From assembly GCA_045533905.1 (NCBI GenBank), contig JAZSIR010000003.1:64001-128000 (forward strand): a stretch of DNA of 64,000 bases, read 5' to 3'. This stretch comes from Clostridia bacterium. Its GTDB lineage: Bacteria; Bacillota; Clostridia; UMGS1883; UMGS1540. The notes under the pieces are model-generated. The model saw only the letters and a program-made list of their open reading frames with translations, was not told the origin of the DNA and did not search any database. Numbering within the stretch: position 1 is the stretch's first letter; each line of letters begins with the position of its first letter. The translations under genes and the position numbers were made by a program. Of the stretch, positions 1-64,000 are shown piece after piece.

Positions 1-76
1 TCGGCACATGCATGGAAAACGAATCGAGCACCGCGAAATCATCGAAATGCTTTGTGACGTTCGATACACAAATCAT
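1..76 (-). CDS. ABC transporter ATP-binding protein (YtrB-like), N-terminal fragment cut by the window edge
   Basis: Manual translation MICVSNVTKHFDDFAVLDSFSMHVP is a typical ABC ATPase start; lies directly after a YtrA-type regulator. Confidence 0.7.
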   Translation of the reverse strand, partial: MICVSNVTKHFDDFAVLDSFSMHVP

Positions 77-445
77 CTAAAATTCCTCCTTTACTTTGGA
101 AATGGCACGCTCTATATCCTCTTTCGATTCGCCGAGATATAAAAGTGCGCGCGTAGTTTCTTCGAGGGTTTTGTAAAGCGCTGCGATTTTTTGTATGTCT
201 CGTGCGCCGTGTGCCCCCGAGACAAAATTGCCTTTTCCGAGGACGCTGTAAATGTACCCGTCAGATTCCAGCTGCTTGTACGCCTTTTGCACGGTATTCG
301 GGTTTACGGTAAGGCTTACAGAAAGCTCGCGAACAGACGGAAGCTGTTCGCCTTCTGCGAGCACACCGCTTATAATCTGCGCGCGAATACCGTCTTCAAT
401 TTGTACATGCAAACTGCGGCTGTCCTTGTAATCAATGGAAAGCAC
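77..445 (-). CDS. GntR family (YtrA subfamily) transcriptional repressor
   Basis: LPSVRELSVSLTVNPNTVQKAY wHTH with short C-terminus; GTG start with AAGGGAGGTG RBS. Confidence 0.92.
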   Translation of the reverse strand: MLSIDYKDSRSLHVQIEDGIRAQIISGVLAEGEQLPSVRELSVSLTVNPNTVQKAYKQLESDGYIYSVLGKGNFVSGAHGARDIQKIAALYKTLEETTRALLYLGESKEDIERAISKVKEEF

Positions 446-463
446 GGGTTCACCTCCCTTTAC

Positions 464-520
464 TAACTGTACTAGTACACGTGATACAGTTACTATATCA
501 TGCAGTATTTCGTTTGTCAA
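464..520 (-). promoter_or_regulatory. sigmaA promoter (TTGACA-17-TATAGT) with YtrA-type operator TAACTGTA-N13-TACAGTTA at 464-492
   Basis: -35 at 515-520, -10 at 492-497; the palindrome has the AGTGTA-N13-TACACT architecture of B. subtilis YtrA operators. Confidence 0.8.
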
Positions 521-569
521 TACTTTTTTGGAAAATAATGAAAAAGAGTGGGTTTTTACAACTTCTTTT

Positions 570-784
570 GGGGAATAGGAAAAAAAGAGGCAGAACGTTA
601 AAACTCCACCCGACGCCGTACATGCGTACTGCGAGTGGTGGAGTTTTGACGTAGCAAAAGGCGTATAACCGAAGAAAAATCGAACATATGAGATTTTTCG
701 TCTATAGAAAGATTTTCTTATGTTGTAAAATCTCTGTTTCTGTATTTTTGTTGCCTTTTGCGTTCTGGACTTTTTTTACATTCC
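570..784 (-). repeat. Dispersed MITE-like element copy 1, with internal 16-bp-stem hairpin at 595-652
   Basis: Arms GGAATGTAAAAAAAGTCCAGAACGCAAAAGGCAA and TTTTTTTCCTATTCCCC are shared with copies at 22041, 50830 and 53200. Confidence 0.6.
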
Positions 785-2293
785 TTACTCGTGGAGAGCG
801 CGGAGTTCCTTGAGCGTTTCTGCTACAAGTACATCGCCGCCCTCGGGCGAAACCTGGTTACAGTAAATGGTAGCACTGTAGCCGTGGTTTTTGATGGCAC
901 GCTCGTGGGCAAGGTACCCTGTGCGGTTCCCTTCCGGCTGGTCGGTAAGCTGAATAATAAAGGTCTGTGTAAACGGGCTCTTTGCCTGAATCTGATGCTG
1001 GTAATCAATGTACAGCTCAAAGGCATTCGTCGCAAAGGCTACATCACCTATGGAGATTACGTGCAGCTCCATATCGGTCGTCTTCGTTTTCTGCTGTTCT
1101 TCGTATCTTGCAAGAATGCCGCGGAAACGGTTCAGCTTTGCTTCGAGCTTTGCGCGGTCTTCAAAACGTTCAAAGGCGGTGCCGTCTGTCTTCGGCACAT
1201 AGGTATCGATAAGTGCCTGCAACTCGCGTTTTGAAAATTCGTACTGTTCTTTCGAAATAAGGCGCTGAGGAAGCTTGATGGTCTTTACAGTATGTTTTAC
1301 GCGCGCGTCGCGGATTTTATCCTTCTTGGCCCACTCGAGTACTTCGTCAAACGCCGCCGAGATGCGCTCGGCAATATCATAGCGGTTGTACATTTCCCAC
1401 GGGCGGTTTAAGAGATGTGCATTCGGCACCTCGCCAAATTTCAGCGCGTAGCGGCGTGCTTCTGCTTCCTTGTAGTGGAGTGTGCGGGGCGACATATCGC
1501 CTGCGGCGGCGCACTGCGAAAGAATATGAATATCGCCGTGTTTTTTGCGGATAAGCTCGCGCACTTCGTTCCAGTAGTCGGCCGTGAGCATTTCCTCCTG
1601 CTCGGAGTTTTGGGAGGGACACGGCACGTTGATGATAGCGCCCGTGAGCTTGTCATTTTTGTCAAAGGTGTAGAGAAGGTTTACGTAGTGGTCCACATTG
1701 CCTTCATAACCGATAAAGTTTTCGTCTTTCGTCGGACCGTACATTTTGGCGTGACCGTCCACGGCGAGAGGGTTATTTGCGCCGTTTTCGGCACCGGGGC
1801 GAAGGGACCAGTCATCCGAATATAAAACGCGGCGGCTGTGCGCTACCACGGCATAGCCGTAGCCATACGCATAGGAGCCTTCGTCTCTTGTGTCATAGGC
1901 TTCGCAGATAGCTTCCACCGCGAGATTTGACATATAGTCGCGGTATTCGAGTGCAGGGAAGATTTCGATGCCTTCATGCGGAAGGCGGGCAAAGGCGGGG
2001 TCTTTGTCAAGTCCTGCGCCGCAGTGTGTGTGCGTAATATTAAAGAGTACTTTTTCGGCGGGGATTTCGGGACGGGTCTTCGTAAGCTTTGCGCGGATAT
2101 CTTCGATAATAGAACGCCCAGCAACAAAGTCACCCGACATGAAGATGGCAATGTCTTCTCCGTCCTCCACAACGAGGCAATTTACCATGATGGGGTCGAG
2201 TATCCCCTTCGAGAGACGTACACGGAACTGCCCCGGAATATTGACCGGCTCGTCAATCGATACATCTCTTCTGCTCCAACCAAATTTAAGCAT
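785..2293 (-). CDS. Neutral/alkaline ceramidase N-terminal-like metallo-hydrolase, function unknown
   Basis: GWSRRDVS..., GILDPIMVNCL, NITHTHCG and AAGDMSP motifs; AAGGAG RBS before ATG 2293. Confidence 0.6.
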   Translation of the reverse strand: MLKFGWSRRDVSIDEPVNIPGQFRVRLSKGILDPIMVNCLVVEDGEDIAIFMSGDFVAGRSIIEDIRAKLTKTRPEIPAEKVLFNITHTHCGAGLDKDPAFARLPHEGIEIFPALEYRDYMSNLAVEAICEAYDTRDEGSYAYGYGYAVVAHSRRVLYSDDWSLRPGAENGANNPLAVDGHAKMYGPTKDENFIGYEGNVDHYVNLLYTFDKNDKLTGAIINVPCPSQNSEQEEMLTADYWNEVRELIRKKHGDIHILSQCAAAGDMSPRTLHYKEAEARRYALKFGEVPNAHLLNRPWEMYNRYDIAERISAAFDEVLEWAKKDKIRDARVKHTVKTIKLPQRLISKEQYEFSKRELQALIDTYVPKTDGTAFERFEDRAKLEAKLNRFRGILARYEEQQKTKTTDMELHVISIGDVAFATNAFELYIDYQHQIQAKSPFTQTFIIQLTDQPEGNRTGYLAHERAIKNHGYSATIYCNQVSPEGGDVLVAETLKELRALHE

Positions 2294-2298
2294 TTTCG

Positions 2299-4251
2299 TC
2301 ACTCCTTAACAATTAAATAATACATGGACTGTGCTTCCTTACCGATGGTGAAGGAAAGCTTGCCGTTTTCGTGTTTTGTGGGGAGAGTGCCTATATAGAA
2401 GCCTTCGGGGCTTACGGCCCAAACTTTAAGACCTTCTACCTCTGTGTCAATCGTGATATCGGCTTCAATAACCTCGATAAGTACCGGCGGTTTACCGATA
2501 TCGAGCATGAGATCGCCTTCGAATTTTGCGTCTGTATTTTCTGCGCGGCCGACAGCGGTGAGAAGAATATTGTCGGATTTTGTGATGTCTGCATCCGAAA
2601 GCGTGCTCATCGCGATGGTGGCAAAATCGGTGTGGCAATCAATCGAAACGCCGTCGAGCTCCTGCTTGCCGTTTTTAAGGAGGAAGCCGTAGGCGCATTT
2701 TGTTTTCGGCGTATTGATGTAGCCGTAGTTTTTGCCCCAGCTTCTGTAAAGCTCGCCCGTATCGGAAAGGCTTTCCGTTCTTTCGCCCGGCCATTCTCTG
2801 TCTTCGGCGAATTCTTTAAAATCGTAGTTTGCGATAACACGCGAAACTTCCACGTTTTCGTGTGCCGCCGTCCAGTCATGCATGTGCTTGGAAATCGGGC
2901 GGATTTCCACGGTGTTCTTTGCTTCCTGCACGTCGCCGCGGCGTGTCATTAAGGCCGCATGCTGGAAAAGACCGAACTTTGCCGGGTCATTCCATGCACT
3001 GAAAATACCCTGACGGTACGGAACGCCGCCGATTTTCTCGGCGAAAATTTCCTTGCCGAGCATATTCATGTTCTCAAGGCGTGCAGAGTAGGAGTATGTA
3101 TGAATGGCAAAGCCGCTCCAGCCCTGAAGTAAACCTACTGCGGCGCAGAAAAGCGGAGACTCTGCGCGGTACGCGTTCGGCCACGGCATATCCCATTCGG
3201 AAATGTAGGTCGGCTTATCTTTTGCGGTGGCAAACGCCGAGTGCGAAAGGAGCGAATAGTCCCGCCCAGTGATGCCGCGGTTTTGACCGTGCTTCTCGAA
3301 TTCTCCCCAGCGCCAGTCATAGTAGTAGGTATGGTCATCGTAAAAGTCGGTAAGAAGCTGTGTTTTCATATTGGCGGGCGAGGAAATCCAGTTCGTGCCC
3401 GTAATCGGGATTTTTACGCCCACTTCGCGCATATGAGAAAGCATAATGCGGTAGTATTCTTCCTGCAGCTCCGTCTTAAAGTCGATAAAGTCTTCGTCCT
3501 CGTAATCCGAAAAGTCTACATCGGCGGCCTTCTTGTCTTTTCCGTTCTTTTGAAGCCACGCGTCAAAAAGGTTTGCAAGTTCCGTTTTGTACGGCTCAGT
3601 GAAAAGCGGATGGCTCTTTGTGAAAAGGTCACTTTCGTTTACGATTTCCGCGAGGACGAAAACGGGGTCGTCACAGTACCGGAGCCCTGTGTACGGGTTT
3701 TCGTGCTGCCAAAGCTCGGTGCAAAGCTCTTTCTGAAGCTCGATAAGGCGCGGATTATATACGCAGTACGGCTTTGCCGCGTCAAGAAGCTCTTTGGCAT
3801 TGTCCACATTCTCGTCGGATTTGAAGCGGCGGTAGGTGAACATATCCATATAGCAGTAAATACCTTCTTTTTTGAGGCAATACACGAGATAGTCAAGTCT
3901 GTCCATACTCTCGGGGTCAAGATGGCCGCCCGTTACTCTCTTGCCCTTTGTGAAGGCGAAGATGTTCGGCGTGTGCCACTCGGAATCGAGCTGATGGAAA
4001 CGAACGAGGTTTAAACCGATTTTAGCGAGGCGCTTTGCAAGCTTTTCGGCATAGTCCTTCTCGGGGAAGCAGCCCCAGCCGTTGAAGTTCGTGCCCCAGA
4101 ATTTTACGGGTGTACCGTCTTCAAACACAAACTGTCTGCCCTCTGTCTTCAGAAAGCCGTGCTTACCTGCCGGTTTTTCTCCTTCGAATACGAAGGAAAT
4201 GTCCACGGGAACATCATCGTGGAAAAAAGGATAGGGAATCCACTTTGTCAA
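2299..4251 (-). CDS. Clan GH-A glycoside hydrolase (GH5/GH148-like)
   Basis: PAGKHGF..FEDGTPVKFWGTN, NLVRFHQLD, EIVNE (acid/base), ISEW (nucleophile); start TTG 4251 or GTG 4260. Confidence 0.7.
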   Translation of the reverse strand: MTKWIPYPFFHDDVPVDISFVFEGEKPAGKHGFLKTEGRQFVFEDGTPVKFWGTNFNGWGCFPEKDYAEKLAKRLAKIGLNLVRFHQLDSEWHTPNIFAFTKGKRVTGGHLDPESMDRLDYLVYCLKKEGIYCYMDMFTYRRFKSDENVDNAKELLDAAKPYCVYNPRLIELQKELCTELWQHENPYTGLRYCDDPVFVLAEIVNESDLFTKSHPLFTEPYKTELANLFDAWLQKNGKDKKAADVDFSDYEDEDFIDFKTELQEEYYRIMLSHMREVGVKIPITGTNWISSPANMKTQLLTDFYDDHTYYYDWRWGEFEKHGQNRGITGRDYSLLSHSAFATAKDKPTYISEWDMPWPNAYRAESPLFCAAVGLLQGWSGFAIHTYSYSARLENMNMLGKEIFAEKIGGVPYRQGIFSAWNDPAKFGLFQHAALMTRRGDVQEAKNTVEIRPISKHMHDWTAAHENVEVSRVIANYDFKEFAEDREWPGERTESLSDTGELYRSWGKNYGYINTPKTKCAYGFLLKNGKQELDGVSIDCHTDFATIAMSTLSDADITKSDNILLTAVGRAENTDAKFEGDLMLDIGKPPVLIEVIEADITIDTEVEGLKVWAVSPEGFYIGTLPTKHENGKLSFTIGKEAQSMYYLIVKE

Positions 4252-4370
4252 AAATATCACCTCAGAAATAGTAGTTTATACTTGCATTATATCATATTTT
4301 CAGGTATAATCTACCCAGAAACCGAAAAAAACCAATGAAAAACAGTACATTTTGAAGGTGGGAGGTAAAG

Positions 4371-5156
4371 ATGAGAGGGAAATTTGAAAAAAATGAACTC
4401 GGCATCCGAATCACGAGCGTACAAGGCTTTCGCGGCTTTCCGCCCATGTTCCATGCACATATGGAGTTTATTTATGTACTTTCAGGGGAAGTTAAAATCA
4501 ATATTGACGATGTGCGCCACACCCTCACAAAGGGGCAAATGAGCATGGCCTTTCCGTATGCCATCCACAGCTATCAAAATGCACCGGATGCGGAGGTTTT
4601 CGTGCTTTTGTTCTCGCCCGCGGCCGTGCCCGGCTTTGAAAAAGAGCTTTCGGCCGTTCGCCCGGTCACTCCGTATGTGGAGGACGCCCGGATATTTTTG
4701 CCGCTTCTTGAGAAAATCTTGGCGTTTTACGGGGAGGAGGGCACTTCGGCCAAAACGGCAGAGGCATATCTTAACGCCCTTCTCGGGGAAATCCTTCTTT
4801 CCATCCCGCTTACGGATGCTGACAATACGGATTTAAGCACCACACAGAAAATTCTCGTCTACTGCTCGGAACATTATAAAGAAAATATCACGATTGGGAA
4901 GGTGGCGCATCATTGTTTCGTGAGCGAGAGCACGGTCACGAAAATTTTTGCCGCAAAGCTCGGCTGTTCATTTCGCGAATACATCAATATTCTTCGAATT
5001 AGTGACGCGAAGAGCCTTCTTAAAAATACAGACCTTAAAATTATCGAAGTCATGCTCGCCTCAGGGTACCAAAACCAGAGTAGCTTTAACCGTGTGTTCG
5101 GGTCAGTGGTAGGGATGAGCCCGCGTGCATATCGAGATAAATACAGGAAAAAATAA
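4371..5156 (+). CDS. AraC family transcriptional regulator
   Basis: Cupin HxHxE N-terminus; C-terminal double HTH (SGYQNQSSFNRVF..VGMSPRAYR). Confidence 0.93.
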   Translation: MRGKFEKNELGIRITSVQGFRGFPPMFHAHMEFIYVLSGEVKINIDDVRHTLTKGQMSMAFPYAIHSYQNAPDAEVFVLLFSPAAVPGFEKELSAVRPVTPYVEDARIFLPLLEKILAFYGEEGTSAKTAEAYLNALLGEILLSIPLTDADNTDLSTTQKILVYCSEHYKENITIGKVAHHCFVSESTVTKIFAAKLGCSFREYINILRISDAKSLLKNTDLKIIEVMLASGYQNQSSFNRVFGSVVGMSPRAYRDKYRKK

Positions 5157-5168
5157 GGAGAGAAAAAG

Positions 5169-6347
5169 ATGTTTTACGAAAAAACAAACATTTTCCCGTC
5201 AGACGGCGTGTCGAACTACCGTATCCCGAGCTGCATAGCAACAAAAAATGGTACCTTTATCGCATTTGCAAATGATAGAAAAAATACGCTTATGGACCGC
5301 GCTGTGGAAATCTCCGTTGCCAGCTGCCGAAAGGAAGCAGGCGGCGCGTGAACAAAGGCCGAAACGCGCGTAGCAATCCCCGACTGGGCGATTCAAGCAG
5401 GTGCGCTTACGTATGACGAAGAAATCGATAAAGTCATCTATTTCAGCGTCCGTATGGCGGTAGCTACGAACGAGTGGTACATCTATTCCAAGGAAGAACT
5501 CGCGGAAATTGCCGCAAAAACCCGCGAAAAAGAGAAAGCGGCAGGCGCAAAGGATGGCCACTACCGCCTCGTTTCCACCGATGACGGCAAAACGTGGACA
5601 GAGGAAGAGCACATTCCGCTCCCGATTCTTAAAAAACACATCGACGGAAAGGAATATTCTGTTTGCGGACAAACACACGGCTGTGCCCACGGCATTCAGC
5701 TTAAAAACAGCAAGTATCGCGGAAGACTCGTTTCGCCTGCACGCTTTACCATCGGCCAGTTTGATAACCGCGAGGACCTTAAACAGTGCGTATATAACTG
5801 CGCCATTTATTCCGATGACCACGGCAAAACGTGGAAAACCTCGGGTAGCGTGCAGATTACAACGGGCGAAGGTACGCTTATTGAAAACCGTGACGGAAGC
5901 CTTACCTATAATTCCAGAGCGTACCATCAGGACGGGCGGCGCCGCCTTGCCACGTCCTATGATGGCGGCGAAACGTGGGAGGATTTCCGCGAAGACGATT
6001 TCCTCCTTGAGGAAAAGAAGCAAGGCTGCAATGCTTCCTTTATCCGCGTGGAGCTTTCTGAAATTTTGGACACTTCGCTTCTCCCCCAAAACGCGGAAGG
6101 GCTCGTGCTCTTTGCAAACCCGAGGGCAGAAACGCGTGAGAATATGTGCATCTGCATTTCATATGACGGCGGCAGAACATGGGCAGACATAAAGGTCGTA
6201 GACCCCGGATTTGCCTCCTATTCGTCCCTTGCATGGAACAAGGGAACGCAAACCTTCTGTCTTCTCTATGAGCACGGCGAAGAGCACGCGAACAGTTCCG
6301 GCATATCGGCAATTGAATTTGACCTCGAATGGCTTCTTGCGAAATAA
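5169..6347 (+). pseudogene. GH33 sialidase-family (BNR repeat) gene interrupted by an in-frame TGA at 5349-5351
   Basis: YRIP motif and Asp-boxes (STDDGKTW, SDDHGKTW, SYDGGETW, SYDGGRTW); ORFs 5169-5351 and 5454-6347 share a frame and the interval is open. Confidence 0.8.
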
Positions 6348-6380
6348 AAAAGGGCGGCTGCACCGTAGCCGCTTTTTTAT
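6346..6380 (+). terminator. Intrinsic terminator
   Basis: GCGGCTG-cacc-gTAGCCGC followed by a T-tract. Confidence 0.7.
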
Positions 6381-6469
6381 TTATTTTTTGTTGCATATAT
6401 TCCGTCTCTTTGAACATAATAAGGAATGTAGTTTCGCATTCTACATCTTTTTTTCTATCTCCTATAGGG

Positions 6470-6495
6470 AAAAGACGGCCACATGGCCGTCTTTT
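6470..6495. terminator. Bidirectional terminator-like hairpin
   Basis: AAAAGACGGCCA-CA-TGGCCGTCTTTT. Confidence 0.65.
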
Positions 6496-6518
6496 TCTTT
6501 TCTTTTATTTTCTGTTCT

Positions 6519-6926
6519 GCAGGTACAGGCCGTGCGGCTCGCAGACGAACCCTACGAGTTCGGTACAATCTCTCCTTCTCCGCAAAACGATTTTCTGGTG
6601 TATGGAGAGATACGGTGCGCTCATGCCCTCTACCGACCGCCTTCGGCGGTGCCCGGTATTTGGCGCGTGCTCCCGACTCCGCAGTCTGCAAAGTTCCTTT
6701 GCAGCTGCTTCGACGAACTCTCGAGAGGTCTCATCCCGTTTTTCCTGCTCCTCAAAAGAAAGAAGCTGTTTTTTGGCTGCGGAGAGATACTCTGCGCCGG
6801 CGATTTTTCGACCATCTGCGATGGTGCCCGAAAAATCCTGCCGTGCTCGAGACTCCGCAGTCCGCCCGTCTTCGACGCGCGGCTGCTTCGACGAACTCTA
6901 CGAGTTCTCACTCTCCTTCTCCGCCA
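6519..6926. repeat. Tandem structured repeats containing tRNA-Ser 3'-end sequence (partial unit 6519-6583; units 6596-6752 and 6774-6926)
   Basis: Shared blocks GGAGAGATAC, GGTGCCCG, CGTGCTC, GACTCCGCAGTC, GCTGCTTCGACGAACTCT; CTCTCCTTCTCCGC(CA) matches the tRNA-Ser(GCT) 3' end. Confidence 0.75.
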
Positions 6927-6930
6927 AACA

Positions 6931-6958
6931 AAAAAGAGATACGAATGTATCTCTTTTT
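6931..6958 (-). terminator. Terminator hairpin after tRNA-Ser(GCT)
   Basis: AAAAAGAGATAC-GAAT-GTATCTCTTTTT. Confidence 0.7.
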
Positions 6959-6959
6959 C

Positions 6960-7051
6960 TGGCGGAGAAGGAGAGATTCGAACTCTCGCACCAGTTTCCC
7001 AGCCTACTCCCTTAGCAGGGGAGCCCCTTCGACCTACTTGGGTACTTCTCC
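6960..7051 (-). tRNA. tRNA-Ser (GCT)
   Basis: GGAGAAGTACCCAAG...CTCCC-CTGCTAA-GGGAG, long variable arm, GAGAGTTCGAATCTCTC, ends GCCA. Confidence 0.95.
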
Positions 7052-7142
7052 ATATATTAAATTTTCCGTGCCGTCAATCCTGCAAGGCAGGCCGATGAAG
7101 GCGACGGGCCATTGGTGGCGATGCTTTGCAGGAGACGGAATG

Positions 7143-7229
7143 TGGCGGAGAAGGTGGGATTCGAACCCACGGCTCTTTCGAGTCACTGGTTTTCAAGACC
7201 AGCTCCTTAAACCGCTCGGACACCTCTCC
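7143..7229 (-). tRNA. tRNA-Ser (TGA)
   Basis: GGAGAGGTGTCCGAGCGGTTTAAGGAGCTGGT-CTTGAAA-ACCAG, variable arm, GGGTTCGAATCCC, ends GCCA. Confidence 0.95.
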
Positions 7230-7246
7230 CTGCATGAAACAAAAGT

Positions 7247-7275
7247 ATTATAGCAAAAAAAGCGCGCGGTGTCAA
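7247..7275 (-). promoter_or_regulatory. Consensus sigmaA promoter of the tRNA-Ser pair
   Basis: TTGACA-17-TATAAT with extended TG. Confidence 0.85.
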
Positions 7276-7335
7276 CTGTTTCGAAAAAAATAATTTATTT
7301 TGTTTTCTTTTTTTGGGAAAAGAGAGACTTTTTCC

Positions 7336-7364
7336 TTGACAAAGGAGAGGGGGCGTGGTACAAT
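7336..7364 (+). promoter_or_regulatory. sigmaA promoter of the pyr operon
   Basis: TTGACA-17-TACAAT with extended TG. Confidence 0.8.
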
Positions 7365-7374
7365 ATATAAGATA

Positions 7375-7460
7375 AATCTTTAAGTGCGATGCAGAGACGT
7401 CGGCAAGATTGTGAAAAGGTGCAGCGGAAGGCTGTATTTTTTGGCGCGTCTTGCTTTTTG
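7375..7460 (+). promoter_or_regulatory. PyrR-binding-site-like attenuator leader
   Basis: ATCTTTAAG...GATG-CAGAGA-CGTC-GGCAAGAT resembles the CUUUAA / CAGAGAG PyrR loop; downstream TCTTGC can pair with GCAAGA. Confidence 0.6.
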
Positions 7461-7480
7461 TATGGAAAGGAACCTTAAAA

Positions 7481-8674
7481 ATGCAAGAGATAATGAACAT
7501 CCTGAAGAAAAACGAGACAGGCGCCGGAAAAGAAGTGTTTCTCCGTCGCTTTGCACCCCATTTTTTAAATTTGGATGATTTTGTGATTTTACCCGGCTTT
7601 TGCGATGTGCACGTGCATTTTCGTGAGCCGGGTTTTTCGTATAAAGAAACGATTTTGTCGGGCAGCCGCGCGGCGGCGCACGGCGGCTTTACCGCGGTGT
7701 GCACGATGCCGAATCTCGACCCTGTGCCCGATGATGCCGAAACTCTCGCACTCCAGAAGGAACTGATCGCGCGGGGCGCTGTTATCGGCGTATACCCTCT
7801 CGGCGCCATCACAAAAGGGGAAAAGGGAGAAGCACTTTCGGATATGGAAAATATGGACGCCATCGCATTTTCAGACGACGGCCGCGGCGTACAAAGCGAA
7901 AGCACGATGCGCGAGGCGATGCTTCTCGCCAAAAAGTGCGGCAAGGTCATTGCGGCGCACTGTGAGGATAATAGTCTTCTCTATGGCGGATATATCCACG
8001 ATGGGGCGTATGCGGCGGCACATAGCCACCGCGGCATCTCCTCGGAAAGCGAGTACGGGCCGATTGCGCGCGACATTCGCCTTCTTCGCGAGACGGGGTG
8101 CGCCTACCATGTGTGCCATATCTCGACGAAGGAGAGCGTGGCGCTTATCCGCGAGGCAAAGCGCGAAGGCATCGACATTACGTGCGAAACAGCACCGCAT
8201 TATCTTATATTTGACGAAAATGACCTCGAAGAGGACGGCCGCTTTAAAATGAACCCGCCGCTTCGCGCGCGGGAAGACCGCGAGGCACTTATCGAAGGCG
8301 TACTCGACGGAACAATTGATATGATAGCGACCGACCACGCCCCCCATTCCGCCGAGGAAAAAGGGCGGGGCCTTGCAAAAAGTGCATTTGGCATTGTGGG
8401 AATCGAAACCTCGTTCCCCGCGATGTATACATACTTTGTAAAAACGGGCAGGATGACAATGGAGCGCCTTATAGAGCTTATGTGCATCGCACCGCGCGAG
8501 CGGTTCGGCATTCCTTTCGGAGAAGAGTTTTCCGTCTGGAACCTTGCCGAAAGCCGAAAGGTCTCCGCGGCGGAATTTCTCTCGATGGGAAAAGCCACCC
8601 CGTTTTTAGATAAAGAACTTTATGGGGTCAATTACCTTACCGTCTCGGGCGGCAAGGTTGTATATGAAAGATAG
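7481..8674 (+). CDS. pyrC: Dihydroorotase
   Basis: PGFCDVHVHFREPG, MPN, CHIS, KMNPPLR, ATDHAPH; start uncertain. Confidence 0.93.
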   Translation: MQEIMNILKKNETGAGKEVFLRRFAPHFLNLDDFVILPGFCDVHVHFREPGFSYKETILSGSRAAAHGGFTAVCTMPNLDPVPDDAETLALQKELIARGAVIGVYPLGAITKGEKGEALSDMENMDAIAFSDDGRGVQSESTMREAMLLAKKCGKVIAAHCEDNSLLYGGYIHDGAYAAAHSHRGISSESEYGPIARDIRLLRETGCAYHVCHISTKESVALIREAKREGIDITCETAPHYLIFDENDLEEDGRFKMNPPLRAREDREALIEGVLDGTIDMIATDHAPHSAEEKGRGLAKSAFGIVGIETSFPAMYTYFVKTGRMTMERLIELMCIAPRERFGIPFGEEFSVWNLAESRKVSAAEFLSMGKATPFLDKELYGVNYLTVSGGKVVYER

Positions 8675-8686
8675 GAGGAAATTACT

Positions 8687-11600
8687 GTGGCAAAAAGAAA
8701 AGACATTAAAAAAATCCTGATTATCGGCTCCGGGCCGATTGTTATCGGCCAGGCGGCGGAATTTGACTATGCCGGCACGCAGGCCTGCCTCGCTCTTAAA
8801 GAAGAAGGGTATGAGGTTGTACTTTGTAACTCGAACCCCGCAACGATTATGACAGACACCACAATTGCGGACAAGGTGTATATGGAGCCTTTAACACTCG
8901 AATACATCGCTAAAATCCTTCGCTACGAGCGTCCCGATGCTATCGTGCCCGGCATCGGCGGACAGACGGGGTTAAACCTTGCGATGCAGCTTGAGAAAAA
9001 GGGCGTTCTGAAGGAATGTGAAGTAGAGCTTCTCGGCACCACGAGCGAGAGCATCGAGCGCGCAGAAGACCGCGAGCTTTTCAAAGAACTTTGTCAGGAA
9101 ATCGGCGAGCCTACAATTCCCTCCGAAATTACATATGATTTAGAAGAAGCACGCCGCGCCGCAAGCGAAATCGGCTACCCCGTAGTGCTGCGCCCTGCGT
9201 TTACTTTGGGCGGCACAGGCGGCGGCTTTGCCAATAACGAAGAAGAGCTTATCGAAATCGGCACAAACGCCTTTAAGCTTTCGCCCGTACATCAGGTTCT
9301 TATCGAAAAGAGCGTGCGCGGCTATAAGGAAATCGAGTTTGAAGTTATGCGCGACGCGGAAGATACAGCCATCACCATCTGCGGTATGGAAAACGTAGAC
9401 CCCGTTGGCGTACATACGGGCGACTCGGTGGTTGTAGCCCCGATTATGACGCTTTCCGAAAAAGACGAAACAATGCTTCGCGAAAGTGCCATTAAAATTA
9501 TCCGCGCCCTCAAAATTGAAGGCGGCTGTAACGTACAGTTTGCCCTGCACCCGACGACGAGCGAATACTACCTCATCGAGGTAAACCCGCGCGTTTCGCG
9601 CTCTTCGGCACTTGCTTCGAAGGCAAGCGGCTACCCGATTGCGCGTGTTACGGCAAAAATCGCCGTGGGCATGACGCTTTCGGAAATCCAGATTGCAAAC
9701 ACCACAGCGGCAAAGGAGCCGCGGCTTGACTATGTTATCGCAAAGCTTCCGCGCTTCCCGTTTGATAAATTTGCCTCCGCCCCCAACACCCTCGGCACGC
9801 AGATGAAGGCCACGGGTGAGGTTATGGGCATCGGCACAAATCTCGAAGAATGTCTCTTAAAATCCGTTCGCTCCCTTGAAATAGGCGCATATCACTTCCA
9901 CCTGCCGAAGTTTGACAGTATGAATCGCGAGGAACTTCTCGAATACATTACGGAATTTAAGGACGATACGATTTTTGCCGTTGCGGCTCTTATGCGCCTC
10001 GGCACAGACGTTGCCACACTGCACGATATTACGAAAATCACGCCGTACTTCCTCGAAAGCATCGAGCGCATCGTGAAGATGGAAGAGGAAATTGCGAAAA
10101 ACGCGGGCGATGTGAAAACACTTCTCGCGGCAAAGAAGATGGGCTTTTCCGATAAATACATCGCAAAGCTCTGGAATATGACGGAGCTTTCGGTATTCGA
10201 GCTTCGCAAAAAGGAAAATATGTTCCCCGTTTACAAAATGGTGGATACGTTCCATACAGACGCATACATTCCGTACTTCTATTCCACCTACACGGGCGAG
10301 AATGCTTCTATCGTAACGGATAAGAAGAAAATCGTGGTGCTCGGCGCAGGCCCCATCCGCATCGGGCAGGGCGTAGAGTTTGACTATTCGACCGTACACG
10401 CCGTAACCACCATTAAAAACTCCGGCTACGAAGCTATTATCATTAACAATAACCCCGAAACGGTTTCCACCGACTATACAACGGCCGATAAGCTCTACTT
10501 TGAGCCGCTTTGCACCGAAGATGTTATGAACATTCTCGAAATGGAAAAGGCGGAAGGCGTTATTGCTTCCCTCGGCGGCCAGACGGCGATAAACCTTGCC
10601 GCACCGCTTCGCGACCGCGGCGTGCGCATCATCGGCACGGATTGCGATGCCATCGAGCGCGCCGAAAACCGCGATAGCTTCGAAAAAATCCTCGAAGAAC
10701 TGCACATTCCCCAGCCGAAGGGCAGAGCCGTCACGAAGATTGAGGACGGCGTAAAAGCTGCCGCGGAAATCGGCTACCCCGTACTCGTACGCCCGAGCTT
10801 CGTTCTCGGCGGCCGCGCCATGCAGATTGTAGGCGGCGAGGAGCAGCTTCGTCACTACCTCAAAACGGCAGTTGCCATTGATGAGGACAAGCCTGTTCTC
10901 GTTGACAAATACATTCAGGGCAAGGAAGTCGAGGTGGACGCCATTTGTGACGGACGCGACGTATTCGTCCCCGGCATCATGGAACTTGTAGAGCGCACCG
11001 GCGTTCACAGCGGTGACTCCATAAGCGTGTACCCCACGTTCAGTATTTCCGATAAAGTAAAAGGCACCATTTTAGGCTATGCCAAAAAACTCGGTCTTGG
11101 CATCGGCATTATCGGTCTTTACAATATCCAGTTTATTGTAGACGATAAGGATGATGTATATATCATCGAAGTAAACCCGCGCTCCTCACGTACCGTTCCC
11201 TTCCTCTCGAAGGCCACGGGCTACAGCCTTGCGGATATTGCCACCGAGGTAATCCTTGGCAAGAGCCTTAAAGAACAGGGCATCTTCGATTTGTACCCCG
11301 AAGAAAAGAACCGCTACTATGTAAAGGTGCCGGTATTCTCCTCGAACAAAATCCGCGGTCTTGACGCGTACCTCTCGCCGGAAATGAAGTCCACAGGCGA
11401 GGCGATTGGGTATGACGATAAGTTAAACCGCGCCCTTTATAAAGCCTTGCAGGCTTCCGGAATGCATCTGCAGAACTACGGCACCGTATTTGCCACGATT
11501 GCCGATAAGGATAAGCCGGAGGCACTGCCCCTTATCCGCCGCTTCTATAACCTTGGCTTTAACATTGAAGCGACAGAAGGCACCGCAAAGTTCCTCAAAG

Positions 11601-11860
11601 AAAACGGCATCCGCACACACGTTCTTCGCAAAATCGGCGAGGGGAGCGACGAAATTCAGGAAGCACTCCGCCAGGGTCATATCGCCTATATCATCAACAC
11701 ACGCGATATCGGCGCGATGAGCCAGGAAACGGACGGCTATTATATCCGCCGTTACGCTACGGAAAATAACATCACGATTTTCACCGCGCTCGACACTGTA
11801 CGCGTACTTCTTGACGTACTCGAAGAAACCACGCTCAGCATCTCCACGATTGATGCCTAA
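8687..11860 (+). CDS. carB: Carbamoyl-phosphate synthase large subunit
   Basis: IGSGPIVIGQAAEFDYAG, two ATP-grasp domains (IEVNPR), C-terminal MGS domain. Confidence 0.97.
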   Translation: MAKRKDIKKILIIGSGPIVIGQAAEFDYAGTQACLALKEEGYEVVLCNSNPATIMTDTTIADKVYMEPLTLEYIAKILRYERPDAIVPGIGGQTGLNLAMQLEKKGVLKECEVELLGTTSESIERAEDRELFKELCQEIGEPTIPSEITYDLEEARRAASEIGYPVVLRPAFTLGGTGGGFANNEEELIEIGTNAFKLSPVHQVLIEKSVRGYKEIEFEVMRDAEDTAITICGMENVDPVGVHTGDSVVVAPIMTLSEKDETMLRESAIKIIRALKIEGGCNVQFALHPTTSEYYLIEVNPRVSRSSALASKASGYPIARVTAKIAVGMTLSEIQIANTTAAKEPRLDYVIAKLPRFPFDKFASAPNTLGTQMKATGEVMGIGTNLEECLLKSVRSLEIGAYHFHLPKFDSMNREELLEYITEFKDDTIFAVAALMRLGTDVATLHDITKITPYFLESIERIVKMEEEIAKNAGDVKTLLAAKKMGFSDKYIAKLWNMTELSVFELRKKENMFPVYKMVDTFHTDAYIPYFYSTYTGENASIVTDKKKIVVLGAGPIRIGQGVEFDYSTVHAVTTIKNSGYEAIIINNNPETVSTDYTTADKLYFEPLCTEDVMNILEMEKAEGVIASLGGQTAINLAAPLRDRGVRIIGTDCDAIERAENRDSFEKILEELHIPQPKGRAVTKIEDGVKAAAEIGYPVLVRPSFVLGGRAMQIVGGEEQLRHYLKTAVAIDEDKPVLVDKYIQGKEVEVDAICDGRDVFVPGIMELVERTGVHSGDSISVYPTFSISDKVKGTILGYAKKLGLGIGIIGLYNIQFIVDDKDDVYIIEVNPRSSRTVPFLSKATGYSLADIATEVILGKSLKEQGIFDLYPEEKNRYYVKVPVFSSNKIRGLDAYLSPEMKSTGEAIGYDDKLNRALYKALQASGMHLQNYGTVFATIADKDKPEALPLIRRFYNLGFNIEATEGTAKFLKENGIRTHVLRKIGEGSDEIQEALRQGHIAYIINTRDIGAMSQETDGYYIRRYATENNITIFTALDTVRVLLDVLEETTLSISTIDA

Positions 11861-11870
11861 AGGAGAAACT

Positions 11871-12596
11871 ATGAAACAGGGATTTTTTGAAATCATAGAA
11901 AACAAGGCCCTTACAAAAGACGTATATCGTATGCGTCTTTTGGGGGACACCAGCGCCATCCTGCGCCCCGGTCAGTTTGTAAATATTAAGCTCGATGGCC
12001 TCTATCTCCGCCGCCCCATTTCCGTTTGTGAAGTCGACGGCGATGTCCTCACCATTCTTTACAAGGTGGTAGGCAAAGGGACAGAGGCGATGGCGGCGAT
12101 GCAGACGGGAAAGCTCGACGTACTCACGGGTCTCGGCAACGGGTATGATACGGCGCCCGCAGGCGATAGCCCCCTTCTCATCGGGGGCGGCGTAGGCGTG
12201 CCGCCGCTTTACGGCCTTTGCAAGAAACTCATTGCCGAAGGCAAAAAGCCGACGGTGATTTTAGGCTTTAACACAAAAGACGAAGTCTTCTATAAAGAGG
12301 AATTTGAAAAGCTGGGTGCCACTACGATTGTGACTACCGTAGATGGCTCTGCCGGCACGCGCGGCTTTGTAACGGATGCCCTGCCCGCAGAGTATTCGTA
12401 TTTTTACACCTGCGGTCCCGAGCCGATGCTAAAAGCCGTGTTCGCGGCTACGAAAACCGAGGGCCAGCTTAGCTTTGAAGAGCGCATGGGCTGCGGCTTT
12501 GGCGCCTGTATGGGATGCTCCTGCAAAACGATTTTCGGCAATCGCCGCATCTGTAAGGAAGGCCCCGTGCTTTTGAAGGAGGAGATTCTGTGGTAG
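11871..12596 (+). CDS. pyrK: Dihydroorotate dehydrogenase electron transfer subunit
   Basis: RRPIS, GGGVGVPP, MGCGFGACMGC..C 2Fe-2S motif. Confidence 0.95.
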   Translation: MKQGFFEIIENKALTKDVYRMRLLGDTSAILRPGQFVNIKLDGLYLRRPISVCEVDGDVLTILYKVVGKGTEAMAAMQTGKLDVLTGLGNGYDTAPAGDSPLLIGGGVGVPPLYGLCKKLIAEGKKPTVILGFNTKDEVFYKEEFEKLGATTIVTTVDGSAGTRGFVTDALPAEYSYFYTCGPEPMLKAVFAATKTEGQLSFEERMGCGFGACMGCSCKTIFGNRRICKEGPVLLKEEILW

Positions 12597-13501
12597 ATAC
12601 ACGCGTTTCCCTTTGCGGAATAGAACTCGAAAACCCCGTCATTCCCGCAAGCGGCACGTTCGGCTTCGGGTATGAATTTGCCGAAGTTTACGATATCAAT
12701 ATGCTCGGTACCTTCTCGTTTAAGGGGACAACAAAAGAACCGCGCTTTGGCAATCCCACACCAAGAATTGCAGAATGCACCGCGGGTCTTATCAACGCCG
12801 TGGGGCTTCAGAACCCCGGTGTCGATAAGGTCATTTCGGAAGAACTGCCGCGTATGAAAAAGTGCTTTCATAAAAAGGTAATGGCAAACATCAGTGGCTT
12901 TTCCGTGGAGGAATATGTACACTGCGCGGAAAAACTCGACGCGTGCGACGAGGTAGGCTGGCTGGAAGTTAACGTCAGCTGCCCGAACGTACACGGCGGC
13001 GGTATGAGCTTTGGTACCGTTCCCGAAAACGCGGCCGAGGTCACACGCGCCGTACGCGCCAAAACGAAAAAACCGCTTATCATTAAGCTTTCGCCGAATG
13101 TAACCGACATTGTCGCCATCGCACGGGCATGCGAGGCGGCCGGGGCAGACGGCATAAGCCTTATCAATACGCTACTCGGTATGCGCATAAATCTCAAAAC
13201 GGGCAAACCCGTCATCGCGAACACCATGGGCGGCTTTTCGGGTCCGGCCATTTTCCCGGTAGCTGTACGTATGGTCTATCAGGTGGCAAACGCCGTGAAA
13301 ATCCCCGTCGTCGGCATCGGCGGCGTGGAAACGGCCGAAAACGTGATTGAGATGATGATGGCAGGTGCCACGGCCGTTGAAGTCGGCGCGGCAAACCTTG
13401 TAAATCCGTACGCCTGCCGCGATATTATTTTAGACCTGCCGCGCGTTATGGAAAAATACAAAATCAATTCGCTCTCCGAAATCATCGGAAGTGCAAGATA
13501 G
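12590..13501 (+). CDS. pyrD: Dihydroorotate dehydrogenase B catalytic subunit
   Basis: [26 protein letters not shown]. Confidence 0.96.
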
Positions 13502-13515
13502 AAAGGAAGAAGAAA

Positions 13516-14214
13516 ATGGGAAAAGATGTAATTATTGCCTGCGATTTTGACTCTGCAGAAAAATGCCTCGCTTTCCTCGATAAGTTTGAGGGGAAGAAGC
13601 CGTTTGTAAAAATCGGTATGGAGCTCTTTTACGGCGCAGGCCCCGACATTGTGCGCCAGATTAAAGAACGCGGCCATAAAATTTTTCTCGATTTAAAGCT
13701 TTGCGATATTCCGAACACGGTGAAAAAGTCGATGGCGGTGCTTTCGAAGCTCGATGTGGATATGACAAATCTCCACGCTTTCGGCACGATTCCGATGATG
13801 GAAGCGGCGATTGAAGGGCTTACGCGTCCCGACGGCACACGCCCCATTCTCATTGCCGTAACCCAGCTTACAAGCACGGATGAAGCGCATATGAAGAGCG
13901 ACCTTCTCATAAACGAACCGATTGACCGCGTGGTTATGCACTATGCAGAAAATGCAAAACGCGCAGGGCTTGACGGCGTAGTTTGCTCGCCGCTTGAGGC
14001 AGGCAAGGTGCACGAAGCTTGCGGCGAGAAGTTTTTAACCGTTACCCCCGGCGTTCGCTTTGCGGACGGCGATGTGGGCGACCAAAAGCGCATCACCACG
14101 CCCGAAGGCGCGAAGGCGCTCGGCTCTGACTACATCGTAGTCGGCCGCCCGATTACCGCGGCAGAAGACCCCGTTGCGGCATACGAAAGATGCATGAAAG
14201 AATTTGTAGGATAA
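13516..14214 (+). CDS. pyrF: Orotidine 5'-phosphate decarboxylase
   Basis: [26 protein letters not shown]. Confidence 0.96.
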
Positions 14215-14232
14215 AAAAGGGGAGGAACGAAA

Positions 14233-14874
14233 ATGCAAAAGCAGATAGCAAAGGATTTACTTTCAATCAAGGCCGTATTCTTTAGACCGGACGAGCCCTT
14301 CACATGGGCAAGCGGCATTAAAAGCCCCGTTTACTGCGATAATCGCCTCACGCTCACAGCACCCGAGGTACGCTCGCACATCGAAAACGGTCTTGCAAGC
14401 CTTATAAAAGAACAGTACCCCGAAGCGGAAGTACTTATGGGCACTTCCACCGCAGGCATTGCGCACGCCGCAATTACCGCGCACATTTTAGATATGCCGA
14501 TGGGCTATGTCCGCTCCGGCAAAAAGGACCACGGCAGACAGAACCAGATTGAAGGCCGCCTTGAAAAGGGGCAGAAGGTTGTTGTTGTGGAAGACCTTAT
14601 TTCCACCGGCGGCAGCGTTATCGAGGTTGTAGATGTACTGCGCGAGGCAGGCGCCGAGGTTTTGGGCGTTGTCAGCATCTTTACCTACGGTATGAAAAAA
14701 GGCCTTGTACGCCTCGAAGAAGCAAATGTAAAGAACATTTCGCTCACGAACTTTGATGTTATCGCCGAGATTGCCGCGGAAGAAGGCTATATTCGTCCCG
14801 AGGACGTAGCACGCCTTATCGCATTCCGTAATAACCCCTCGGATGAATCCTGGATACAGGGGGCGGCGAAATGA
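14233..14874 (+). CDS. pyrE: Orotate phosphoribosyltransferase
   Basis: WASGIKSPVYCDNR, VVEDLISTGGS. Confidence 0.96.
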   Translation: MQKQIAKDLLSIKAVFFRPDEPFTWASGIKSPVYCDNRLTLTAPEVRSHIENGLASLIKEQYPEAEVLMGTSTAGIAHAAITAHILDMPMGYVRSGKKDHGRQNQIEGRLEKGQKVVVVEDLISTGGSVIEVVDVLREAGAEVLGVVSIFTYGMKKGLVRLEEANVKNISLTNFDVIAEIAAEEGYIRPEDVARLIAFRNNPSDESWIQGAAK

Positions 14875-15959
14875 AACGGAGTGTAATCGATATTCTGGAT
14901 TTATCCGTAGCGGAGGTGGACGCGCTTCTCGATACCGCCGAAGATATTATGGATAACCCGAAGAAGTACGCAGAAAAGTGCCACGGCAAAAAGCTTGCCA
15001 CGCTCTTTTTTGAGCCCTCTACCCGTACGCGATTAAGCTTTGAAGCGGCGATGTACGAGCTTGGCGGCAATGTGCTCGGCTTTTCTGAGGCGAGCAGTTC
15101 TTCTGCCTCCAAAGGGGAGAGCATGGCAGATACCGCTAAAGTTTTAAGCTGCTATGCCGATATTATGGCCATTCGCCACCCGAAGGCAGGTGCCCCGTTT
15201 GTAGCGGCACAGAATGCTTCCGTACCTGTCATCAACGCGGGCGACGGCGGCCATTGCCATCCCACCCAGACCCTTGCGGACCTTTTAACGATTCGCAGAA
15301 AGAAGGGAACCTTAGAAAATCTCACCGTCGGCTTTTGCGGCGACCTCAAATACGGCAGAACCGTACACTCTCTCATCGCCGCGCTCTCGAGATATCCGGG
15401 CACAAAATTTGTGCTGATTTCGCCCGAGGAGCTGGCTGTTCCGAGCTATGTAAAACGCGAGATTCTCGATGCGAAAAATATTGAGTATCGCCAGGCTACA
15501 AGCCTTGAAGCCGTGCTTCCGGACCTCGATATTCTCTATATGACGCGTATTCAAAGAGAACGCTTTGAAAACCCCGAGGAATATGAACGCCTGAAAGATA
15601 GTTATATCTTAACGGCCGACAAGCTTTCCCACGCGAGAGAGGCACTTATCGTAATGCATCCCCTGCCACGCGTGAATGAAATCAGCGTTTCGGTGGATGA
15701 CGACCCGCGCGCCTCGTATTTCCTGCAGGTACTCTGCGGCAAGTATATGCGCATGGCGCTCATTCTGAAGCTTCTTGAAAGCGCTGCGCACGATGTCGCA
15801 CCTTTTTCTGAGGATGTGGTTATCGATAGACTCGAGTGCAAAAATCCCGCTTGCATCACTTCCTGCGAGCAGGAGCTGCCGCACACCTTCCGCCTTGTCA
15901 ATGCAGAAAAGAAGATTTATCGCTGTGTGTACTGCGAAGAAAAAGTTACCGATAACTAA
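14871..15959 (+). CDS. pyrB: Aspartate carbamoyltransferase with fused C-terminal PyrI-like zinc domain
   Basis: FFEPSTRTRLSF, HPTQTL, HPLPR; C-terminal CKNPACIT...YRCVYCE. Confidence 0.93.
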   Translation: MKRSVIDILDLSVAEVDALLDTAEDIMDNPKKYAEKCHGKKLATLFFEPSTRTRLSFEAAMYELGGNVLGFSEASSSSASKGESMADTAKVLSCYADIMAIRHPKAGAPFVAAQNASVPVINAGDGGHCHPTQTLADLLTIRRKKGTLENLTVGFCGDLKYGRTVHSLIAALSRYPGTKFVLISPEELAVPSYVKREILDAKNIEYRQATSLEAVLPDLDILYMTRIQRERFENPEEYERLKDSYILTADKLSHAREALIVMHPLPRVNEISVSVDDDPRASYFLQVLCGKYMRMALILKLLESAAHDVAPFSEDVVIDRLECKNPACITSCEQELPHTFRLVNAEKKIYRCVYCEEKVTDN

Positions 15960-15966
15960 GAAATAC

Positions 15967-16006
15967 AAAAAGAGAGAGCAAGGAAAAATCCTTGCTCTCT
16001 CTTTTT
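15967..16006. terminator. Bidirectional intrinsic terminator
   Basis: AAAAAGAGAGAGCAAGGA-AAAA-TCCTTGCTCTCTCTTTTT between convergent genes. Confidence 0.85.
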
Positions 16007-17021
16007 ATTGTAATACAAGGGAAGCCTCCAGCACCGCCTTGCAATAGCTGCATTTTGTGCAGTCCTTGTCGCAGGCGGTGGTCTTTTCCCAGAAGTCAGC
16101 GGGGATTTTGGAACTGTCAATTACATAAGGCGCGAAGGCGGGGCCAAAGCCCGGCTCAAAAAGGTCTAAGAGATTTCCGAAATACCGGCCCTTTGCATAG
16201 GCATCTATGACCATACCGGGCAGATGATGTGCGCGCGTGGCAAGCTTTACGGTGTCGGCAAGCCCTTCATAGTGGGCGATATCCTCAGGCCGGATCCAGG
16301 TATTTTGCAAAACGGAAACAAAGTTTTCTTTGTTTTTCAGGTGGTTCCAGCACATATACGGCATAAAGTCTATGTTTTTCCGTGCCGCAATTTCGGCCTC
16401 GTGCGCCACCATATTGTCGTGAAAAATCTGGCCGCTGCAATCCCGCATACAGCCGCTGTTGGCTAAAATCGTGATTTTCTTGCCGTTTTCCTCCGCCCAC
16501 TTTTTAAGGGCGCCGAGGCGTGCGAGGTCGCGGTTACATTCTTTTGCGACACAGAAGCTGTCAAAAAGGTGCGATACATACTGCATACCCTTCACGGAGG
16601 ATATTTTCATATTCACGGAGGCCTTCCGATCTACTTCGGGGTATTCCTCTTTGACAATGTGCGCAATGGCAGGGGAGGTGGTGGTCACTACATCCGGCAT
16701 AAGCCCTGCTTCTCCGAGGTGGTCAATGACAGAGCACACGCGTCCCCGAAGCACTTCGCTTATCGCTTCGGCACCGTAGCAGTTTGCATTGAAAAGTAAA
16801 TCGGTTCGGATGCCCATCGCCTTGATTTCGGAAAGCTCGTCGAGCACCTTCCCGGAAAGGCCGTACTCAAAATAGCCGTCATACCCGCCGAGGGCAGAGC
16901 GCCCGCTGGGCGTACCCACAAAGGCATAGTATACCGATTCGATTCGGTCTTTATACCGCTTTACAATGGAGGGAAAGGGCATTTCTTCATTATGCTGGTA
17001 CCCTACCGAAAGCTTTACCAT
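16005..17021 (-). CDS. U32 peptidase-like Fe-S protein
   Basis: DLLFNANC, ASVN, ECNRDL, LANSGCMRDC, WIRPED, KLATR; C-terminal CxxxCxxCxxC. Confidence 0.65.
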   Translation of the reverse strand: MVKLSVGYQHNEEMPFPSIVKRYKDRIESVYYAFVGTPSGRSALGGYDGYFEYGLSGKVLDELSEIKAMGIRTDLLFNANCYGAEAISEVLRGRVCSVIDHLGEAGLMPDVVTTTSPAIAHIVKEEYPEVDRKASVNMKISSVKGMQYVSHLFDSFCVAKECNRDLARLGALKKWAEENGKKITILANSGCMRDCSGQIFHDNMVAHEAEIAARKNIDFMPYMCWNHLKNKENFVSVLQNTWIRPEDIAHYEGLADTVKLATRAHHLPGMVIDAYAKGRYFGNLLDLFEPGFGPAFAPYVIDSSKIPADFWEKTTACDKDCTKCSYCKAVLEASLVLQ

Positions 17022-17022
17022 A

Positions 17023-18090
17023 TCAGTCTGCCTCCAGGTCGTGCTTTTTGGAAAGCGCGTTTGCATCTTCTGTGTGTGCGGCAATCTTCGACATCGCCCC
17101 AAGACCGCTTACGGCGGTGTTGCCGCCTTCTATGGCTTCATAGTCCGACCAGTCCACGCTCCAGAGCGGTTTTCTGCGGAAGGGCTTTTGGAATTTGTTT
17201 TTGAGAACATCTCTTTTTTCCAGTGAGACCATACACGCTCTCGTGCAGCCTTTTGCACCGCATACAGCCTGCCCTGTGTTATAGAGGTTTGCAGGCTTAT
17301 AGTAGAAAGGAGAATGGGAAGCAGGCTTTACATCGTCGCGCCCTTCTTGATACGTGCCTTTTTCGCCATCCTCACAAAGCTCGCCGCCGCGGAAGGCAAT
17401 GTCGCACGCGTCGCAGTCCAGCTCGCCCCACTCTACCTCGTGGCCGGCAAGGGTAACCTTTACGGTCTTGGTGCCGCTGATGGCGCCGCCGGGGCACTCC
17501 CGCACACACGCTTTGCACTTATTGCAAAGCTGGGGGCCGTTATAGATGGGGTCGGCCTCAAGCTCGAGCTCCGTTAAAATTACGCCCACGCGTACGCGCG
17601 GCCCGAATTCGGGCGTTATGAGCATTTTGCTGTAGCCGATTTCGCCGAGGCCCGCGAGATACGCGCAGATGCGAAGATGCAGCATAATGTCCGGCTGCGG
17701 TTTCCCGGGCTCTACAGGCTTCGAATAATGCTTTCGGATATTGCCTTCATTGTCAATGCCGCGCCAGTCGCTCTGGTGTCCCAAAGGAATGGCTTCATAG
17801 CCTTCATCCTCAATGAAGCGGCACATATTGATTACCGTCATCGGAATATAGGTATAGGTGAGGCCGCCGTAGCCCATAGCGGAATAGTTGGAGAAGAAGG
17901 TGCCTTCCTCAATGCCGCGAAGCGAGCCGCGCATCACACGAAAGCCCATAACAATCATACTTTTTGCCTCGGGCATAATAAAGCGCGGGTCCATATGCGG
18001 CGGGCACCCTTCAAATCTGTCAAGCGTTGTGATCCCGCAGATATCGGCACCACACTGATAGGCCAGTTGTTTAATCTCTTTTGCGTTCAT
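17023..18090 (-). CDS. Epoxyqueuosine reductase / reductive dehalogenase-like 4Fe-4S protein
   Basis: GADICGI, AGLGEIG..ITPEFGPRVR, CNKCKACVRECP and a second Cys cluster. Confidence 0.7.
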   Translation of the reverse strand: MNAKEIKQLAYQCGADICGITTLDRFEGCPPHMDPRFIMPEAKSMIVMGFRVMRGSLRGIEEGTFFSNYSAMGYGGLTYTYIPMTVINMCRFIEDEGYEAIPLGHQSDWRGIDNEGNIRKHYSKPVEPGKPQPDIMLHLRICAYLAGLGEIGYSKMLITPEFGPRVRVGVILTELELEADPIYNGPQLCNKCKACVRECPGGAISGTKTVKVTLAGHEVEWGELDCDACDIAFRGGELCEDGEKGTYQEGRDDVKPASHSPFYYKPANLYNTGQAVCGAKGCTRACMVSLEKRDVLKNKFQKPFRRKPLWSVDWSDYEAIEGGNTAVSGLGAMSKIAAHTEDANALSKKHDLEAD

Positions 18091-18099
18091 TTTTACACC

Positions 18100-19590
18100 T
18101 CATTTAATTTCTATAAGATAGACCGCGTTTGCAGTCAGCTTCAGCTTTATACTTCGGGATGCGGGAGACGAAGCGATGGGGCGAAGGGTTCCTTCCCCGC
18201 GTAAAAGGCGGATTTCCTCTTCCGAAAGTGCGGGGGAGAGCCCCATTCTTTCGTATAGGCGGAAGGGATTTGTATTTTCGCGGTCGATGCAATATACGAT
18301 TGCCGTTTTGCCCTCGATATTACCATCAAAGACGAGCTCTTCCCAAACCTCCGGCAAATCCTCTTCGAATTTTTCGGCGCAGTAGGTAAGAAGGACGGCA
18401 TAGTCGCCGTTTTCGTTTTTGGTGGGGATGACAAAAACATTTTTGTTTTCGCACTGCGCTGCAAGAAGGCCCCGGTGCAGCTTTGCTCCTAAAACGTGCG
18501 CATTATAAATGGGTTTTGCGAAGAAGTTTAGGGTAAAGAAGTTCCGAAAGCCCGAAAAATCCGTCACCATTTCGTGCTGGCCGGAAAGGCAAAGCATCAA
18601 TTTTGAAATATGCCAGCCCTTTTCGATAATGGTAGCAACAAGCTTTACAAAATAGGCAGAAAACACTTCCGTTTCTCTTGCAATGAAGTAGGGGCATTCC
18701 TCAATATTATAAAAACCCTGCCCGGACATACCCCACTCGTCAATGATCATTTCCGTATTGTCAAAGCCGCATTTTTGGATAACGGCCAGCGTTTCCTCGT
18801 GCACGTGGACCCAGTTGCCAACGTTGAAGCCGCAGTATTCATTACAAAGCCGCCATACACCGGTGCCGCCGTAATTGTGGTAGGAAATAAAGTCGAGCGG
18901 GAGCCGGTTTTCTTTGACGTACCCCAGAAAATCCTCTAAAAACGGGAGCCTGTGCGCAAGTGCGGGGCCGCCGATGCGAAGCCGCTTTGACACGCTTTTT
19001 ACACCTTTGGCAAAGGCACGGTACAGCTTGCAGTATTCCTGCGCGCGGATTTTCAAGCCCGCCTCGTCATCCGGCAGATCGGAAAGGAAGAAAAAGCGGA
19101 TATCCGGCTCATTGAAGCACTGGAGATGCCAGCCGGAAACCGTTTCGATGCCGTACCGTTCCACAAGATGGGCGGTGTACGTGTGGCATATTTCTTCCCA
19201 AAGCGCATAGTCCAAAGGGGCAGAGGTATTGATAAGCTTTCCTTTATACCGCGTTTTGTTTTTACTTACGGAGGAGGTGGCATTTTTGTTGGTCGCAATG
19301 CACTCGGGCATCATCCCGTAGGCAATGAGAAGGTCATATCCCTTTTCGATAAGGTAGTCCAAGCGAAGGTCGCTGAGCCTGAAATCATAGGCAAGCGTCC
19401 CATCCCCGTCAAGATAGACGATATCCTCCAGCATCGCATAAATTCTGACAGTTTGTATAGCCCCATCCTTCGCCATCCGGTCGAGAATCCGCCTGCCCCA
19501 CGCATCTTCCACGGCGTCCGTCGGATGGAAAAGACAATTATTCCAGAAATTTTTCCGGTCTCGTATTTTTTCGCTGCCGATGGTTATCAT
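18100..19590 (-). CDS. GH39 beta-xylosidase-like glycoside hydrolase
   Basis: HLVERYG, FNEPD, IGGPA, DFISYH, IDEW. Confidence 0.85.
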   Translation of the reverse strand: MITIGSEKIRDRKNFWNNCLFHPTDAVEDAWGRRILDRMAKDGAIQTVRIYAMLEDIVYLDGDGTLAYDFRLSDLRLDYLIEKGYDLLIAYGMMPECIATNKNATSSVSKNKTRYKGKLINTSAPLDYALWEEICHTYTAHLVERYGIETVSGWHLQCFNEPDIRFFFLSDLPDDEAGLKIRAQEYCKLYRAFAKGVKSVSKRLRIGGPALAHRLPFLEDFLGYVKENRLPLDFISYHNYGGTGVWRLCNEYCGFNVGNWVHVHEETLAVIQKCGFDNTEMIIDEWGMSGQGFYNIEECPYFIARETEVFSAYFVKLVATIIEKGWHISKLMLCLSGQHEMVTDFSGFRNFFTLNFFAKPIYNAHVLGAKLHRGLLAAQCENKNVFVIPTKNENGDYAVLLTYCAEKFEEDLPEVWEELVFDGNIEGKTAIVYCIDRENTNPFRLYERMGLSPALSEEEIRLLRGEGTLRPIASSPASRSIKLKLTANAVYLIEIK

Positions 19591-21179
19591 AGCTCCACCT
19601 GCCCTTCAAAAACGTTGTTCTCAAGAACGAGAGTTTTTACGGGCGCTTCCTTACAGATGGCATCTTCCTCGCGCTTTACAAACACATTATTTTGTATCGT
19701 GATCGCCCGGTGCTGCCGGTTTGCACGCTCCGGTCTGCAGCTGTGAATCTGAATATTTTTATATGCCGTGCCGCCAAATACGTTGCCTTCTATCAGAACA
19801 TTTTCCACCGCGCCGCCTTCGGCCCAGAAGGTGAACAAATCGTCAATATATATATCCGCATTCCGAAGGGAGAGTGTATTGTTTTTGATGACCATATTTT
19901 TCGAGGAGAGGCGCATATGGGGGCAATCGGTGATCTTGTTGTTTTCGATGTGCACCTCGGGCATACTGCTTCTGTTTTCCACAATCATTCCTTTCAGAAT
20001 GGGCGCGTCTTCTTCCAGTGTAACTAAAATGGCATCGCGTGTTTCTGCATCGAAGGTGAAGGCTTTCACTTTGGCCGTACACACCTCGTGCATCGATTCG
20101 GGGTCCGAGAAATAGAGAACATCGCCCTCGCGGAGCGGTACAATGCCCCGGTGTGCGGCGTGGAAGGTGTGCGCGAGTTCTATGCGGTTTTTATCGGGCA
20201 CATGTATAACTTCCATATAAAAGCCGTGGATGTTCATAGCATCGTCATATGTGCTTCGAATCTCGGAATTTCGGAGCACAAACCGGCCTCTGCAATTGGT
20301 AAGGAAAACGCCATCGGCGGTGGTGGGGTAGTATTCGTGCCTTTCCGGCCGGGTTTTAATCTGCAGATTGTCAATCGTGATATCTTCGCACACATCGGCA
20401 ACAAAGCCCATGCCGCCTTGCCTGTAAATCCGCACATTCTCAAGGCGGATGTTTTTCGAGTTTTCACAGAAGAACGCCTGCGTCTCGCGGTCATTGTCAT
20501 AGGCAAAGCATAAAAGATCGCCCGGGAGAAAGGCGGCCTTTCGCGTATCGCCGATGTATTTGATATACACCCTTCCGTCCCCGCGCTCTTCCGCACAAAA
20601 TAAAACATTCGGCGCGGCCTGATTCCGTGGCACATCTGTCGCATTTTCCGAATATAAAAATACAATGCCGGCTTCTTTTCGGTTGATTGCTTTGGTACTG
20701 ATTTTGAGGTCCTTCGTCGAAAGATGCTCACTGCCGCAGGCAAAAACAATATCTCCGCTTACAATCGTATAGTCAAAAAGGGAACGGTCGAGAAAAATTT
20801 CAAAACCTTCCGCATCGGCAGAGCGAACCTCGGCGAAGGCATAGCGCAGGAAAGAAAAATCAATGCTGAAATTTTTAAGCGTCACGTTTTCGCACGCCTG
20901 CACAAAAAACGGCTGTATCCGGTCGCAAAAGACAAAGTCCGCACCGCCGCCGTCGATGGTGATGTTCTTGGCGCTTATAAGCGGAAAGGCCGTTTTTTTC
21001 GGCCGGCCGTCGCAAAAACTGGAACCGGAGGCGAAAATCGGATATGCACCGCATCCGTCTGCACCGATGTGGTATGTACTCTTTTCAAATTCGATTACGG
21101 TTTCCGCGGCATCGCCTGCAGTTTTCAGAATTTCGGCAAGGTGCTTTGTAAGATTTTTGGTATTCGCGTGGATTTGCAT
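19587..21179 (-). CDS. GH110-like alpha-galactosidase (parallel beta-helix)
   Basis: NITIDGGG, ADGVFLTNCRG, YDDAMNIHG. Confidence 0.7.
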   Translation of the reverse strand: MQIHANTKNLTKHLAEILKTAGDAAETVIEFEKSTYHIGADGCGAYPIFASGSSFCDGRPKKTAFPLISAKNITIDGGGADFVFCDRIQPFFVQACENVTLKNFSIDFSFLRYAFAEVRSADAEGFEIFLDRSLFDYTIVSGDIVFACGSEHLSTKDLKISTKAINRKEAGIVFLYSENATDVPRNQAAPNVLFCAEERGDGRVYIKYIGDTRKAAFLPGDLLCFAYDNDRETQAFFCENSKNIRLENVRIYRQGGMGFVADVCEDITIDNLQIKTRPERHEYYPTTADGVFLTNCRGRFVLRNSEIRSTYDDAMNIHGFYMEVIHVPDKNRIELAHTFHAAHRGIVPLREGDVLYFSDPESMHEVCTAKVKAFTFDAETRDAILVTLEEDAPILKGMIVENRSSMPEVHIENNKITDCPHMRLSSKNMVIKNNTLSLRNADIYIDDLFTFWAEGGAVENVLIEGNVFGGTAYKNIQIHSCRPERANRQHRAITIQNNVFVKREEDAICKEAPVKTLVLENNVFEGQVEL

Positions 21180-21309
21180 ATGGTTTTTCAAACAACCACT
21201 TCCCATATATAATGTTGACATCTCTATAGTTTTATTATATAATAAATGCAAAGGAATACAATAGACAATTTGATAAATTTGTATGGTATTCGCTTATTCG
21301 GAGGGTTTT

Positions 21310-22050
21310 ATGGAAGATATACGTTTTGACGGCGTACTGCACACAAGAATCCGTAGCGTCGAGTACATCAGTGTAAACCGGAACCGGGGTTTTTCCTTTG
21401 GCTTCCGGGAGGGGAAGCCAAACCACACCTTTTTGTATCTCGAAAGCGGGAAAATGGAATACGACTTTGGGGAAGAGAAGATAGGCGTTCTGGCAGGGGA
21501 GTTTTTATACATTCCGCGGCAGCTGCCGTATACGGCCACGTATCTCCAAAACGGCACCACCACCAAAACGATTGTGTTCTCGGTAGAGGAGGAAGCGTTT
21601 TCGGTGATGGAGAAGCCCTTCCTCCGGAAAAGCCTTGCCATTTCGGCGGTGTTTGATTCGATTACGCCGGAAAAGATGCGAAATACGGTGTTTTTATTTG
21701 CCAAGGCGTATGAGCTCATTTATCTTCTGGAAAATGAAAAAATGAATATCCCCGAAAAATACAAGCAGATTCTGCCCGCCATAGAAGAAATGAACCGCAA
21801 ATATTTTGAAAACCGGAAAATGACATACTATGCAAGCCTTTCACATATGAGCGAATCTAACTTCCGCAAGCTTTTCAAGGAGTATACCGGTAAAACACCG
21901 ATTGAATACCGCAATCTCGTCCGCCTTGCCGAAGTGAAAAAAATGCTTGCAAGTGGAGAGTTTACCGTAGCCGAAGCGGCGTATGCGGCCGGATTTAACA
22001 ATATGTCCTTCTTTTATGAGGTCTATAACCGCGCGAAAAAGGAAATGTAA
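21310..22050 (+). CDS. AraC family transcriptional regulator
   Basis: MSESNFRKLFKEYTGKTPIEYR..AAGFNNMSFF; divergent from the GH operon. Confidence 0.9.
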   Translation: MEDIRFDGVLHTRIRSVEYISVNRNRGFSFGFREGKPNHTFLYLESGKMEYDFGEEKIGVLAGEFLYIPRQLPYTATYLQNGTTTKTIVFSVEEEAFSVMEKPFLRKSLAISAVFDSITPEKMRNTVFLFAKAYELIYLLENEKMNIPEKYKQILPAIEEMNRKYFENRKMTYYASLSHMSESNFRKLFKEYTGKTPIEYRNLVRLAEVKKMLASGEFTVAEAAYAAGFNNMSFFYEVYNRAKKEM

Positions 22051-22128
22051 AAAAGTCCGGATTGCAAAAAGGCAATTACAGTTTTTCTTGTTTTTATGCC
22101 CTTCTGTTTCTTTTTTTCCTATTCCCCC
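22041..22128 (+). repeat. Dispersed MITE-like element copy 2 (short); supplies the AraC stop codon
   Basis: GGAAATGTAAAAAAGTCCGGATTGCAAAAAGGCAA ... TGTTTTTATGCC..TTTTTTTCCTATTCCCC. Confidence 0.55.
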
Positions 22129-22136
22129 AAAAACTA

Positions 22137-22175
22137 AAAGGGACTGTAAAAACTTAGTTTTTACAGTCCCTTTTT
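22137..22175. terminator. Bidirectional terminator palindrome
   Basis: AAAAGGGACTGTAAAAACT-T-AGTTTTTACAGTCCCTTTT. Confidence 0.8.
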
Positions 22176-22186
22176 CTGATTCACCG

Positions 22187-24016
22187 TCAGTTCGGCTGGT
22201 ATTTATACGTGGGAACAACTTCGGAAATAATTTTCTTTACGGATTCTGTATCTGCAGAAAGTGCGCTTTCAAGTTTCGCGAGCTTTTCCTGCAGAACCTC
22301 GGGGCTTATATCGAGCGGCTGGCCGACGAAAATTTTGCTGTGTGCCGTCTTGGTGAGACCTTCCTCCGCCATCAGAAGCTCTTCGTAAAGCTTCTCGCCG
22401 GGACGAAGACCGGTAAACTCAATTTCGATATCCTTTCCGGGGCGGTAGCCGGAAAGACGGATCATCTTTTCCGCAAGCTCACAGATGCGGACAGGGCTTC
22501 CCATATCGAGAACGAAAATTTCGCCGCCCTTTGCATATGCGGCCGCCTGCAGTACAAGCTGCGCGGCTTCCGGAATGGTCATAAAGAAGCGGGTGATTTC
22601 GGGGTGTGTTACCGTTACGGGGCCGCCGGCCATAATCTGTTTCCGAAAACGCGGGATTACGGAGCCGTTGGAGCCGAGAACATTGCCGAAGCGAACGGCC
22701 ACAAATTCGGTTTTGCTATGCCCGCGCTTCGACTGCACAATCATTTCGCACATACGCTTTGTAGCGCCCATTACATTCGTGGGATTTACCGCTTTGTCGG
22801 TAGAAATCATAACGAAGCGGCGCACGCCGAATTCTTCAGCACACTGCACAGTGTTATATGTGCCGAACACGTTATTTTTAATTGCTTCCGCAGGGCTGTC
22901 TTCCATCAGCGGCACATGCTTATGGGCGGCCGCGTGGAACACAATTTCCGGGCGGTGTGTTTCAAAAATTTTTGCAAGCCTTGCGCGGTCACGTACAGAA
23001 GCAATCAGAACGCGAAGGTCAAGATTCGGATATTTTTCAGAAAGCTCGTTCTGGAATTCATAGGTGGTATTTTCATAAATATCCACGATGACAAGTCTGC
23101 GCGGGGAGTATTTTGCAATTTGCCGGCAAAGCTCGCTGCCGATGGAACCACCGCCACCCGTTACCAGAACGACCTTATCGTAGATTTCCTGCTGCAAAAG
23201 CTGATTGTCGAGCGTAATCGGGTCACGCTCGAGTAAGTCTTCAATGGCTACCTCGCGCATCTGCATAAGGGTACTCTTGCCGTGAAGCAAGGCCTCCATA
23301 CCGGGGAGAATCTGCACCTTTTTGCCGGTGGAACTGCAAATATCCAGGATTTCTGTTTTGTCCTTCGGCGAAACATCATAAATGGCAAAGATAATTTCTT
23401 CCACATTTTCTGCCTTTACGATTTCCGGAATATCCTCACGTGTGCCGAGCACCCGGGTGCCGTATACACGCTGGTGGAGCTTCATCATACTGTCATCGAT
23501 AAGGCCTACCACGCGGTAGTTAAGCCTATCACTTTCTTTGATATCGCGGAGAAGTGAAACGGCAAGTTTCCCTGCACCGATAATCAGAACGCGTTTACCG
23601 CCCTTGCCGCCGCGCCCGCTTACAAGCTTACACAAAAAGCGGATGCCGAGGCGGAAGGCTGCGATCAGCATCGTAATATCTATGGCCGCTGTGAAATTCA
23701 GCTTCGGATAGAATATACCGTCTGCCAAAAAGAGACCGGATAAAATCGTAGCTACACCTGCCACGGCGCATGCAAATAAAAGGCGCATATATTCCGATAT
23801 ACTGGCAAAGAGCCAGTCCACCTGATAAATATGAAACGCCGACAGAGAGGCCAGATAGAAAACGGAAGCAACACAAATTACGGGAAGCCCTTTTGTGAAG
23901 TACCAGCCAAACTCAGCGAGCGGGAAAATGCTTATCAGGACGAATATATACGCGAAGAAGCATAAAAGAATATCGATGGGAAAAACGTAGCGATTTCGTA
24001 TGTTTAATTTAATCAT
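22187..24016 (-). CDS. CapD/PglF-like nucleoside-diphosphate sugar 4,6-dehydratase
   Basis: N-terminal TM helices, TGGGGSIGSEL, HAAAHKHVP, STDKAVNP, VRFGNVLGS. Confidence 0.92.
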   Translation of the reverse strand: MIKLNIRNRYVFPIDILLCFFAYIFVLISIFPLAEFGWYFTKGLPVICVASVFYLASLSAFHIYQVDWLFASISEYMRLLFACAVAGVATILSGLFLADGIFYPKLNFTAAIDITMLIAAFRLGIRFLCKLVSGRGGKGGKRVLIIGAGKLAVSLLRDIKESDRLNYRVVGLIDDSMMKLHQRVYGTRVLGTREDIPEIVKAENVEEIIFAIYDVSPKDKTEILDICSSTGKKVQILPGMEALLHGKSTLMQMREVAIEDLLERDPITLDNQLLQQEIYDKVVLVTGGGGSIGSELCRQIAKYSPRRLVIVDIYENTTYEFQNELSEKYPNLDLRVLIASVRDRARLAKIFETHRPEIVFHAAAHKHVPLMEDSPAEAIKNNVFGTYNTVQCAEEFGVRRFVMISTDKAVNPTNVMGATKRMCEMIVQSKRGHSKTEFVAVRFGNVLGSNGSVIPRFRKQIMAGGPVTVTHPEITRFFMTIPEAAQLVLQAAAYAKGGEIFVLDMGSPVRICELAEKMIRLSGYRPGKDIEIEFTGLRPGEKLYEELLMAEEGLTKTAHSKIFVGQPLDISPEVLQEKLAKLESALSADTESVKKIISEVVPTYKYQPN

Positions 24017-24726
24017 ACAGGTTCACATCTCCTTGTGCTCATCATAGAATTCGCGCGTTCGGTAAAGAGGGCATCCGCCTCTTTCGGAAATCTTCTGTGC
24101 ACATAGCGGAAGGCCTTCTGCATTCCGCATTTTCGGGTAGTGGTATTATGCATATCGCTGGAAAAAATAAGGGGTACGCCCGAGGAAAGCATCTTTTTTA
24201 GAAATCTTCTTCCGCGGAAGGAGGAAGCGATGCCTGCATTGAGCTGATAGGTAACGGGAAGCCCCCGAAGATCTGCCATAATACGGTCAGCCTGCGCATA
24301 TCGTTCGATATGGGCCATAACCGGCAGGAACCCTTTCAGGGTGAGGGAATATATCCATTCACTCCATTCGGGGTTATATCTTGTGAAAGGAAGCTCTAAA
24401 AGCATATACGGAGAATCGCCTATGCAAATCTTGTCTATGCCGGGCATATCGTGAATGGCCTGATCGAAAAACAATTCCGCACCGAGGAGAAGCTCGGGAA
24501 GCGGCAGGGCACTTTCTTCCATAGCTGCCCGAAGCAAAGAAACACTTTTTTCGCGGCGCTCCCAAAAGAGCTCCAGCGCATTTTCTTTATGCAGAATCAG
24601 GTGCGGGGTGGCGGCCACAGTGCGAACGCCCTGCTTATAGGCGTCAGAAAGCATCTCAAGGCTTTCGGACACACTCCGGGCGCCGTCATCTATACCGGGA
24701 AGAATATGTGTATGTAAATCAAGCAT
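24013..24726 (-). CDS. cpsB: CpsB/CapC PHP-family tyrosine phosphatase
   Basis: DLHTHILPGIDDGA, ATPH, AHIERY, SDMH. Confidence 0.9.
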   Translation of the reverse strand: MLDLHTHILPGIDDGARSVSESLEMLSDAYKQGVRTVAATPHLILHKENALELFWERREKSVSLLRAAMEESALPLPELLLGAELFFDQAIHDMPGIDKICIGDSPYMLLELPFTRYNPEWSEWIYSLTLKGFLPVMAHIERYAQADRIMADLRGLPVTYQLNAGIASSFRGRRFLKKMLSSGVPLIFSSDMHNTTTRKCGMQKAFRYVHRRFPKEADALFTERANSMMSTRRCEPV

Positions 24727-24731
24727 TCAAA

Positions 24732-25502
24732 TCACTTCTTTTTTGCGGCGTTTTCAATTTCCTCTTCTCTGTCATCGCCGTAGTATGCGGCGCGGGAACG
24801 ATAATTCCGCCGGTAATAGCCGTATGTACGGGAAGCACTTTCACTGCCGACCATAATGGCACCGAGAATTTTGGCACCGGCTTTCGCTACCGTTTCCATC
24901 GTTTCGTCCAGTGCATCATACTGGGTAACATTCTCACGGATAACGAGCACCACGCCCGTTGCATACTTCATAGCAATTGCGGCGTCGGTAACTACCGTGA
25001 TTGGCGGCGTGTCTATAAAAATATAATCATATCTTTCGCGAAGCGTGTCAAGAAGCTTTGCAAACTCTTCTGTTTCCAGAAGCTCGGCGGGGTTCGGGGG
25101 GATGGTGCCTGCCGTCATACAGTCGAGATTTTCTCTTACATTCTTCTTGATGGCTGTTTCAAGGTCAGTAAACCCGCAAAGGACATTCGAAACGCCTTCT
25201 GCTCTTTCAAGACCTAAATATTTGTGCACTCTGGCCTTGCGCAGGTCACAGTCCACGACAATAACCTTCGCACCGGTCTGCGCAAACGTGATGGCGAGAT
25301 TGATGTTCGTAGTGGATTTGCCTTCGCCGGGGGTAGCGCTCGTAACGACGATAACCTTACCCTTATCCGACTTCGGCATCGAGAACATAACACTTGTACG
25401 GATGGCTTTATACGTTTCCACCGTATTGAAGTTGGAGGCGTCGGAGAGAATGCGGTCTGTTGCAAGAACTTCAGTCTGGTTTTTCTTCTTGAATATCATC
25501 AT
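24732..25502 (-). CDS. cpsD: CpsD/CapB BY-kinase
   Basis: PGEGKST, VVDCDLR, IDTPP, C-terminal Tyr cluster. Confidence 0.92.
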   Translation of the reverse strand: MMIFKKKNQTEVLATDRILSDASNFNTVETYKAIRTSVMFSMPKSDKGKVIVVTSATPGEGKSTTNINLAITFAQTGAKVIVVDCDLRKARVHKYLGLERAEGVSNVLCGFTDLETAIKKNVRENLDCMTAGTIPPNPAELLETEEFAKLLDTLRERYDYIFIDTPPITVVTDAAIAMKYATGVVLVIRENVTQYDALDETMETVAKAGAKILGAIMVGSESASRTYGYYRRNYRSRAAYYGDDREEEIENAAKKK

Positions 25503-25511
25503 TTTCCCTCC

Positions 25512-26198
25512 TTACTGTGCTACGTTGCCTAAGATGGAGATGCCGTAGCGCTTTTCCACATCTTCGCCACGGTGTACAGTCTTATCAAAATAGTTCCGCA
25601 AAAATACCAGAACAAAGGCAAGCCCGGCGCCAATAATAAAGCCGAGAAGGGCGCTTCTTGTCTTATTTGTGCCGAGCGGTGTGGATTCTTCACCTACGGG
25701 GTCTACTACAACAACATAGCCGCCGTTCAGCACATTTTTGAGCTTGTCGGGCGCTTTGTTCAGAATCGCCATCGCGATGTTGCGGGCATCCTCAGGATTG
25801 GAATTTATAACGGAAACGGACAGAAGCTCCGTGTCATTTACAGAGGAAACGGAAGTCATAGAGCGGATGGCCTTCCAGCTGTAGTAGCCGCCGGTGGCTT
25901 CGCTGACATCGTTCAGAAACGAGCGGGAGCGGAGAACTTCTATGTACACTTCACCAAGAGCGCGGGAAGTAAAAATATCACTCTGGTCAATCGTGTCGCC
26001 TGCAAGTACGGCTGTTTTGTTGCTGACGTAGAGCAGGCCGTCTGCCTTATAGCGCGGTGCGGTGAAGAAGGCAGTTCTTACAAACATAAACACTGCGAAG
26101 AGGACAGCAAGTCCCGCAATGAAAAATTTATTTGCCCAGACGAGATAAAAAAGATCTGTGATAGCGAATTCTTTGTTATTCTGGTTCAAAGGTTTCAC
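25512..26198 (-). CDS. cpsC: CpsC/CapA (Wzz-like) chain-length regulator
   Basis: Two TM segments, P.Y.A motif, DKTV...DVEKRYGISILG. Confidence 0.88.
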   Translation of the reverse strand: MKPLNQNNKEFAITDLFYLVWANKFFIAGLAVLFAVFMFVRTAFFTAPRYKADGLLYVSNKTAVLAGDTIDQSDIFTSRALGEVYIEVLRSRSFLNDVSEATGGYYSWKAIRSMTSVSSVNDTELLSVSVINSNPEDARNIAMAILNKAPDKLKNVLNGGYVVVVDPVGEESTPLGTNKTRSALLGFIIGAGLAFVLVFLRNYFDKTVHRGEDVEKRYGISILGNVAQ

Positions 26199-26363
26199 TC
26201 CCCATTTTGATAATTATATAAAGAAGTATATCAAAAAAACCGCGGAGTGTCAAGGATTTTCGAAAAAGAAACTTTGCCCCTCCGGCGGCAAAAACCGAAA
26301 AATCTTGCGCATTCGGAAAAAATGTGCTACAATAGAAAAAATAAGGAAAGAAGGAATGTACGG

Positions 26364-27239
26364 ATGAAATTAACAGAACTTTTTAAGGATGATGCTCTGC
26401 ATCTGTCTTTTGAGGTGTTTCCGCCAAAGACGGATTCGGCTTTTGACTCGGTCAAATCTGCCACGGAAGAGATTGCAAAGCTTCGTCCTTCCTTTATGAG
26501 CGTTACCTACGGCGCCGGCGGTGGCACAAGCCGCTATACGCTTGAGATTGCCAAAAACATCAAGGCGCAGTATGGCGTGCCGACACTGGCGCATCTTACG
26601 TGTGTATCGTCCACGCGCGAAACGGTGCAGGAAAAAATCCGCGAGATGCGCGAGGCGGGCATTGAAAACGTAATGGCGCTTCGCGGGGACCTTACGCCCG
26701 AGCTTTTAGAGAGCGACAGAAGCGGATGGGCCTATCGCCATGCGACAGACCTCATTTGCGATATCCGCGAAGGCGGCGCCGATTTCTGCATCGGTGCGGC
26801 CTGCTACCCGGAGGTGCACCCCGAAAGCGAAAACCAGAAAGAGGATATCCGTTACCTCAAAGAAAAAGTGGATGCCGGATGTTCGTTCCTTACGACACAG
26901 ATGTTTTTTGATAATAATCTTCTGTATAATTTTCTCTATAAAATCCGTGAGGCCGGCATTTCCGTGCCTGTGATTCCCGGCATTATGCCGATCACAAATG
27001 CAAAGCAGGTGGAGCGCGCACTTACGCTTTCCGGCTCCTTTGTGCCCCAGCGGTTTAAGAGCCTTGTCGATAAATTCGGACATTCGCCGCTTGCTATGCG
27101 CGATGCGGGCATCGCCTACGCGACCGACCAGATTATTGACCTTTTTGCAAACGGTATCCAGAACGTACATGTATATTCTATGAACAAGCCGGAGGTTGCC
27201 GAGAAAATTCAGAGCAATCTGTCTGCGATTTTAGGATAA
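26364..27239 (+). CDS. metF: 5,10-methylenetetrahydrofolate reductase
   Basis: SFEVFPPK, SVTYGAGG, AHLTC, ALRGD, TQMFFD. Confidence 0.95.
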   Translation: MKLTELFKDDALHLSFEVFPPKTDSAFDSVKSATEEIAKLRPSFMSVTYGAGGGTSRYTLEIAKNIKAQYGVPTLAHLTCVSSTRETVQEKIREMREAGIENVMALRGDLTPELLESDRSGWAYRHATDLICDIREGGADFCIGAACYPEVHPESENQKEDIRYLKEKVDAGCSFLTTQMFFDNNLLYNFLYKIREAGISVPVIPGIMPITNAKQVERALTLSGSFVPQRFKSLVDKFGHSPLAMRDAGIAYATDQIIDLFANGIQNVHVYSMNKPEVAEKIQSNLSAILG

Positions 27240-27240
27240 T

Positions 27241-27909
27241 ATGGAAACGATTGTATATACAAAAACTTTTCCGGCGCCGCCCATCGGGCACGAAGAAATT
27301 CTTCGCTACGCCGGCGCGGCGGAGAAAGATAAGGAAATCATAGAGGCGTGCCTTTCGGAAGTGCTTCCGAAGCTTTCGTATAAGGTTTGCTATATGGAGC
27401 TTCCCGCGCTCCATACGGAAGACGGTGTAAGCCTTGGCGCTTTTGCACTTTCCGGCGAAACCGCAAAAAAGCACCTTGCAGGTTGTCATACGGCCATTGT
27501 ATTTGCTGCTACAATCGGCATAGAAATGGACAGGCACATTGCAAAATACGGCAGGTTGTCTCCTTCAAAAGCACTTTTTATGCAGGCCATAGGCGCAGAA
27601 CGCATCGAAAGCCTTTGCGATGCATTTTCGAAAGAGATGGAAACGGAATACGCGGCAAAAGGCGCATACACGCGCCCGCGCTTCAGTCCCGGGTATGGAG
27701 ACCTGCCGCTTTCCGTGCAGGGAGATATATTCGCGGTCCTTTCGCCTCACCGCAAAATCGGCCTTTCATTAAATGAAAGCCTTCTGATGTCGCCCACAAA
27801 ATCGGTGACGGCGTTCATCGGCGTTTCAAAAACGGCATGTGCGGGCGAAGAAGAGCACAACTGCATAATTTGTGGGAAGAAGGACTGTGCATACAGGAGA
27901 GACGTATGA
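27241..27909 (+). CDS. Stand-alone B12-methionine synthase activation (AdoMet-binding) domain
   Basis: FAATIG, RFSPGYGDLPL, MSPTKSVTAFIG. Confidence 0.88.
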   Translation: METIVYTKTFPAPPIGHEEILRYAGAAEKDKEIIEACLSEVLPKLSYKVCYMELPALHTEDGVSLGAFALSGETAKKHLAGCHTAIVFAATIGIEMDRHIAKYGRLSPSKALFMQAIGAERIESLCDAFSKEMETEYAAKGAYTRPRFSPGYGDLPLSVQGDIFAVLSPHRKIGLSLNESLLMSPTKSVTAFIGVSKTACAGEEEHNCIICGKKDCAYRRDV

Positions 27910-30305
27910 ATATTTTAGAGTATCTGAAAGAAAATATTGTATTTTTGGATGGCGGCACAGGCACGCTCTTGCAGGAAGCAGGGCTTCGCCCGGGGGAAAA
28001 GCCTGAAACCTGGAACCTTTCGCATCCTGATGTGGTGAAGAATATCCACAAAGCGTACTATGATGCCGGCAGTAATATCGTAAGCGCCAACACCTTCGGC
28101 GCAAACCTTCTGAAGTTTTCGGAGGCGGAGCTTGAAGAAGTCATCCGTGCGGCGATGGAAAATGTAAAAGCAGCCAGGGATGAAAGCTGCGGCACACAGG
28201 AAAAATGGGTTGCCTTTGACATTGGCCCCACCGGCCGTATGCTCGCCCCGTACGGCGATTTCGATTTTGAAGAGGCCGTTTCTGTCTTTGCGGCGAGTGT
28301 GCGCCTTGCCGAAAAATACGGTGCTGAAATTCTGTTCATCCAGACGATGAATGATAGCTACGAAACAAAAGCCGCGGTTCTTGCGGCAAAAGAAAACAGC
28401 AGTCTCCCCGTTTTTGTAGGGAATGCCTACGGGGAGGACGGCAAGCTTATGACGGGTGCATCCCCCGCCGCGATGGTGGCGATGCTTGAGGGGATGGGTG
28501 CCGATGCCATCGGCGTCAACTGTTCGCTCGGGCCGCGTGCCCTTTCGGGCGTTATCGAGGAATATCTCGCGCACGCCTCGGTGCCCGTGCTTTTAAAACC
28601 GAATGCAGGCCTTCCGCGTGCTGAAAGCGGCAAAACGGTCTACGATGTCCTGCCGGAGGAATTTGCGAAAGAATCTGCAAAGCTTATAGAAAAAGGCGTT
28701 CGCATCGCAGGCGGCTGCTGCGGCACAACGCCTCTCTATATAGAAGAACTCATAAAAAAAGCAAAGCGTTTGAAACCCGCGGAAATCGTGCCGAAACGCG
28801 AAACCGTGGTTTCTTCCTACACCCATACCGTTTCGTTTGGCGACAGCCCCGTTTTAATCGGGGAGCGCATTAATCCCACAGGGAAAAAGCGGTTCAAGGA
28901 AGCGCTCCTTCGGGGGGATATGGAATATATTCTCCGCGAAGGCGTAGCACAGAAAGAACGCGGGGTGCACATTCTGGATGTGAATGTGGGGCTTCCCGAA
29001 ATTGACGAAGTATCTATGCTGCGCCGCGCCGTGTGCGAGCTGCAGGCGATTCTCGATTTGCCGCTCCAGATTGATTCGTCCGATCCCGTCGCGTTGGAAA
29101 CTGCGCTTCGCCGCTATAACGGCAAAGCAATGGTCAATTCCGTAAACGGAAAAGAGGAGAGTATGGTGGCGGTATTTCCGCTCGTGAAAAAATACGGCGG
29201 CGTGGTGGTAGCGCTCACGCTTGACGAGGATGGCATCCCCGAAAAAGCGGAAGGTCGCCTCAAAATTGCGGAACGGATTCTGGCCACGGCGAAAAAATAC
29301 GGTATCGACCAAAAGAATATCGTGTTTGACCCCCTCGCCCTTACAATAAGCGCCGATTCTTCTGCCGCGGTGGAAACGCTTCGCGCTGTGCAGCTTATCC
29401 GCTCGGCACTCGCCTGTCACACCTCGCTTGGGGTATCGAATGTGTCATTCGGGCTTCCTTCGCGCGAAATTATAAATTCAAATTTCTTTGCGCTTGCCCT
29501 CGCGCGTGGCCTTTCAGCGGCGATTATGAACCCGTATTCCGTGGAAATGATGAAAACGTATATGGCGTTTTGCGCGCTTATGGGCAAAGACGAAAACTGC
29601 GCCAATCTCATTGCATTTGCAGAGACGTTACCGAGGCAGGAGGCCGAAGCGCCCGCTTCGGCAAAAGCCGGTACGGCGACGGGTGCAACCGCGCTTTCCG
29701 ATGCCATCATAAAAGGCCTTCGGGATGCAGCGGCGTCCCTCGCCCGCGAGCTTCTCGAAAGCCGTGAGCCTCTCTCCGTTGTGCAGGAGGAAATTATCCC
29801 TGCGCTTGACACTGTGGGGCGCGGCTTTGAAGAAAAGACGGTATACCTTCCGCAGCTTCTTATGAGTGCGGAAGCGGCCAAGGCGGCCTTTGAAGAAGTG
29901 CGCGCGGCTTCCAAGAAAGAGGACGCGGCAGAAAAGTGCTCTGTTGTCATCGCCACCGTGCGCGGGGATATCCACGATATCGGCAAAAACATCGTAAAGC
30001 TCCTTCTTGAAAATTACGGCTTTTCCGTGTATGATTTAGGTAAGGATGTAAAGCCGGAGACGATTGTCGAAGAAGTAAAGAAACGGCAAGCGCCGCTTGT
30101 CGGCCTCAGTGCGCTGATGACGACGACGGTTCCCGCCATGGAAGAAACGATACAGCTTCTTCGGAAGGAAGCGCCCGCTTGCCGCGTGGTCGTCGGCGGG
30201 GCGGTTCTCACAAAAGAATACGCCGAGGCTATCGGCGCCGACCGCTACGCGAAGGATGCGATGGAGTCGGTCCGCTATGCGGAAGAAATTTTTGCTTCTC
30301 TGTAA
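27906..30305 (+). CDS. metH: Cobalamin-dependent methionine synthase (Hcy, pterin and B12 domains)
   Basis: LDGGTGT, GVNC, GGCCGT, IGERINPTGK, GDIHDIGKN. Confidence 0.94.
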   Translation: MNILEYLKENIVFLDGGTGTLLQEAGLRPGEKPETWNLSHPDVVKNIHKAYYDAGSNIVSANTFGANLLKFSEAELEEVIRAAMENVKAARDESCGTQEKWVAFDIGPTGRMLAPYGDFDFEEAVSVFAASVRLAEKYGAEILFIQTMNDSYETKAAVLAAKENSSLPVFVGNAYGEDGKLMTGASPAAMVAMLEGMGADAIGVNCSLGPRALSGVIEEYLAHASVPVLLKPNAGLPRAESGKTVYDVLPEEFAKESAKLIEKGVRIAGGCCGTTPLYIEELIKKAKRLKPAEIVPKRETVVSSYTHTVSFGDSPVLIGERINPTGKKRFKEALLRGDMEYILREGVAQKERGVHILDVNVGLPEIDEVSMLRRAVCELQAILDLPLQIDSSDPVALETALRRYNGKAMVNSVNGKEESMVAVFPLVKKYGGVVVALTLDEDGIPEKAEGRLKIAERILATAKKYGIDQKNIVFDPLALTISADSSAAVETLRAVQLIRSALACHTSLGVSNVSFGLPSREIINSNFFALALARGLSAAIMNPYSVEMMKTYMAFCALMGKDENCANLIAFAETLPRQEAEAPASAKAGTATGATALSDAIIKGLRDAAASLARELLESREPLSVVQEEIIPALDTVGRGFEEKTVYLPQLLMSAEAAKAAFEEVRAASKKEDAAEKCSVVIATVRGDIHDIGKNIVKLLLENYGFSVYDLGKDVKPETIVEEVKKRQAPLVGLSALMTTTVPAMEETIQLLRKEAPACRVVVGGAVLTKEYAEAIGADRYAKDAMESVRYAEEIFASL

Positions 30306-30340
30306 TTTTTGGGGTCTGTAAACTCGGGTTTACGGGCCCT

Positions 30341-30631
30341 TTAGCTTTCCATGCCTTCGGTCAGGAGAAAGATAAGAAGACCAAACCAGAGCATTTTTCC
30401 GATAATCTGCCCGTAGCCCATAAGTCCGGAGACGATGCAAAGAAAGAAAACGAGAGCAAGCGTTACCCCGCCGGCGAGGGAAATCCCGCCGGAAGAAGCG
30501 GCGACCGCTTCCTGCTTTTTTACGCGGGCGGTATAGGCACTTTGACGCGCACTGTGCCAGTTTCTCGCAATGTCCTCATAGTAAATCACATTGCCCTGCA
30601 TATCCATTTTCCCGTTATAAATCCGTTCCAT
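30341..30631 (-). CDS. Hypothetical small membrane protein
   Basis: CAGGAGGG RBS; two hydrophobic C-terminal segments. Confidence 0.55.
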   Translation of the reverse strand: MERIYNGKMDMQGNVIYYEDIARNWHSARQSAYTARVKKQEAVAASSGGISLAGGVTLALVFFLCIVSGLMGYGQIIGKMLWFGLLIFLLTEGMES

Positions 30632-30680
30632 ACTGTACCCTCCTGTAAAAAGTGTTTTTCTTACTGGTACCAGTATATAA

Positions 30681-30711
30681 AAAGAGCTGTCCGATAAAAC
30701 GGACAGCTCTT
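30681..30711 (-). terminator. Terminator of the aspS-gatCAB-bfd unit
   Basis: AAGAGCTGTCCG...CGGACAGCTCTT, followed by T-tract on the minus strand. Confidence 0.75.
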
Positions 30712-30728
30712 GGAGTTTTGCGAAGTTT

Positions 30729-30920
30729 TTATGCCATAATTTCCGAAATAGCATCTAAGATTTTATTGTAGCAGCCACCGCAGCCGGTGGAGCAATGGGT
30801 AATTGCCTGTACATCGCGAAACGCATCGAGCACATCGTCAAACTTCTTTGTCTGATCGAGCGCATCTGCGATATCGAAGTAGCTTACCTGTTTGCAGTTA
30901 CAGATGATTCGGTTTTCCAT
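30729..30920 (-). CDS. BFD-like [2Fe-2S] protein
   Basis: IICNCKQV ... CSTGCGGC. Confidence 0.85.
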   Translation of the reverse strand: MENRIICNCKQVSYFDIADALDQTKKFDDVLDAFRDVQAITHCSTGCGGCYNKILDAISEIMA

Positions 30921-30951
30921 TTTCTATTCCTCCTAAGGCAATGGCTATGCC

Positions 30952-32394
30952 TTATAATTTTGCGATATAGTCGAGAAGAATTTTATTCAGAACCTGCGGA
31001 TCGCAATTGCCGCGGAGCTCGCGCATACATTTGCCGAAAATGGACATAATGGCCTTTTCCTTACCGCCCTTGTAATCGGCAACGGCACCGGGATCCGCCG
31101 CTACGGCGGCCTTTACAACCTCTTCAATTTTGCCGGTATCGTTTGAAACGATGAGCCCGTTTGCCTCGGCATAGGCGGCCGGACGGATTTCGGGATCGTC
31201 AAACATCGCAGAAAGGATGCGCTTTGCATTGGCACGGCCGACCTTTTTGTCGTTTACAAGGCGGATAAGCTCGCCGAGCGCCGCCCCGTCAATGCGAAGC
31301 ATATCATATGTCATTTTCTTGGCATTTAAGATGCTCATAATTTCCGAGGTAATCCAGTTGGCAACGTCCTTTGCCGCGATACCGTCAGCGCAGGCGGCTT
31401 CAAAGCATTCGCAGAGCCAGATGCTTCTCGAAAGCTGCTCGGCATCATATTCGCCAAGGCCGTATTCGTTCATATACTTGGCTTTTTTAACCTCGGGGAA
31501 TTCGGGGAGAGAGCTCTTGATTTCGTCAAACCACGCGTCATCAATTACAACGGGCATTACGTTGGGATCGGGGAAGTAGCGATAGTCGCCCGAGGTTTCC
31601 TTTGTGCGCATCGCGTAGCTTTTACCCTTAAGGTCATCCCAGCGTCTCGTCTCCTGCCGGAGCTCTTCCGTGTTATTTTCGAGCGCGTCGATGTGTCTGG
31701 CTGTTTCGTATTCAATGGCACGCTTGATCGCCTCTACGGAGTTCATATTCTTCATCTCGGTGCGAACGCCGAGCACATCGCTCCCTTCGGGGCGGACAGA
31801 GAGGTTTACGTCACAGCGCATCGTGCCGTGCGCCATTTCGCATTCTGCAACCTTTGCATAGCGCAAAAGTGTCTTAAGACGCTCCAGATACGCTTCCACT
31901 TCCTCTGCGCTCGAAAGGTCAGGCTGGCTGACGATTTCAATGAGCGGCACGCTGGTGCGGTTGAAGTCAATGTGCGTAGTGTCCTCGCGAAGGTCGTGGA
32001 CGAGCTTGCCCGCGTCCTCCTCCATATGAATCTGCTTTATGCGGACGTTTTTCTTCCCCGCGGCGGTTTCAATTTCCACGGTGCCGTTTACGGCAACGGG
32101 CTGGAACCACTGTGTCGTCTGATAGGCGGCGGGAAGGTCCGGATAATAGTAGCTCTTTTTGTCAAATGTAGTGGTGCGGTTGATGTGGCAGTTCAGCATC
32201 ATACCGGCTTTCATACCAAAGTCCACCACGCGCCGGTTCACAACCGGAAGCATACCGGGCATACCGGAACAGGCGGGGCAGACGTGCGAGTTTTGCTCGG
32301 CACCGTAGGAGTGCGCAGAACAGGAACAGAAAATTTTGGCGTTGGTCGCAAGCTCTACGTGCACTTCAAGACCAATGACGGTTTCATATTTCAT
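30952..32394 (-). CDS. gatB: Asp/Glu-tRNA amidotransferase subunit B
   Basis: IGLEVHVEL, YPDLP, MEEDAGK, MRCDVN, EMKNMNS, QETR, DYRYFPDP. Confidence 0.95.
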   Translation of the reverse strand: MKYETVIGLEVHVELATNAKIFCSCSAHSYGAEQNSHVCPACSGMPGMLPVVNRRVVDFGMKAGMMLNCHINRTTTFDKKSYYYPDLPAAYQTTQWFQPVAVNGTVEIETAAGKKNVRIKQIHMEEDAGKLVHDLREDTTHIDFNRTSVPLIEIVSQPDLSSAEEVEAYLERLKTLLRYAKVAECEMAHGTMRCDVNLSVRPEGSDVLGVRTEMKNMNSVEAIKRAIEYETARHIDALENNTEELRQETRRWDDLKGKSYAMRTKETSGDYRYFPDPNVMPVVIDDAWFDEIKSSLPEFPEVKKAKYMNEYGLGEYDAEQLSRSIWLCECFEAACADGIAAKDVANWITSEIMSILNAKKMTYDMLRIDGAALGELIRLVNDKKVGRANAKRILSAMFDDPEIRPAAYAEANGLIVSNDTGKIEEVVKAAVAADPGAVADYKGGKEKAIMSIFGKCMRELRGNCDPQVLNKILLDYIAKL

Positions 32395-32395
32395 A

Positions 32396-33595
32396 TTACT
32401 TGCCCTCCCCACTGAGTATTCTGGCCGCATCTAAAAGCGCGTGCTCGGAAAAGGCCTTTCCGATAAGCTGCACGCCGCCGGCAACTGCGGCGGGAAGCCC
32501 CGTGATGCTGGCCGGTGCGGTGTAGAAGTTTTCTTCAAATGCGATGTGCTTATTTGTAAGCAGCTCTTGTGTGTATGCCATCGAAGAGGTGGCAGGCAGA
32601 AGCACGGCATCTGTTTCCGTAAAGAGAGTTTCAAAGGCTTCGAGAATCACTCTTCGCATACGGAGGCATTTATCATATATGGGCATATAGTTTTTCGTCG
32701 AAAGTGTTTCCGAACCGAAAAGGATGGCCATTTTGAGAAGCGCACCGAAGGCTTCCGTGCGGCTGTTTGTGTAAAGCTCGTCAATTCCCGAGAATTTCTC
32801 GGCGCGGTGGCCGTATTTTACGCCGTCATACCGCGAAACGTTGTTGCAAAGCTCTGCGCTCATTAAAACGTTCCAGGCGGCACGCGCGGCGGCAATCGCT
32901 TCATTTTCTGAGGAGACAACTTCGATGCCGGCAGCCTCGAGCTTTTTCACGGCCGCATCCAGATTTTCGCGGACAGCGGCATCGATGCCCTCAGTCATTG
33001 AGGTCAGCACGGTCACGCGGCGAAGGGGTGTATGCGCCGCATCTGCGCGGAGATTTGTGCAAAGCGCATCAGAAAGGCTGGTGCCGTCCTTATCGTCGTG
33101 CCCTGCAATATGGCCAAGAATTTCGCGGCAGATTTCAGCCGATGCAGAAAGTACGCTGACCGTCTCGCCCGAGCAGGCCACGGGAATCGTGCCGTAGCGG
33201 GAAACCGTGCCGTAGGTGGGTTTTAGACTTACAAGTCCGTTTTGCGCCGCAGCACGGCGCACGGCGCCGTTTACGTCAAGACAAATGGCGGCTGTCGCTT
33301 CGCCACTCTTTATAATTTCTGCCGAGGCATTCCGGAGCGTTCCGTCTTCAAAAAGGGCGCCGTCTGCGGCGGTTTCGCCAAGTAAATCGATGGCAAATTC
33401 CCCGACGGCGGCTTTCCCGCAAACTGCATATCCTGCATTTTTGAGGCGGGTGAGCACTTCCGCTTCCAGAAGGCTCATAAAGCCGCGGAGCATATTCGAG
33501 CCTGCGGCGGTGGGCATATCCGTGGTGAGAAGCATATCCTCAGCCACGATTCTTTTCTCGGCGGTGATATCTTTTTTAACTGTATAGGCTTTCAT
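32396..33595 (-). CDS. gatA: GatA-like amidase-signature protein, degenerate (catalytic triad substituted)
   Basis: Retains LKPTYGTVSRYG, SRYDGVKYG, SRTEAFG and ASITGLP; lacks IKD, GGSSGGS and DTGGS. Confidence 0.85.
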   Translation of the reverse strand: MKAYTVKKDITAEKRIVAEDMLLTTDMPTAAGSNMLRGFMSLLEAEVLTRLKNAGYAVCGKAAVGEFAIDLLGETAADGALFEDGTLRNASAEIIKSGEATAAICLDVNGAVRRAAAQNGLVSLKPTYGTVSRYGTIPVACSGETVSVLSASAEICREILGHIAGHDDKDGTSLSDALCTNLRADAAHTPLRRVTVLTSMTEGIDAAVRENLDAAVKKLEAAGIEVVSSENEAIAAARAAWNVLMSAELCNNVSRYDGVKYGHRAEKFSGIDELYTNSRTEAFGALLKMAILFGSETLSTKNYMPIYDKCLRMRRVILEAFETLFTETDAVLLPATSSMAYTQELLTNKHIAFEENFYTAPASITGLPAAVAGGVQLIGKAFSEHALLDAARILSGEGK

Positions 33596-33609
33596 TGCAT
33601 ATCCTCCCA

Positions 33610-33891
33610 TCATTCCAGAACCTTCGGGACGCACCAGTACCCTTCGTCCGTCTCGGGCGCGCCTTCCTGCAGCGCTTCCCGCGAGAAGAGCTGGCGGCTT
33701 TCGTCCTCGCGCACGACTGTCATAATCGGCATGACATGCACCATTCTTTCCACGTCCGAAACATCGAACTTGTCAAGGCCGCCGAGGTCTTTTATCCTCT
33801 TTTCGAAGAAAGCAATGAATTCTTCCTTCTGCGCCTCTGTAAGCTCTATATGATTCAGCATTTCCAGTAATCTGAGAATTTCTCTGTCCAT
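33610..33891 (-). CDS. gatC: Asp/Glu-tRNA amidotransferase subunit C
   Basis: 93 aa, VVRED..APETDEGYWCVPKV, operon position. Confidence 0.9.
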   Translation of the reverse strand: MDREILRLLEMLNHIELTEAQKEEFIAFFEKRIKDLGGLDKFDVSDVERMVHVMPIMTVVREDESRQLFSREALQEGAPETDEGYWCVPKVLE

Positions 33892-33918
33892 ACTTATATC
33901 TCCTTTACTTTGAAGAGA

Positions 33919-35694
33919 CTAGTCTCTTACCCGGATGTGTACCTCACGGAGCTGCTGCTCGGTAACTTCGCCGGGCGCACCCATCATAAGGTCCTGCGCA
34001 TTGCCGTTTAAGGGGAAGGCGATAACGTCGCGAATTGTATCTTCCTCCGCCAGAAGCATCACCATTCTGTCCACACCCGGTGCCATACCTGCGTGCGGCG
34101 GTGCGCCGTACGAGAAGGCGGTGTAAAGGGCGCCGAACTTCGCTTTTACATCCTCTTCGCCGTAGCCCGCAATTTCAAACGCCTTCTTCATAATTTCGGG
34201 GTTATGGTTTCTGACAGCGCCGGAGGAAAGCTCTACGCCGTTGCATACGATATCATACTGGTATGCAAAAATTTCAAGCGGATCCTTCGTAAGAAGTGCT
34301 TCAAGGCCGCCCTGCGGCATAGAGAAGGGGTTATGGGTAAAGTCAATTTTGTTCGTGTCGGGATTGAGTTCATACATCGGGAAGTCCACGATAAAGCAGA
34401 ATTCAAAGGCATCGTTTCGGACAAGGCCGAGCTCCGTGCCGATCCAGGTGCGCATTTCGCCTGCAAGGCGGTTGATGACGGAGGCTGCATCGCTGATAAA
34501 GAAGAGCGAATCGCCGTCCGAAATGCCGCAAAGCTCGCAAAGCTCTGCCTTCTGTTCTTCGGTGAGGAACTTCGCGATCGGGCCCTTGAATTCCCCGTCC
34601 TCGAGTGTGATGTAGCCGCAGCCGAACTTCATACCGATGCTTCTCGAATAGGCATCTATGGCCTTTTCAAATGCCTTCTTGCCGTCGCCGTCGCCATCCT
34701 TCTTTACGAGATAGTTGGCAACAATACCGCGGACAAGCTTGTTCTTGAAGGGCACGGTTCTGCCGTTGATATCTAAAAATTCGTGTTTGGCAAAGAAATC
34801 GGTAAGGTCCTTGATTTCGAGGGGGTTACGGAGATCCGGCTTATCCGTGCCGTACTTCAGCATAGCGTCTGCAAAGGTAATTCTTCTGAAAGGCGGCTTG
34901 GAAACCTTTTTGTCCGTAAACTGCATAAAGGTGTTGTAAATAACCGTTTCCGCAACCTCAAATACATCCTCCTGTGTAGCGAAGGACATTTCAAAGTCCA
35001 GCTGATAGAATTCGCCGGGGGAACGGTCCTGCCGTGCATCTTCATCACGGAAGCAAGGCGCAATCTGGAAGTAGCGGTCAAAGCCCGATGCCATCAGAAG
35101 CTGCTTGAACTGCTGCGGTGCCTGGGGCAGGGCATAGAATTTGCCCTTGTGCTTGCGGCTGGGTACAAGATAGTCGCGTGCGCCTTCCGGCGAGGAAGCG
35201 GTGAGAATCGGCGTCTGCATTTCCAGAAAGCCGAGGGCTTCCATCTGTGCGCGGAGGTAGCTGATTACCTTGGAGCGCAGCACGATATTGTCGTGAATTT
35301 TTCTGTTACGAAGGTCAAGGAAGCGGTACTTAAGGCGGACCTCTTCGCGCGTCTGCGTGGAGGCATCAATGTCAAACGGGAGGCTTAAAAGGCAGGGGCC
35401 GAGCACCTCGATTTTTTCCGTCTTTACTTCAATCATACCGGTTGCGATTTTAGGGTTTACCGTCTCCGCATCGCGCTCGGCAACAACGCCTTCCACAAGC
35501 ACAACCGTTTCCTTCGAAATGCCGTTTATCATCGAGTCATCCAAAAAAACGATCTGTACAACGCCGTAATGGTCACGAATGTCGGCAAACAGAACGCCGC
35601 CGTGGTCGCGGATAGTTTCAATCCAGCCGGTAATGGTCACCTTCTGACCGATGTGTTCCTTCGAAAGCTCGTTACAAGTGTGTGTTCTAAGCAT
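33919..35694 (-). CDS. aspS: Aspartyl-tRNA synthetase, probably non-discriminating (Asp/Asn)
   Basis: RTHTC, RDHGG (His typical of ND enzymes), GARDY, ALPQAPQQFKQ, CFRDED, GVDR; cotranscribed with gatCAB. Confidence 0.95.
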   Translation of the reverse strand: MLRTHTCNELSKEHIGQKVTITGWIETIRDHGGVLFADIRDHYGVVQIVFLDDSMINGISKETVVLVEGVVAERDAETVNPKIATGMIEVKTEKIEVLGPCLLSLPFDIDASTQTREEVRLKYRFLDLRNRKIHDNIVLRSKVISYLRAQMEALGFLEMQTPILTASSPEGARDYLVPSRKHKGKFYALPQAPQQFKQLLMASGFDRYFQIAPCFRDEDARQDRSPGEFYQLDFEMSFATQEDVFEVAETVIYNTFMQFTDKKVSKPPFRRITFADAMLKYGTDKPDLRNPLEIKDLTDFFAKHEFLDINGRTVPFKNKLVRGIVANYLVKKDGDGDGKKAFEKAIDAYSRSIGMKFGCGYITLEDGEFKGPIAKFLTEEQKAELCELCGISDGDSLFFISDAASVINRLAGEMRTWIGTELGLVRNDAFEFCFIVDFPMYELNPDTNKIDFTHNPFSMPQGGLEALLTKDPLEIFAYQYDIVCNGVELSSGAVRNHNPEIMKKAFEIAGYGEEDVKAKFGALYTAFSYGAPPHAGMAPGVDRMVMLLAEEDTIRDVIAFPLNGNAQDLMMGAPGEVTEQQLREVHIRVRD

Positions 35695-35756
35695 AGTGTG
35701 ATCCTCCTTATATGGTAAAATACTCTGAAAACAAAACGGATTTTCGGGGGATGCGG

Positions 35757-36003
35757 AAAAATAAAAAGTCTCCCGTCCCTCAGTATGGGACGAAAGACCT
35801 GTCTTCCGCGATACCACCCAAATTGATCTATAAAAAGATCCTCTTCATTCAGTCTTTACGCGACCAACGTGCGGTTCTAATCACCCCGGGGGGCTTTCTT
35901 CCGCAGGCTCCGAAGTGTTTTTCCTGCACCCCTCATTACCGTCTTACAGCAACCGACGGCTCTCTGAGAATGAAAAAGTGCAGTACTCTCTCCATCAACG
36001 CCA
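35757..36003 (-). ncRNA. T-box riboswitch with Asn (AAC) specifier
   Basis: Stem I AGTA/GAA loop E, AGAGA and GCTG motifs, specifier AAC at 35917-35919, T-box AATTTGGGTGGTATCGCG at 35807-35824, terminator 35763-35798. Confidence 0.9.
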
Positions 36004-36019
36004 CATTAATAATGTAAAA

Positions 36020-36048
36020 AGTATATCATATCTTCCCGAAAATGTCAA
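36020..36048 (-). promoter_or_regulatory. sigmaA promoter for T-box/aspS
   Basis: TTGACA-17-TATACT. Confidence 0.8.
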
Positions 36049-36082
36049 CTATTTTTGCCGTTCTTTTTGACTTTTCGGGAAA

Positions 36083-37168
36083 TTACGGCCGGTATACAAA
36101 TTCGTGATTGATGCCCGACTCAAGGAATGACAGTAACGCTTCCCCGCTTTTTCCGAGTGAGAGCCCTAAAATCACCTTCGTATAGGCGAGGGGGAGCGTG
36201 GTACCCCAAAAGGCGCGGGCGCCAAAGTCCAGCGCGTTTTTCGTGGTGCCGTAGCGGCAGCTTTCCGCGCTGCACGGCGCGAGAATTACGGGAATACCGA
36301 GCGGCATACAGCGCGTAAGAAGCGAAAGGATGGAATACGGTCTGTCTGCCTCGGCCACTTCCGAAAGGGAGAGCACACGGTCCTTCGTTTTTTCGGGCGC
36401 CGCCGCGCGGCCGATGCAAACACTTTCCGCGTGGTATGTGCCGTGCACGATTGCCCGCACGTTTTCGAGCGAAACGGCATCATAGAAAAGATTTGTATAC
36501 GGCTGCAAAAGCAGCACACCCTCCGCCAAAGCATTGATATGGCGAAGGAGAAAGCCGTCCGTTTCAAAGGCGCGGCCGGAAAGCTTTGCATTTTTTTCAT
36601 CCGGCACCGGCATCGCATCCGCACTTTCGAATTCATCGCTGTAATTCGGGCACGGGAGAAGGTGCGCCCCAAAGTGCACGAGAAGCTTTTCCGCATTTTT
36701 GTAGACGGCATACACATTGGGCGCGATGCCGTTTACGATAAGCTCCACCGCCGCGCGGAAATTGGTAAATCCGTTTGTGCGCGGGTCGGTAAGAGGAAAG
36801 GCAGCCGAAACGAGGCATACGGGAATTTTATAGCCTGCCAGAAGAAGTGACAGGAGGGAAGATGTGTAGGCGAGCGTATCGGTACCGTGCAAAACGATTA
36901 CGCCATCATATTTTTCCTGCACCGATTCGTCTCGGAATATGTCGAGAAGGGCATCCCAGGACCCGACCGTCATATTCTCGCTCAGAATATCCTGCGGCAG
37001 GAAGACGTTTTCAAATACAACATCGGCACAAAAAGGCGAGTCGGACTTTCTGAAATCCGCTTCGAGTAAACTGCCCATTTCCTTCGCGTGGGACTGATTT
37101 TTCCCGCAGTCCGGAGAAAGGGAGGCGCAAATGGTGCCGCCCGTAAAAAGTAATAAAATTTTATGCAT
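36083..37168 (-). CDS. Divergent L-asparaginase/glutaminase-family protein
   Basis: LLFTGGTI and VLHGTDTLAY motifs. Confidence 0.8.
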   Translation of the reverse strand: MHKILLLFTGGTICASLSPDCGKNQSHAKEMGSLLEADFRKSDSPFCADVVFENVFLPQDILSENMTVGSWDALLDIFRDESVQEKYDGVIVLHGTDTLAYTSSLLSLLLAGYKIPVCLVSAAFPLTDPRTNGFTNFRAAVELIVNGIAPNVYAVYKNAEKLLVHFGAHLLPCPNYSDEFESADAMPVPDEKNAKLSGRAFETDGFLLRHINALAEGVLLLQPYTNLFYDAVSLENVRAIVHGTYHAESVCIGRAAAPEKTKDRVLSLSEVAEADRPYSILSLLTRCMPLGIPVILAPCSAESCRYGTTKNALDFGARAFWGTTLPLAYTKVILGLSLGKSGEALLSFLESGINHEFVYRP

Positions 37169-37178
37169 CCGGAGCCTC

Positions 37179-37519
37179 CTATATGCTCAGAAATAAAACG
37201 GCCACAAGACCGGAGAGAAGCCACATCGAAACGAGAATTAAGAGAATTCCGACAAGCTGCCGGAGTGAGAAGGGTTCATCCCAGAAAAGAAAGCCGGAAA
37301 TGGCGGGCAGACTAAAACGGCGCAGAGCACCGTCGATACCGAAGGCAGGGAAGAAAGCCCGACAAACACGGCCGAGATAAGCGCTGCCCCGTAGCATACG
37401 GCATTGCATGCAAAGATGCCCCGCGTATCGGGGTTTTCCGCTTTTGCATAGTGGTTATAAAAAGCGCTTTCTAGAACAGTCAACAGAATAGAGACGGCTA
37501 AAAGCACATACTGTGTCAT
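37179..37519 (-). pseudogene. Truncated, frameshifted EamA/DMT transporter remnant
   Basis: N-terminal TM segments in one frame; LPAISGFLFWDEPFSLRQLVGILLIL (EamA repeat end) in another; much shorter than a full DMT. Confidence 0.6.
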
Positions 37520-37651
37520 TTGTCATTCCTCTTTCGTATTCTGCACAAAATTCCAAAAGTCATTCTATCATACACCGCAAAAAAATGCAAATACTTTCAA
37601 ATTTTTATGCACATAAAAAGAGCCGACCCAAAGGCCGACTCTTTTCTGTTT

Positions 37652-38041
37652 TCAGTTATCCTTTTCGAATGCCAGCACTTCGCCCGTTTCGGCGTGGATT
37701 TCGTATTCGTATTCCCAAATGCCTTCGCGAAACTGCACGTTATAGTGGAGAATACGGTCGTCCGCATCCAGCTCTGCGAAAAGCCCCGTCACCTGATTTT
37801 CGGAAAGGCCGGCGTGCCGGAGGGCAATAGTCTGCGCTTCCGCAGAGGCAATCCGGGTATCCGGGAGAAGGGCATCGGGAATAAGAGCATCCTTCGCCGC
37901 ATTTTCGGCATTTTCCAGTTTTTGCTCCACGGCATTTTCTGCTTCCTGCAGTTTCTGCGCGGTTTTCTGTAAAGAACAACCGGCCGGAAGGGAAAATAGG
38001 GAAACTAAAAGCAAAAGAGAAAGATATTTTTTAGCTTTCAT
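37652..38041 (-). CDS. PepSY-domain lipoprotein
   Basis: Lipobox LPAGC; AEAQTIALRHAG..EYEYEIHAETGEV. Confidence 0.85.
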   Translation of the reverse strand: MKAKKYLSLLLLVSLFSLPAGCSLQKTAQKLQEAENAVEQKLENAENAAKDALIPDALLPDTRIASAEAQTIALRHAGLSENQVTGLFAELDADDRILHYNVQFREGIWEYEYEIHAETGEVLAFEKDN

Positions 38042-38070
38042 AGCGCGTCTCCTTTCTGTATCCGAATTTA

Positions 38071-38102
38071 CAAAAACAGGTGGGGCCTCCCCACCTGTTT
38101 TG
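38071..38102 (-). terminator. Terminator after rubrerythrin
   Basis: AAAACAGGTGGGG-CCT-CCCCACCTGTTTT. Confidence 0.8.
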
Positions 38103-38112
38103 TCTTTTGTTC

Positions 38113-38655
38113 TTAGCCGAAGTATCTCTTTAAAAGACCTTCAAATGCTTTGCCGTGGCGAGCTTCGTCTCTTGCCATTTCGTGTACCGTGTCGTGAATG
38201 GCATCGAGGTTCAGTTCCTTTGCGCGCTTTGCAAGCTCGAACTTGCCGGCGGTGGCGCCGTTTTCAGCGTCTACACGCATTTCGAGGTTCTTCTTTGTGC
38301 TGTCGGTTACAACTTCACCTAAAAGCTCTGCAAACTTTGCAGCGTGTTCGGCTTCTTCGTAAGCTGCCTTTTCCCAGTAGAGGCCGATTTCCGGATAGCC
38401 TTCGCGGTGGGCAACGCGTGCCATAGCGAGGTACATACCAACTTCGGTGCATTCGCCTGTGAAGTTCATGCGAAGACCTTCAATGATTTCGGGATCCACA
38501 CCACGTGCTACGCCGACTACGTGTTCAGCGGCCCATGTTTTTTCGCCGCCCTGTTCCTGGAACTTTTCTGCCGGAGCCTTGCACTGGGGGCAAGCTGCCG
38601 GTGCCTCAGCACCTTCGTGTACATAACCGCAGATAGAGCAAACAAATTTTTTCAT
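38113..38655 (-). CDS. rbr: Reverse rubrerythrin (NADH peroxidase)
   Basis: N-terminal CSICGY..CPQC; [19 protein letters not shown]. Confidence 0.93.
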
Positions 38656-38682
38656 ATTCAAATACCTCCAAAAAATATTTTT

Positions 38683-39066
38683 TTATAAACTTCCCGTACA
38701 GGACGGGCATTTACCATAGAATAAAAGAGAGTGACTCTGGATTTCGCATCCACCTGTTTTTTCCGCTTCGCGATTGAGCGTTTCCTCATAGGCCATCGGA
38801 AGGTCTACCACCGAGCCGCAGCCTCTGCACAGAAGATGATAATGCGGGGCGGCGCAGCCGTCAAACCTGTCGGCACTCTGGCCGGTATCAAGCCGGAGGA
38901 TGATGCCTTCGTCTGCAAGAAGCGAAAGATTCCGGTACACCGTGCCGAGGCTTATGTTCGGCATTCTCTCGCGCATTTTGGAAAATACCCAATCGGCGTC
39001 CGGGTGGCAGGTTGTGCTTCGCAGAACCTCTAAAAGGAGCTCGCGTTGCCGGCTTCTTTTTTGCAT
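38683..39066 (-). CDS. perR: Fur/PerR family regulator
   Basis: HPDA, SLGTVYRNL, HYHLLCRGC, CPSC; upstream of reverse rubrerythrin. Confidence 0.85.
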   Translation of the reverse strand: MQKRSRQRELLLEVLRSTTCHPDADWVFSKMRERMPNISLGTVYRNLSLLADEGIILRLDTGQSADRFDGCAAPHYHLLCRGCGSVVDLPMAYEETLNREAEKTGGCEIQSHSLLFYGKCPSCTGSL

Positions 39067-39085
39067 CTGACCACCTCCAAGATGA

Positions 39086-39137
39086 AAATGATAACTATTA
39101 CTGTTTTTAGTATACAATACGAAAATCGCTTTGTCAA
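39086..39137 (-). promoter_or_regulatory. sigmaA promoter (TTGACA-17-TATACT) with a Per/Fur-box-like site just downstream
   Basis: AAATGATAACTATTACTG at 39086-39103 resembles TGATAATnATTATCA. Confidence 0.65.
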
Positions 39138-39305
39138 GTATTTTTTTGAAAATTTTTCAAAAAATTTTTTGCAGGCGTTTTTCGAACATATTGACAGGAT
39201 GGGGGAGAAAATGGTATACTATAAAATCGGGAAGGGACGGTACATATATATGCGGTATATCCGCGCGGTACGCGCCCGCTATTGTTAAAGGAAGAGGTTT
39301 TTCCT

Positions 39306-40193
39306 ATGCACAGCAAAAAGCTTCGGGCAAATCTGTTTCTTCTCCTTGCGGCCTTTATATGGGGTATGGCCTTTGTGGCACAGAGCAAGGGGATGGAAAG
39401 CTGCGGCCCGTTTCTCTTTAACGGGGTGCGGAGTATTCTCGGCGCACTCGTGCTTCTGCCGCTTATCGCGGTACTGGATAAAAAAGAAAAGAAAGAAAAA
39501 GGAAATACAAGCTGGCCCATTTTCGGCGGTATTTCCTGCGGAGTTGTCCTCTTTTTAGCCTCCTCGTTCCAGCAGATGGGGCTCCTCGAAACAGGCCCCG
39601 GAAAGGCCGGCTTTATCACGGCGCTTTATGTGGTGCTTGTCCCCGTGTTCAGTCTTTTCCTCGGAAAGAAGATGACGGCGGTGACCTGGATAAGCGTGGC
39701 CATCGCCCTTTTCGGGATGTATCTTCTTTGTATGAACGGGGAATTGCTTACCCTCGCGAAAAGCGACCTTCTGGTTCTCCTTTGTGCGGTGCTTTTTACG
39801 GGGCATATTATGGTTATTGACCATTTTGCGCCGCATGTGGACTGCGTGCGTATGGCAAGCCTTCAGTTTTTCGTAAGCGGGATTCTTTCGCTTCTGGCAG
39901 CCCTATGTACAGAAGACATTCAAATTACATATATTCTGGACGCGGCGCTTCCGATTGCCTATACGGGCATTCTGTCAAGCGGTGTGGCGTATACCCTGCA
40001 GGTCGTGGCGCAAAAGGATACCGATCCTGCCTCCGCAGCGCTCATCTGCAGTCTGGAATCGGTGTTTGCACTTCTCGGCGGCGTGGTGCTTATGGGCGAG
40101 GTGTTTTCCGGCAGAGAGCTTTGGGGCTGCCTTTTAACCTTTGGTGCCATAATGCTTTCGCAGTTGCCTGAATTTAAGAAAAGAAAGGTTTGA
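39306..40193 (+). CDS. EamA/DMT family transporter
   Basis: IWGMAFVAQ, AGFITALYVVLVP, SLESVFA; about 10 TM segments. Confidence 0.9.
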   Translation: MHSKKLRANLFLLLAAFIWGMAFVAQSKGMESCGPFLFNGVRSILGALVLLPLIAVLDKKEKKEKGNTSWPIFGGISCGVVLFLASSFQQMGLLETGPGKAGFITALYVVLVPVFSLFLGKKMTAVTWISVAIALFGMYLLCMNGELLTLAKSDLLVLLCAVLFTGHIMVIDHFAPHVDCVRMASLQFFVSGILSLLAALCTEDIQITYILDAALPIAYTGILSSGVAYTLQVVAQKDTDPASAALICSLESVFALLGGVVLMGEVFSGRELWGCLLTFGAIMLSQLPEFKKRKV

Positions 40194-40197
40194 TAGG

Positions 40198-41166
40198 ATG
40201 ATTCGCATCGGTATTTACGGATACGGAAATTTAGGGCGTGGCGTGGAAAGCGCCATCTCGCAAAATCCCGACATGGAGCTCGTCGGCATTTTCACGCGGC
40301 GTAACCCCGAGAGTGTAAAGGCAAACGCGCCCGTATATCGGGCGGAGGACGCCCTTTCCATGCAGGATAAAATTGACGTTATGATTCTCTGCGGCGGCAG
40401 TGCCACGGATTTGCCCGTGCAAACGCCCGCACTCGCGGAGCACTTTAATGTGGTGGATAGCTTTGACACACATGCCAAAATCCCGCAGCATTTTGAAAAT
40501 GTGGATGCGGCCGCGAAAAAGGGCGGACATGTCGGCATTATTTCCGTCGGCTGGGATCCCGGTATGTTCTCCGTAAACCGCCTTTTCGGCGGTGCTATTT
40601 TGCCCGAGGGCGCGGACTATACGTTCTGGGGCAAGGGCGTAAGCCAAGGGCATTCCGATGCGATTCGCCGCATCGAAGGCGTGCTCGATGCGCGCCAGTA
40701 TACGGTGCCGGTTCCCGCGGCGCTCGAAAGAGTGCGAAGCGGCGAAAACCCTGTGCTTTCCGTGCGCGAAAAGCACACGCGCGAATGTTTTGTAGTTGCC
40801 GAAGAGGGTGCAGACACGGCTCGCATTGAAAAAGAAATCTGCGAAATGCCGAACTATTTTGCCGATTACGATACGACCGTGCACTTCATTTCGAAAGAAG
40901 AGCTTCTCGAAAAGCACAGCGGTCTTCCGCACGGCGGCATGGTGATTCGCACGGGCAAAACGGGCGACGGCGCCGCGCACACAATAGAATACCGCCTCAC
41001 GCTCGAGTCAAACCCTGCCTTTACCTCGTCTGTCCTTTGCGCGTATGCACGCGCGGCGTACAGACTGCAGAAAGAGGGCGTCGCGGGCTGCAAAACGGTT
41101 CTTGACGTAGCCCCTTCCTATATTCATATTGAAGAGCCTGCGGCGCTTTGCAAAAAGCTTTTATAA
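40198..41166 (+). CDS. ddh: meso-diaminopimelate D-dehydrogenase
   Basis: GYGNLG, CGGSATD, VDSFDTH, GWDPG, TFWGKGVSQGHS, HGG. Confidence 0.95.
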   Translation: MIRIGIYGYGNLGRGVESAISQNPDMELVGIFTRRNPESVKANAPVYRAEDALSMQDKIDVMILCGGSATDLPVQTPALAEHFNVVDSFDTHAKIPQHFENVDAAAKKGGHVGIISVGWDPGMFSVNRLFGGAILPEGADYTFWGKGVSQGHSDAIRRIEGVLDARQYTVPVPAALERVRSGENPVLSVREKHTRECFVVAEEGADTARIEKEICEMPNYFADYDTTVHFISKEELLEKHSGLPHGGMVIRTGKTGDGAAHTIEYRLTLESNPAFTSSVLCAYARAAYRLQKEGVAGCKTVLDVAPSYIHIEEPAALCKKLL

Positions 41167-41181
41167 GGGGAGAGTGCGAAT

Positions 41182-42246
41182 ATGAATACCAGCATAAAAA
41201 ACGGGATGCCTATGTATGACGTAAACGGGAATCGCATGCACGTCCAATTTCCGCATATCATTTTTCATAATGATAAGTATTATCTGTATGGAAGCAACAA
41301 GGAATTTTCGGATGGCAAAAGCGGCATCTGGCATTGGGGCATACGGATGTATGTGTCAGAGGATTTATATAATTGGGAGGATGTAGGGAGTATCCTTCCG
41401 CCGGACGAGGCGGATACTGAGTCCCCGTTATATCCTCGGGCAACGATGGATGCACCGTGTATCGTTTATAATGCAAAAACCGATACATGGGTGTGCTGGG
41501 TGATTCATATGAGCAAGCAAATGGCGTTTACCTTTGTGTCGGATTCCTTGTTTGGTCCTTACAAAAGAACCGGCGAAGGATTTTTCCCTTGTGGCTTTCA
41601 AATCGGAGATTATGATTTGGCCACAACGGAGGACGGCAAAGGATATATCTATTTCAATCATCCGCACAAGGAAATTGTTTGCGCGGAGCTTACGCCTGAT
41701 TTCACCTCGGTCACCGGAAAATATACTACGATGTTAGAACATCCGGAAAGTGTTCCGTTTTCGAGAGAAGCGCCTGCGTATTTCTGCAGAGAAGGGAAAC
41801 ACTATCTGATCACCTCCGGCACCACGTCCTTTTTCCCGAATCCCTCGGAAATTGCGGCCGGAGAGCGCCACATGGGCGAATATGTGACGCTTGGAAATCC
41901 GCACGTCGGCGATGAAACGAACACTTCTTTCCATACGCAAATCCGCAGTGTTTTCAAACACCCCAAAAAGAAGGACTTGTACATCGCGTTGGCAGACAGG
42001 TGGCTGCCGGAGTATATGCATGTTACGTACGAAAGTGCCAGAGATTGGCATTATATTTGGTACCACGACAAAACACCGGAAAATCTGGAACTCGTCCGGA
42101 AACAGGGTGAAGAGTATAATATTATTCAAGGCTGTATGCAGCAGGATATTACGCGCGCCGAGTGTGTCTTCTTGCCGATAGTGTTTGATGAAGAAATGCC
42201 GAAGATTTACTGGCGCGATGAATGGAAAATAGAAGCATTTGCGTAA
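41182..42246 (+). CDS. GH43 glycoside hydrolase (GH43_24-like)
   Basis: YYLYG, SEDLYNW, REAPA, TSGT..FPNP, FHTQ, YIALADRW. Confidence 0.8.
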   Translation: MNTSIKNGMPMYDVNGNRMHVQFPHIIFHNDKYYLYGSNKEFSDGKSGIWHWGIRMYVSEDLYNWEDVGSILPPDEADTESPLYPRATMDAPCIVYNAKTDTWVCWVIHMSKQMAFTFVSDSLFGPYKRTGEGFFPCGFQIGDYDLATTEDGKGYIYFNHPHKEIVCAELTPDFTSVTGKYTTMLEHPESVPFSREAPAYFCREGKHYLITSGTTSFFPNPSEIAAGERHMGEYVTLGNPHVGDETNTSFHTQIRSVFKHPKKKDLYIALADRWLPEYMHVTYESARDWHYIWYHDKTPENLELVRKQGEEYNIIQGCMQQDITRAECVFLPIVFDEEMPKIYWRDEWKIEAFA

Positions 42247-42311
42247 ATTTTGCCATCTCTGCCCACCTATGCGGAAAACGGCAAAATCCGCAGCACAAAG
42301 AGATGAACGAT

Positions 42312-42347
42312 AAAAAGGGATGTAAAACTTGTTTTTACATCCCTTTT
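42312..42347. terminator. Terminator-like palindrome related to 22137-22175
   Basis: AAAAGGGATGTAAAA-CTTGT-TTTTACATCCCTTTT. Confidence 0.7.
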
Positions 42348-42390
42348 GTGGTATACTGAGAAAAACCGTTATTATAAAGGAGATATTCAA

Positions 42391-43638
42391 ATGGCGCTGC
42401 ATATTTTGGAAGAGGCAAACCGCTGCCTCTTATGCAAAAATCCATCCTGCCAAAAGGGTTGCCCGATTGCTACGCCCATTCCGGAAGTCATCGGGCTTTT
42501 AAGAAAGAATCGTCTGGATGAAGCGGGCCAGCTTTTGTTTGAAAACAATCCGCTGACTACGGTATGCAGTCTCGTTTGTGACCATAAAAAGCAGTGCGAA
42601 GGGCATTGCGTACTGAACAAAACCGGCTCTCCGGTGCACTTTTCGGGGATTGAAGGGTATATCTCGGGCGCGTATGCACCGAAAATGACGACGGGGCCGG
42701 CAAAATCCAACGGGCGGAGAGTGGCGATTGTGGGCTCGGGACCGGCAGGTCTCACCATTGCCATCATTCTCGCACGCTACGGGTATCAGGTCACCATTTT
42801 TGAAGGCAAAGATAAAATCGGCGGCGTGTTACGGTACGGCATCCCCGAGTTTCGGCTTCCGAAAAGCGTGCTGGATGATCTTCAGTACCGCCACATAGAG
42901 CTCAAGGGCATTAAAATCCGCCCGAATATCCGTATCGGCGATGCAATCAGTATTGAAGATTTGTTCCGCGATGGGTATAAGGCCATTTTTATCGGCACAG
43001 GCGTATGGCGTCCAAGAACCCTGCATATTAAGGGCGAAACCTTTGGGAATGTGCATTTTGCAATCAATTATTTAAATAACCCGAGCGTGTACAAGCTTGG
43101 GAAACGTGTTACGATTATAGGCGCCGGCAATGCCGCAATGGATGTGGCCCGCACGGCCGTTCGAAATGGTAGCAGAGAGGTTACGTGCTTTTCTCTTGAC
43201 AAAACGGTCGCGGCGAGCGAGTATGAATTTGCGTATGCAAAGCTGGAGGGCGTACATTTCAGATATAATCTAAAGCCTGTAGAGATTCTCGATGATGGTG
43301 TGATTTTTAGAGAGGTCATCGAAAAAGAGGATGGCACACTGGAAGAAATAGAGGGAAGCGATAAAGTGTACCCTTCTGATTCTGTCATTATTGCCATTAG
43401 CCAAGGCCCGCGAAACGTCATCGTGTCCACAACCACGGGCCTTAAAGTGAGTCAAAACGGTCTTTTGGAGGCCGACGAATTCGGCAATACAAGCCGCCCG
43501 GGAATCTTCGGTTCGGGCGACGTGGTAAACGGTTCGCGCACCGTTGTGGAAGCGGTTGCACATAGTAAAATCGTAGCTGAAACGATGCATCGGTATCTGC
43601 AAGGGCTAAAAAATGATTTTTACAAGCTCGATATTTAG
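42391..43638 (+). CDS. GltD/NfnB-like NAD(P)-dependent Fe-S flavoprotein (stand-alone)
   Basis: EANRCLLC..CQKGCP, VCSLVC..QCEGHC, GSGPAG, YGIPEFRLPK, GAGNAAMD. Confidence 0.85.
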   Translation: MALHILEEANRCLLCKNPSCQKGCPIATPIPEVIGLLRKNRLDEAGQLLFENNPLTTVCSLVCDHKKQCEGHCVLNKTGSPVHFSGIEGYISGAYAPKMTTGPAKSNGRRVAIVGSGPAGLTIAIILARYGYQVTIFEGKDKIGGVLRYGIPEFRLPKSVLDDLQYRHIELKGIKIRPNIRIGDAISIEDLFRDGYKAIFIGTGVWRPRTLHIKGETFGNVHFAINYLNNPSVYKLGKRVTIIGAGNAAMDVARTAVRNGSREVTCFSLDKTVAASEYEFAYAKLEGVHFRYNLKPVEILDDGVIFREVIEKEDGTLEEIEGSDKVYPSDSVIIAISQGPRNVIVSTTTGLKVSQNGLLEADEFGNTSRPGIFGSGDVVNGSRTVVEAVAHSKIVAETMHRYLQGLKNDFYKLDI

Positions 43639-43696
43639 TCCTAACTTGATGCGAGCATAAAATAAACTTAATTAGAAAAATAAAAGGAGAATTGAA

Positions 43697-45379
43697 ATGA
43701 AAAAAAGAATTTACATTGACTTAATGGAACGTGTAATGTCTGCATATACCGATGAGCGTATTGCGAAATACACCGAAAACGTAATAAAAAACGGACTTGA
43801 GGAACATGGGTACCCTCGACTTACAGCGAATCTTGGGATTTTAATTGCTCACGGCAGGAAAACAAAGTATAAAGACGAGTTTCGCAAAATGATGGATTTG
43901 TGTTGCAGAGAAATCCCCACTGCTTTGGGCAGAAATGGGGGGAGAGTGGGTAATGATTTTTCTGTAAAAGAGCTTGTCTTTTGCTTACTTGAAATTGAAA
44001 AAGCAGGTATTTTTGATAAATCAGTTACAGATGGCTGGCGAAATGAATTAGCAAAAATAAATCCATACGAAACATATTCTGTTATTGCATCTGTGCCACC
44101 TGAACGCATCAATAACTGGGCGGCTTTTGGAGCTGCCAGCGAACAGGTGAGAAAATATGCCGGCATAGGTGACGAAAGTTCGTTTATTGAAAATCAGATT
44201 AAATCTCAGTTTTTCTCATTTGATGAAAATGGAATGTACCGCGATCCTAATGAACCGATGGTATACGATACTGTAACCCGTTTGCAACTAGCGTTAACGC
44301 TTTATTTTGGATTTGATGGCGAGAGCAAAGAAAAACTTGAAAAAGAATTGCTCAAATCTGCGGATATGACGCTTAATATGCAGTCAGTGACAGGAGAAAT
44401 TCCTTTTGGTGGTCGCAGTGCTCAGTTTTTACATAATGAGGCGCATTTTGCGGCGCTTTGTGAATTCTATGCAGACCTTTTTGGGAAATGTGGCGATTTA
44501 AATAAAGCAGGTCAGTTTAAAAGTGCGGCAAGAATTGCACTTGAAAGTATTACTTACTGGCTAAAAATGAAGAAAATTTATCATGTGAAAAATTACTACG
44601 ATAATGACAGTATGTATGGATGTGAAGAATATTCATATTTTGATAAATATATGGTAACTGCAAGTTCTATGCTTTATGCAGGATATATTATGGCAGATGA
44701 CAATGTTGATGAAGTGGATTGCCCGGCAATATCTGAAAACGCCATCTGTGAAACGAGTGAATATTTTCACAAGGTGATGTGCAGATATAAGGATTATTTC
44801 GTTGAGTTTGAAACAATGGCAGACCATCATTATGATGCGAGTGGAATTGGCAGAATACATAAAAGGGGTGTACCTTCGGCAATTTGCCTGTCAGTACCAT
44901 TCAGTGAACACCCCAACTATGAGATTGATATAGAAAATCCGTCACATTTTTCTGTTTGTACCGGGATAAAAACGGGTGACGGATATGCTTATACTTTTGA
45001 TGCGTCGACCAAGTATAAGCTTGTTGAAAAGATGGTTAACGATGAATGTGTTCAGGTGAAATTTGAATGTGAAACACGTGACGGAGCCAAGGTTTTTCAG
45101 ACATGTATTCTTTCAGATGACGGTGTTGAAGTTCGTGCATCAGGAAACGGCGATGTGAGAATTTTGTTTGTGTTATTTGATTATGATGGAGAACAAGAAA
45201 CAAAAATTTCTGTGTCTGAAAAAAGTGCCATTGTGTCATATAAAGGAAGCCGATGTGTTTATTCTACAAATGGCGTTATAACAGATATGAATCGGATGTA
45301 CGCAAATCGAAATGGACACTACAGAGCTATGGCAACGAATGGTAAAGATAGTGTTTCTTTGAAAATAGAGATGTTTTAA
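43697..45379 (+). CDS. Hypothetical protein, possibly an alpha/alpha-toroid carbohydrate-active enzyme (cassette 1)
   Basis: AAGGAG RBS; NNW, G.YRDP..P.VYD and GGRS motifs reminiscent of heparinase/DUF2264-like folds; AT-rich codon usage. Confidence 0.5.
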   Translation: MKKRIYIDLMERVMSAYTDERIAKYTENVIKNGLEEHGYPRLTANLGILIAHGRKTKYKDEFRKMMDLCCREIPTALGRNGGRVGNDFSVKELVFCLLEIEKAGIFDKSVTDGWRNELAKINPYETYSVIASVPPERINNWAAFGAASEQVRKYAGIGDESSFIENQIKSQFFSFDENGMYRDPNEPMVYDTVTRLQLALTLYFGFDGESKEKLEKELLKSADMTLNMQSVTGEIPFGGRSAQFLHNEAHFAALCEFYADLFGKCGDLNKAGQFKSAARIALESITYWLKMKKIYHVKNYYDNDSMYGCEEYSYFDKYMVTASSMLYAGYIMADDNVDEVDCPAISENAICETSEYFHKVMCRYKDYFVEFETMADHHYDASGIGRIHKRGVPSAICLSVPFSEHPNYEIDIENPSHFSVCTGIKTGDGYAYTFDASTKYKLVEKMVNDECVQVKFECETRDGAKVFQTCILSDDGVEVRASGNGDVRILFVLFDYDGEQETKISVSEKSAIVSYKGSRCVYSTNGVITDMNRMYANRNGHYRAMATNGKDSVSLKIEMF

Positions 45380-45431
45380 AATGGAGATATGTTTTTGACG
45401 TTGATTGGCACAGGCTATCACCAAAAGAAGT

Positions 45432-45456
45432 TGCATCTAAACCTTATGTGTCGCAA
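45432..45456 (+). repeat. 25-bp inter-gene direct repeat TGCATCTAAACCTTATGTGTCGCAA, copy 1
   Basis: Identical to 46178-46202. Confidence 0.9.
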
Positions 45457-45497
45457 TTAATAGATGTCGAATTTTGTTGTTAAAAGGAGATGAAATT

Positions 45498-46133
45498 GTG
45501 TTTTGTAATGAGATTGTAGAGGAAGTATTTGAATGTATGCCAGAATATGATGACGACAGCGTAAATTGGTTTTTTGACTGTTATCATGATATGGCACTGC
45601 ATTTAACAAAAGGGTACAGAATTATATTAAAAACCAAATCTTATTTCATTTGTATCGGATATGACGGAGTTAAGATTGTACCTAATACAGAGAATGTTGT
45701 ATTTGCCGGAGAGTATATGGAATCGTGCATACATATAATTGACGAAAATGAAGAGCCTTGGATTGATTATGAAAGCACATTGTTTGTCGGAGAGCAACTT
45801 GTTGATGTAAAAAAAGGAAATGGTTGTTATATATTAACCTTTAATGATTTTGAATTAAAAATAATGCCCCACGATAATCCAGACGAAATAGAAGGACTTT
45901 ATCAAGAAAGCCACTGGTCGTATAATTATGTTTATGGTTTAGATAGATTGTTAACAAGAAAATGTAATTGTGGAGGGACAGGAGAAGTTTTATTGGATTT
46001 CGTTTCTGATTATGTTATTAGATGCAATAAGTGCAAAAAATCAACTTATGCAGAAATGATGGTTGTAAATGCTATAGATAATTGGAACAGAGGGGAAAAC
46101 CCTTGCGATTTATCTGATATTGAAATCGAATGA
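45498..46133 (+). CDS. Hypothetical protein with C-terminal Lar-like zinc finger (cassette 2)
   Basis: GTG start after AAGGAG; KCNCGG...IRCNKC....AIDNWN. Confidence 0.6.
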   Translation: MFCNEIVEEVFECMPEYDDDSVNWFFDCYHDMALHLTKGYRIILKTKSYFICIGYDGVKIVPNTENVVFAGEYMESCIHIIDENEEPWIDYESTLFVGEQLVDVKKGNGCYILTFNDFELKIMPHDNPDEIEGLYQESHWSYNYVYGLDRLLTRKCNCGGTGEVLLDFVSDYVIRCNKCKKSTYAEMMVVNAIDNWNRGENPCDLSDIEIE

Positions 46134-46177
46134 CTCTTTATTCATGACTTGGTGCGTGCAACTCTTGAAGAAAGTTC

Positions 46178-46202
46178 TGCATCTAAACCTTATGTGTCGC
46201 AA
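46178..46202 (+). repeat. 25-bp inter-gene direct repeat, copy 2
   Basis: Identical to 45432-45456. Confidence 0.9.
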
Positions 46203-46265
46203 GTAGTTGGCGTATAAAGAATATTATTTTATAATTCATTTCATAAATTATTTGAGGATAAAAAA

Positions 46266-46973
46266 ATGTTAATTGATTTGCATGCACATACTGCAGGAAT
46301 AAGCAAGTGTTGCCGTTATACAGCTTCAAAAGTTTTAGAAAGCGTATATGAGGCAGGGATTGACGGGATAGTTCTTACGAATCATTATCAAAAAAGTTAT
46401 ATTGATAATGAAAAAATAAATAGTTTTATAGATAAATATATAGAAGAATTCTATTTTACACAAGCACTTGGCGAGCAATTAGGACTAAAAGTTTTTTGGG
46501 GAATTGAGGTTACGATGGAACTCTATCCTCATGTGCATATGTTGATTTATGGTGTTAATACGGACTTTCTTAAGAGTCATCCGTTAGTATTTGATTATAC
46601 TCAAAAGGATTTATATACCGCAGTTAAAGATAATAATGGAGTGCTTATACAGGCACATCCTTTTAGAAATGGTACAACCATTTTGGATGTGGACTTCTTA
46701 GATGGTGTTGAAATTAACTGTCATCCGCTATATAACAATTCGTATTCGCAGGAAATATTCAACATCGCAAATGAAAACAGGCTGGCTGTGACTTGTGGTG
46801 GAGATTTTCACGCGGATACTTACCGACCTAAGTGCGGAATGTACTTGCCTGACAACATCGTCAACAGTTGCGAGTTGGGTAAATATATTGAAAATGCCAA
46901 AAAAGTTAGTTTGTGTATGCATGAACCAAATGCAACTATGTGTCAAAAAATTGATTTTTATAGAGAATTATAA
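46266..46973 (+). CDS. PHP-domain metal-dependent phosphoesterase (cassette 3)
   Basis: IDLHAHT, LTNH, GIE, QAHPFR, GGDFH. Confidence 0.85.
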   Translation: MLIDLHAHTAGISKCCRYTASKVLESVYEAGIDGIVLTNHYQKSYIDNEKINSFIDKYIEEFYFTQALGEQLGLKVFWGIEVTMELYPHVHMLIYGVNTDFLKSHPLVFDYTQKDLYTAVKDNNGVLIQAHPFRNGTTILDVDFLDGVEINCHPLYNNSYSQEIFNIANENRLAVTCGGDFHADTYRPKCGMYLPDNIVNSCELGKYIENAKKVSLCMHEPNATMCQKIDFYREL

Positions 46974-46975
46974 TA

Positions 46976-47015
46976 TGCATCTAAACCGTCTGTCCTATAT
47001 ATGCGGTTGATGCGA
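46976..47015 (+). repeat. Partial repeat copy 3 (TGCATCTAAACC) paired with GGTTGATGC; right border of the AT-rich insert
   Basis: 12-bp identity to the 25-mer; TTGATGCGA at 47007-47015 also occurs at the left border 43646-43654. Confidence 0.7.
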
Positions 47016-47092
47016 AACTGCAGCGATATACATTTCTGACGGGCTTTGTGACATACCCGTTAGGATCAGAATGAAAAGGAAGAGGAGGATTT

Positions 47093-47827
47093 ATGGAAGA
47101 AAGAACAGAGCGCATCCTGTGGATAGACGAGCTTCGCGGCTTTGCCATCTGCGTGATGATTCTCCATCATATTGCTTTCAATAGTATTTATTTTCTGGAG
47201 CTTCCGATAGCGTGGCTTTCCTCCTTTCTGGAAAGTGGCGCCTTCCGCGCGCTGCACCTTCTTTTTCTCGCTGTCTTTTTGGGGCTTTCGGGCGTTTGCT
47301 CACACTTTTCGTGCCACCCCTACAAACGGGCGGGGCGCGTATTTCTTGCAGCCCTCGCCGTGACGGCGGTCACCTGTATCGCCTATCCCGAGGAGGCTAT
47401 ATGGTTCGGCATTTTGCATCTGCTCGCGTTTTCGATGCTTCTCGCCGCGGCGCTTGGAAAATACGGGAAGAAGGTGTCGCCCGTATGGGGCATTACGCTC
47501 TCGCTCCTTCTTTTTATGCTGACCTATCGCGTGCCGGACGGCTTTCTTCTTTCGTTTCCGCTCCCGGCGGCGCTTTACCAAAGCGAATTTCTGGTGCCGC
47601 TCGGATTTGCACCCGTGTCTTTCGCGAGCCTTGATTATGACCCCATTCTGCCGTACTTTTTTCTTTTTGCGGCAGGCTTTTTCCTCGGCAACCTTCGCCT
47701 GCCCAAAGGGGGCGGCCGTTTCTCATTCTTCGGATTTTGCGGGCGGCACAGCCTTTTGGTGTATCTTTTGCACCAGCCGGTTGTTTTCGGTTTGTTTTTT
47801 CTGCTTACAAAAATCTTTGTGAGGTGA
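47093..47827 (+). CDS. DUF1624 / HGSNAT-like membrane acyltransferase
   Basis: RILWIDELRG, IWFGILH, SLDY.PILP, GRHSLLVYLLHQP. Confidence 0.85.
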   Translation: MEERTERILWIDELRGFAICVMILHHIAFNSIYFLELPIAWLSSFLESGAFRALHLLFLAVFLGLSGVCSHFSCHPYKRAGRVFLAALAVTAVTCIAYPEEAIWFGILHLLAFSMLLAAALGKYGKKVSPVWGITLSLLLFMLTYRVPDGFLLSFPLPAALYQSEFLVPLGFAPVSFASLDYDPILPYFFLFAAGFFLGNLRLPKGGGRFSFFGFCGRHSLLVYLLHQPVVFGLFFLLTKIFVR

Positions 47828-47831
47828 CGTT

Positions 47832-48611
47832 ATGCTCTGGTACCGTATGAAAACCGTTTTGATTTTTTTGTTTATCGCGATTAATATTTTCCTTCTGGGC
47901 CTTCTCGGTGCGGAACAAATGTCCGCACGGCGGGCGGAGAAAGAAAAGGCCGTTGCGGCTGTGGAAATGCTTGCAAAAAACGGCATCATTGTGGAGGCAG
48001 AGGTGCCCACGGTAAGGCGGCGGCTCGGCACGCTTACGCTTCAGAATCCGAAAGCCGATGCGGAAAATTTCGCGGCCGGCATTTTGGGCGGCCGCGCCGT
48101 GCAGATGGGCGAGGCTTTCCGCCGCGAGGGACGGGAGCTTACCTTTCTCGAACGCGGCTTTTCGTATGAAAGCGGTGCCACGCGCACGGAAGCTGCGCGC
48201 GGGAGCATCCGCGAGATGGAAAGCTGTCTTTCTGAAATGGGCTTTTCTATGGAATATGCCGTTGGCACCACAGAAAACGGCGCGGTAGTATTCCGGCAGG
48301 AGATCGACGGCGTGCGCCTTCTCGATATGCACCTTTCGGTATATCCTGCGGCCGACGGAACGATTGCGGCGATGGAAGGCGTGTGGCCCGGTGTGGCAGA
48401 AATCGCCGGGGAAAAGGCGTATATCAAAAGCGCGACCGATGCCCTTCTGACATTTCTCCGGGAAGCGACCGGCGCGCAGACGGTAACGGACATCACGCTC
48501 GGCTACGCCATCGGCATTTCGGAAAACGGCTATCGCACGGCCGACGCCGTTCCCGTATGGGTGATTGAAACGGCAGACGGCGGCCGTTTCACCTACGATG
48601 CCCGCCAATGA
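47832..48611 (+). CDS. YycI-like two-component regulatory protein
   Basis: W.RMKTVLIFLFIAINIFL N-terminal anchor; LGY...AVPVWVI. Confidence 0.65.
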   Translation: MLWYRMKTVLIFLFIAINIFLLGLLGAEQMSARRAEKEKAVAAVEMLAKNGIIVEAEVPTVRRRLGTLTLQNPKADAENFAAGILGGRAVQMGEAFRREGRELTFLERGFSYESGATRTEAARGSIREMESCLSEMGFSMEYAVGTTENGAVVFRQEIDGVRLLDMHLSVYPAADGTIAAMEGVWPGVAEIAGEKAYIKSATDALLTFLREATGAQTVTDITLGYAIGISENGYRTADAVPVWVIETADGGRFTYDARQ

Positions 48612-48752
48612 TTTGTGCATTATAGACAAAAAAATAAAAAAATAATTGTATATTATAGGCATTTCGCAAAACTTCTTTTTATATTATAATAAATATATCG
48701 GGTTTTATCTATGAATATACCGAGAAGATTATTATATAAGGAGGAAACGGAA

Positions 48753-50822
48753 ATGAATAAGTATGCAGTTGGAAAAATTAAGAACGTTGTGCTTATGGGC
48801 CACGGCGGGGCGGGTAAAACGTCTTTTGCCGAAGCGATGCTCTTTAATGCAGGCGTGGTGGATAGACTGGGTAAGATAGCCGACGGTGCGACCGTCTCGG
48901 ACTATGACCCGGAAGAAATCAAGCGTTCTATTTCGATCAATACTACCATGGTACCGTACGAATGGAAAAACACCAAGGTAAACGTAATTGACACACCCGG
49001 ATATTTCGACTTTGTCGGGGAAGTCAAAGAAGGCATTCGTGTAGCAGGCGCCGCCATCATTCTCGTTTCCGGACGAAGCGGTGTGGCCGTTGGCGCAGAA
49101 AAAGCATGGGAATACGCCAAGGAACAGAATATTCCCGCCGCTTTCTTTATCAATAAAATGGACGATGAAAACGCCAATTTTGCCTCCACCATTGCGGCAC
49201 TTGAAGAAAAGTTCGGCGTAGGTGTTGCGCCCTTCCAGGTACCGATTCAGGACAACGGCAAGCTCATCGGCGTTGTAGATACGATTGAGAAAAAGGCATA
49301 CCGCTTTACGGGCGTGGAACTTGAAGAGTTCCCGATTCCCGATTTCGTAATGCCGGAAGTGGAAAGAAGCCGCGTAAGTCTTATGGAAGCTATCGCCGAA
49401 ACGGGCGAGGAGCTTATGGAAAAATACTTTGCCGGCGAAGAATTCACAGCAGAGGAAATGGCCGCGGCCGTTAAAAAAGGCTTTAAAGCAGGTGACATTG
49501 TTCCTGTTTTCTGTGGTAGTGCCACGGCAAACCTCGGTATTCGCGTGGTTATGAACGCCATTGCAGAATACTTCCCGTCTCCCCTCATTGCCAATGAGGT
49601 AAAAGCGACAACGAAGGACGGCGGCGAAAAGGTGCTTCCGCATGAGCCGAATGGTCCTTTGGCGGCACTCGTATTTAAAACGGTTGCGGACCAGTTTGTA
49701 GGTAAAATTTCTATTTTCCGCGTATATTCCGGCGTTTTGAAGGCGGATTCCACCGTTTTAAACCCGAACACGGGCACACAGGAAAAAATCGGTAAGCTCT
49801 ATGTACTCCGCGGCAAAAAGCAGATAGAAGTGGATTCGATTTCTGCGGGCGATATCGGTGCTGTTACAAAGCTTGCCACCACACTTACGGGGCACACACT
49901 TTGCGATCCGGGCGAACCACTTACGCTCCCCGGCATTTTGTTCCCGCGCCCGAATCTTTCCCTCGCCATCGTGCCGAAGGCAAAGGGTGATGAAGAAAAA
50001 ATCAGCAGCGGTCTCCATAAACTCGAAGAGGAAGATCCGTGCTTTAAGGTGGCAATCAACACCGAAACGCGCCAGCAGGTTATCTCGGGCGTCGGCGAAC
50101 AGCATCTGGACGTTATCGTCAGCAAGCTGAAAGCTAAATTCGGTGTAGATGTAGATTTGATTGAACCTCGCGTACCTTATCGCGAAACGCTTCGCAAGAA
50201 GGTTAAGGTGCAGGGTCGCCATAAGAAACAGTCCGGCGGGCACGGCCAGTTCGGCGATGTCTGGATTGAATTCGAACCGGGCGAAACGGATGATCTCATT
50301 TTCGAAACCAATATTTTCGGCGGTGCCGTTCCGAAGAACTTCTTCCCGGCCGTTGAAAAGGGTCTTCGCGAATGTATCCAGAAGGGCGTACTCGCAGGCT
50401 ATCCCGTTGTAGGGCTTAAGGCCACACTGGTAGACGGTTCCTACCACCCCGTTGACTCTTCCGAAATGGCCTTTAAGGTAGCCGCATCTCTTGCATATAA
50501 GGAAGGCCTTAAAGAGGCAGGCCCTGTTCTTCTCGAGCCTATCGGCAAGCTCGAGGTTGTCATTCCCGAAAGCTATATGGGCGATATCGTCGGCGATGCA
50601 AATAAGCGCCGCGGCCGAATTCTCGGCATGCACCACACGGGCAAGGGGATGGGCCTTGTAGAAGCGGAAGTTCCGATGAGCGAAATGCATAAGTACGCTA
50701 CGGACCTTCGTTCGATGACGCAGGGCCGCGGGCAGTTCACACTCGACTTTGAACGCTATGAAGAAGCTCCCGCAAATGTTGCGCAGGCGATTATAGCGCA
50801 GGCAGCAAAGGAAGAAGAATAA
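48753..50822 (+). CDS. fusA: Elongation factor G paralog (EF-G2-like)
   Basis: GHGGAGKT, DTPG, NKMD, KKQSGGHGQFG; RSISI instead of RGITI; not in an str operon. Confidence 0.9.
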   Translation: MNKYAVGKIKNVVLMGHGGAGKTSFAEAMLFNAGVVDRLGKIADGATVSDYDPEEIKRSISINTTMVPYEWKNTKVNVIDTPGYFDFVGEVKEGIRVAGAAIILVSGRSGVAVGAEKAWEYAKEQNIPAAFFINKMDDENANFASTIAALEEKFGVGVAPFQVPIQDNGKLIGVVDTIEKKAYRFTGVELEEFPIPDFVMPEVERSRVSLMEAIAETGEELMEKYFAGEEFTAEEMAAAVKKGFKAGDIVPVFCGSATANLGIRVVMNAIAEYFPSPLIANEVKATTKDGGEKVLPHEPNGPLAALVFKTVADQFVGKISIFRVYSGVLKADSTVLNPNTGTQEKIGKLYVLRGKKQIEVDSISAGDIGAVTKLATTLTGHTLCDPGEPLTLPGILFPRPNLSLAIVPKAKGDEEKISSGLHKLEEEDPCFKVAINTETRQQVISGVGEQHLDVIVSKLKAKFGVDVDLIEPRVPYRETLRKKVKVQGRHKKQSGGHGQFGDVWIEFEPGETDDLIFETNIFGGAVPKNFFPAVEKGLRECIQKGVLAGYPVVGLKATLVDGSYHPVDSSEMAFKVAASLAYKEGLKEAGPVLLEPIGKLEVVIPESYMGDIVGDANKRRGRILGMHHTGKGMGLVEAEVPMSEMHKYATDLRSMTQGRGQFTLDFERYEEAPANVAQAIIAQAAKEEE

Positions 50823-50829
50823 TCGCTTC

Positions 50830-50970
50830 GGGACATAAAAAAGCGCAGAACGCAAAGAGGCAAGAAAAATATTTGTCTTGGACTTTGTGCTAATTGGGAA
50901 GGGGCTCTCCAATTTGGAGAGCCCCTCTGTTTTTATTCCTTTTTACCTTATGCATCTTTTTTCCTATCCC
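50830..50970 (+). repeat. Dispersed MITE-like element copy 3 with central GGGGCTCTCC/GGAGAGCCCC hairpin
   Basis: Colinear similarity to 53200-53358. Confidence 0.7.
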
Positions 50971-50985
50971 TAAAGAAGAGGGATT

Positions 50986-51657
50986 CTACTTGGCCGTCCG
51001 CTTTGTTTCTTCTATCAAAGAATATAGTTTCTCGATGGCATCTGAAAGGCCACCCACTGCATCCACAAGGCCTAAAGTGGCGGCCTCCTCTCCCATAATT
51101 ACGCTGCCCACATCCCCTAAAAGCTCGCCCGTTTCCAGTATCAACCGGCGGAAGTCGGCGTCTGCGATGCGGGAGTGCGCCGTCACAAACGAAATGACGC
51201 GTTCCTGCATACGGGAAAGGTACGAGAAGGTCTGCGGGGCGGCAATGGCGGTGCCGCTGTAGCGGATGGGGTGGAGTGTCATGGAGGCTGTGGGTGCAAT
51301 AAAGGCATAGTCGGCGGCGACGGCCAGCGGCACGCCGATGCTGTGCCCGCCGCCGAGAACGAGAGAAACGGAAGGTTTCCGCATCCCGGCAATCATCTCG
51401 GCGATGGCAAGGCCGGCCTCCACATCGCCGCCCATGGTGTTCAGAATAAGAAGAAGTCCATCTGTATCCGGGCTTTCTTCTATGGCGGCAAGGCGGGGGA
51501 TGACGTGCTCATATTTCGTCGTCTTATTTTGCGGCGGCAAAAGGATATGCCCTTCGATTTGCCCGATTACGGTCATACAATAAAAATTGCCGCGCGGCGC
51601 ATGTATATAGGCGGCGCCGTCCTCCTGTATATCCGTTTGCAGAGGGGGTGTCTCCAA
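50986..51657 (-). CDS. tepA: TepA, ClpP-like sporulation protease
   Basis: IGQIEGH..KTTKYEH, LNTMGGDVEAGLAIAE, LGGGHSIGVP. Confidence 0.9.
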   Translation of the reverse strand: METPPLQTDIQEDGAAYIHAPRGNFYCMTVIGQIEGHILLPPQNKTTKYEHVIPRLAAIEESPDTDGLLLILNTMGGDVEAGLAIAEMIAGMRKPSVSLVLGGGHSIGVPLAVAADYAFIAPTASMTLHPIRYSGTAIAAPQTFSYLSRMQERVISFVTAHSRIADADFRRLILETGELLGDVGSVIMGEEAATLGLVDAVGGLSDAIEKLYSLIEETKRTAK

Positions 51658-51721
51658 AAGAATCCCGCCTTTCCCTTAAAATATGTAGGCGCAAAGGCAA
51701 ACGCCTGCCTTTGCGGACTGA

Positions 51722-51928
51722 TTATTCGCTTCGGTGCGCCGGGAGCTTCTCCTTAAAGAGAAGCGTAATGCTCCAAAGCCCCGCAAGACCGACTACGGAA
51801 AAGATGATGCGGGAGATGAGAGTGGCCTGTCCGCCGAAAATCGAGCCAATGATGTCTACGCCGAACAAACCGATGGCACCCCAGTTGAGAGCGCCGAGAA
51901 TCACAAGTACAAGTGCGGTGTTATCCAA
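51722..51928 (-). CDS. DUF378 small membrane protein
   Basis: ALVLVILGALNWG..G.FG.D.....FG..SRIIF.VVGLAG. Confidence 0.88.
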   Translation of the reverse strand: MDNTALVLVILGALNWGAIGLFGVDIIGSIFGGQATLISRIIFSVVGLAGLWSITLLFKEKLPAHRSE

Positions 51929-52137
51929 AAAATCCAACTCCTTTTTTGCGGCAAAACGTAAAGATGATTTTTACGCTTACCGTACTTGATTCCGCTTACA
52001 TTTTATGTAACTTTGCGGAAAATACACGCGGGAAAATATGGAAAGCGCTAAAATTTGAAAAAAATGAAAAAATATCTTGCTTTTTGATTTTTTCTATGGT
52101 ATACTAACGTAGTCACTTAAAACCGGGAGGTGAAAAT

Positions 52138-52404
52138 ATGCCTAATATCAAGTCTGCAAAGAAGAGAGTTCTCGTAATTGAAAAGAAGACGCTGAGAAAT
52201 CAGATGATTAAGTCTGCTCTGAAAACCGCTATCAAGCGTTTTGAAACTGCAGTTGCAAACAAGAATGCAGAAGAAGCTACAGTCGCATTCCGTTTTGCCG
52301 TAAAGAAGCTCGACCAGGCTGTTGCAAAGGGCGTTCTCCACAAGAACACTGCTTCCAACAAGAAGTCGCAGATGGCTCTGAAGCTTAAAGCACTCGTTGC
52401 TTAA
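52138..52404 (+). CDS. rpsT: 30S ribosomal protein S20
   Basis: [19 protein letters not shown]; promoter TTGCTT-17-TATACT at 52077-52105. Confidence 0.97.
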
Positions 52405-52501
52405 TTTAATTTTCTGAGAGAAACAGCATGTAATCAGCCATAGCCGTAGGCTTATGGTTGATTTGTTGTATTCAAATTTAGAAAGAAATGCAGGATATCA
52501 T

Positions 52502-53200
52502 ATGAAAACACTGGTCATTACAGGCGGAGCCGGTGGCATCGGAAGCGCCATCGCGAGAAAGTTTCGGAAAGAGGGATATGAAGTTGTTATCGGTTATAAC
52601 CGTTCCAAGGAAAAGGCCGAGGCACTTGCCCGCGAGATTTCCGCGCGTGCCCTTTTTGTGGATGTTTGCTCCCCCGCGTCCGTTTTCGCATTTTATGAAG
52701 CGGCAGGATCTGCCTCTGTGGTCATCCACGCCGCAGGCATCTCCCAGCAGAAGCTCTTTTGCGATATTACTGAGGAAGAGTGGGACCGGATGATGGATGT
52801 GCACGTCAAAGGGGCATACCGCCTTTATAAGGCCTTTCTGCCCGATATGATCCGCCGCAAGGAAGGGAGCCTCATTTCCGTTTCTTCGATGTGGGGGCAG
52901 GTCGGCGCCTCGTGCGAGGTGCATTATTCCACTGCCAAAGCGGCCCTTATCGGGATGACGCGCGCGCTCGCCAAAGAGCTTGGCCCTTCCAATATCCGCG
53001 TAAACTGCATAGCGCCGGGGGTAATCGAAACGGATATGATGGCCGCGTTTTCGGAAGAAGATAAAAAGGCGCTTATGGAAGAAACGCCGCTTGGCCGTAT
53101 CGGCACGGGCGAAGATGTGGCCGATGCCGCACTTTACGCCGCCGAAGCTTCGTTTTTAACAGGACAAGTGATAGCCCCCAATGGTGGTTTCGTCATATAG
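52502..53200 (+). CDS. SDR oxidoreductase, YmfI/FabG-like
   Basis: TGGAGGIG, SSMWGQVGASCEVHYSTAK, NCIAPG. Confidence 0.85.
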   Translation: MKTLVITGGAGGIGSAIARKFRKEGYEVVIGYNRSKEKAEALAREISARALFVDVCSPASVFAFYEAAGSASVVIHAAGISQQKLFCDITEEEWDRMMDVHVKGAYRLYKAFLPDMIRRKEGSLISVSSMWGQVGASCEVHYSTAKAALIGMTRALAKELGPSNIRVNCIAPGVIETDMMAAFSEEDKKALMEETPLGRIGTGEDVADAALYAAEASFLTGQVIAPNGGFVI

Positions 53201-53358
53201 GGGTGTAAAAAAGGCGCAGGACACAAAAAGGCAAAGGAAATATTTAACATAGTTTGTGCGCTTATAAAAAGCAAGTTCAAACGGGTTGGGACTCTCCAAA
53301 ATGGGAGAGTCCCTCTGTTTTTATGCCTTTTTGTGCCCCGCATCCTTTTTTCTACCCC
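53200..53358 (+). repeat. Dispersed MITE-like element copy 4, with about 38-bp imperfect terminal inverted repeats
   Basis: Left GGGGTGTAAAAAAGGCGCAGGACACAAAAAGGCA; right reverse complement GGGGTAGAAAAAAGGATGCGGGGCACAAAAAGGCA. Confidence 0.75.
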
Positions 53359-53454
53359 TCGTCTGGAAGGCACAAATGCTTTTCTTCCGTGCGCGCCCTG
53401 TGGGGGTGTGGAGTGTCACATAACACCCCACAAAGAACAGACAAAGCGAACATA

Positions 53455-53483
53455 AAAAGGCTGAACGAAATCGTTCAGCCTTT
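53455..53483 (-). terminator. Terminator of cysK
   Basis: AAAGGCTGAACGA-A..TCGTTCAGCCTTT. Confidence 0.75.
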
Positions 53484-53496
53484 ACTATATGTATTT

Positions 53497-54426
53497 TTAT
53501 TCTGCAAACATCGGGGTGGAAAGATACCGCTCGCCCGAGTCGGGAAGGAGCACCACAATCGTTTTGCCAATGTTTTCGGGTCGCGCGGCCACCGTGCATG
53601 CGGCCGAGAGCGCGGCACCCGAGGAAATCCCTACCAAAACGCCTTCAAGCTTTGCAAGGCTTCGCCCTGCCTCGTAGGCATCTTCTTCTTTTACGGGGAT
53701 AATTTCGTCATAAATTTCTGTATCGAGAACCTCCGGCACAAAGCCTGCGCCGATTCCCATAAGGCCGTGCGCACCGGGCGTGCCGCCCGATAAAACGGGG
53801 GAGCCCGCGGGCTCTACGCCCACAACGCGGATCGTGGGATTTTGTGCCTTCAGGTACGAGCCGATGCCCGAGATGGTGCCGCCCGTGCCGATGCCGCAAA
53901 CAAAAATGTCAATCTGTCCGTCCGTATCCTCCCAGATTTCGGGGGCGGTGGTGGAAAGGTGCGCGGCAGGGTTCGCCGCGTTTGTAAACTGGCCGGGAAT
54001 AAAGCTGCCCGGTAAAGATGCGGCAATTTCTTTTGCCTTGTCAATGGCGCCTTGCATTCCGCGCGCGCCGTCCGTCAAAACGATTTCCGCGCCGTATGCC
54101 GCGAGAAGGCGGCGGCGTTCTATACTCATCGTGTCCGGCATTGTCAAAATCACGCGGTAGCCGCGCGCGGCGCTCATCGCCGCGAGACCAATGCCCGTGT
54201 TACCGCTGGTGGGCTCCACGATGACGCTTCCGCTTTTGAGATAGCCGCGGTTTTCAGCATCCTCGAGCATCGAAAGCGCCACGCGATCTTTGGCGCTGCC
54301 GGCGGGATTGCACGCTTCGAGCTTTGCAAGAAGCGTGGCCGAAAGGCCAAGCTTTTTTTCGTAATTGCCGAGTCTTAAGAGCGGTGTGTGCCCGACAAGA
54401 TCCTGAATATTTTCGTAAATTTTCAT
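53497..54426 (-). CDS. cysK: Cysteine synthase A
   Basis: NPAGSAKDR, EPTSGNTG, GTGGT, DSGERYLST. Confidence 0.95.
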   Translation of the reverse strand: MKIYENIQDLVGHTPLLRLGNYEKKLGLSATLLAKLEACNPAGSAKDRVALSMLEDAENRGYLKSGSVIVEPTSGNTGIGLAAMSAARGYRVILTMPDTMSIERRRLLAAYGAEIVLTDGARGMQGAIDKAKEIAASLPGSFIPGQFTNAANPAAHLSTTAPEIWEDTDGQIDIFVCGIGTGGTISGIGSYLKAQNPTIRVVGVEPAGSPVLSGGTPGAHGLMGIGAGFVPEVLDTEIYDEIIPVKEEDAYEAGRSLAKLEGVLVGISSGAALSAACTVAARPENIGKTIVVLLPDSGERYLSTPMFAE

Positions 54427-54435
54427 TTGCGCCTC

Positions 54436-56607
54436 CTATTTGAATGCATTATAGATGTTCATCGCAATCTGCGCAACCTGCGCGCGTGTTGCCGTTTCTT
54501 CCATACTGAGCGTGTCATTGCCCATACCGCGCATAATGCTGTTTTCAATACAGAAGGCCGCGGCCGCCTGCATTGCATCAGAAAGGTCCTCAAAATCGGT
54601 GAAGGGCTTGCCCGCGGAGAGCGCGGCATCTGTATCCTTGCCCATATGGTCCGCAAGGAGATAGGCGGCCATTGCCATTTCGCCGCGTGTTACAGGCGCG
54701 GAGGGGCTGAACATCGAGCCCTCCTCAAAAGGCAGGATGCCGTTTGTATACGCCCAGGCAACCGCTTCGGCATACCAGACCGCAGCATCAATATCCAGAT
54801 ACGGAAGCGCCGAAATATCTGCGTGGAGCTTGCCGCCGAATTCCTTATAAAGGCGCGAAAGAACGGTGATGTACATCCCGCGCGTCATCAGCTCTTCCGG
54901 CGAGAAAACGCCTTCGGCCGTTCCGTTGAAGAGGCCCATATCTGCTACTTCCTCCGCCACCTCGCGTGCCCAGTGGTCGTGCATATCGTGGAAAGTGCCG
55001 GAAACGGAAACACACACGGCGGCCATACCGCCGCCCGAGGTGAACGCGCGGAGAAGCGCCTTGCCGTTTTGCTTTGCGGTAATCACACCGCGGTCATTGA
55101 CGGAAACAATGTCACTATTCAGATTTTCCCAGTAGATTCTGCCTGCGCCGCGGTCGGCAACAGTTTCGAGGGAAAACTTCTCGCCCGCGCTAAGGCGCAC
55201 GGAAGGGAGAATGTCTATGTACGCCGTGCTTACATAGCCGCGCACGTGCCCAAATTCAATTTCGTACCAGTATGGGTTTTCCAGCATATGCATCCGGTCG
55301 GTGGAATCTGTGCGCCGTCCGCCCAAAACCGTGACCGTATCCCCATAAGCAAGCTTGCCGCAGATATCGTGTAAAACGGAAGGACCGGAGCGCACATTCA
55401 CGACTGTATAATTGCAGGTGCCCGTCGTCTCTTCCACGGCATCAAAGGCCACATCGGTATCAGCCGCGGGCATATCTTCGAAGGTGGGGATATAGAAAAC
55501 CTTGGAATCGGCAAGCGTTCCTGCCGATTTGTACCCCTGATAGGTGCTGTGTGCCTGCCCGGCTGCACCGTATACATTCGTCATATACTGGTGGGTGTAG
55601 AGTGCGTAGCCACTGTCGGGCACTACGTTGAAACGCTCAAAATACATCGTGTTCTGCCCTTTGGAAATGTACAGTTCGCCAATCCAGATGGCGCCGTTTA
55701 TAATGGAAGCTTCCGGCGTGGTCCACGGGCGGCCGTAGGAGGTGCCGAGGCTGGCCCAGTTGAGGCCATTTGCAATCGGATTCTTGCCGTCATTGGCGCC
55801 GATGTTATAGAAATTGTAAAGCCCTTCGTAGCCGGGATACTTGCCCGTTACACTGCCTGAAGGTGAAATGCCGATTTCTGTACGGATTTTCGAGGCGAGA
55901 TAATAGGGCGAAACGCCGCTTTTTTCAGCGGCCTCCATAATGATCTCGGCGTAGGTTTTGCCTTTTTTGGGAGGCGTTTTCTCTTCGGCTTCTTCTGCGA
56001 CAGTTTCCTCCTCGGCGGGCGCGCTTTCCTCGCTTTCCGAAAGGTCGCCTTCTTCCCCCTCTGCAGGCACGATAGCGGTCTCTTCGGAAGGCGTCTCTTC
56101 AGAAGGCGCTTCCTCTTCACCGGGGTGGGGAATCGGCGTCTCGTGCATAAAGGTGCCGTCTAAGATCAGTTCCACGCCTTCAAGCGTATGGTAGTCTTTA
56201 TCGTAAGAAAGTGCTTCAAACTGGAAAATATAAATTTCATTCAGAAAGTTTGCGGGGTTCATAAAATAGTCCACAGTGGCGGCAGAGGCCGATACCCAGG
56301 TGGAAGCATCGTGGTATGTATATGTACCCTTCTGGGGATTATAGTGTCCCTCACCCGTGTTTCGAAGAAGCGGGCTGTAGTATTTCTCCACAAGGCTCTT
56401 TTTTCCGGTTTCGGCGCGTATCACATCATCCCAGGAAAGCCCCGTAGGCACAGCCACGAACACCCATTCGGGATACTTTTTGTGAAGCTTTGCAAGCGCC
56501 GTCTGCCAGGTTTTCGGGAAGGCGCGAAGTTCACTTTCATAGTCCGCCGAAACCGGCAGGGAAAGAAATAAAAAACATAAAAATACAGAAAGAATTCGTT
56601 TTATCAT
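54436..56607 (-). CDS. Secreted peptidoglycan glucosaminidase-like protein with SH3b, Ig-like and SLH domains
   Basis: Signal peptide; YNFYNIGA, YISKGQNTMY, HQYMTNV; VNVRSGPS; C-terminal SLH repeats (TRG, TRG, TRAQ). Confidence 0.75.
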   Translation of the reverse strand: MIKRILSVFLCFLFLSLPVSADYESELRAFPKTWQTALAKLHKKYPEWVFVAVPTGLSWDDVIRAETGKKSLVEKYYSPLLRNTGEGHYNPQKGTYTYHDASTWVSASAATVDYFMNPANFLNEIYIFQFEALSYDKDYHTLEGVELILDGTFMHETPIPHPGEEEAPSEETPSEETAIVPAEGEEGDLSESEESAPAEEETVAEEAEEKTPPKKGKTYAEIIMEAAEKSGVSPYYLASKIRTEIGISPSGSVTGKYPGYEGLYNFYNIGANDGKNPIANGLNWASLGTSYGRPWTTPEASIINGAIWIGELYISKGQNTMYFERFNVVPDSGYALYTHQYMTNVYGAAGQAHSTYQGYKSAGTLADSKVFYIPTFEDMPAADTDVAFDAVEETTGTCNYTVVNVRSGPSVLHDICGKLAYGDTVTVLGGRRTDSTDRMHMLENPYWYEIEFGHVRGYVSTAYIDILPSVRLSAGEKFSLETVADRGAGRIYWENLNSDIVSVNDRGVITAKQNGKALLRAFTSGGGMAAVCVSVSGTFHDMHDHWAREVAEEVADMGLFNGTAEGVFSPEELMTRGMYITVLSRLYKEFGGKLHADISALPYLDIDAAVWYAEAVAWAYTNGILPFEEGSMFSPSAPVTRGEMAMAAYLLADHMGKDTDAALSAGKPFTDFEDLSDAMQAAAAFCIENSIMRGMGNDTLSMEETATRAQVAQIAMNIYNAFK

Positions 56608-56827
56608 TGGTAAGCATTCCTTTTGAAAAAATAGTGAGAAAAAGGTGAGTTTTTCACAATATATATCATAGAAGAACAAGGCGGCAAAGTCAATATAGTG
56701 AAGCGGTTTCTCACAAAAAAAACATCCAGTTTTAACAAGTCTGTAACAAAAAGAAAAAGCGTGGCCGGACTTGACAACCGGCGCAGGATGTGATAGGATA
56801 CAGGAGAAAAATAAGGAGGCGTTTTCT

Positions 56828-57670
56828 ATGAGTGAAACTTGTTCGCATAACTGCTCGTCCTGCGGGTCTGACTGCGCATCCAGAAAAGCGCCGCAGAGCT
56901 TTCTGGAAGAATTGCATCCGATGGCGAGCGTGAAAAAGGTTATCGGTATTGTAAGCGGAAAGGGCGGCGTCGGAAAGTCGCTTGTCACCTCGGCCCTCGC
57001 AGTTTTGCTGCAGAGAAAAGGGTTTACCGCGGGCATACTGGATGCCGATATTACCGGCCCTTCGATTCCGAAGGCATTCGGGCTTCACGAAAAAGCCCGT
57101 GCTATTGAAAACGGCATTTTGCCGTCGGTGACGAAAACAGGCATTGAAGTGATGTCCTTAAATCTCCTTCTCGAGAACGAAACGGACCCCGTTGTTTGGC
57201 GCGGCCCCGTCATTGCCGGTACCGTAAAGCAGTTCTGGACAGATGTAATCTGGGAGGATGTGGACTATTTATTTGTCGATATGCCCCCCGGAACAGGTGA
57301 TGTGCCGCTTACGGTGTACCAGTCCCTGCCGCTGGACGGCATTGTCGTTGTTACCTCCCCGCAGGAGCTTGTGGAGATGATTGTAGGCAAAGCCGTACGT
57401 ATGGCAGAGATGCTTTCCATTCCGATACTGGGCCTTGTGGAAAATATGTCCTATTTCGAATGTCCCGATTGCGGCGGCAGACACGCTGTGTTCGGCGAGA
57501 GCCGTATCGAAGGCTTTGCAGAGAAGTTTGGTGTTGACACGGTTGCACGTATTCCGATCAGCCCGCGCCTGGCCGCTTCGTGCGATAAGGGCGAAATCGA
57601 GGCATTTGAGGGAGATTTCCTCGATGCTATGGCGGCAAAAATTGAGAAGGCCGTACCAATCGAAAGATAA
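56828..57670 (+). CDS. mrp: Mrp/NBP35 Fe-S cluster carrier ATPase
   Basis: N-terminal Cys cluster, SGKGGVGKS, WRGP, DMPPGTGD, ENMS..CPDC. Confidence 0.93.
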   Translation: MSETCSHNCSSCGSDCASRKAPQSFLEELHPMASVKKVIGIVSGKGGVGKSLVTSALAVLLQRKGFTAGILDADITGPSIPKAFGLHEKARAIENGILPSVTKTGIEVMSLNLLLENETDPVVWRGPVIAGTVKQFWTDVIWEDVDYLFVDMPPGTGDVPLTVYQSLPLDGIVVVTSPQELVEMIVGKAVRMAEMLSIPILGLVENMSYFECPDCGGRHAVFGESRIEGFAEKFGVDTVARIPISPRLAASCDKGEIEAFEGDFLDAMAAKIEKAVPIER

Positions 57671-57698
57671 AAAAAGGGATGCACCGCATCCCTTTTTT
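57669..57698 (+). terminator. Intrinsic terminator
   Basis: AAAAAAGGGATGC-ACC-GCATCCCTTTTTT. Confidence 0.8.
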
Positions 57699-57807
57699 GC
57701 TGTTTTTTCGGTGTACATACGATTTGAGTACGGACAATTTCGACGCAATTCGAAAAAATATCTGCAAATAACAAATTTGTAGAAAAAATTTTTGCAGAAT
57801 ACGATTT

Positions 57808-57825
57808 TTGCGAAAAATGTAACAA
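57808..57825. promoter_or_regulatory. Possible Rex operator upstream of the hydrogenase operon
   Basis: TTGCGAA-AAAT-GTAACAA versus clostridial TTGTTAA-N4-TTAACAA. Confidence 0.4.
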
Positions 57826-57935
57826 TATAAAAAATTTTTAAAATTTACTTGGAATTTTGTAAAAAATGTGCTATCATTATTACTGTATGGACTGTTTTGA
57901 TGAAAAACATAAAATGTTTTTAGGAGGATGAAGGT

Positions 57936-58424
57936 ATGGCTCATATTAGTGAGGCAGGCGTCAAGAAGATTTGCGAAATCTGCGAAAGATACGCAAACGA
58001 AAAAACACCACTTATGATGATTTTGAGTGACATTCAGAATGAATACGGATATATTCCGCTGGATGTACAACAGATCGTATCGGAAAAGACCGGTATTTCC
58101 GTTGCGGAAATTTACGGCGTGGTAACATTCTATTCGTTCTTCTCGCTTCAGCCGAAGGGCAAGTATGTTGTCGGTTGCTGCATGGGCACAGCGTGCTACG
58201 TAAAGGGCGCACAGCTTGTTATGGACAAGTTTTCCGAACTTCTCGGTATTCAGCCGGGCGAAACCACGGAAGACGGTATGTTCACCATTGATGCACTTCG
58301 TTGTATCGGTGCCTGCGGCATTGCACCGGCTGTTACGATCAACGGCAAGGTATATCCGAAGGTATCGGTTGCACAGGTTGCAGACATTGTAGACGAATAT
58401 CGTACTATGGGAGGTGCCAACTAA
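57936..58424 (+). CDS. hydC: Bifurcating [FeFe]-hydrogenase NuoE-like subunit
   Basis: YGVVTFY, CMGTACYVKG, RCIGACGIAP. Confidence 0.9.
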   Translation: MAHISEAGVKKICEICERYANEKTPLMMILSDIQNEYGYIPLDVQQIVSEKTGISVAEIYGVVTFYSFFSLQPKGKYVVGCCMGTACYVKGAQLVMDKFSELLGIQPGETTEDGMFTIDALRCIGACGIAPAVTINGKVYPKVSVAQVADIVDEYRTMGGAN

Positions 58425-60304
58425 TGAAAACATTTGCAGAACTCGATGCTAAGATTTGCAGCTGCGAAGAAGCGCTGACAAAGAAGATTGACGGCTCCTC
58501 CGGCAAGCGTGCCATTCTTCTCTGTGGCGGTACGGGCTGTCTGTCCTCGAATTCGATGGACATTAAGGCTAAATTTGAAGAACTCATTAAGAAGAACAAC
58601 CTCGAAGATAAAGTCACGGTAAACATTGTTGGTTGCTTCGGTTTTTGCTCGCAGGGTCCCTTCGTTAAGATTTTCCCGGAAGATACACTCTATCGCCTTG
58701 TAAAGGTTGAAGATGTAGAGGAAATCTTTGAAAAGGACATTATGGGCGGCGAAATTATCGAAAGACTCCTGTATGTGGAACCGAACACAGGCGAAAAGGT
58801 TGTAAAGCAGGAAGACATTAACTTCTATAAGAAGCAAAAGCGCGTTGCGCTCCACGGCTGTGGCGTTATCAATCCCGAAGATATCAACGAAGCTATCGGT
58901 GAAGGTGCATTCAAGGGTTTAAAGCGTGCACTTTCCATGGACCCGAAGGAAGTTATCGACGAAGTGCTCGCAGCAGGGCTTCGCGGCCGCGGCGGTGCAG
59001 GCTTCCCCACAGGTCGCAAATGGTCCTTCGCATATGCAAACGAAGCCGACCAGAAATATGTTGTATGTAACGGCGACGAAGGTGACCCGGGTGCATTTAT
59101 GGACCGTTCCATTTTGGAAGGTAACCCCTTCGCTGTTTTGGAAGGTATGATGATTGCCGGGTATGCAATCGGCGCCACAGAAGGCTACTTCTATGTACGT
59201 GCTGAATACCCGATCGCGGTAAACCGTCTCCGTCTCGCCATTTCCCAGATGGAAGAAATAGGCCTTCTCGGTGATGATATTTTAGGCACAGGCTTCAGCT
59301 TCCGCGCATACATCCGCCTCGGTGCAGGTGCTTTCGTATGCGGCGAAGAAACAGCCCTTCTCAATTCTATTGAAGGTAAGCGCGGTATGCCGCGTCCCCG
59401 TCCGCCGTTCCCGGCTGTCAAGGGTCTGTGGCAGAAGCCGACCATTGTAAATAACGTAGAAACCCTCGCCTGCGTACCGTATATTCTCCGTGAAGGCGCA
59501 GCTGCTTTCGCAGAATGCGGTACGGAAAAATCGAAAGGTACAAAGGTATTTGCACTTGGCGGTAAGGTCAACAACGTAGGTCTTGTGGAAATCCCGATGG
59601 GTACAACGCTTCGCGAACTCATTTATGATATCGGCGGCGGCATCCCGAACGGCAAGGAATTCAAGGCCATTCAGACGGGCGGCCCCTCCGGCGGCTGTCT
59701 CACAGCTTCGAGCCTTGACGAACCGATTGACTTTGATAACCTCGTAGCCAAGGGCTCTATGATGGGAAGTGGCGGTGCTATCGTTATGGACGAAGACAAC
59801 TGTATGGTTGACGTTGCCAAGTTCTATATGGAATTTATCTGCGACGAATCGTGCGGCAAGTGCTCGCCCTGCCGTATCGGCACCAAGAGAATGCTTGAAA
59901 TCCTTACCCGCATCACAGAGGGCAAGGGCACAATGCAGGATCTTGAGGAACTCGAGGAACTCGGCACAGCCGTAAAGGCCAACTCCCTCTGCGCACTCGG
60001 CCAGACGGCAGCGAACCCCATCATCTCCACGCTCACACACTTTAAGGATGAATATCTTGCACACATCGTGGATAAGAAGTGTCCTGCAAAGGTTTGCAAG
60101 AAGCTGATTCAGTACACCATTATCCAGGATCAGTGTATCGGCTGCGGTATGTGCTCCAGAGCTTGTCCGGCAGACTGCATCAAGCAGACCGATTACAAGG
60201 CACCCGGCAAGAAGCTGAATTCGTATCAGATCGATTCCGCCGCTTGCGTCAAGTGTGGTGCATGTATCTCCACATGTAAGTTTAAGGCAATCGTACAGAA
60301 GTAA
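58424..60304 (+). CDS. hydB: Bifurcating [FeFe]-hydrogenase NuoF-like subunit
   Basis: LRGRGGAGFPTG, DEGDPGAFMDR, GAFVCGEETAL, ESCGKCSPCR, two C-terminal 4Fe-4S motifs; ATG overlaps the hydC stop. Confidence 0.92.
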   Translation: MKTFAELDAKICSCEEALTKKIDGSSGKRAILLCGGTGCLSSNSMDIKAKFEELIKKNNLEDKVTVNIVGCFGFCSQGPFVKIFPEDTLYRLVKVEDVEEIFEKDIMGGEIIERLLYVEPNTGEKVVKQEDINFYKKQKRVALHGCGVINPEDINEAIGEGAFKGLKRALSMDPKEVIDEVLAAGLRGRGGAGFPTGRKWSFAYANEADQKYVVCNGDEGDPGAFMDRSILEGNPFAVLEGMMIAGYAIGATEGYFYVRAEYPIAVNRLRLAISQMEEIGLLGDDILGTGFSFRAYIRLGAGAFVCGEETALLNSIEGKRGMPRPRPPFPAVKGLWQKPTIVNNVETLACVPYILREGAAAFAECGTEKSKGTKVFALGGKVNNVGLVEIPMGTTLRELIYDIGGGIPNGKEFKAIQTGGPSGGCLTASSLDEPIDFDNLVAKGSMMGSGGAIVMDEDNCMVDVAKFYMEFICDESCGKCSPCRIGTKRMLEILTRITEGKGTMQDLEELEELGTAVKANSLCALGQTAANPIISTLTHFKDEYLAHIVDKKCPAKVCKKLIQYTIIQDQCIGCGMCSRACPADCIKQTDYKAPGKKLNSYQIDSAACVKCGACISTCKFKAIVQK

Positions 60305-60323
60305 GGAATAGGAGGAGAAAGAA

Positions 60324-62090
60324 ATGGCTAAAGTAAATATTAAAATCGAAGGCATCTCCTACCAGGTTGAAGAAGGCTTAACCATTCTGGAAGCCGCGAA
60401 AAAGTGCGGCTATGAGATTCCTTCTCTGTGTGCATTTAATCACGGCGAATGCTCCAATGGCTCCTGCCGTGTATGTCTGGTAGAAGTTGCAGGCGCAAGA
60501 GGCCTTGTAGCCGCTTGTGTATACCCCGTAAACGAAGGTATGGAAATCCGCATTTCCACACCGAAGGCTGCGCAGGCACGCCGTGTATCGGTTGAGCTTT
60601 TGCTTTCCAACCACAACCAGAACTGCCAGCAGTGCGATAAGAACGGCCAGTGCGAACTTTTAAATGTTGCGTACATCACCGGCGCACGTGAAGGCAGATA
60701 CCAGGGGGTAAAAACACCCGTTACGGTAGATGAACTCACGCCCTCCATCGTACGCGACACTTCGAAGTGCATCCTTTGCGGCCGCTGTGTTGCAAGATGT
60801 GAAAATGCACACGGCCTTGGTATCTTAGGGTTTGAAAACCGCGGCTTCCGCACAATCGTAGGTCCGGCAGAAAACCGCTCTATGAAGGACTCGCCCTGTA
60901 TCCTTTGCGGTCAGTGCGTTTCCGTATGTCCCACAGGTGCACTCATGGAAAAATCGGAAATCGACAAGGTGGACGCTGCTTTCGCCGCCGGCAAGCACGT
61001 AGTTGTGCAGACGGCTCCGGCAGTTCGCGCAGCACTTGGTGAAGAATTCGGTATGCCCGTAGGCACAGCTGTTACCGGCAAGATGGTAGCCGCACTTCGT
61101 CGCCTCGGCTTCCATAAAGTATATGATACAAACTTCGCAGCCGACCTTACCATTATGGAAGAAGGTACAGAACTTCTTTCCAGAATGAAAAACGGCGGCA
61201 AACTCCCGATGATTACTTCCTGCTCGCCCGGCTGGGTAAACTACGCAGAGTATAACTATGGTGACCTTCTCGATCATCTTTCTACCTGCAAGTCGCCCCA
61301 CCAGATGCAGGGTGCTATCATTAAGAGCTACTATGCAGAAAAGAACGGTCTCGACCCGAAGGATATCTTCGTTGTTTCCATCATGCCGTGTACTGCAAAG
61401 AAGGACGAAAAGGAACGCGAGCAGATGCAGAAGGATGGTATCCGCGACGTCGATGCAGTTCTCACAACCCGCGAACTCGCCCGCATGATTAAGCGTGCAG
61501 GTATGCTCTTTACAAAGCTTCCGGACGAAGAATTCGACCAGGATCTCATGGGCGATTACACAGGTGCCGGCGTTATCTTTGGCGTAACCGGTGGTGTTAT
61601 GGAAGCAGCTCTTCGCACCGTTTACTTTGTACTGACCGGTAAGGAACACGAAGGCATTAAATTCGAAGCTGTTCGCGGCTTTGACGGCATTCGTGAAGCT
61701 TCTATTGATATCAATGGCCAGACCGTAAACGTAGCCATTGCCCACGGTATGAAGAACGCGAAGGTGCTTCTCGACGAAATCCGTGAAGGCAAGTCGAAGT
61801 ATCACTTCATCGAGATTATGGGTTGCCCCGGCGGCTGTATCGCCGGCGGCGGCCAGCCGATCGTTCGTTCCTGCTTCCTGCCGAACGAAGATGATGATAT
61901 TCTCGACACCTACAAGGAAAAGAGAGCTGCAGCTCTTTACAGCGAGGATGAAAGACAGACGCTTCGTCAGTCGCACAACAACCCGCAGATCAAAGCGCTG
62001 TACGATGAGTTCCTCGGTAAGCCCAATTCCCATCGCGCCCACGAACTTCTGCACACCACGTACACGAAGAGAGTCGGCTTCAACGACTAA
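60324..62090 (+). CDS. hydA: [FeFe]-hydrogenase catalytic subunit (group A3)
   Basis: H-cluster motifs TSCSPGW, MPCTAKKDE, EIMGCPGGCIAGGG; N-terminal 2Fe-2S and 4Fe-4S domains. Confidence 0.95.
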   Translation: MAKVNIKIEGISYQVEEGLTILEAAKKCGYEIPSLCAFNHGECSNGSCRVCLVEVAGARGLVAACVYPVNEGMEIRISTPKAAQARRVSVELLLSNHNQNCQQCDKNGQCELLNVAYITGAREGRYQGVKTPVTVDELTPSIVRDTSKCILCGRCVARCENAHGLGILGFENRGFRTIVGPAENRSMKDSPCILCGQCVSVCPTGALMEKSEIDKVDAAFAAGKHVVVQTAPAVRAALGEEFGMPVGTAVTGKMVAALRRLGFHKVYDTNFAADLTIMEEGTELLSRMKNGGKLPMITSCSPGWVNYAEYNYGDLLDHLSTCKSPHQMQGAIIKSYYAEKNGLDPKDIFVVSIMPCTAKKDEKEREQMQKDGIRDVDAVLTTRELARMIKRAGMLFTKLPDEEFDQDLMGDYTGAGVIFGVTGGVMEAALRTVYFVLTGKEHEGIKFEAVRGFDGIREASIDINGQTVNVAIAHGMKNAKVLLDEIREGKSKYHFIEIMGCPGGCIAGGGQPIVRSCFLPNEDDDILDTYKEKRAAALYSEDERQTLRQSHNNPQIKALYDEFLGKPNSHRAHELLHTTYTKRVGFND

Positions 62091-62100
62091 TCAAACCTAC

Positions 62101-62135
62101 AAAAAGGCAATACCCGTTTGGGTATTGCCTTTTTT
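62101..62135 (+). terminator. Terminator of the hyd operon
   Basis: AAAAAGGCAATACCC-GTTT-GGGTATTGCCTTTTT. Confidence 0.85.
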
Positions 62136-62221
62136 AATAAAATGTGCTATACTAACTATATATATACTTTTTTTGGCAAGCAATCTGAAAACCGTGCAAA
62201 TTGCGCGGAGGAGGTGGCGGT

Positions 62222-64000
62222 ATGCGTCCGGATAAAAAAGCGGCCTTTTGCGAGGCGCTTATTCCTATGCGGGGCAAAGCGGTACATATTATAAAAGAAA
62301 ATGGAGACGAACTGGAAGGAATTGTGATGAGCGCAGAGCCAGAGGGCCTTGGGCTTATTTCCCTTTCGGGACCGGAGACGATTCCGTATGAAGAAATCGC
62401 AGCCTGCGATTCTTTCGGCGTTGTTCTTTTAGAGGCAGAGAAACCCGAGGTACGGGAGGGTGAAGCGCTTTTAGCCGAAGTGGAAAACGGTACGAAGGCG
62501 AGCTTTCTCGAAAAACTTACAAAGCCTTCTTTTTATAAAGAAGCCGGTCTTTCTCGGGAAGAAGCTGAGGAGATACGTGCGCGTACCCAAAAGCATACGT
62601 ATCCTTGGAAATCGGAGCCACTTGCCGTAGCCATCCGCTACAGTACGCTTTTGAAAGAAAAAGCACGTCCCGAGCTTACGGTCGGGTTATATATCCGCGC
62701 GCTTGAGAGCGATGAGCCGCGTAAGGACAAGGCGGTTTTAGAGCTTCTTCGTGCCTATATGCGTATGCAGGCGTATGAAAAGGTAATAGAAGCCTACGAA
62801 AAGTACGAGTCGCTTCTCGGGGAGGCGCCGTATGCCCATATGCAGTCGTATGCAGCTGCTATCGGTTATGTGCAGGGCGAGGTAGCGCTCTCTGCATTTT
62901 TGGAGGCGCACCCGGCGCTTTTGGATTATTCCACAAACCGTTTGTTTTTTGATAAGCTTATAAGAACACTTCGTGAAAAGAAGGAGATAGAGGTTGTTGC
63001 CTCGCTGCTTAAGAGTACGCCGAAGGTACAGCCGAATGCATTTGAGGCGGCGGTTTTATCCGGCAACATTCACAGAGCTCGCCAGCTTGCCGCAAATGTG
63101 GCAGAAATGCAGAAGATGGGGTATGCACGCCCGCACGAAATCGAAGCAATGCTTTTGGAGGAATCCGTTGCGGATATGGGCAAGAAACTGCCGTGGCAGC
63201 GCGCGTGCATCCTTGTGTATCTGGAAGGTAATCGCGGCCGCGTGGCGGAGCGCGCCCTTTTGGAGGCAGGGGAAGAAAGCGGCGCGAGAGCGGCACTTCT
63301 CCTTTTGTATGCCAAAGAAAAAGCACATGATAAGGTTCTCTGTTTGTATCAAAATATGGAAGATGCTGCCTTTGACCAAAAGTGTGCCGCATTTATCGCC
63401 TATAATACGCTCGGGGAGATTTGGAAGGCGGAAGAAATTTTAGAAGCCGCGCCGGAAATGTTTGCCGACCCCGATGTCCGCCTCGCGATTTTGGCTGCAG
63501 GCGACGCATACGGCGAGGAGGCAGAAGCCATCGCGCGGGAAGTCGAGGAAAAAGCTTCCCCGAAGGAAGGGCAAAATCCGCTTGAAAAAGCACTTATTAA
63601 AGGCAATGTAGCCGAAATTACGGCAATTTCCGAGGATGCGGCGGCGCTTTCATCCTACGGGTATACCGAAGCGGAAATTCGGCATATCGGGAAAGCGGCA
63701 ACGAAGCCGTATCCGGATCTTAAAAATGACTTTTCTGCCGCTCGCCGCCTGCACGCTTTTCTGGGTGGCCGCGGTCTTTTGGCCCTTTCTTATCTCTGTC
63801 GGTATGCAACAGAGCAGAATACGGGCGAAATTCTCTCTTTAATGCATCTCAGCGGTCTTTCTGTATGGGGCATCCGCTTTTTTGAGGCGCGGCGCGAGGT
63901 TGCCGAAGGGCAGAGCGCGGCCTGTGCGGCCTATGCCTCGATGCTTTTGGCTACCCGTCCTCTGGAAGAAGCAATAAGGGAAATAGAGCCGTTTATTCAC
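62222..64000 (+). CDS. Large hypothetical protein (at least 593 aa, runs off the window): Sm/LSm-like N-terminus plus helical repeats
   Basis: GGAGGAGG RBS and ATG at 62222; manual translation has no stop to 64000; absent from the ORF track because it is unterminated. Confidence 0.8.
   Translation, partial: MRPDKKAAFCEALIPMRGKAVHIIKENGDELEGIVMSAEPEGLGLISLSGPETIPYEEIAACDSFGVVLLEAEKPEVREGEALLAEVENGTKASFLEKLTKPSFYKEAGLSREEAEEIRARTQKHTYPWKSEPLAVAIRYSTLLKEKARPELTVGLYIRALESDEPRKDKAVLELLRAYMRMQAYEKVIEAYEKYESLLGEAPYAHMQSYAAAIGYVQGEVALSAFLEAHPALLDYSTNRLFFDKLIRTLREKKEIEVVASLLKSTPKVQPNAFEAAVLSGNIHRARQLAANVAEMQKMGYARPHEIEAMLLEESVADMGKKLPWQRACILVYLEGNRGRVAERALLEAGEESGARAALLLLYAKEKAHDKVLCLYQNMEDAAFDQKCAAFIAYNTLGEIWKAEEILEAAPEMFADPDVRLAILAAGDAYGEEAEAIAREVEEKASPKEGQNPLEKALIKGNVAEITAISEDAAALSSYGYTEAEIRHIGKAATKPYPDLKNDFSAARRLHAFLGGRGLLALSYLCRYATEQNTGEILSLMHLSGLSVWGIRFFEARREVAEGQSAACAAYASMLLATRPLEEAIREIEPFIH

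Follow-up and report, generated by a model that had tools for sequence, protein, structure and literature searches.

Three co-oriented, AT-rich genes in the window (the whole 64,000-nucleotide stretch of Clostridia DNA analyzed here) are swappable single-gene cassettes of a widespread system. A 25-base repeat found beside them (the 25-mer) lies between unrelated genes, always in the same orientation, in 47 of 401 Clostridia genomes (about one in nine), most of them from animal guts. An earlier note, made from the letters of the window, had proposed a repeat that flanks variable genes, and the search agrees with it: because contig C11 of the same genome carries three further copies (one exact, two with two mismatches) and the class-wide count stands against 0 for a reversed control pattern, the repeat is not a product of chance. 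We tentatively attribute movement of the cassettes to a trans-acting recombinase, probably of the tyrosine type and encoded elsewhere, which would act on double-stranded junction sites.

The array in the window

Two identical copies of the 25-mer occupy 45432-45456 and 46178-46202; a third, partial one at 46976-46987 consists of its first 12 bases. A second motif (motif 2) lies at 43642-43657 and 46145-46160, and the nine-base word TTGATGCGA, which occurs 11 times genome-wide, at 43646-43654 and 47007-47015. All of these positions had been reported correctly, as had the base composition: the GC contents of the three ORFs are 0.38, 0.32 and 0.34, against 0.50-0.53 in the flanks (0.50 in the gltD-like gene, 0.53 in the right gene) and 0.50 in the window. 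The parts of the locus are as follows.

42352..42358, + strand: host -10-like box; its final bases are common to the empty site of congener G004
42391..43638, + strand: gltD-like FAD/Fe-S oxidoreductase, a member of the insert; in G004 and G001 the stretch from dapDH to the HGSNAT-like gene lacks it
43631..43657, + strand: L motif (cassette 3′ end), at a short junction without palindrome; 24.5 bits
43658..45456, + strand: cassette 1, a 560-aa gene (43697-45379) and its 3′ end
45390..45416, + strand: degenerate L motif of cassette 1; weak (-6.1 bits, top 8e-4 of positions)
45416..45457, + strand: palindrome X, copy 1, with variable left arm, GCATCT core (45433-45438) and invariant right arm, the 25-mer
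45462..45489, + strand: R motif (TGTCGAA, 45465-45471) and AGGAG ribosome site, the cassette 5′ start; 16.6 bits
45498..46133, + strand: cassette 2, a gene of 211-219 aa; 85% identical in G001:C56, in another context
46134..46160, + strand: L motif of cassette 2 (the second motif 2 copy); 3.7 bits, top 3e-5 of positions
46162..46202, + strand: palindrome X, copy 2 (GCATCT at 46179-46184)
46266..46973, + strand: cassette 3, PHP-family metallohydrolase (weak Pfam PHP match)
46977..47001, + strand: variant right half of X (T2) with no L motif ahead; also on contig C18 and in other genomes
47002..47066, + strand: decayed 5′ piece of an ORF-less word-and-hairpin cassette, including the right nine-base word and the second hairpin
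47093..47827, + strand: host HGSNAT_cat-family gene (Pfam), the right flank; directly after dapDH in G004 and G001

The borders of the insert differ from those first proposed. Comparison of the interval between the gltD-like and right genes across strains revealed an empty site in the congener G004, whose contig C52 equals the window up to 42358 and then passes directly into the HGSNAT-like gene. The nine-base repeat had been taken to bracket the insert. It does not, because its right copy and the hairpin at 47036-47063 sit in the decayed, non-coding cassette at 47002..47066 and the insert takes in gltD, beginning about 1.3 kb further left. The gltD-like gene, with a host-like GC content of 0.50 and an L motif at its end, is likely an older cassette. 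That L motif (43631..43657), scored with a profile derived from other genomes, is among the top 1.3e-6 of positions in this genome, and motif 2, read earlier as a separate site, is this cassette 3′ end. The degenerate L motif of cassette 1 lies at the expected distance from GCATCT. The R motif of cassette 2 forms an identical start before the same gene in G001, there behind a short junction. The T2 junction is covered by one independent contig with one difference, and the decayed piece aligns locally with the sequence behind X in locus L223 (score 62; best of 30 shuffles, 42). The outer borders of islands lack a site, the left border in the window being an example.

The 560-aa protein has a predicted polysaccharide-lyase-like fold; it has no match among PDB sequences. 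The cassette 2 gene has 99 homologues, many relatives carrying Pfam PF14354, which we take to be a Lar-like zinc ribbon. Cassette 3 has a 64% homologue in G044, likewise behind a short junction. The right gene, called DUF1624 in the earlier note, matches Pfam HGSNAT_cat.

Mobility and cargo

The cassette 1 gene is 98% identical in G043, a member of another family, where its neighbors differ, and the cassette 2 gene (219 aa) occupies another location in the congener G001. A fixed block of three genes had been named as evidence that would count against cassettes; the three genes do not travel together, and the cassette reading therefore passes this test. In metagenome runs, matches to cassette 1 start at 43660 in contigs of three of four runs and end at 45455-45457 in three of four. 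Cassette 2 has no cover in metagenome run X1, an observation that carries no weight.

The cargo is unrelated (385 proteins fall into 273 clusters), with a median insert length of 562 bases, and includes toxin-antitoxin pairs, a retron-like reverse transcriptase and resistance-type enzymes. Genes for glycan degradation, defence and resistance-type functions travel from species to species in this system, with identities of up to 98%. Viral contigs gave one match for X and none for T1, the short junction or the end of the companion element Z (see below); short cores had 11 and 7 matches there, all unrelated. Plasmids had no match for X or Z, and phages none for Z. Across the phylum, the 14-base end core was found in 16 of 331 genomes, near control level.

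Junction and cassette architecture

Each cassette comprises a ribosome site, an ORF and a stop codon, with an R motif at its start and an L motif at its end, both motifs being imperfect inverted copies of TGTC(G/A)A. The one-gene-one-site units of the earlier note are borne out. Junctions are of two types, either direct or via a 40-bp palindrome (X) that contains the 25-mer and has the fixed, asymmetric core GCATCT. The two types, short and long, are 40 bases apart (modes at 57 and 97), and the spacing from L to R is variable. Arrays are polar, starting without the palindrome in 26 of 35 cases and ending with it in 30 of 35 (p = 7e-7); X in both orientations was seen in 0 of 295 loci, which partly overlap. 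Co-orientation holds for 233 of 252 downstream and 195 of 216 upstream adjacent ORFs, and L starts within -6..+10 of the stop codon in 134 of 252 cases. Array ends carry the site as well, some copies form 40-base tandem pairs, and this genome alone has at least five arrays.

Positions +1..+25 are almost invariant with the exception of +16..+18. The best symmetry axis of X, out of 42 tried, is the center of GCATCT, giving inverted arms round an asymmetric spacer (AAGGTTT / GCATCT / AAACCTT) of which the left arm is degenerate. The junctions do not fold (mean z -0.1 for 60 short and -0.6 to -0.7 for 60 long junctions, both strands), in agreement with the non-attC site first suggested. The hairpins described in the window stand in part: the right-hand stretch with two of them folds modestly (z -1.9 and -2.5), while folding at the other three sites stays at the level of shuffled sequence (z -1.0 to +1.2). 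Hairpin pairing behind the TG/CC alleles was considered and rejected, as the left arm lacks covariation (best p 0.002 of 84 positions, not the paired ones). Rfam returned nothing at gathering score in the window stretch (three weak matches lie below it) and only a riboswitch and tRNA at seven array loci, with no Gut-1.

Exchange points and linker alleles

Site pairs that share only the upstream unit (140, in 31 groups) or only the downstream unit (61, in 18 groups) were compared. Upstream-unit identity ends at GCATCT (0.5-0.8 against a chance level of 0.3-0.7 over -30..-2) and downstream-unit identity begins at +26 (0.72 vs. 0.39). Bases left of GCATCT go with the upstream gene, whereas those right of the 25-mer, and the R motif, go with the downstream gene. 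Exchange occurs both inside palindrome X and at its right edge, where a second zone lies at +24/+25. The L motif is occasionally exchanged behind near-identical genes. A nick inside L, which would be likened to rolling-circle origins, was rejected because bases beyond that point, on its right, remain associated with the upstream gene.

The variable bases +16..+18 track neither neighbor (agreement in 60/140 upstream and 19/61 downstream pairs against a chance level of 0.38; 8/25 and 3/8 among pairs with a likeness of 95% or more), and a single fixed crossover is therefore insufficient. There are two main linker alleles (156 and 122 of 335), and alleles within one locus agree in 43 of 133 pairs, again against 0.38 by chance. 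A linker tied to neither neighbor fits no standard recombination scheme. GCAT or GTAT precedes 334 of 339 right arms, and none directly follows an L arm. In two hybrids, the left part of Z is fused to an X right arm just left of GCATCT, the cores being dissimilar.

Enzyme searches

The earlier note had stated that no enzyme is present in cis, and this holds. Its further expectation of a co-occurring recombinase was disappointed: searches for tyrosine, serine, Y1, reverse transcriptase, IS6, IS1595 and IS256 proteins in carriers gave none linked to the loci. The five tyrosine recombinases of this genome have no match among 1343 proteins round 198 loci (some with short flanks), 30 integrase loci in five X-rich genomes contain no junction, this genome has no integron integrase, and 217 cargo representatives include no recombinase or transposase. 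A 281-aa Xer-like family common to six carriers was rejected; it has its own inverted sites, is a separate promoter invertase and does not track X (28/40 vs. 20/40, p 0.11). IS6 was found in one of five carriers, IS1595 in 6 of 40 and IS256 in 5 of 40, in assemblies that often lose IS elements. Excised circles, also anticipated, left no circle joint in the contigs of seven runs.

Possible mechanisms

Of the two enzymes that the earlier note had offered, HUH is without support, as is a serine integrase, and a recombinase in trans is the best reading. On this tentative reading, the recombinase would cut single-gene cassettes out of a polar array and join them at double-stranded sites, with the GGTTT/AAACC arms round GCATCT as its putative core site and the repeated TGTCRA words as possible accessory binding sites. 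Cassettes may move from one species to another in the form of circles or of array fragments; the fragments would land between host genes and be transcribed from host promoters. Tyrosine core sites such as those of Xer, Cre and Tn916 likewise have inverted arms round an asymmetric spacer of 6-8 bases. One such exchange zone is present here, yet there is a second at +24/+25. Also counting against this reading are the lack of a recombinase in the searches, the behavior of bases +16..+18, the occasional exchange of L, the variable spacing from L to R, island borders that lack a site and the absence of circles in contigs.

A bolder proposal, which we consider unlikely, is a community-wide capture system in ruminant gut Clostridia, unrelated to integrons, in which a new class of enzyme would join genes trimmed at start and stop and add a fresh 25-base linker from two master versions, Z serving as promoter and docking platform.

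Somewhat less probable still is a system with no dedicated enzyme, in which the junctions are selfish intergenic repeats and host homologous recombination or single-strand annealing over look-alikes of 25-60 bases swaps the genes. Several exchange points (stop codon, core, right edge, ribosome site), free assortment of the +16..+18 alleles and the lack of a linked enzyme fit this explanation. However, the alleles are not homogenized within arrays (43/133), and strict polarity, the exact 40-base difference, a near-invariant right arm beside a degenerate left one and L on the stop codon together suggest a protein ruler. Neisserial minimal mobile elements, dRS3 arrays and pneumococcal BOX are intergenic repeats with content swapping, possibly by host recombination. 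Unlike these, the present repeats keep a set position at start and stop codons, show strict polarity and are common to many bacterial families.

L and R could instead be the ends of non-autonomous passenger-gene transposons stacked one after another by a DDE transposase with a preference for its own ends, the leading candidate being an IS256-family enzyme; we regard this as doubtful. Such elements, including MITEs and the IS231-type mobile insertion cassettes (MICs), share with the present units short inverted end repeats, passenger genes and mobility in trans. The companion element Z lacks ORFs and has 14-bp terminal inverted repeats that equal the L core, with tips that co-vary; in gene cassettes these repeats are imperfect. 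An IS256-family element found in G043 and G045 has, inside its left inverted repeat, 16 of 17 bases in common with the left end of Z, a likeness noticed only after the search, and circles of the IS256 type are described as joining their ends over a spacer of 6-10 bases (PMC3942029). Against this, 0 of 38 Z units have a target duplication of at least 4 bases, whereas duplications of 8-9 bp are given for p-MULT and the IS256 family (PMC3942029), and GG tips with 8-bp duplications for IS6 (PMC7986276). The first five end bases vary, the IS256-family end reaches -0.7 bits with the L profile, where genuine L motifs give 13 or more, the family is present in few carriers (5/40), and no transposase lies between such repeats in 97 end pairs. 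Strict head-to-tail stacking and the extra palindrome also set the array apart from MITEs and MICs.

More doubtful again is a serine recombinase or a HUH (Y1/Y2) enzyme. In its favor, the symmetry of X is centered on an AT, four loci contain large serine recombinases, a fifth has a broken one behind X, and 48 of 52 loci have their arrays on the G-rich strand. Yet this strand bias tracks the neighboring genes (44/52), the junctions do not fold, and Y1 transposases, found in three of five carriers and here as a weak broken piece, never have these ends. About half of the X left arms have the terminal GG that IS607 ends require according to PMC6188088. Hybrids of long and short junction centers number 0 among 339 right arms; an attP x attB scheme was rejected on the same count, with no attL/attR hybrids. 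Large serine integrases build tandem units with repeated att-like sites, and the recombinase may be absent; SCCmec grows by tandem accretion of this type. In the present system, by contrast, there is no fixed chromosomal anchor gene, and one genome has several arrays.

Joining through RNA is improbable; here a reverse transcriptase would copy the message, and each joint would receive a new 25-base linker templated by either of two masters. Cassettes trimmed to ribosome site, ORF and stop, and two main alleles tied to neither neighbor, fit such a route, but a reverse transcriptase is present in one of five carriers and absent from this genome, the one adjoining a site is retron-like cargo, and Rfam finds nothing at the sites and, at 12 Z loci, one sub-threshold match. 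CRISPR and casposons duplicate a resident repeat at each insertion and likewise combine a near-invariant 25-base repeat of weak dyad symmetry with variable inserts, which here are whole genes, unlike in CRISPR. The repeats of one array resemble each other no more than chance predicts; therefore the resident repeat is not copied, and CRISPR-like repeat copying was rejected.

Finally, an operator or terminator of co-regulated genes, for which the dyad symmetry and the position upstream of ribosome sites could speak, is very improbable given the unrelated cargo, neighbors that change exactly at the site (breakpoint data that contradict it), copies at array ends and in tandem pairs, and terminator- and promoter-like matches at chance level.

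Relation to integrons

If the recombinase reading is true, the system is an undescribed counterpart of the integron. Across many families of Clostridia it fills the integrons' role, using sites that differ from theirs. We found no description of these sites in the full texts searched, which are main texts and take in only a minority of subscription papers. Firmicutes have almost no integrons, for reasons described as unknown in PMC9024848 and PMC4889954. With sites this short and fixed, one can look directly for the enzyme, for proteins that bind and for excision circles, and a recombinase for a 25-40-base site could become a tool for Clostridia.

Like integrons and CALINs, the system forms co-oriented arrays of mostly single AT-rich genes with a site after each, whose order and content vary among genomes, with an empty site, arrays without a linked enzyme, and toxin-antitoxin, retron-like and resistance-type cargo. 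As PMC2727003 describes it, attC varies in sequence, is recognized as a folded single strand and is cut in its last box, whereas the present site is sequence-conserved and unfolded, is exchanged in its middle and comes in two forms. It also differs from that of integrons in that it does not belong to the upstream cassette, exchange taking place in X and at its edge.

The insert and its borders

The three AT-rich ORFs of the window (560, 219 and 235 aa) have GC contents of 0.38, 0.32 and 0.34 against 0.50 for the whole window, and the coordinates that an earlier note gave for the repeats and motifs around them all proved correct on re-checking. Pfam names the third ORF alone, as PHP by a weak match; of the flanking genes, one encodes a gltD-like oxidoreductase and the other belongs to HGSNAT_cat. 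In the congener G004, dapDH is followed by a shared terminator and -10 box and then by the HGSNAT-like gene, with GH43, gltD and the three cassette genes absent; the dapDH and HGSNAT-like host genes are likewise adjacent in a second congener, G001. Since both congeners have the host genes side by side without these genes, the insert is placed from ~42359 to ~47075, gltD included. A 9-bp repeat had been proposed to bracket the insert, and a second hairpin had been noted near its right end. The right copy of the 9-mer and this hairpin are instead parts of an ORF-less word-and-hairpin cassette: window 47002-47066 aligns with the start of such a cassette, often found after X, the palindromic junction with a GCATCT core (score 62; best shuffle 42), and the genome has 11 copies of the 9-mer.

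The GH43 gene (window 41182-42246) is a second, separate insert, not found after dapDH in G004 or G001 and devoid of L, R and X motifs. At window 42313-42347 lies an inverted repeat of 15 bases without mismatch; it is conserved in G004, has a similar counterpart on contig C23, and is likely a two-way terminator.

Anatomy of junctions and arrays

Across 257 X sites, positions +1 to +25, counted from the G of GCATCT, are near-invariant apart from +16 to +18. To the left the sequence loosely follows AAAAAGGTT, and symmetry is best about the centre of GCATCT. X has the L motif (the cassette 3' end) on its left and, on its right, the R motif (the cassette 5' start), two TGTCGAA words and AGGAG. What had been described as a second motif is real, but it is this L motif and not a separate element. 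Among 396 L-like matches the core follows in 193, R follows directly in 72, and neither does in 131, many of these last being due to chance. The modal length is 97 for long junctions (39 of 73) and 57 for short ones (36 of 60), in which R follows L without X, so that X itself spans 40 bases. Of 252 cases, 134 have L starting within -6 to +10 of a stop codon (82 of them at 0 or +1), and of 229 cases, 116 have R ending 4-20 bases ahead of a start codon. There are two variant right halves of X, T1 (64 sites) and T2; the window's third site is T2.

Arrays are polar: in the 35 with at least two junctions and clear flanks, X is absent from the first junction in 26, and X or a variant is at the last junction in 30 (p 7e-7). 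In 48 of 52 loci the array occupies the G-rich strand, and in 44 of 52 the neighbouring genes do too. Read by eye, T1 plus the R motif (e.g. L118:2250) resembles a bottom-strand promoter of the sigma-70 type (TTGACA-like, 18 bases, TATAAT), a candidate that would point back into the upstream cassette. Another motif, GGCATCTAAAC-ATTCGG (L003:6399; L004:7366; L253:1272), marks the end of two stretches of this genome that are richer in AT; in G197 it adjoins a tRNA-linked integrase.

Two zones of exchange

The chief finding that speaks against a single-crossover model is that there are two or more exchange zones and that the L motif can be swapped. In the site pairs compared, which are not independent and many of which include ORF-less cassettes, those with only the upstream unit in common (140 pairs, 31 groups) stay alike as far as GCATCT and are at chance level past +25, while in those with only the downstream unit in common (61 pairs, 18 groups) identity begins at +26. 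The alleles at +16 to +18 agree in 60 of 140 upstream-sharing and 19 of 61 downstream-sharing pairs (chance 0.38); among pairs at least 95% alike, agreement is 8 of 25 for the former and 3 of 8 for the latter. Inside arrays they agree in 43 of 133 comparisons and are not common to one array. As these alleles follow neither neighbour, exchange must take place in two zones or more, one lying left of +16 and another near +25. Short junctions break immediately behind the L motif, which has itself been exchanged in some cases next to near-identical genes.

Mobility and spread

Individual cassettes are found in other settings. In G043, a genome of another family, the 560-aa gene and its ends recur at 98% identity over 1855 bases, beside different neighbours. 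On contigs from four metagenome runs of four studies the match to this gene starts at 43660 in three runs and ends at 45455-45457 in three; in runs X1 and X11, from one study, the gene sits behind X and not an L motif. An 85% identical copy of the 219-aa gene elsewhere in G001 and a 64% PHP homologue in G044 both sit behind junctions without X.

The 25-mer, the right arm of X, has three further copies in this genome, all on contig C11. Scanned as a two-allele pattern with at most two mismatches, it turned up in 17 of 44 genomes from the order and in 47 of 401 from the class, against 0 for the reversed control pattern. The collection scan gave at least 136 stretches, all Clostridia MAGs among the titles listed and nearly all from ruminant gut where those titles name a source; metagenomes contributed 57 rows, viral contigs 1, and the plasmids searched none. 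On that viral contig (L047:1-1300) the site stands at the very start, followed by a 376-aa gene of neutral AT content and then a terminase region. The site is present in 295 of 517 partly overlapping loci (349 distinct contexts), and both orientations occur together in 0 of the 295. The exact short junction was found in 15 of the 401 genomes, and 12 of these 15 carry X. This genome holds at least five arrays, with 12 L matches of at least 14 bits versus 2 in the reversed genome.

The companion element Z

Z is an ORF-less unit of 160-390 bases whose two ends carry the L core as inverted repeats of 14 bases; it is always oriented as the cassettes are. Examples are:

L347:5994-6257 (G000:C11, ~126 kb), Z unit
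L335, Z unit
L130, Z unit

Inside are hairpin modules and a promoter-like stretch; Rfam gave no match. Of 251 genomes, 30 have the left end of Z, namely 21 of the 32 that carry X and 9 of the 219 that do not, and at two loci the first ~45 bases of Z are fused to the X right arm. None of 38 units has a target duplication of at least 4 bases.

The search for an enzyme

The core is fixed, asymmetric and 6 bases long, the arms on either side of it are inverted, orientation is strict and the flanking words are repeated. These features suit a tyrosine recombinase, which would act at the core with the repeated words as accessory sites. Such an enzyme is a tentative candidate for moving the cassettes, held slightly short of an even chance because the second exchange zone is not accounted for. 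No attL/attR hybrids were found. The junctions do not fold, which makes recognition as double-stranded DNA more probable than an attC-type hairpin. In its working the system resembles an integron whose integrase is missing, but its sites show no attC-type folding, crossover is not in the last box, and no integrase was found next to the arrays. The comparison with known systems drew on PMC2727003, PMC4889954, PMC9024848, PMC6188088, PMC7986276 and PMC3942029; no published description of these sites was found in the literature searched. The cassette system is very probably real; it is widespread and apparently undescribed, its enzyme was not found, and that it forms a new class seems unlikely.

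The genomes searched are metagenome bins, often without mobile elements. This genome's five tyrosine recombinases had no match among 1343 proteins around 198 loci, 4 of which carry serine recombinases. At 30 tyrosine and 30 resolvase loci of X-rich genomes the sole trace was one isolated L-like match, and Y1, RT, IS6, IS1595 and IS256 enzymes are patchy among carriers. One lead, suggested by sequence likeness, is an IS256-family element whose left inverted repeat equals the Z left end at 16 of 17 bases (L513:1370-1420; L514), but this end scores far under true L motifs and the duplications are missing. A 281-aa Xer-like family, present in 48 of 80 genomes, was rejected, as it has its own sites and does not track X (28/40 vs 20/40):

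L005:2158-3260 (G000:C11), 281-aa Xer-like recombinase with two inverted CACATAA-N6-TTATGTG sites 3' of the gene

At that locus the two sites are ~230 bases apart. The family's site lies 3' of the gene in 11 of 11 loci, with an inverted copy 240-290 bases on in 10 of 11, a layout that looks like a widespread promoter-inversion switch.

Cargo

Proteins adjoining the sites, some of them host genes, number 385 in 273 clusters; the Pfam scan covered 217 of 220 cluster representatives of at least 90 aa, the other three being the window's own genes. The largest cargo cluster is DUF559 (13 members); one DUF559 endonuclease gene (L001:10600-11100, G000:C11) has its own GC-rich hairpins on its flanks. 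Other cargo includes GDSL esterases, glycoside hydrolases, methyltransferases, a RelB/YafQ pair, WapI-like proteins, a chloramphenicol acetyltransferase-family protein, beta-lactamase-family proteins and one reverse transcriptase, retron-like with a score below cut-off:

L087:10061-11041, minus strand, stand-alone retron-like reverse transcriptase, one cassette between two X sites, ~290 non-coding bases upstream

The 560-aa protein (window 43697-45379) has 1293 relatives and no Pfam names. Its predicted structure (pLDDT 95) resembles glycosaminoglycan and alginate lyases, the best match being 9o3q (E 3e-12, TM 0.55, 11% identity), and the fold predicted for the family is, as in those lyases, an alpha-toroid plus beta-sandwich; on these models the family may be a new one among lyases. 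In G008, a 50% relative is located among sugar-use genes.
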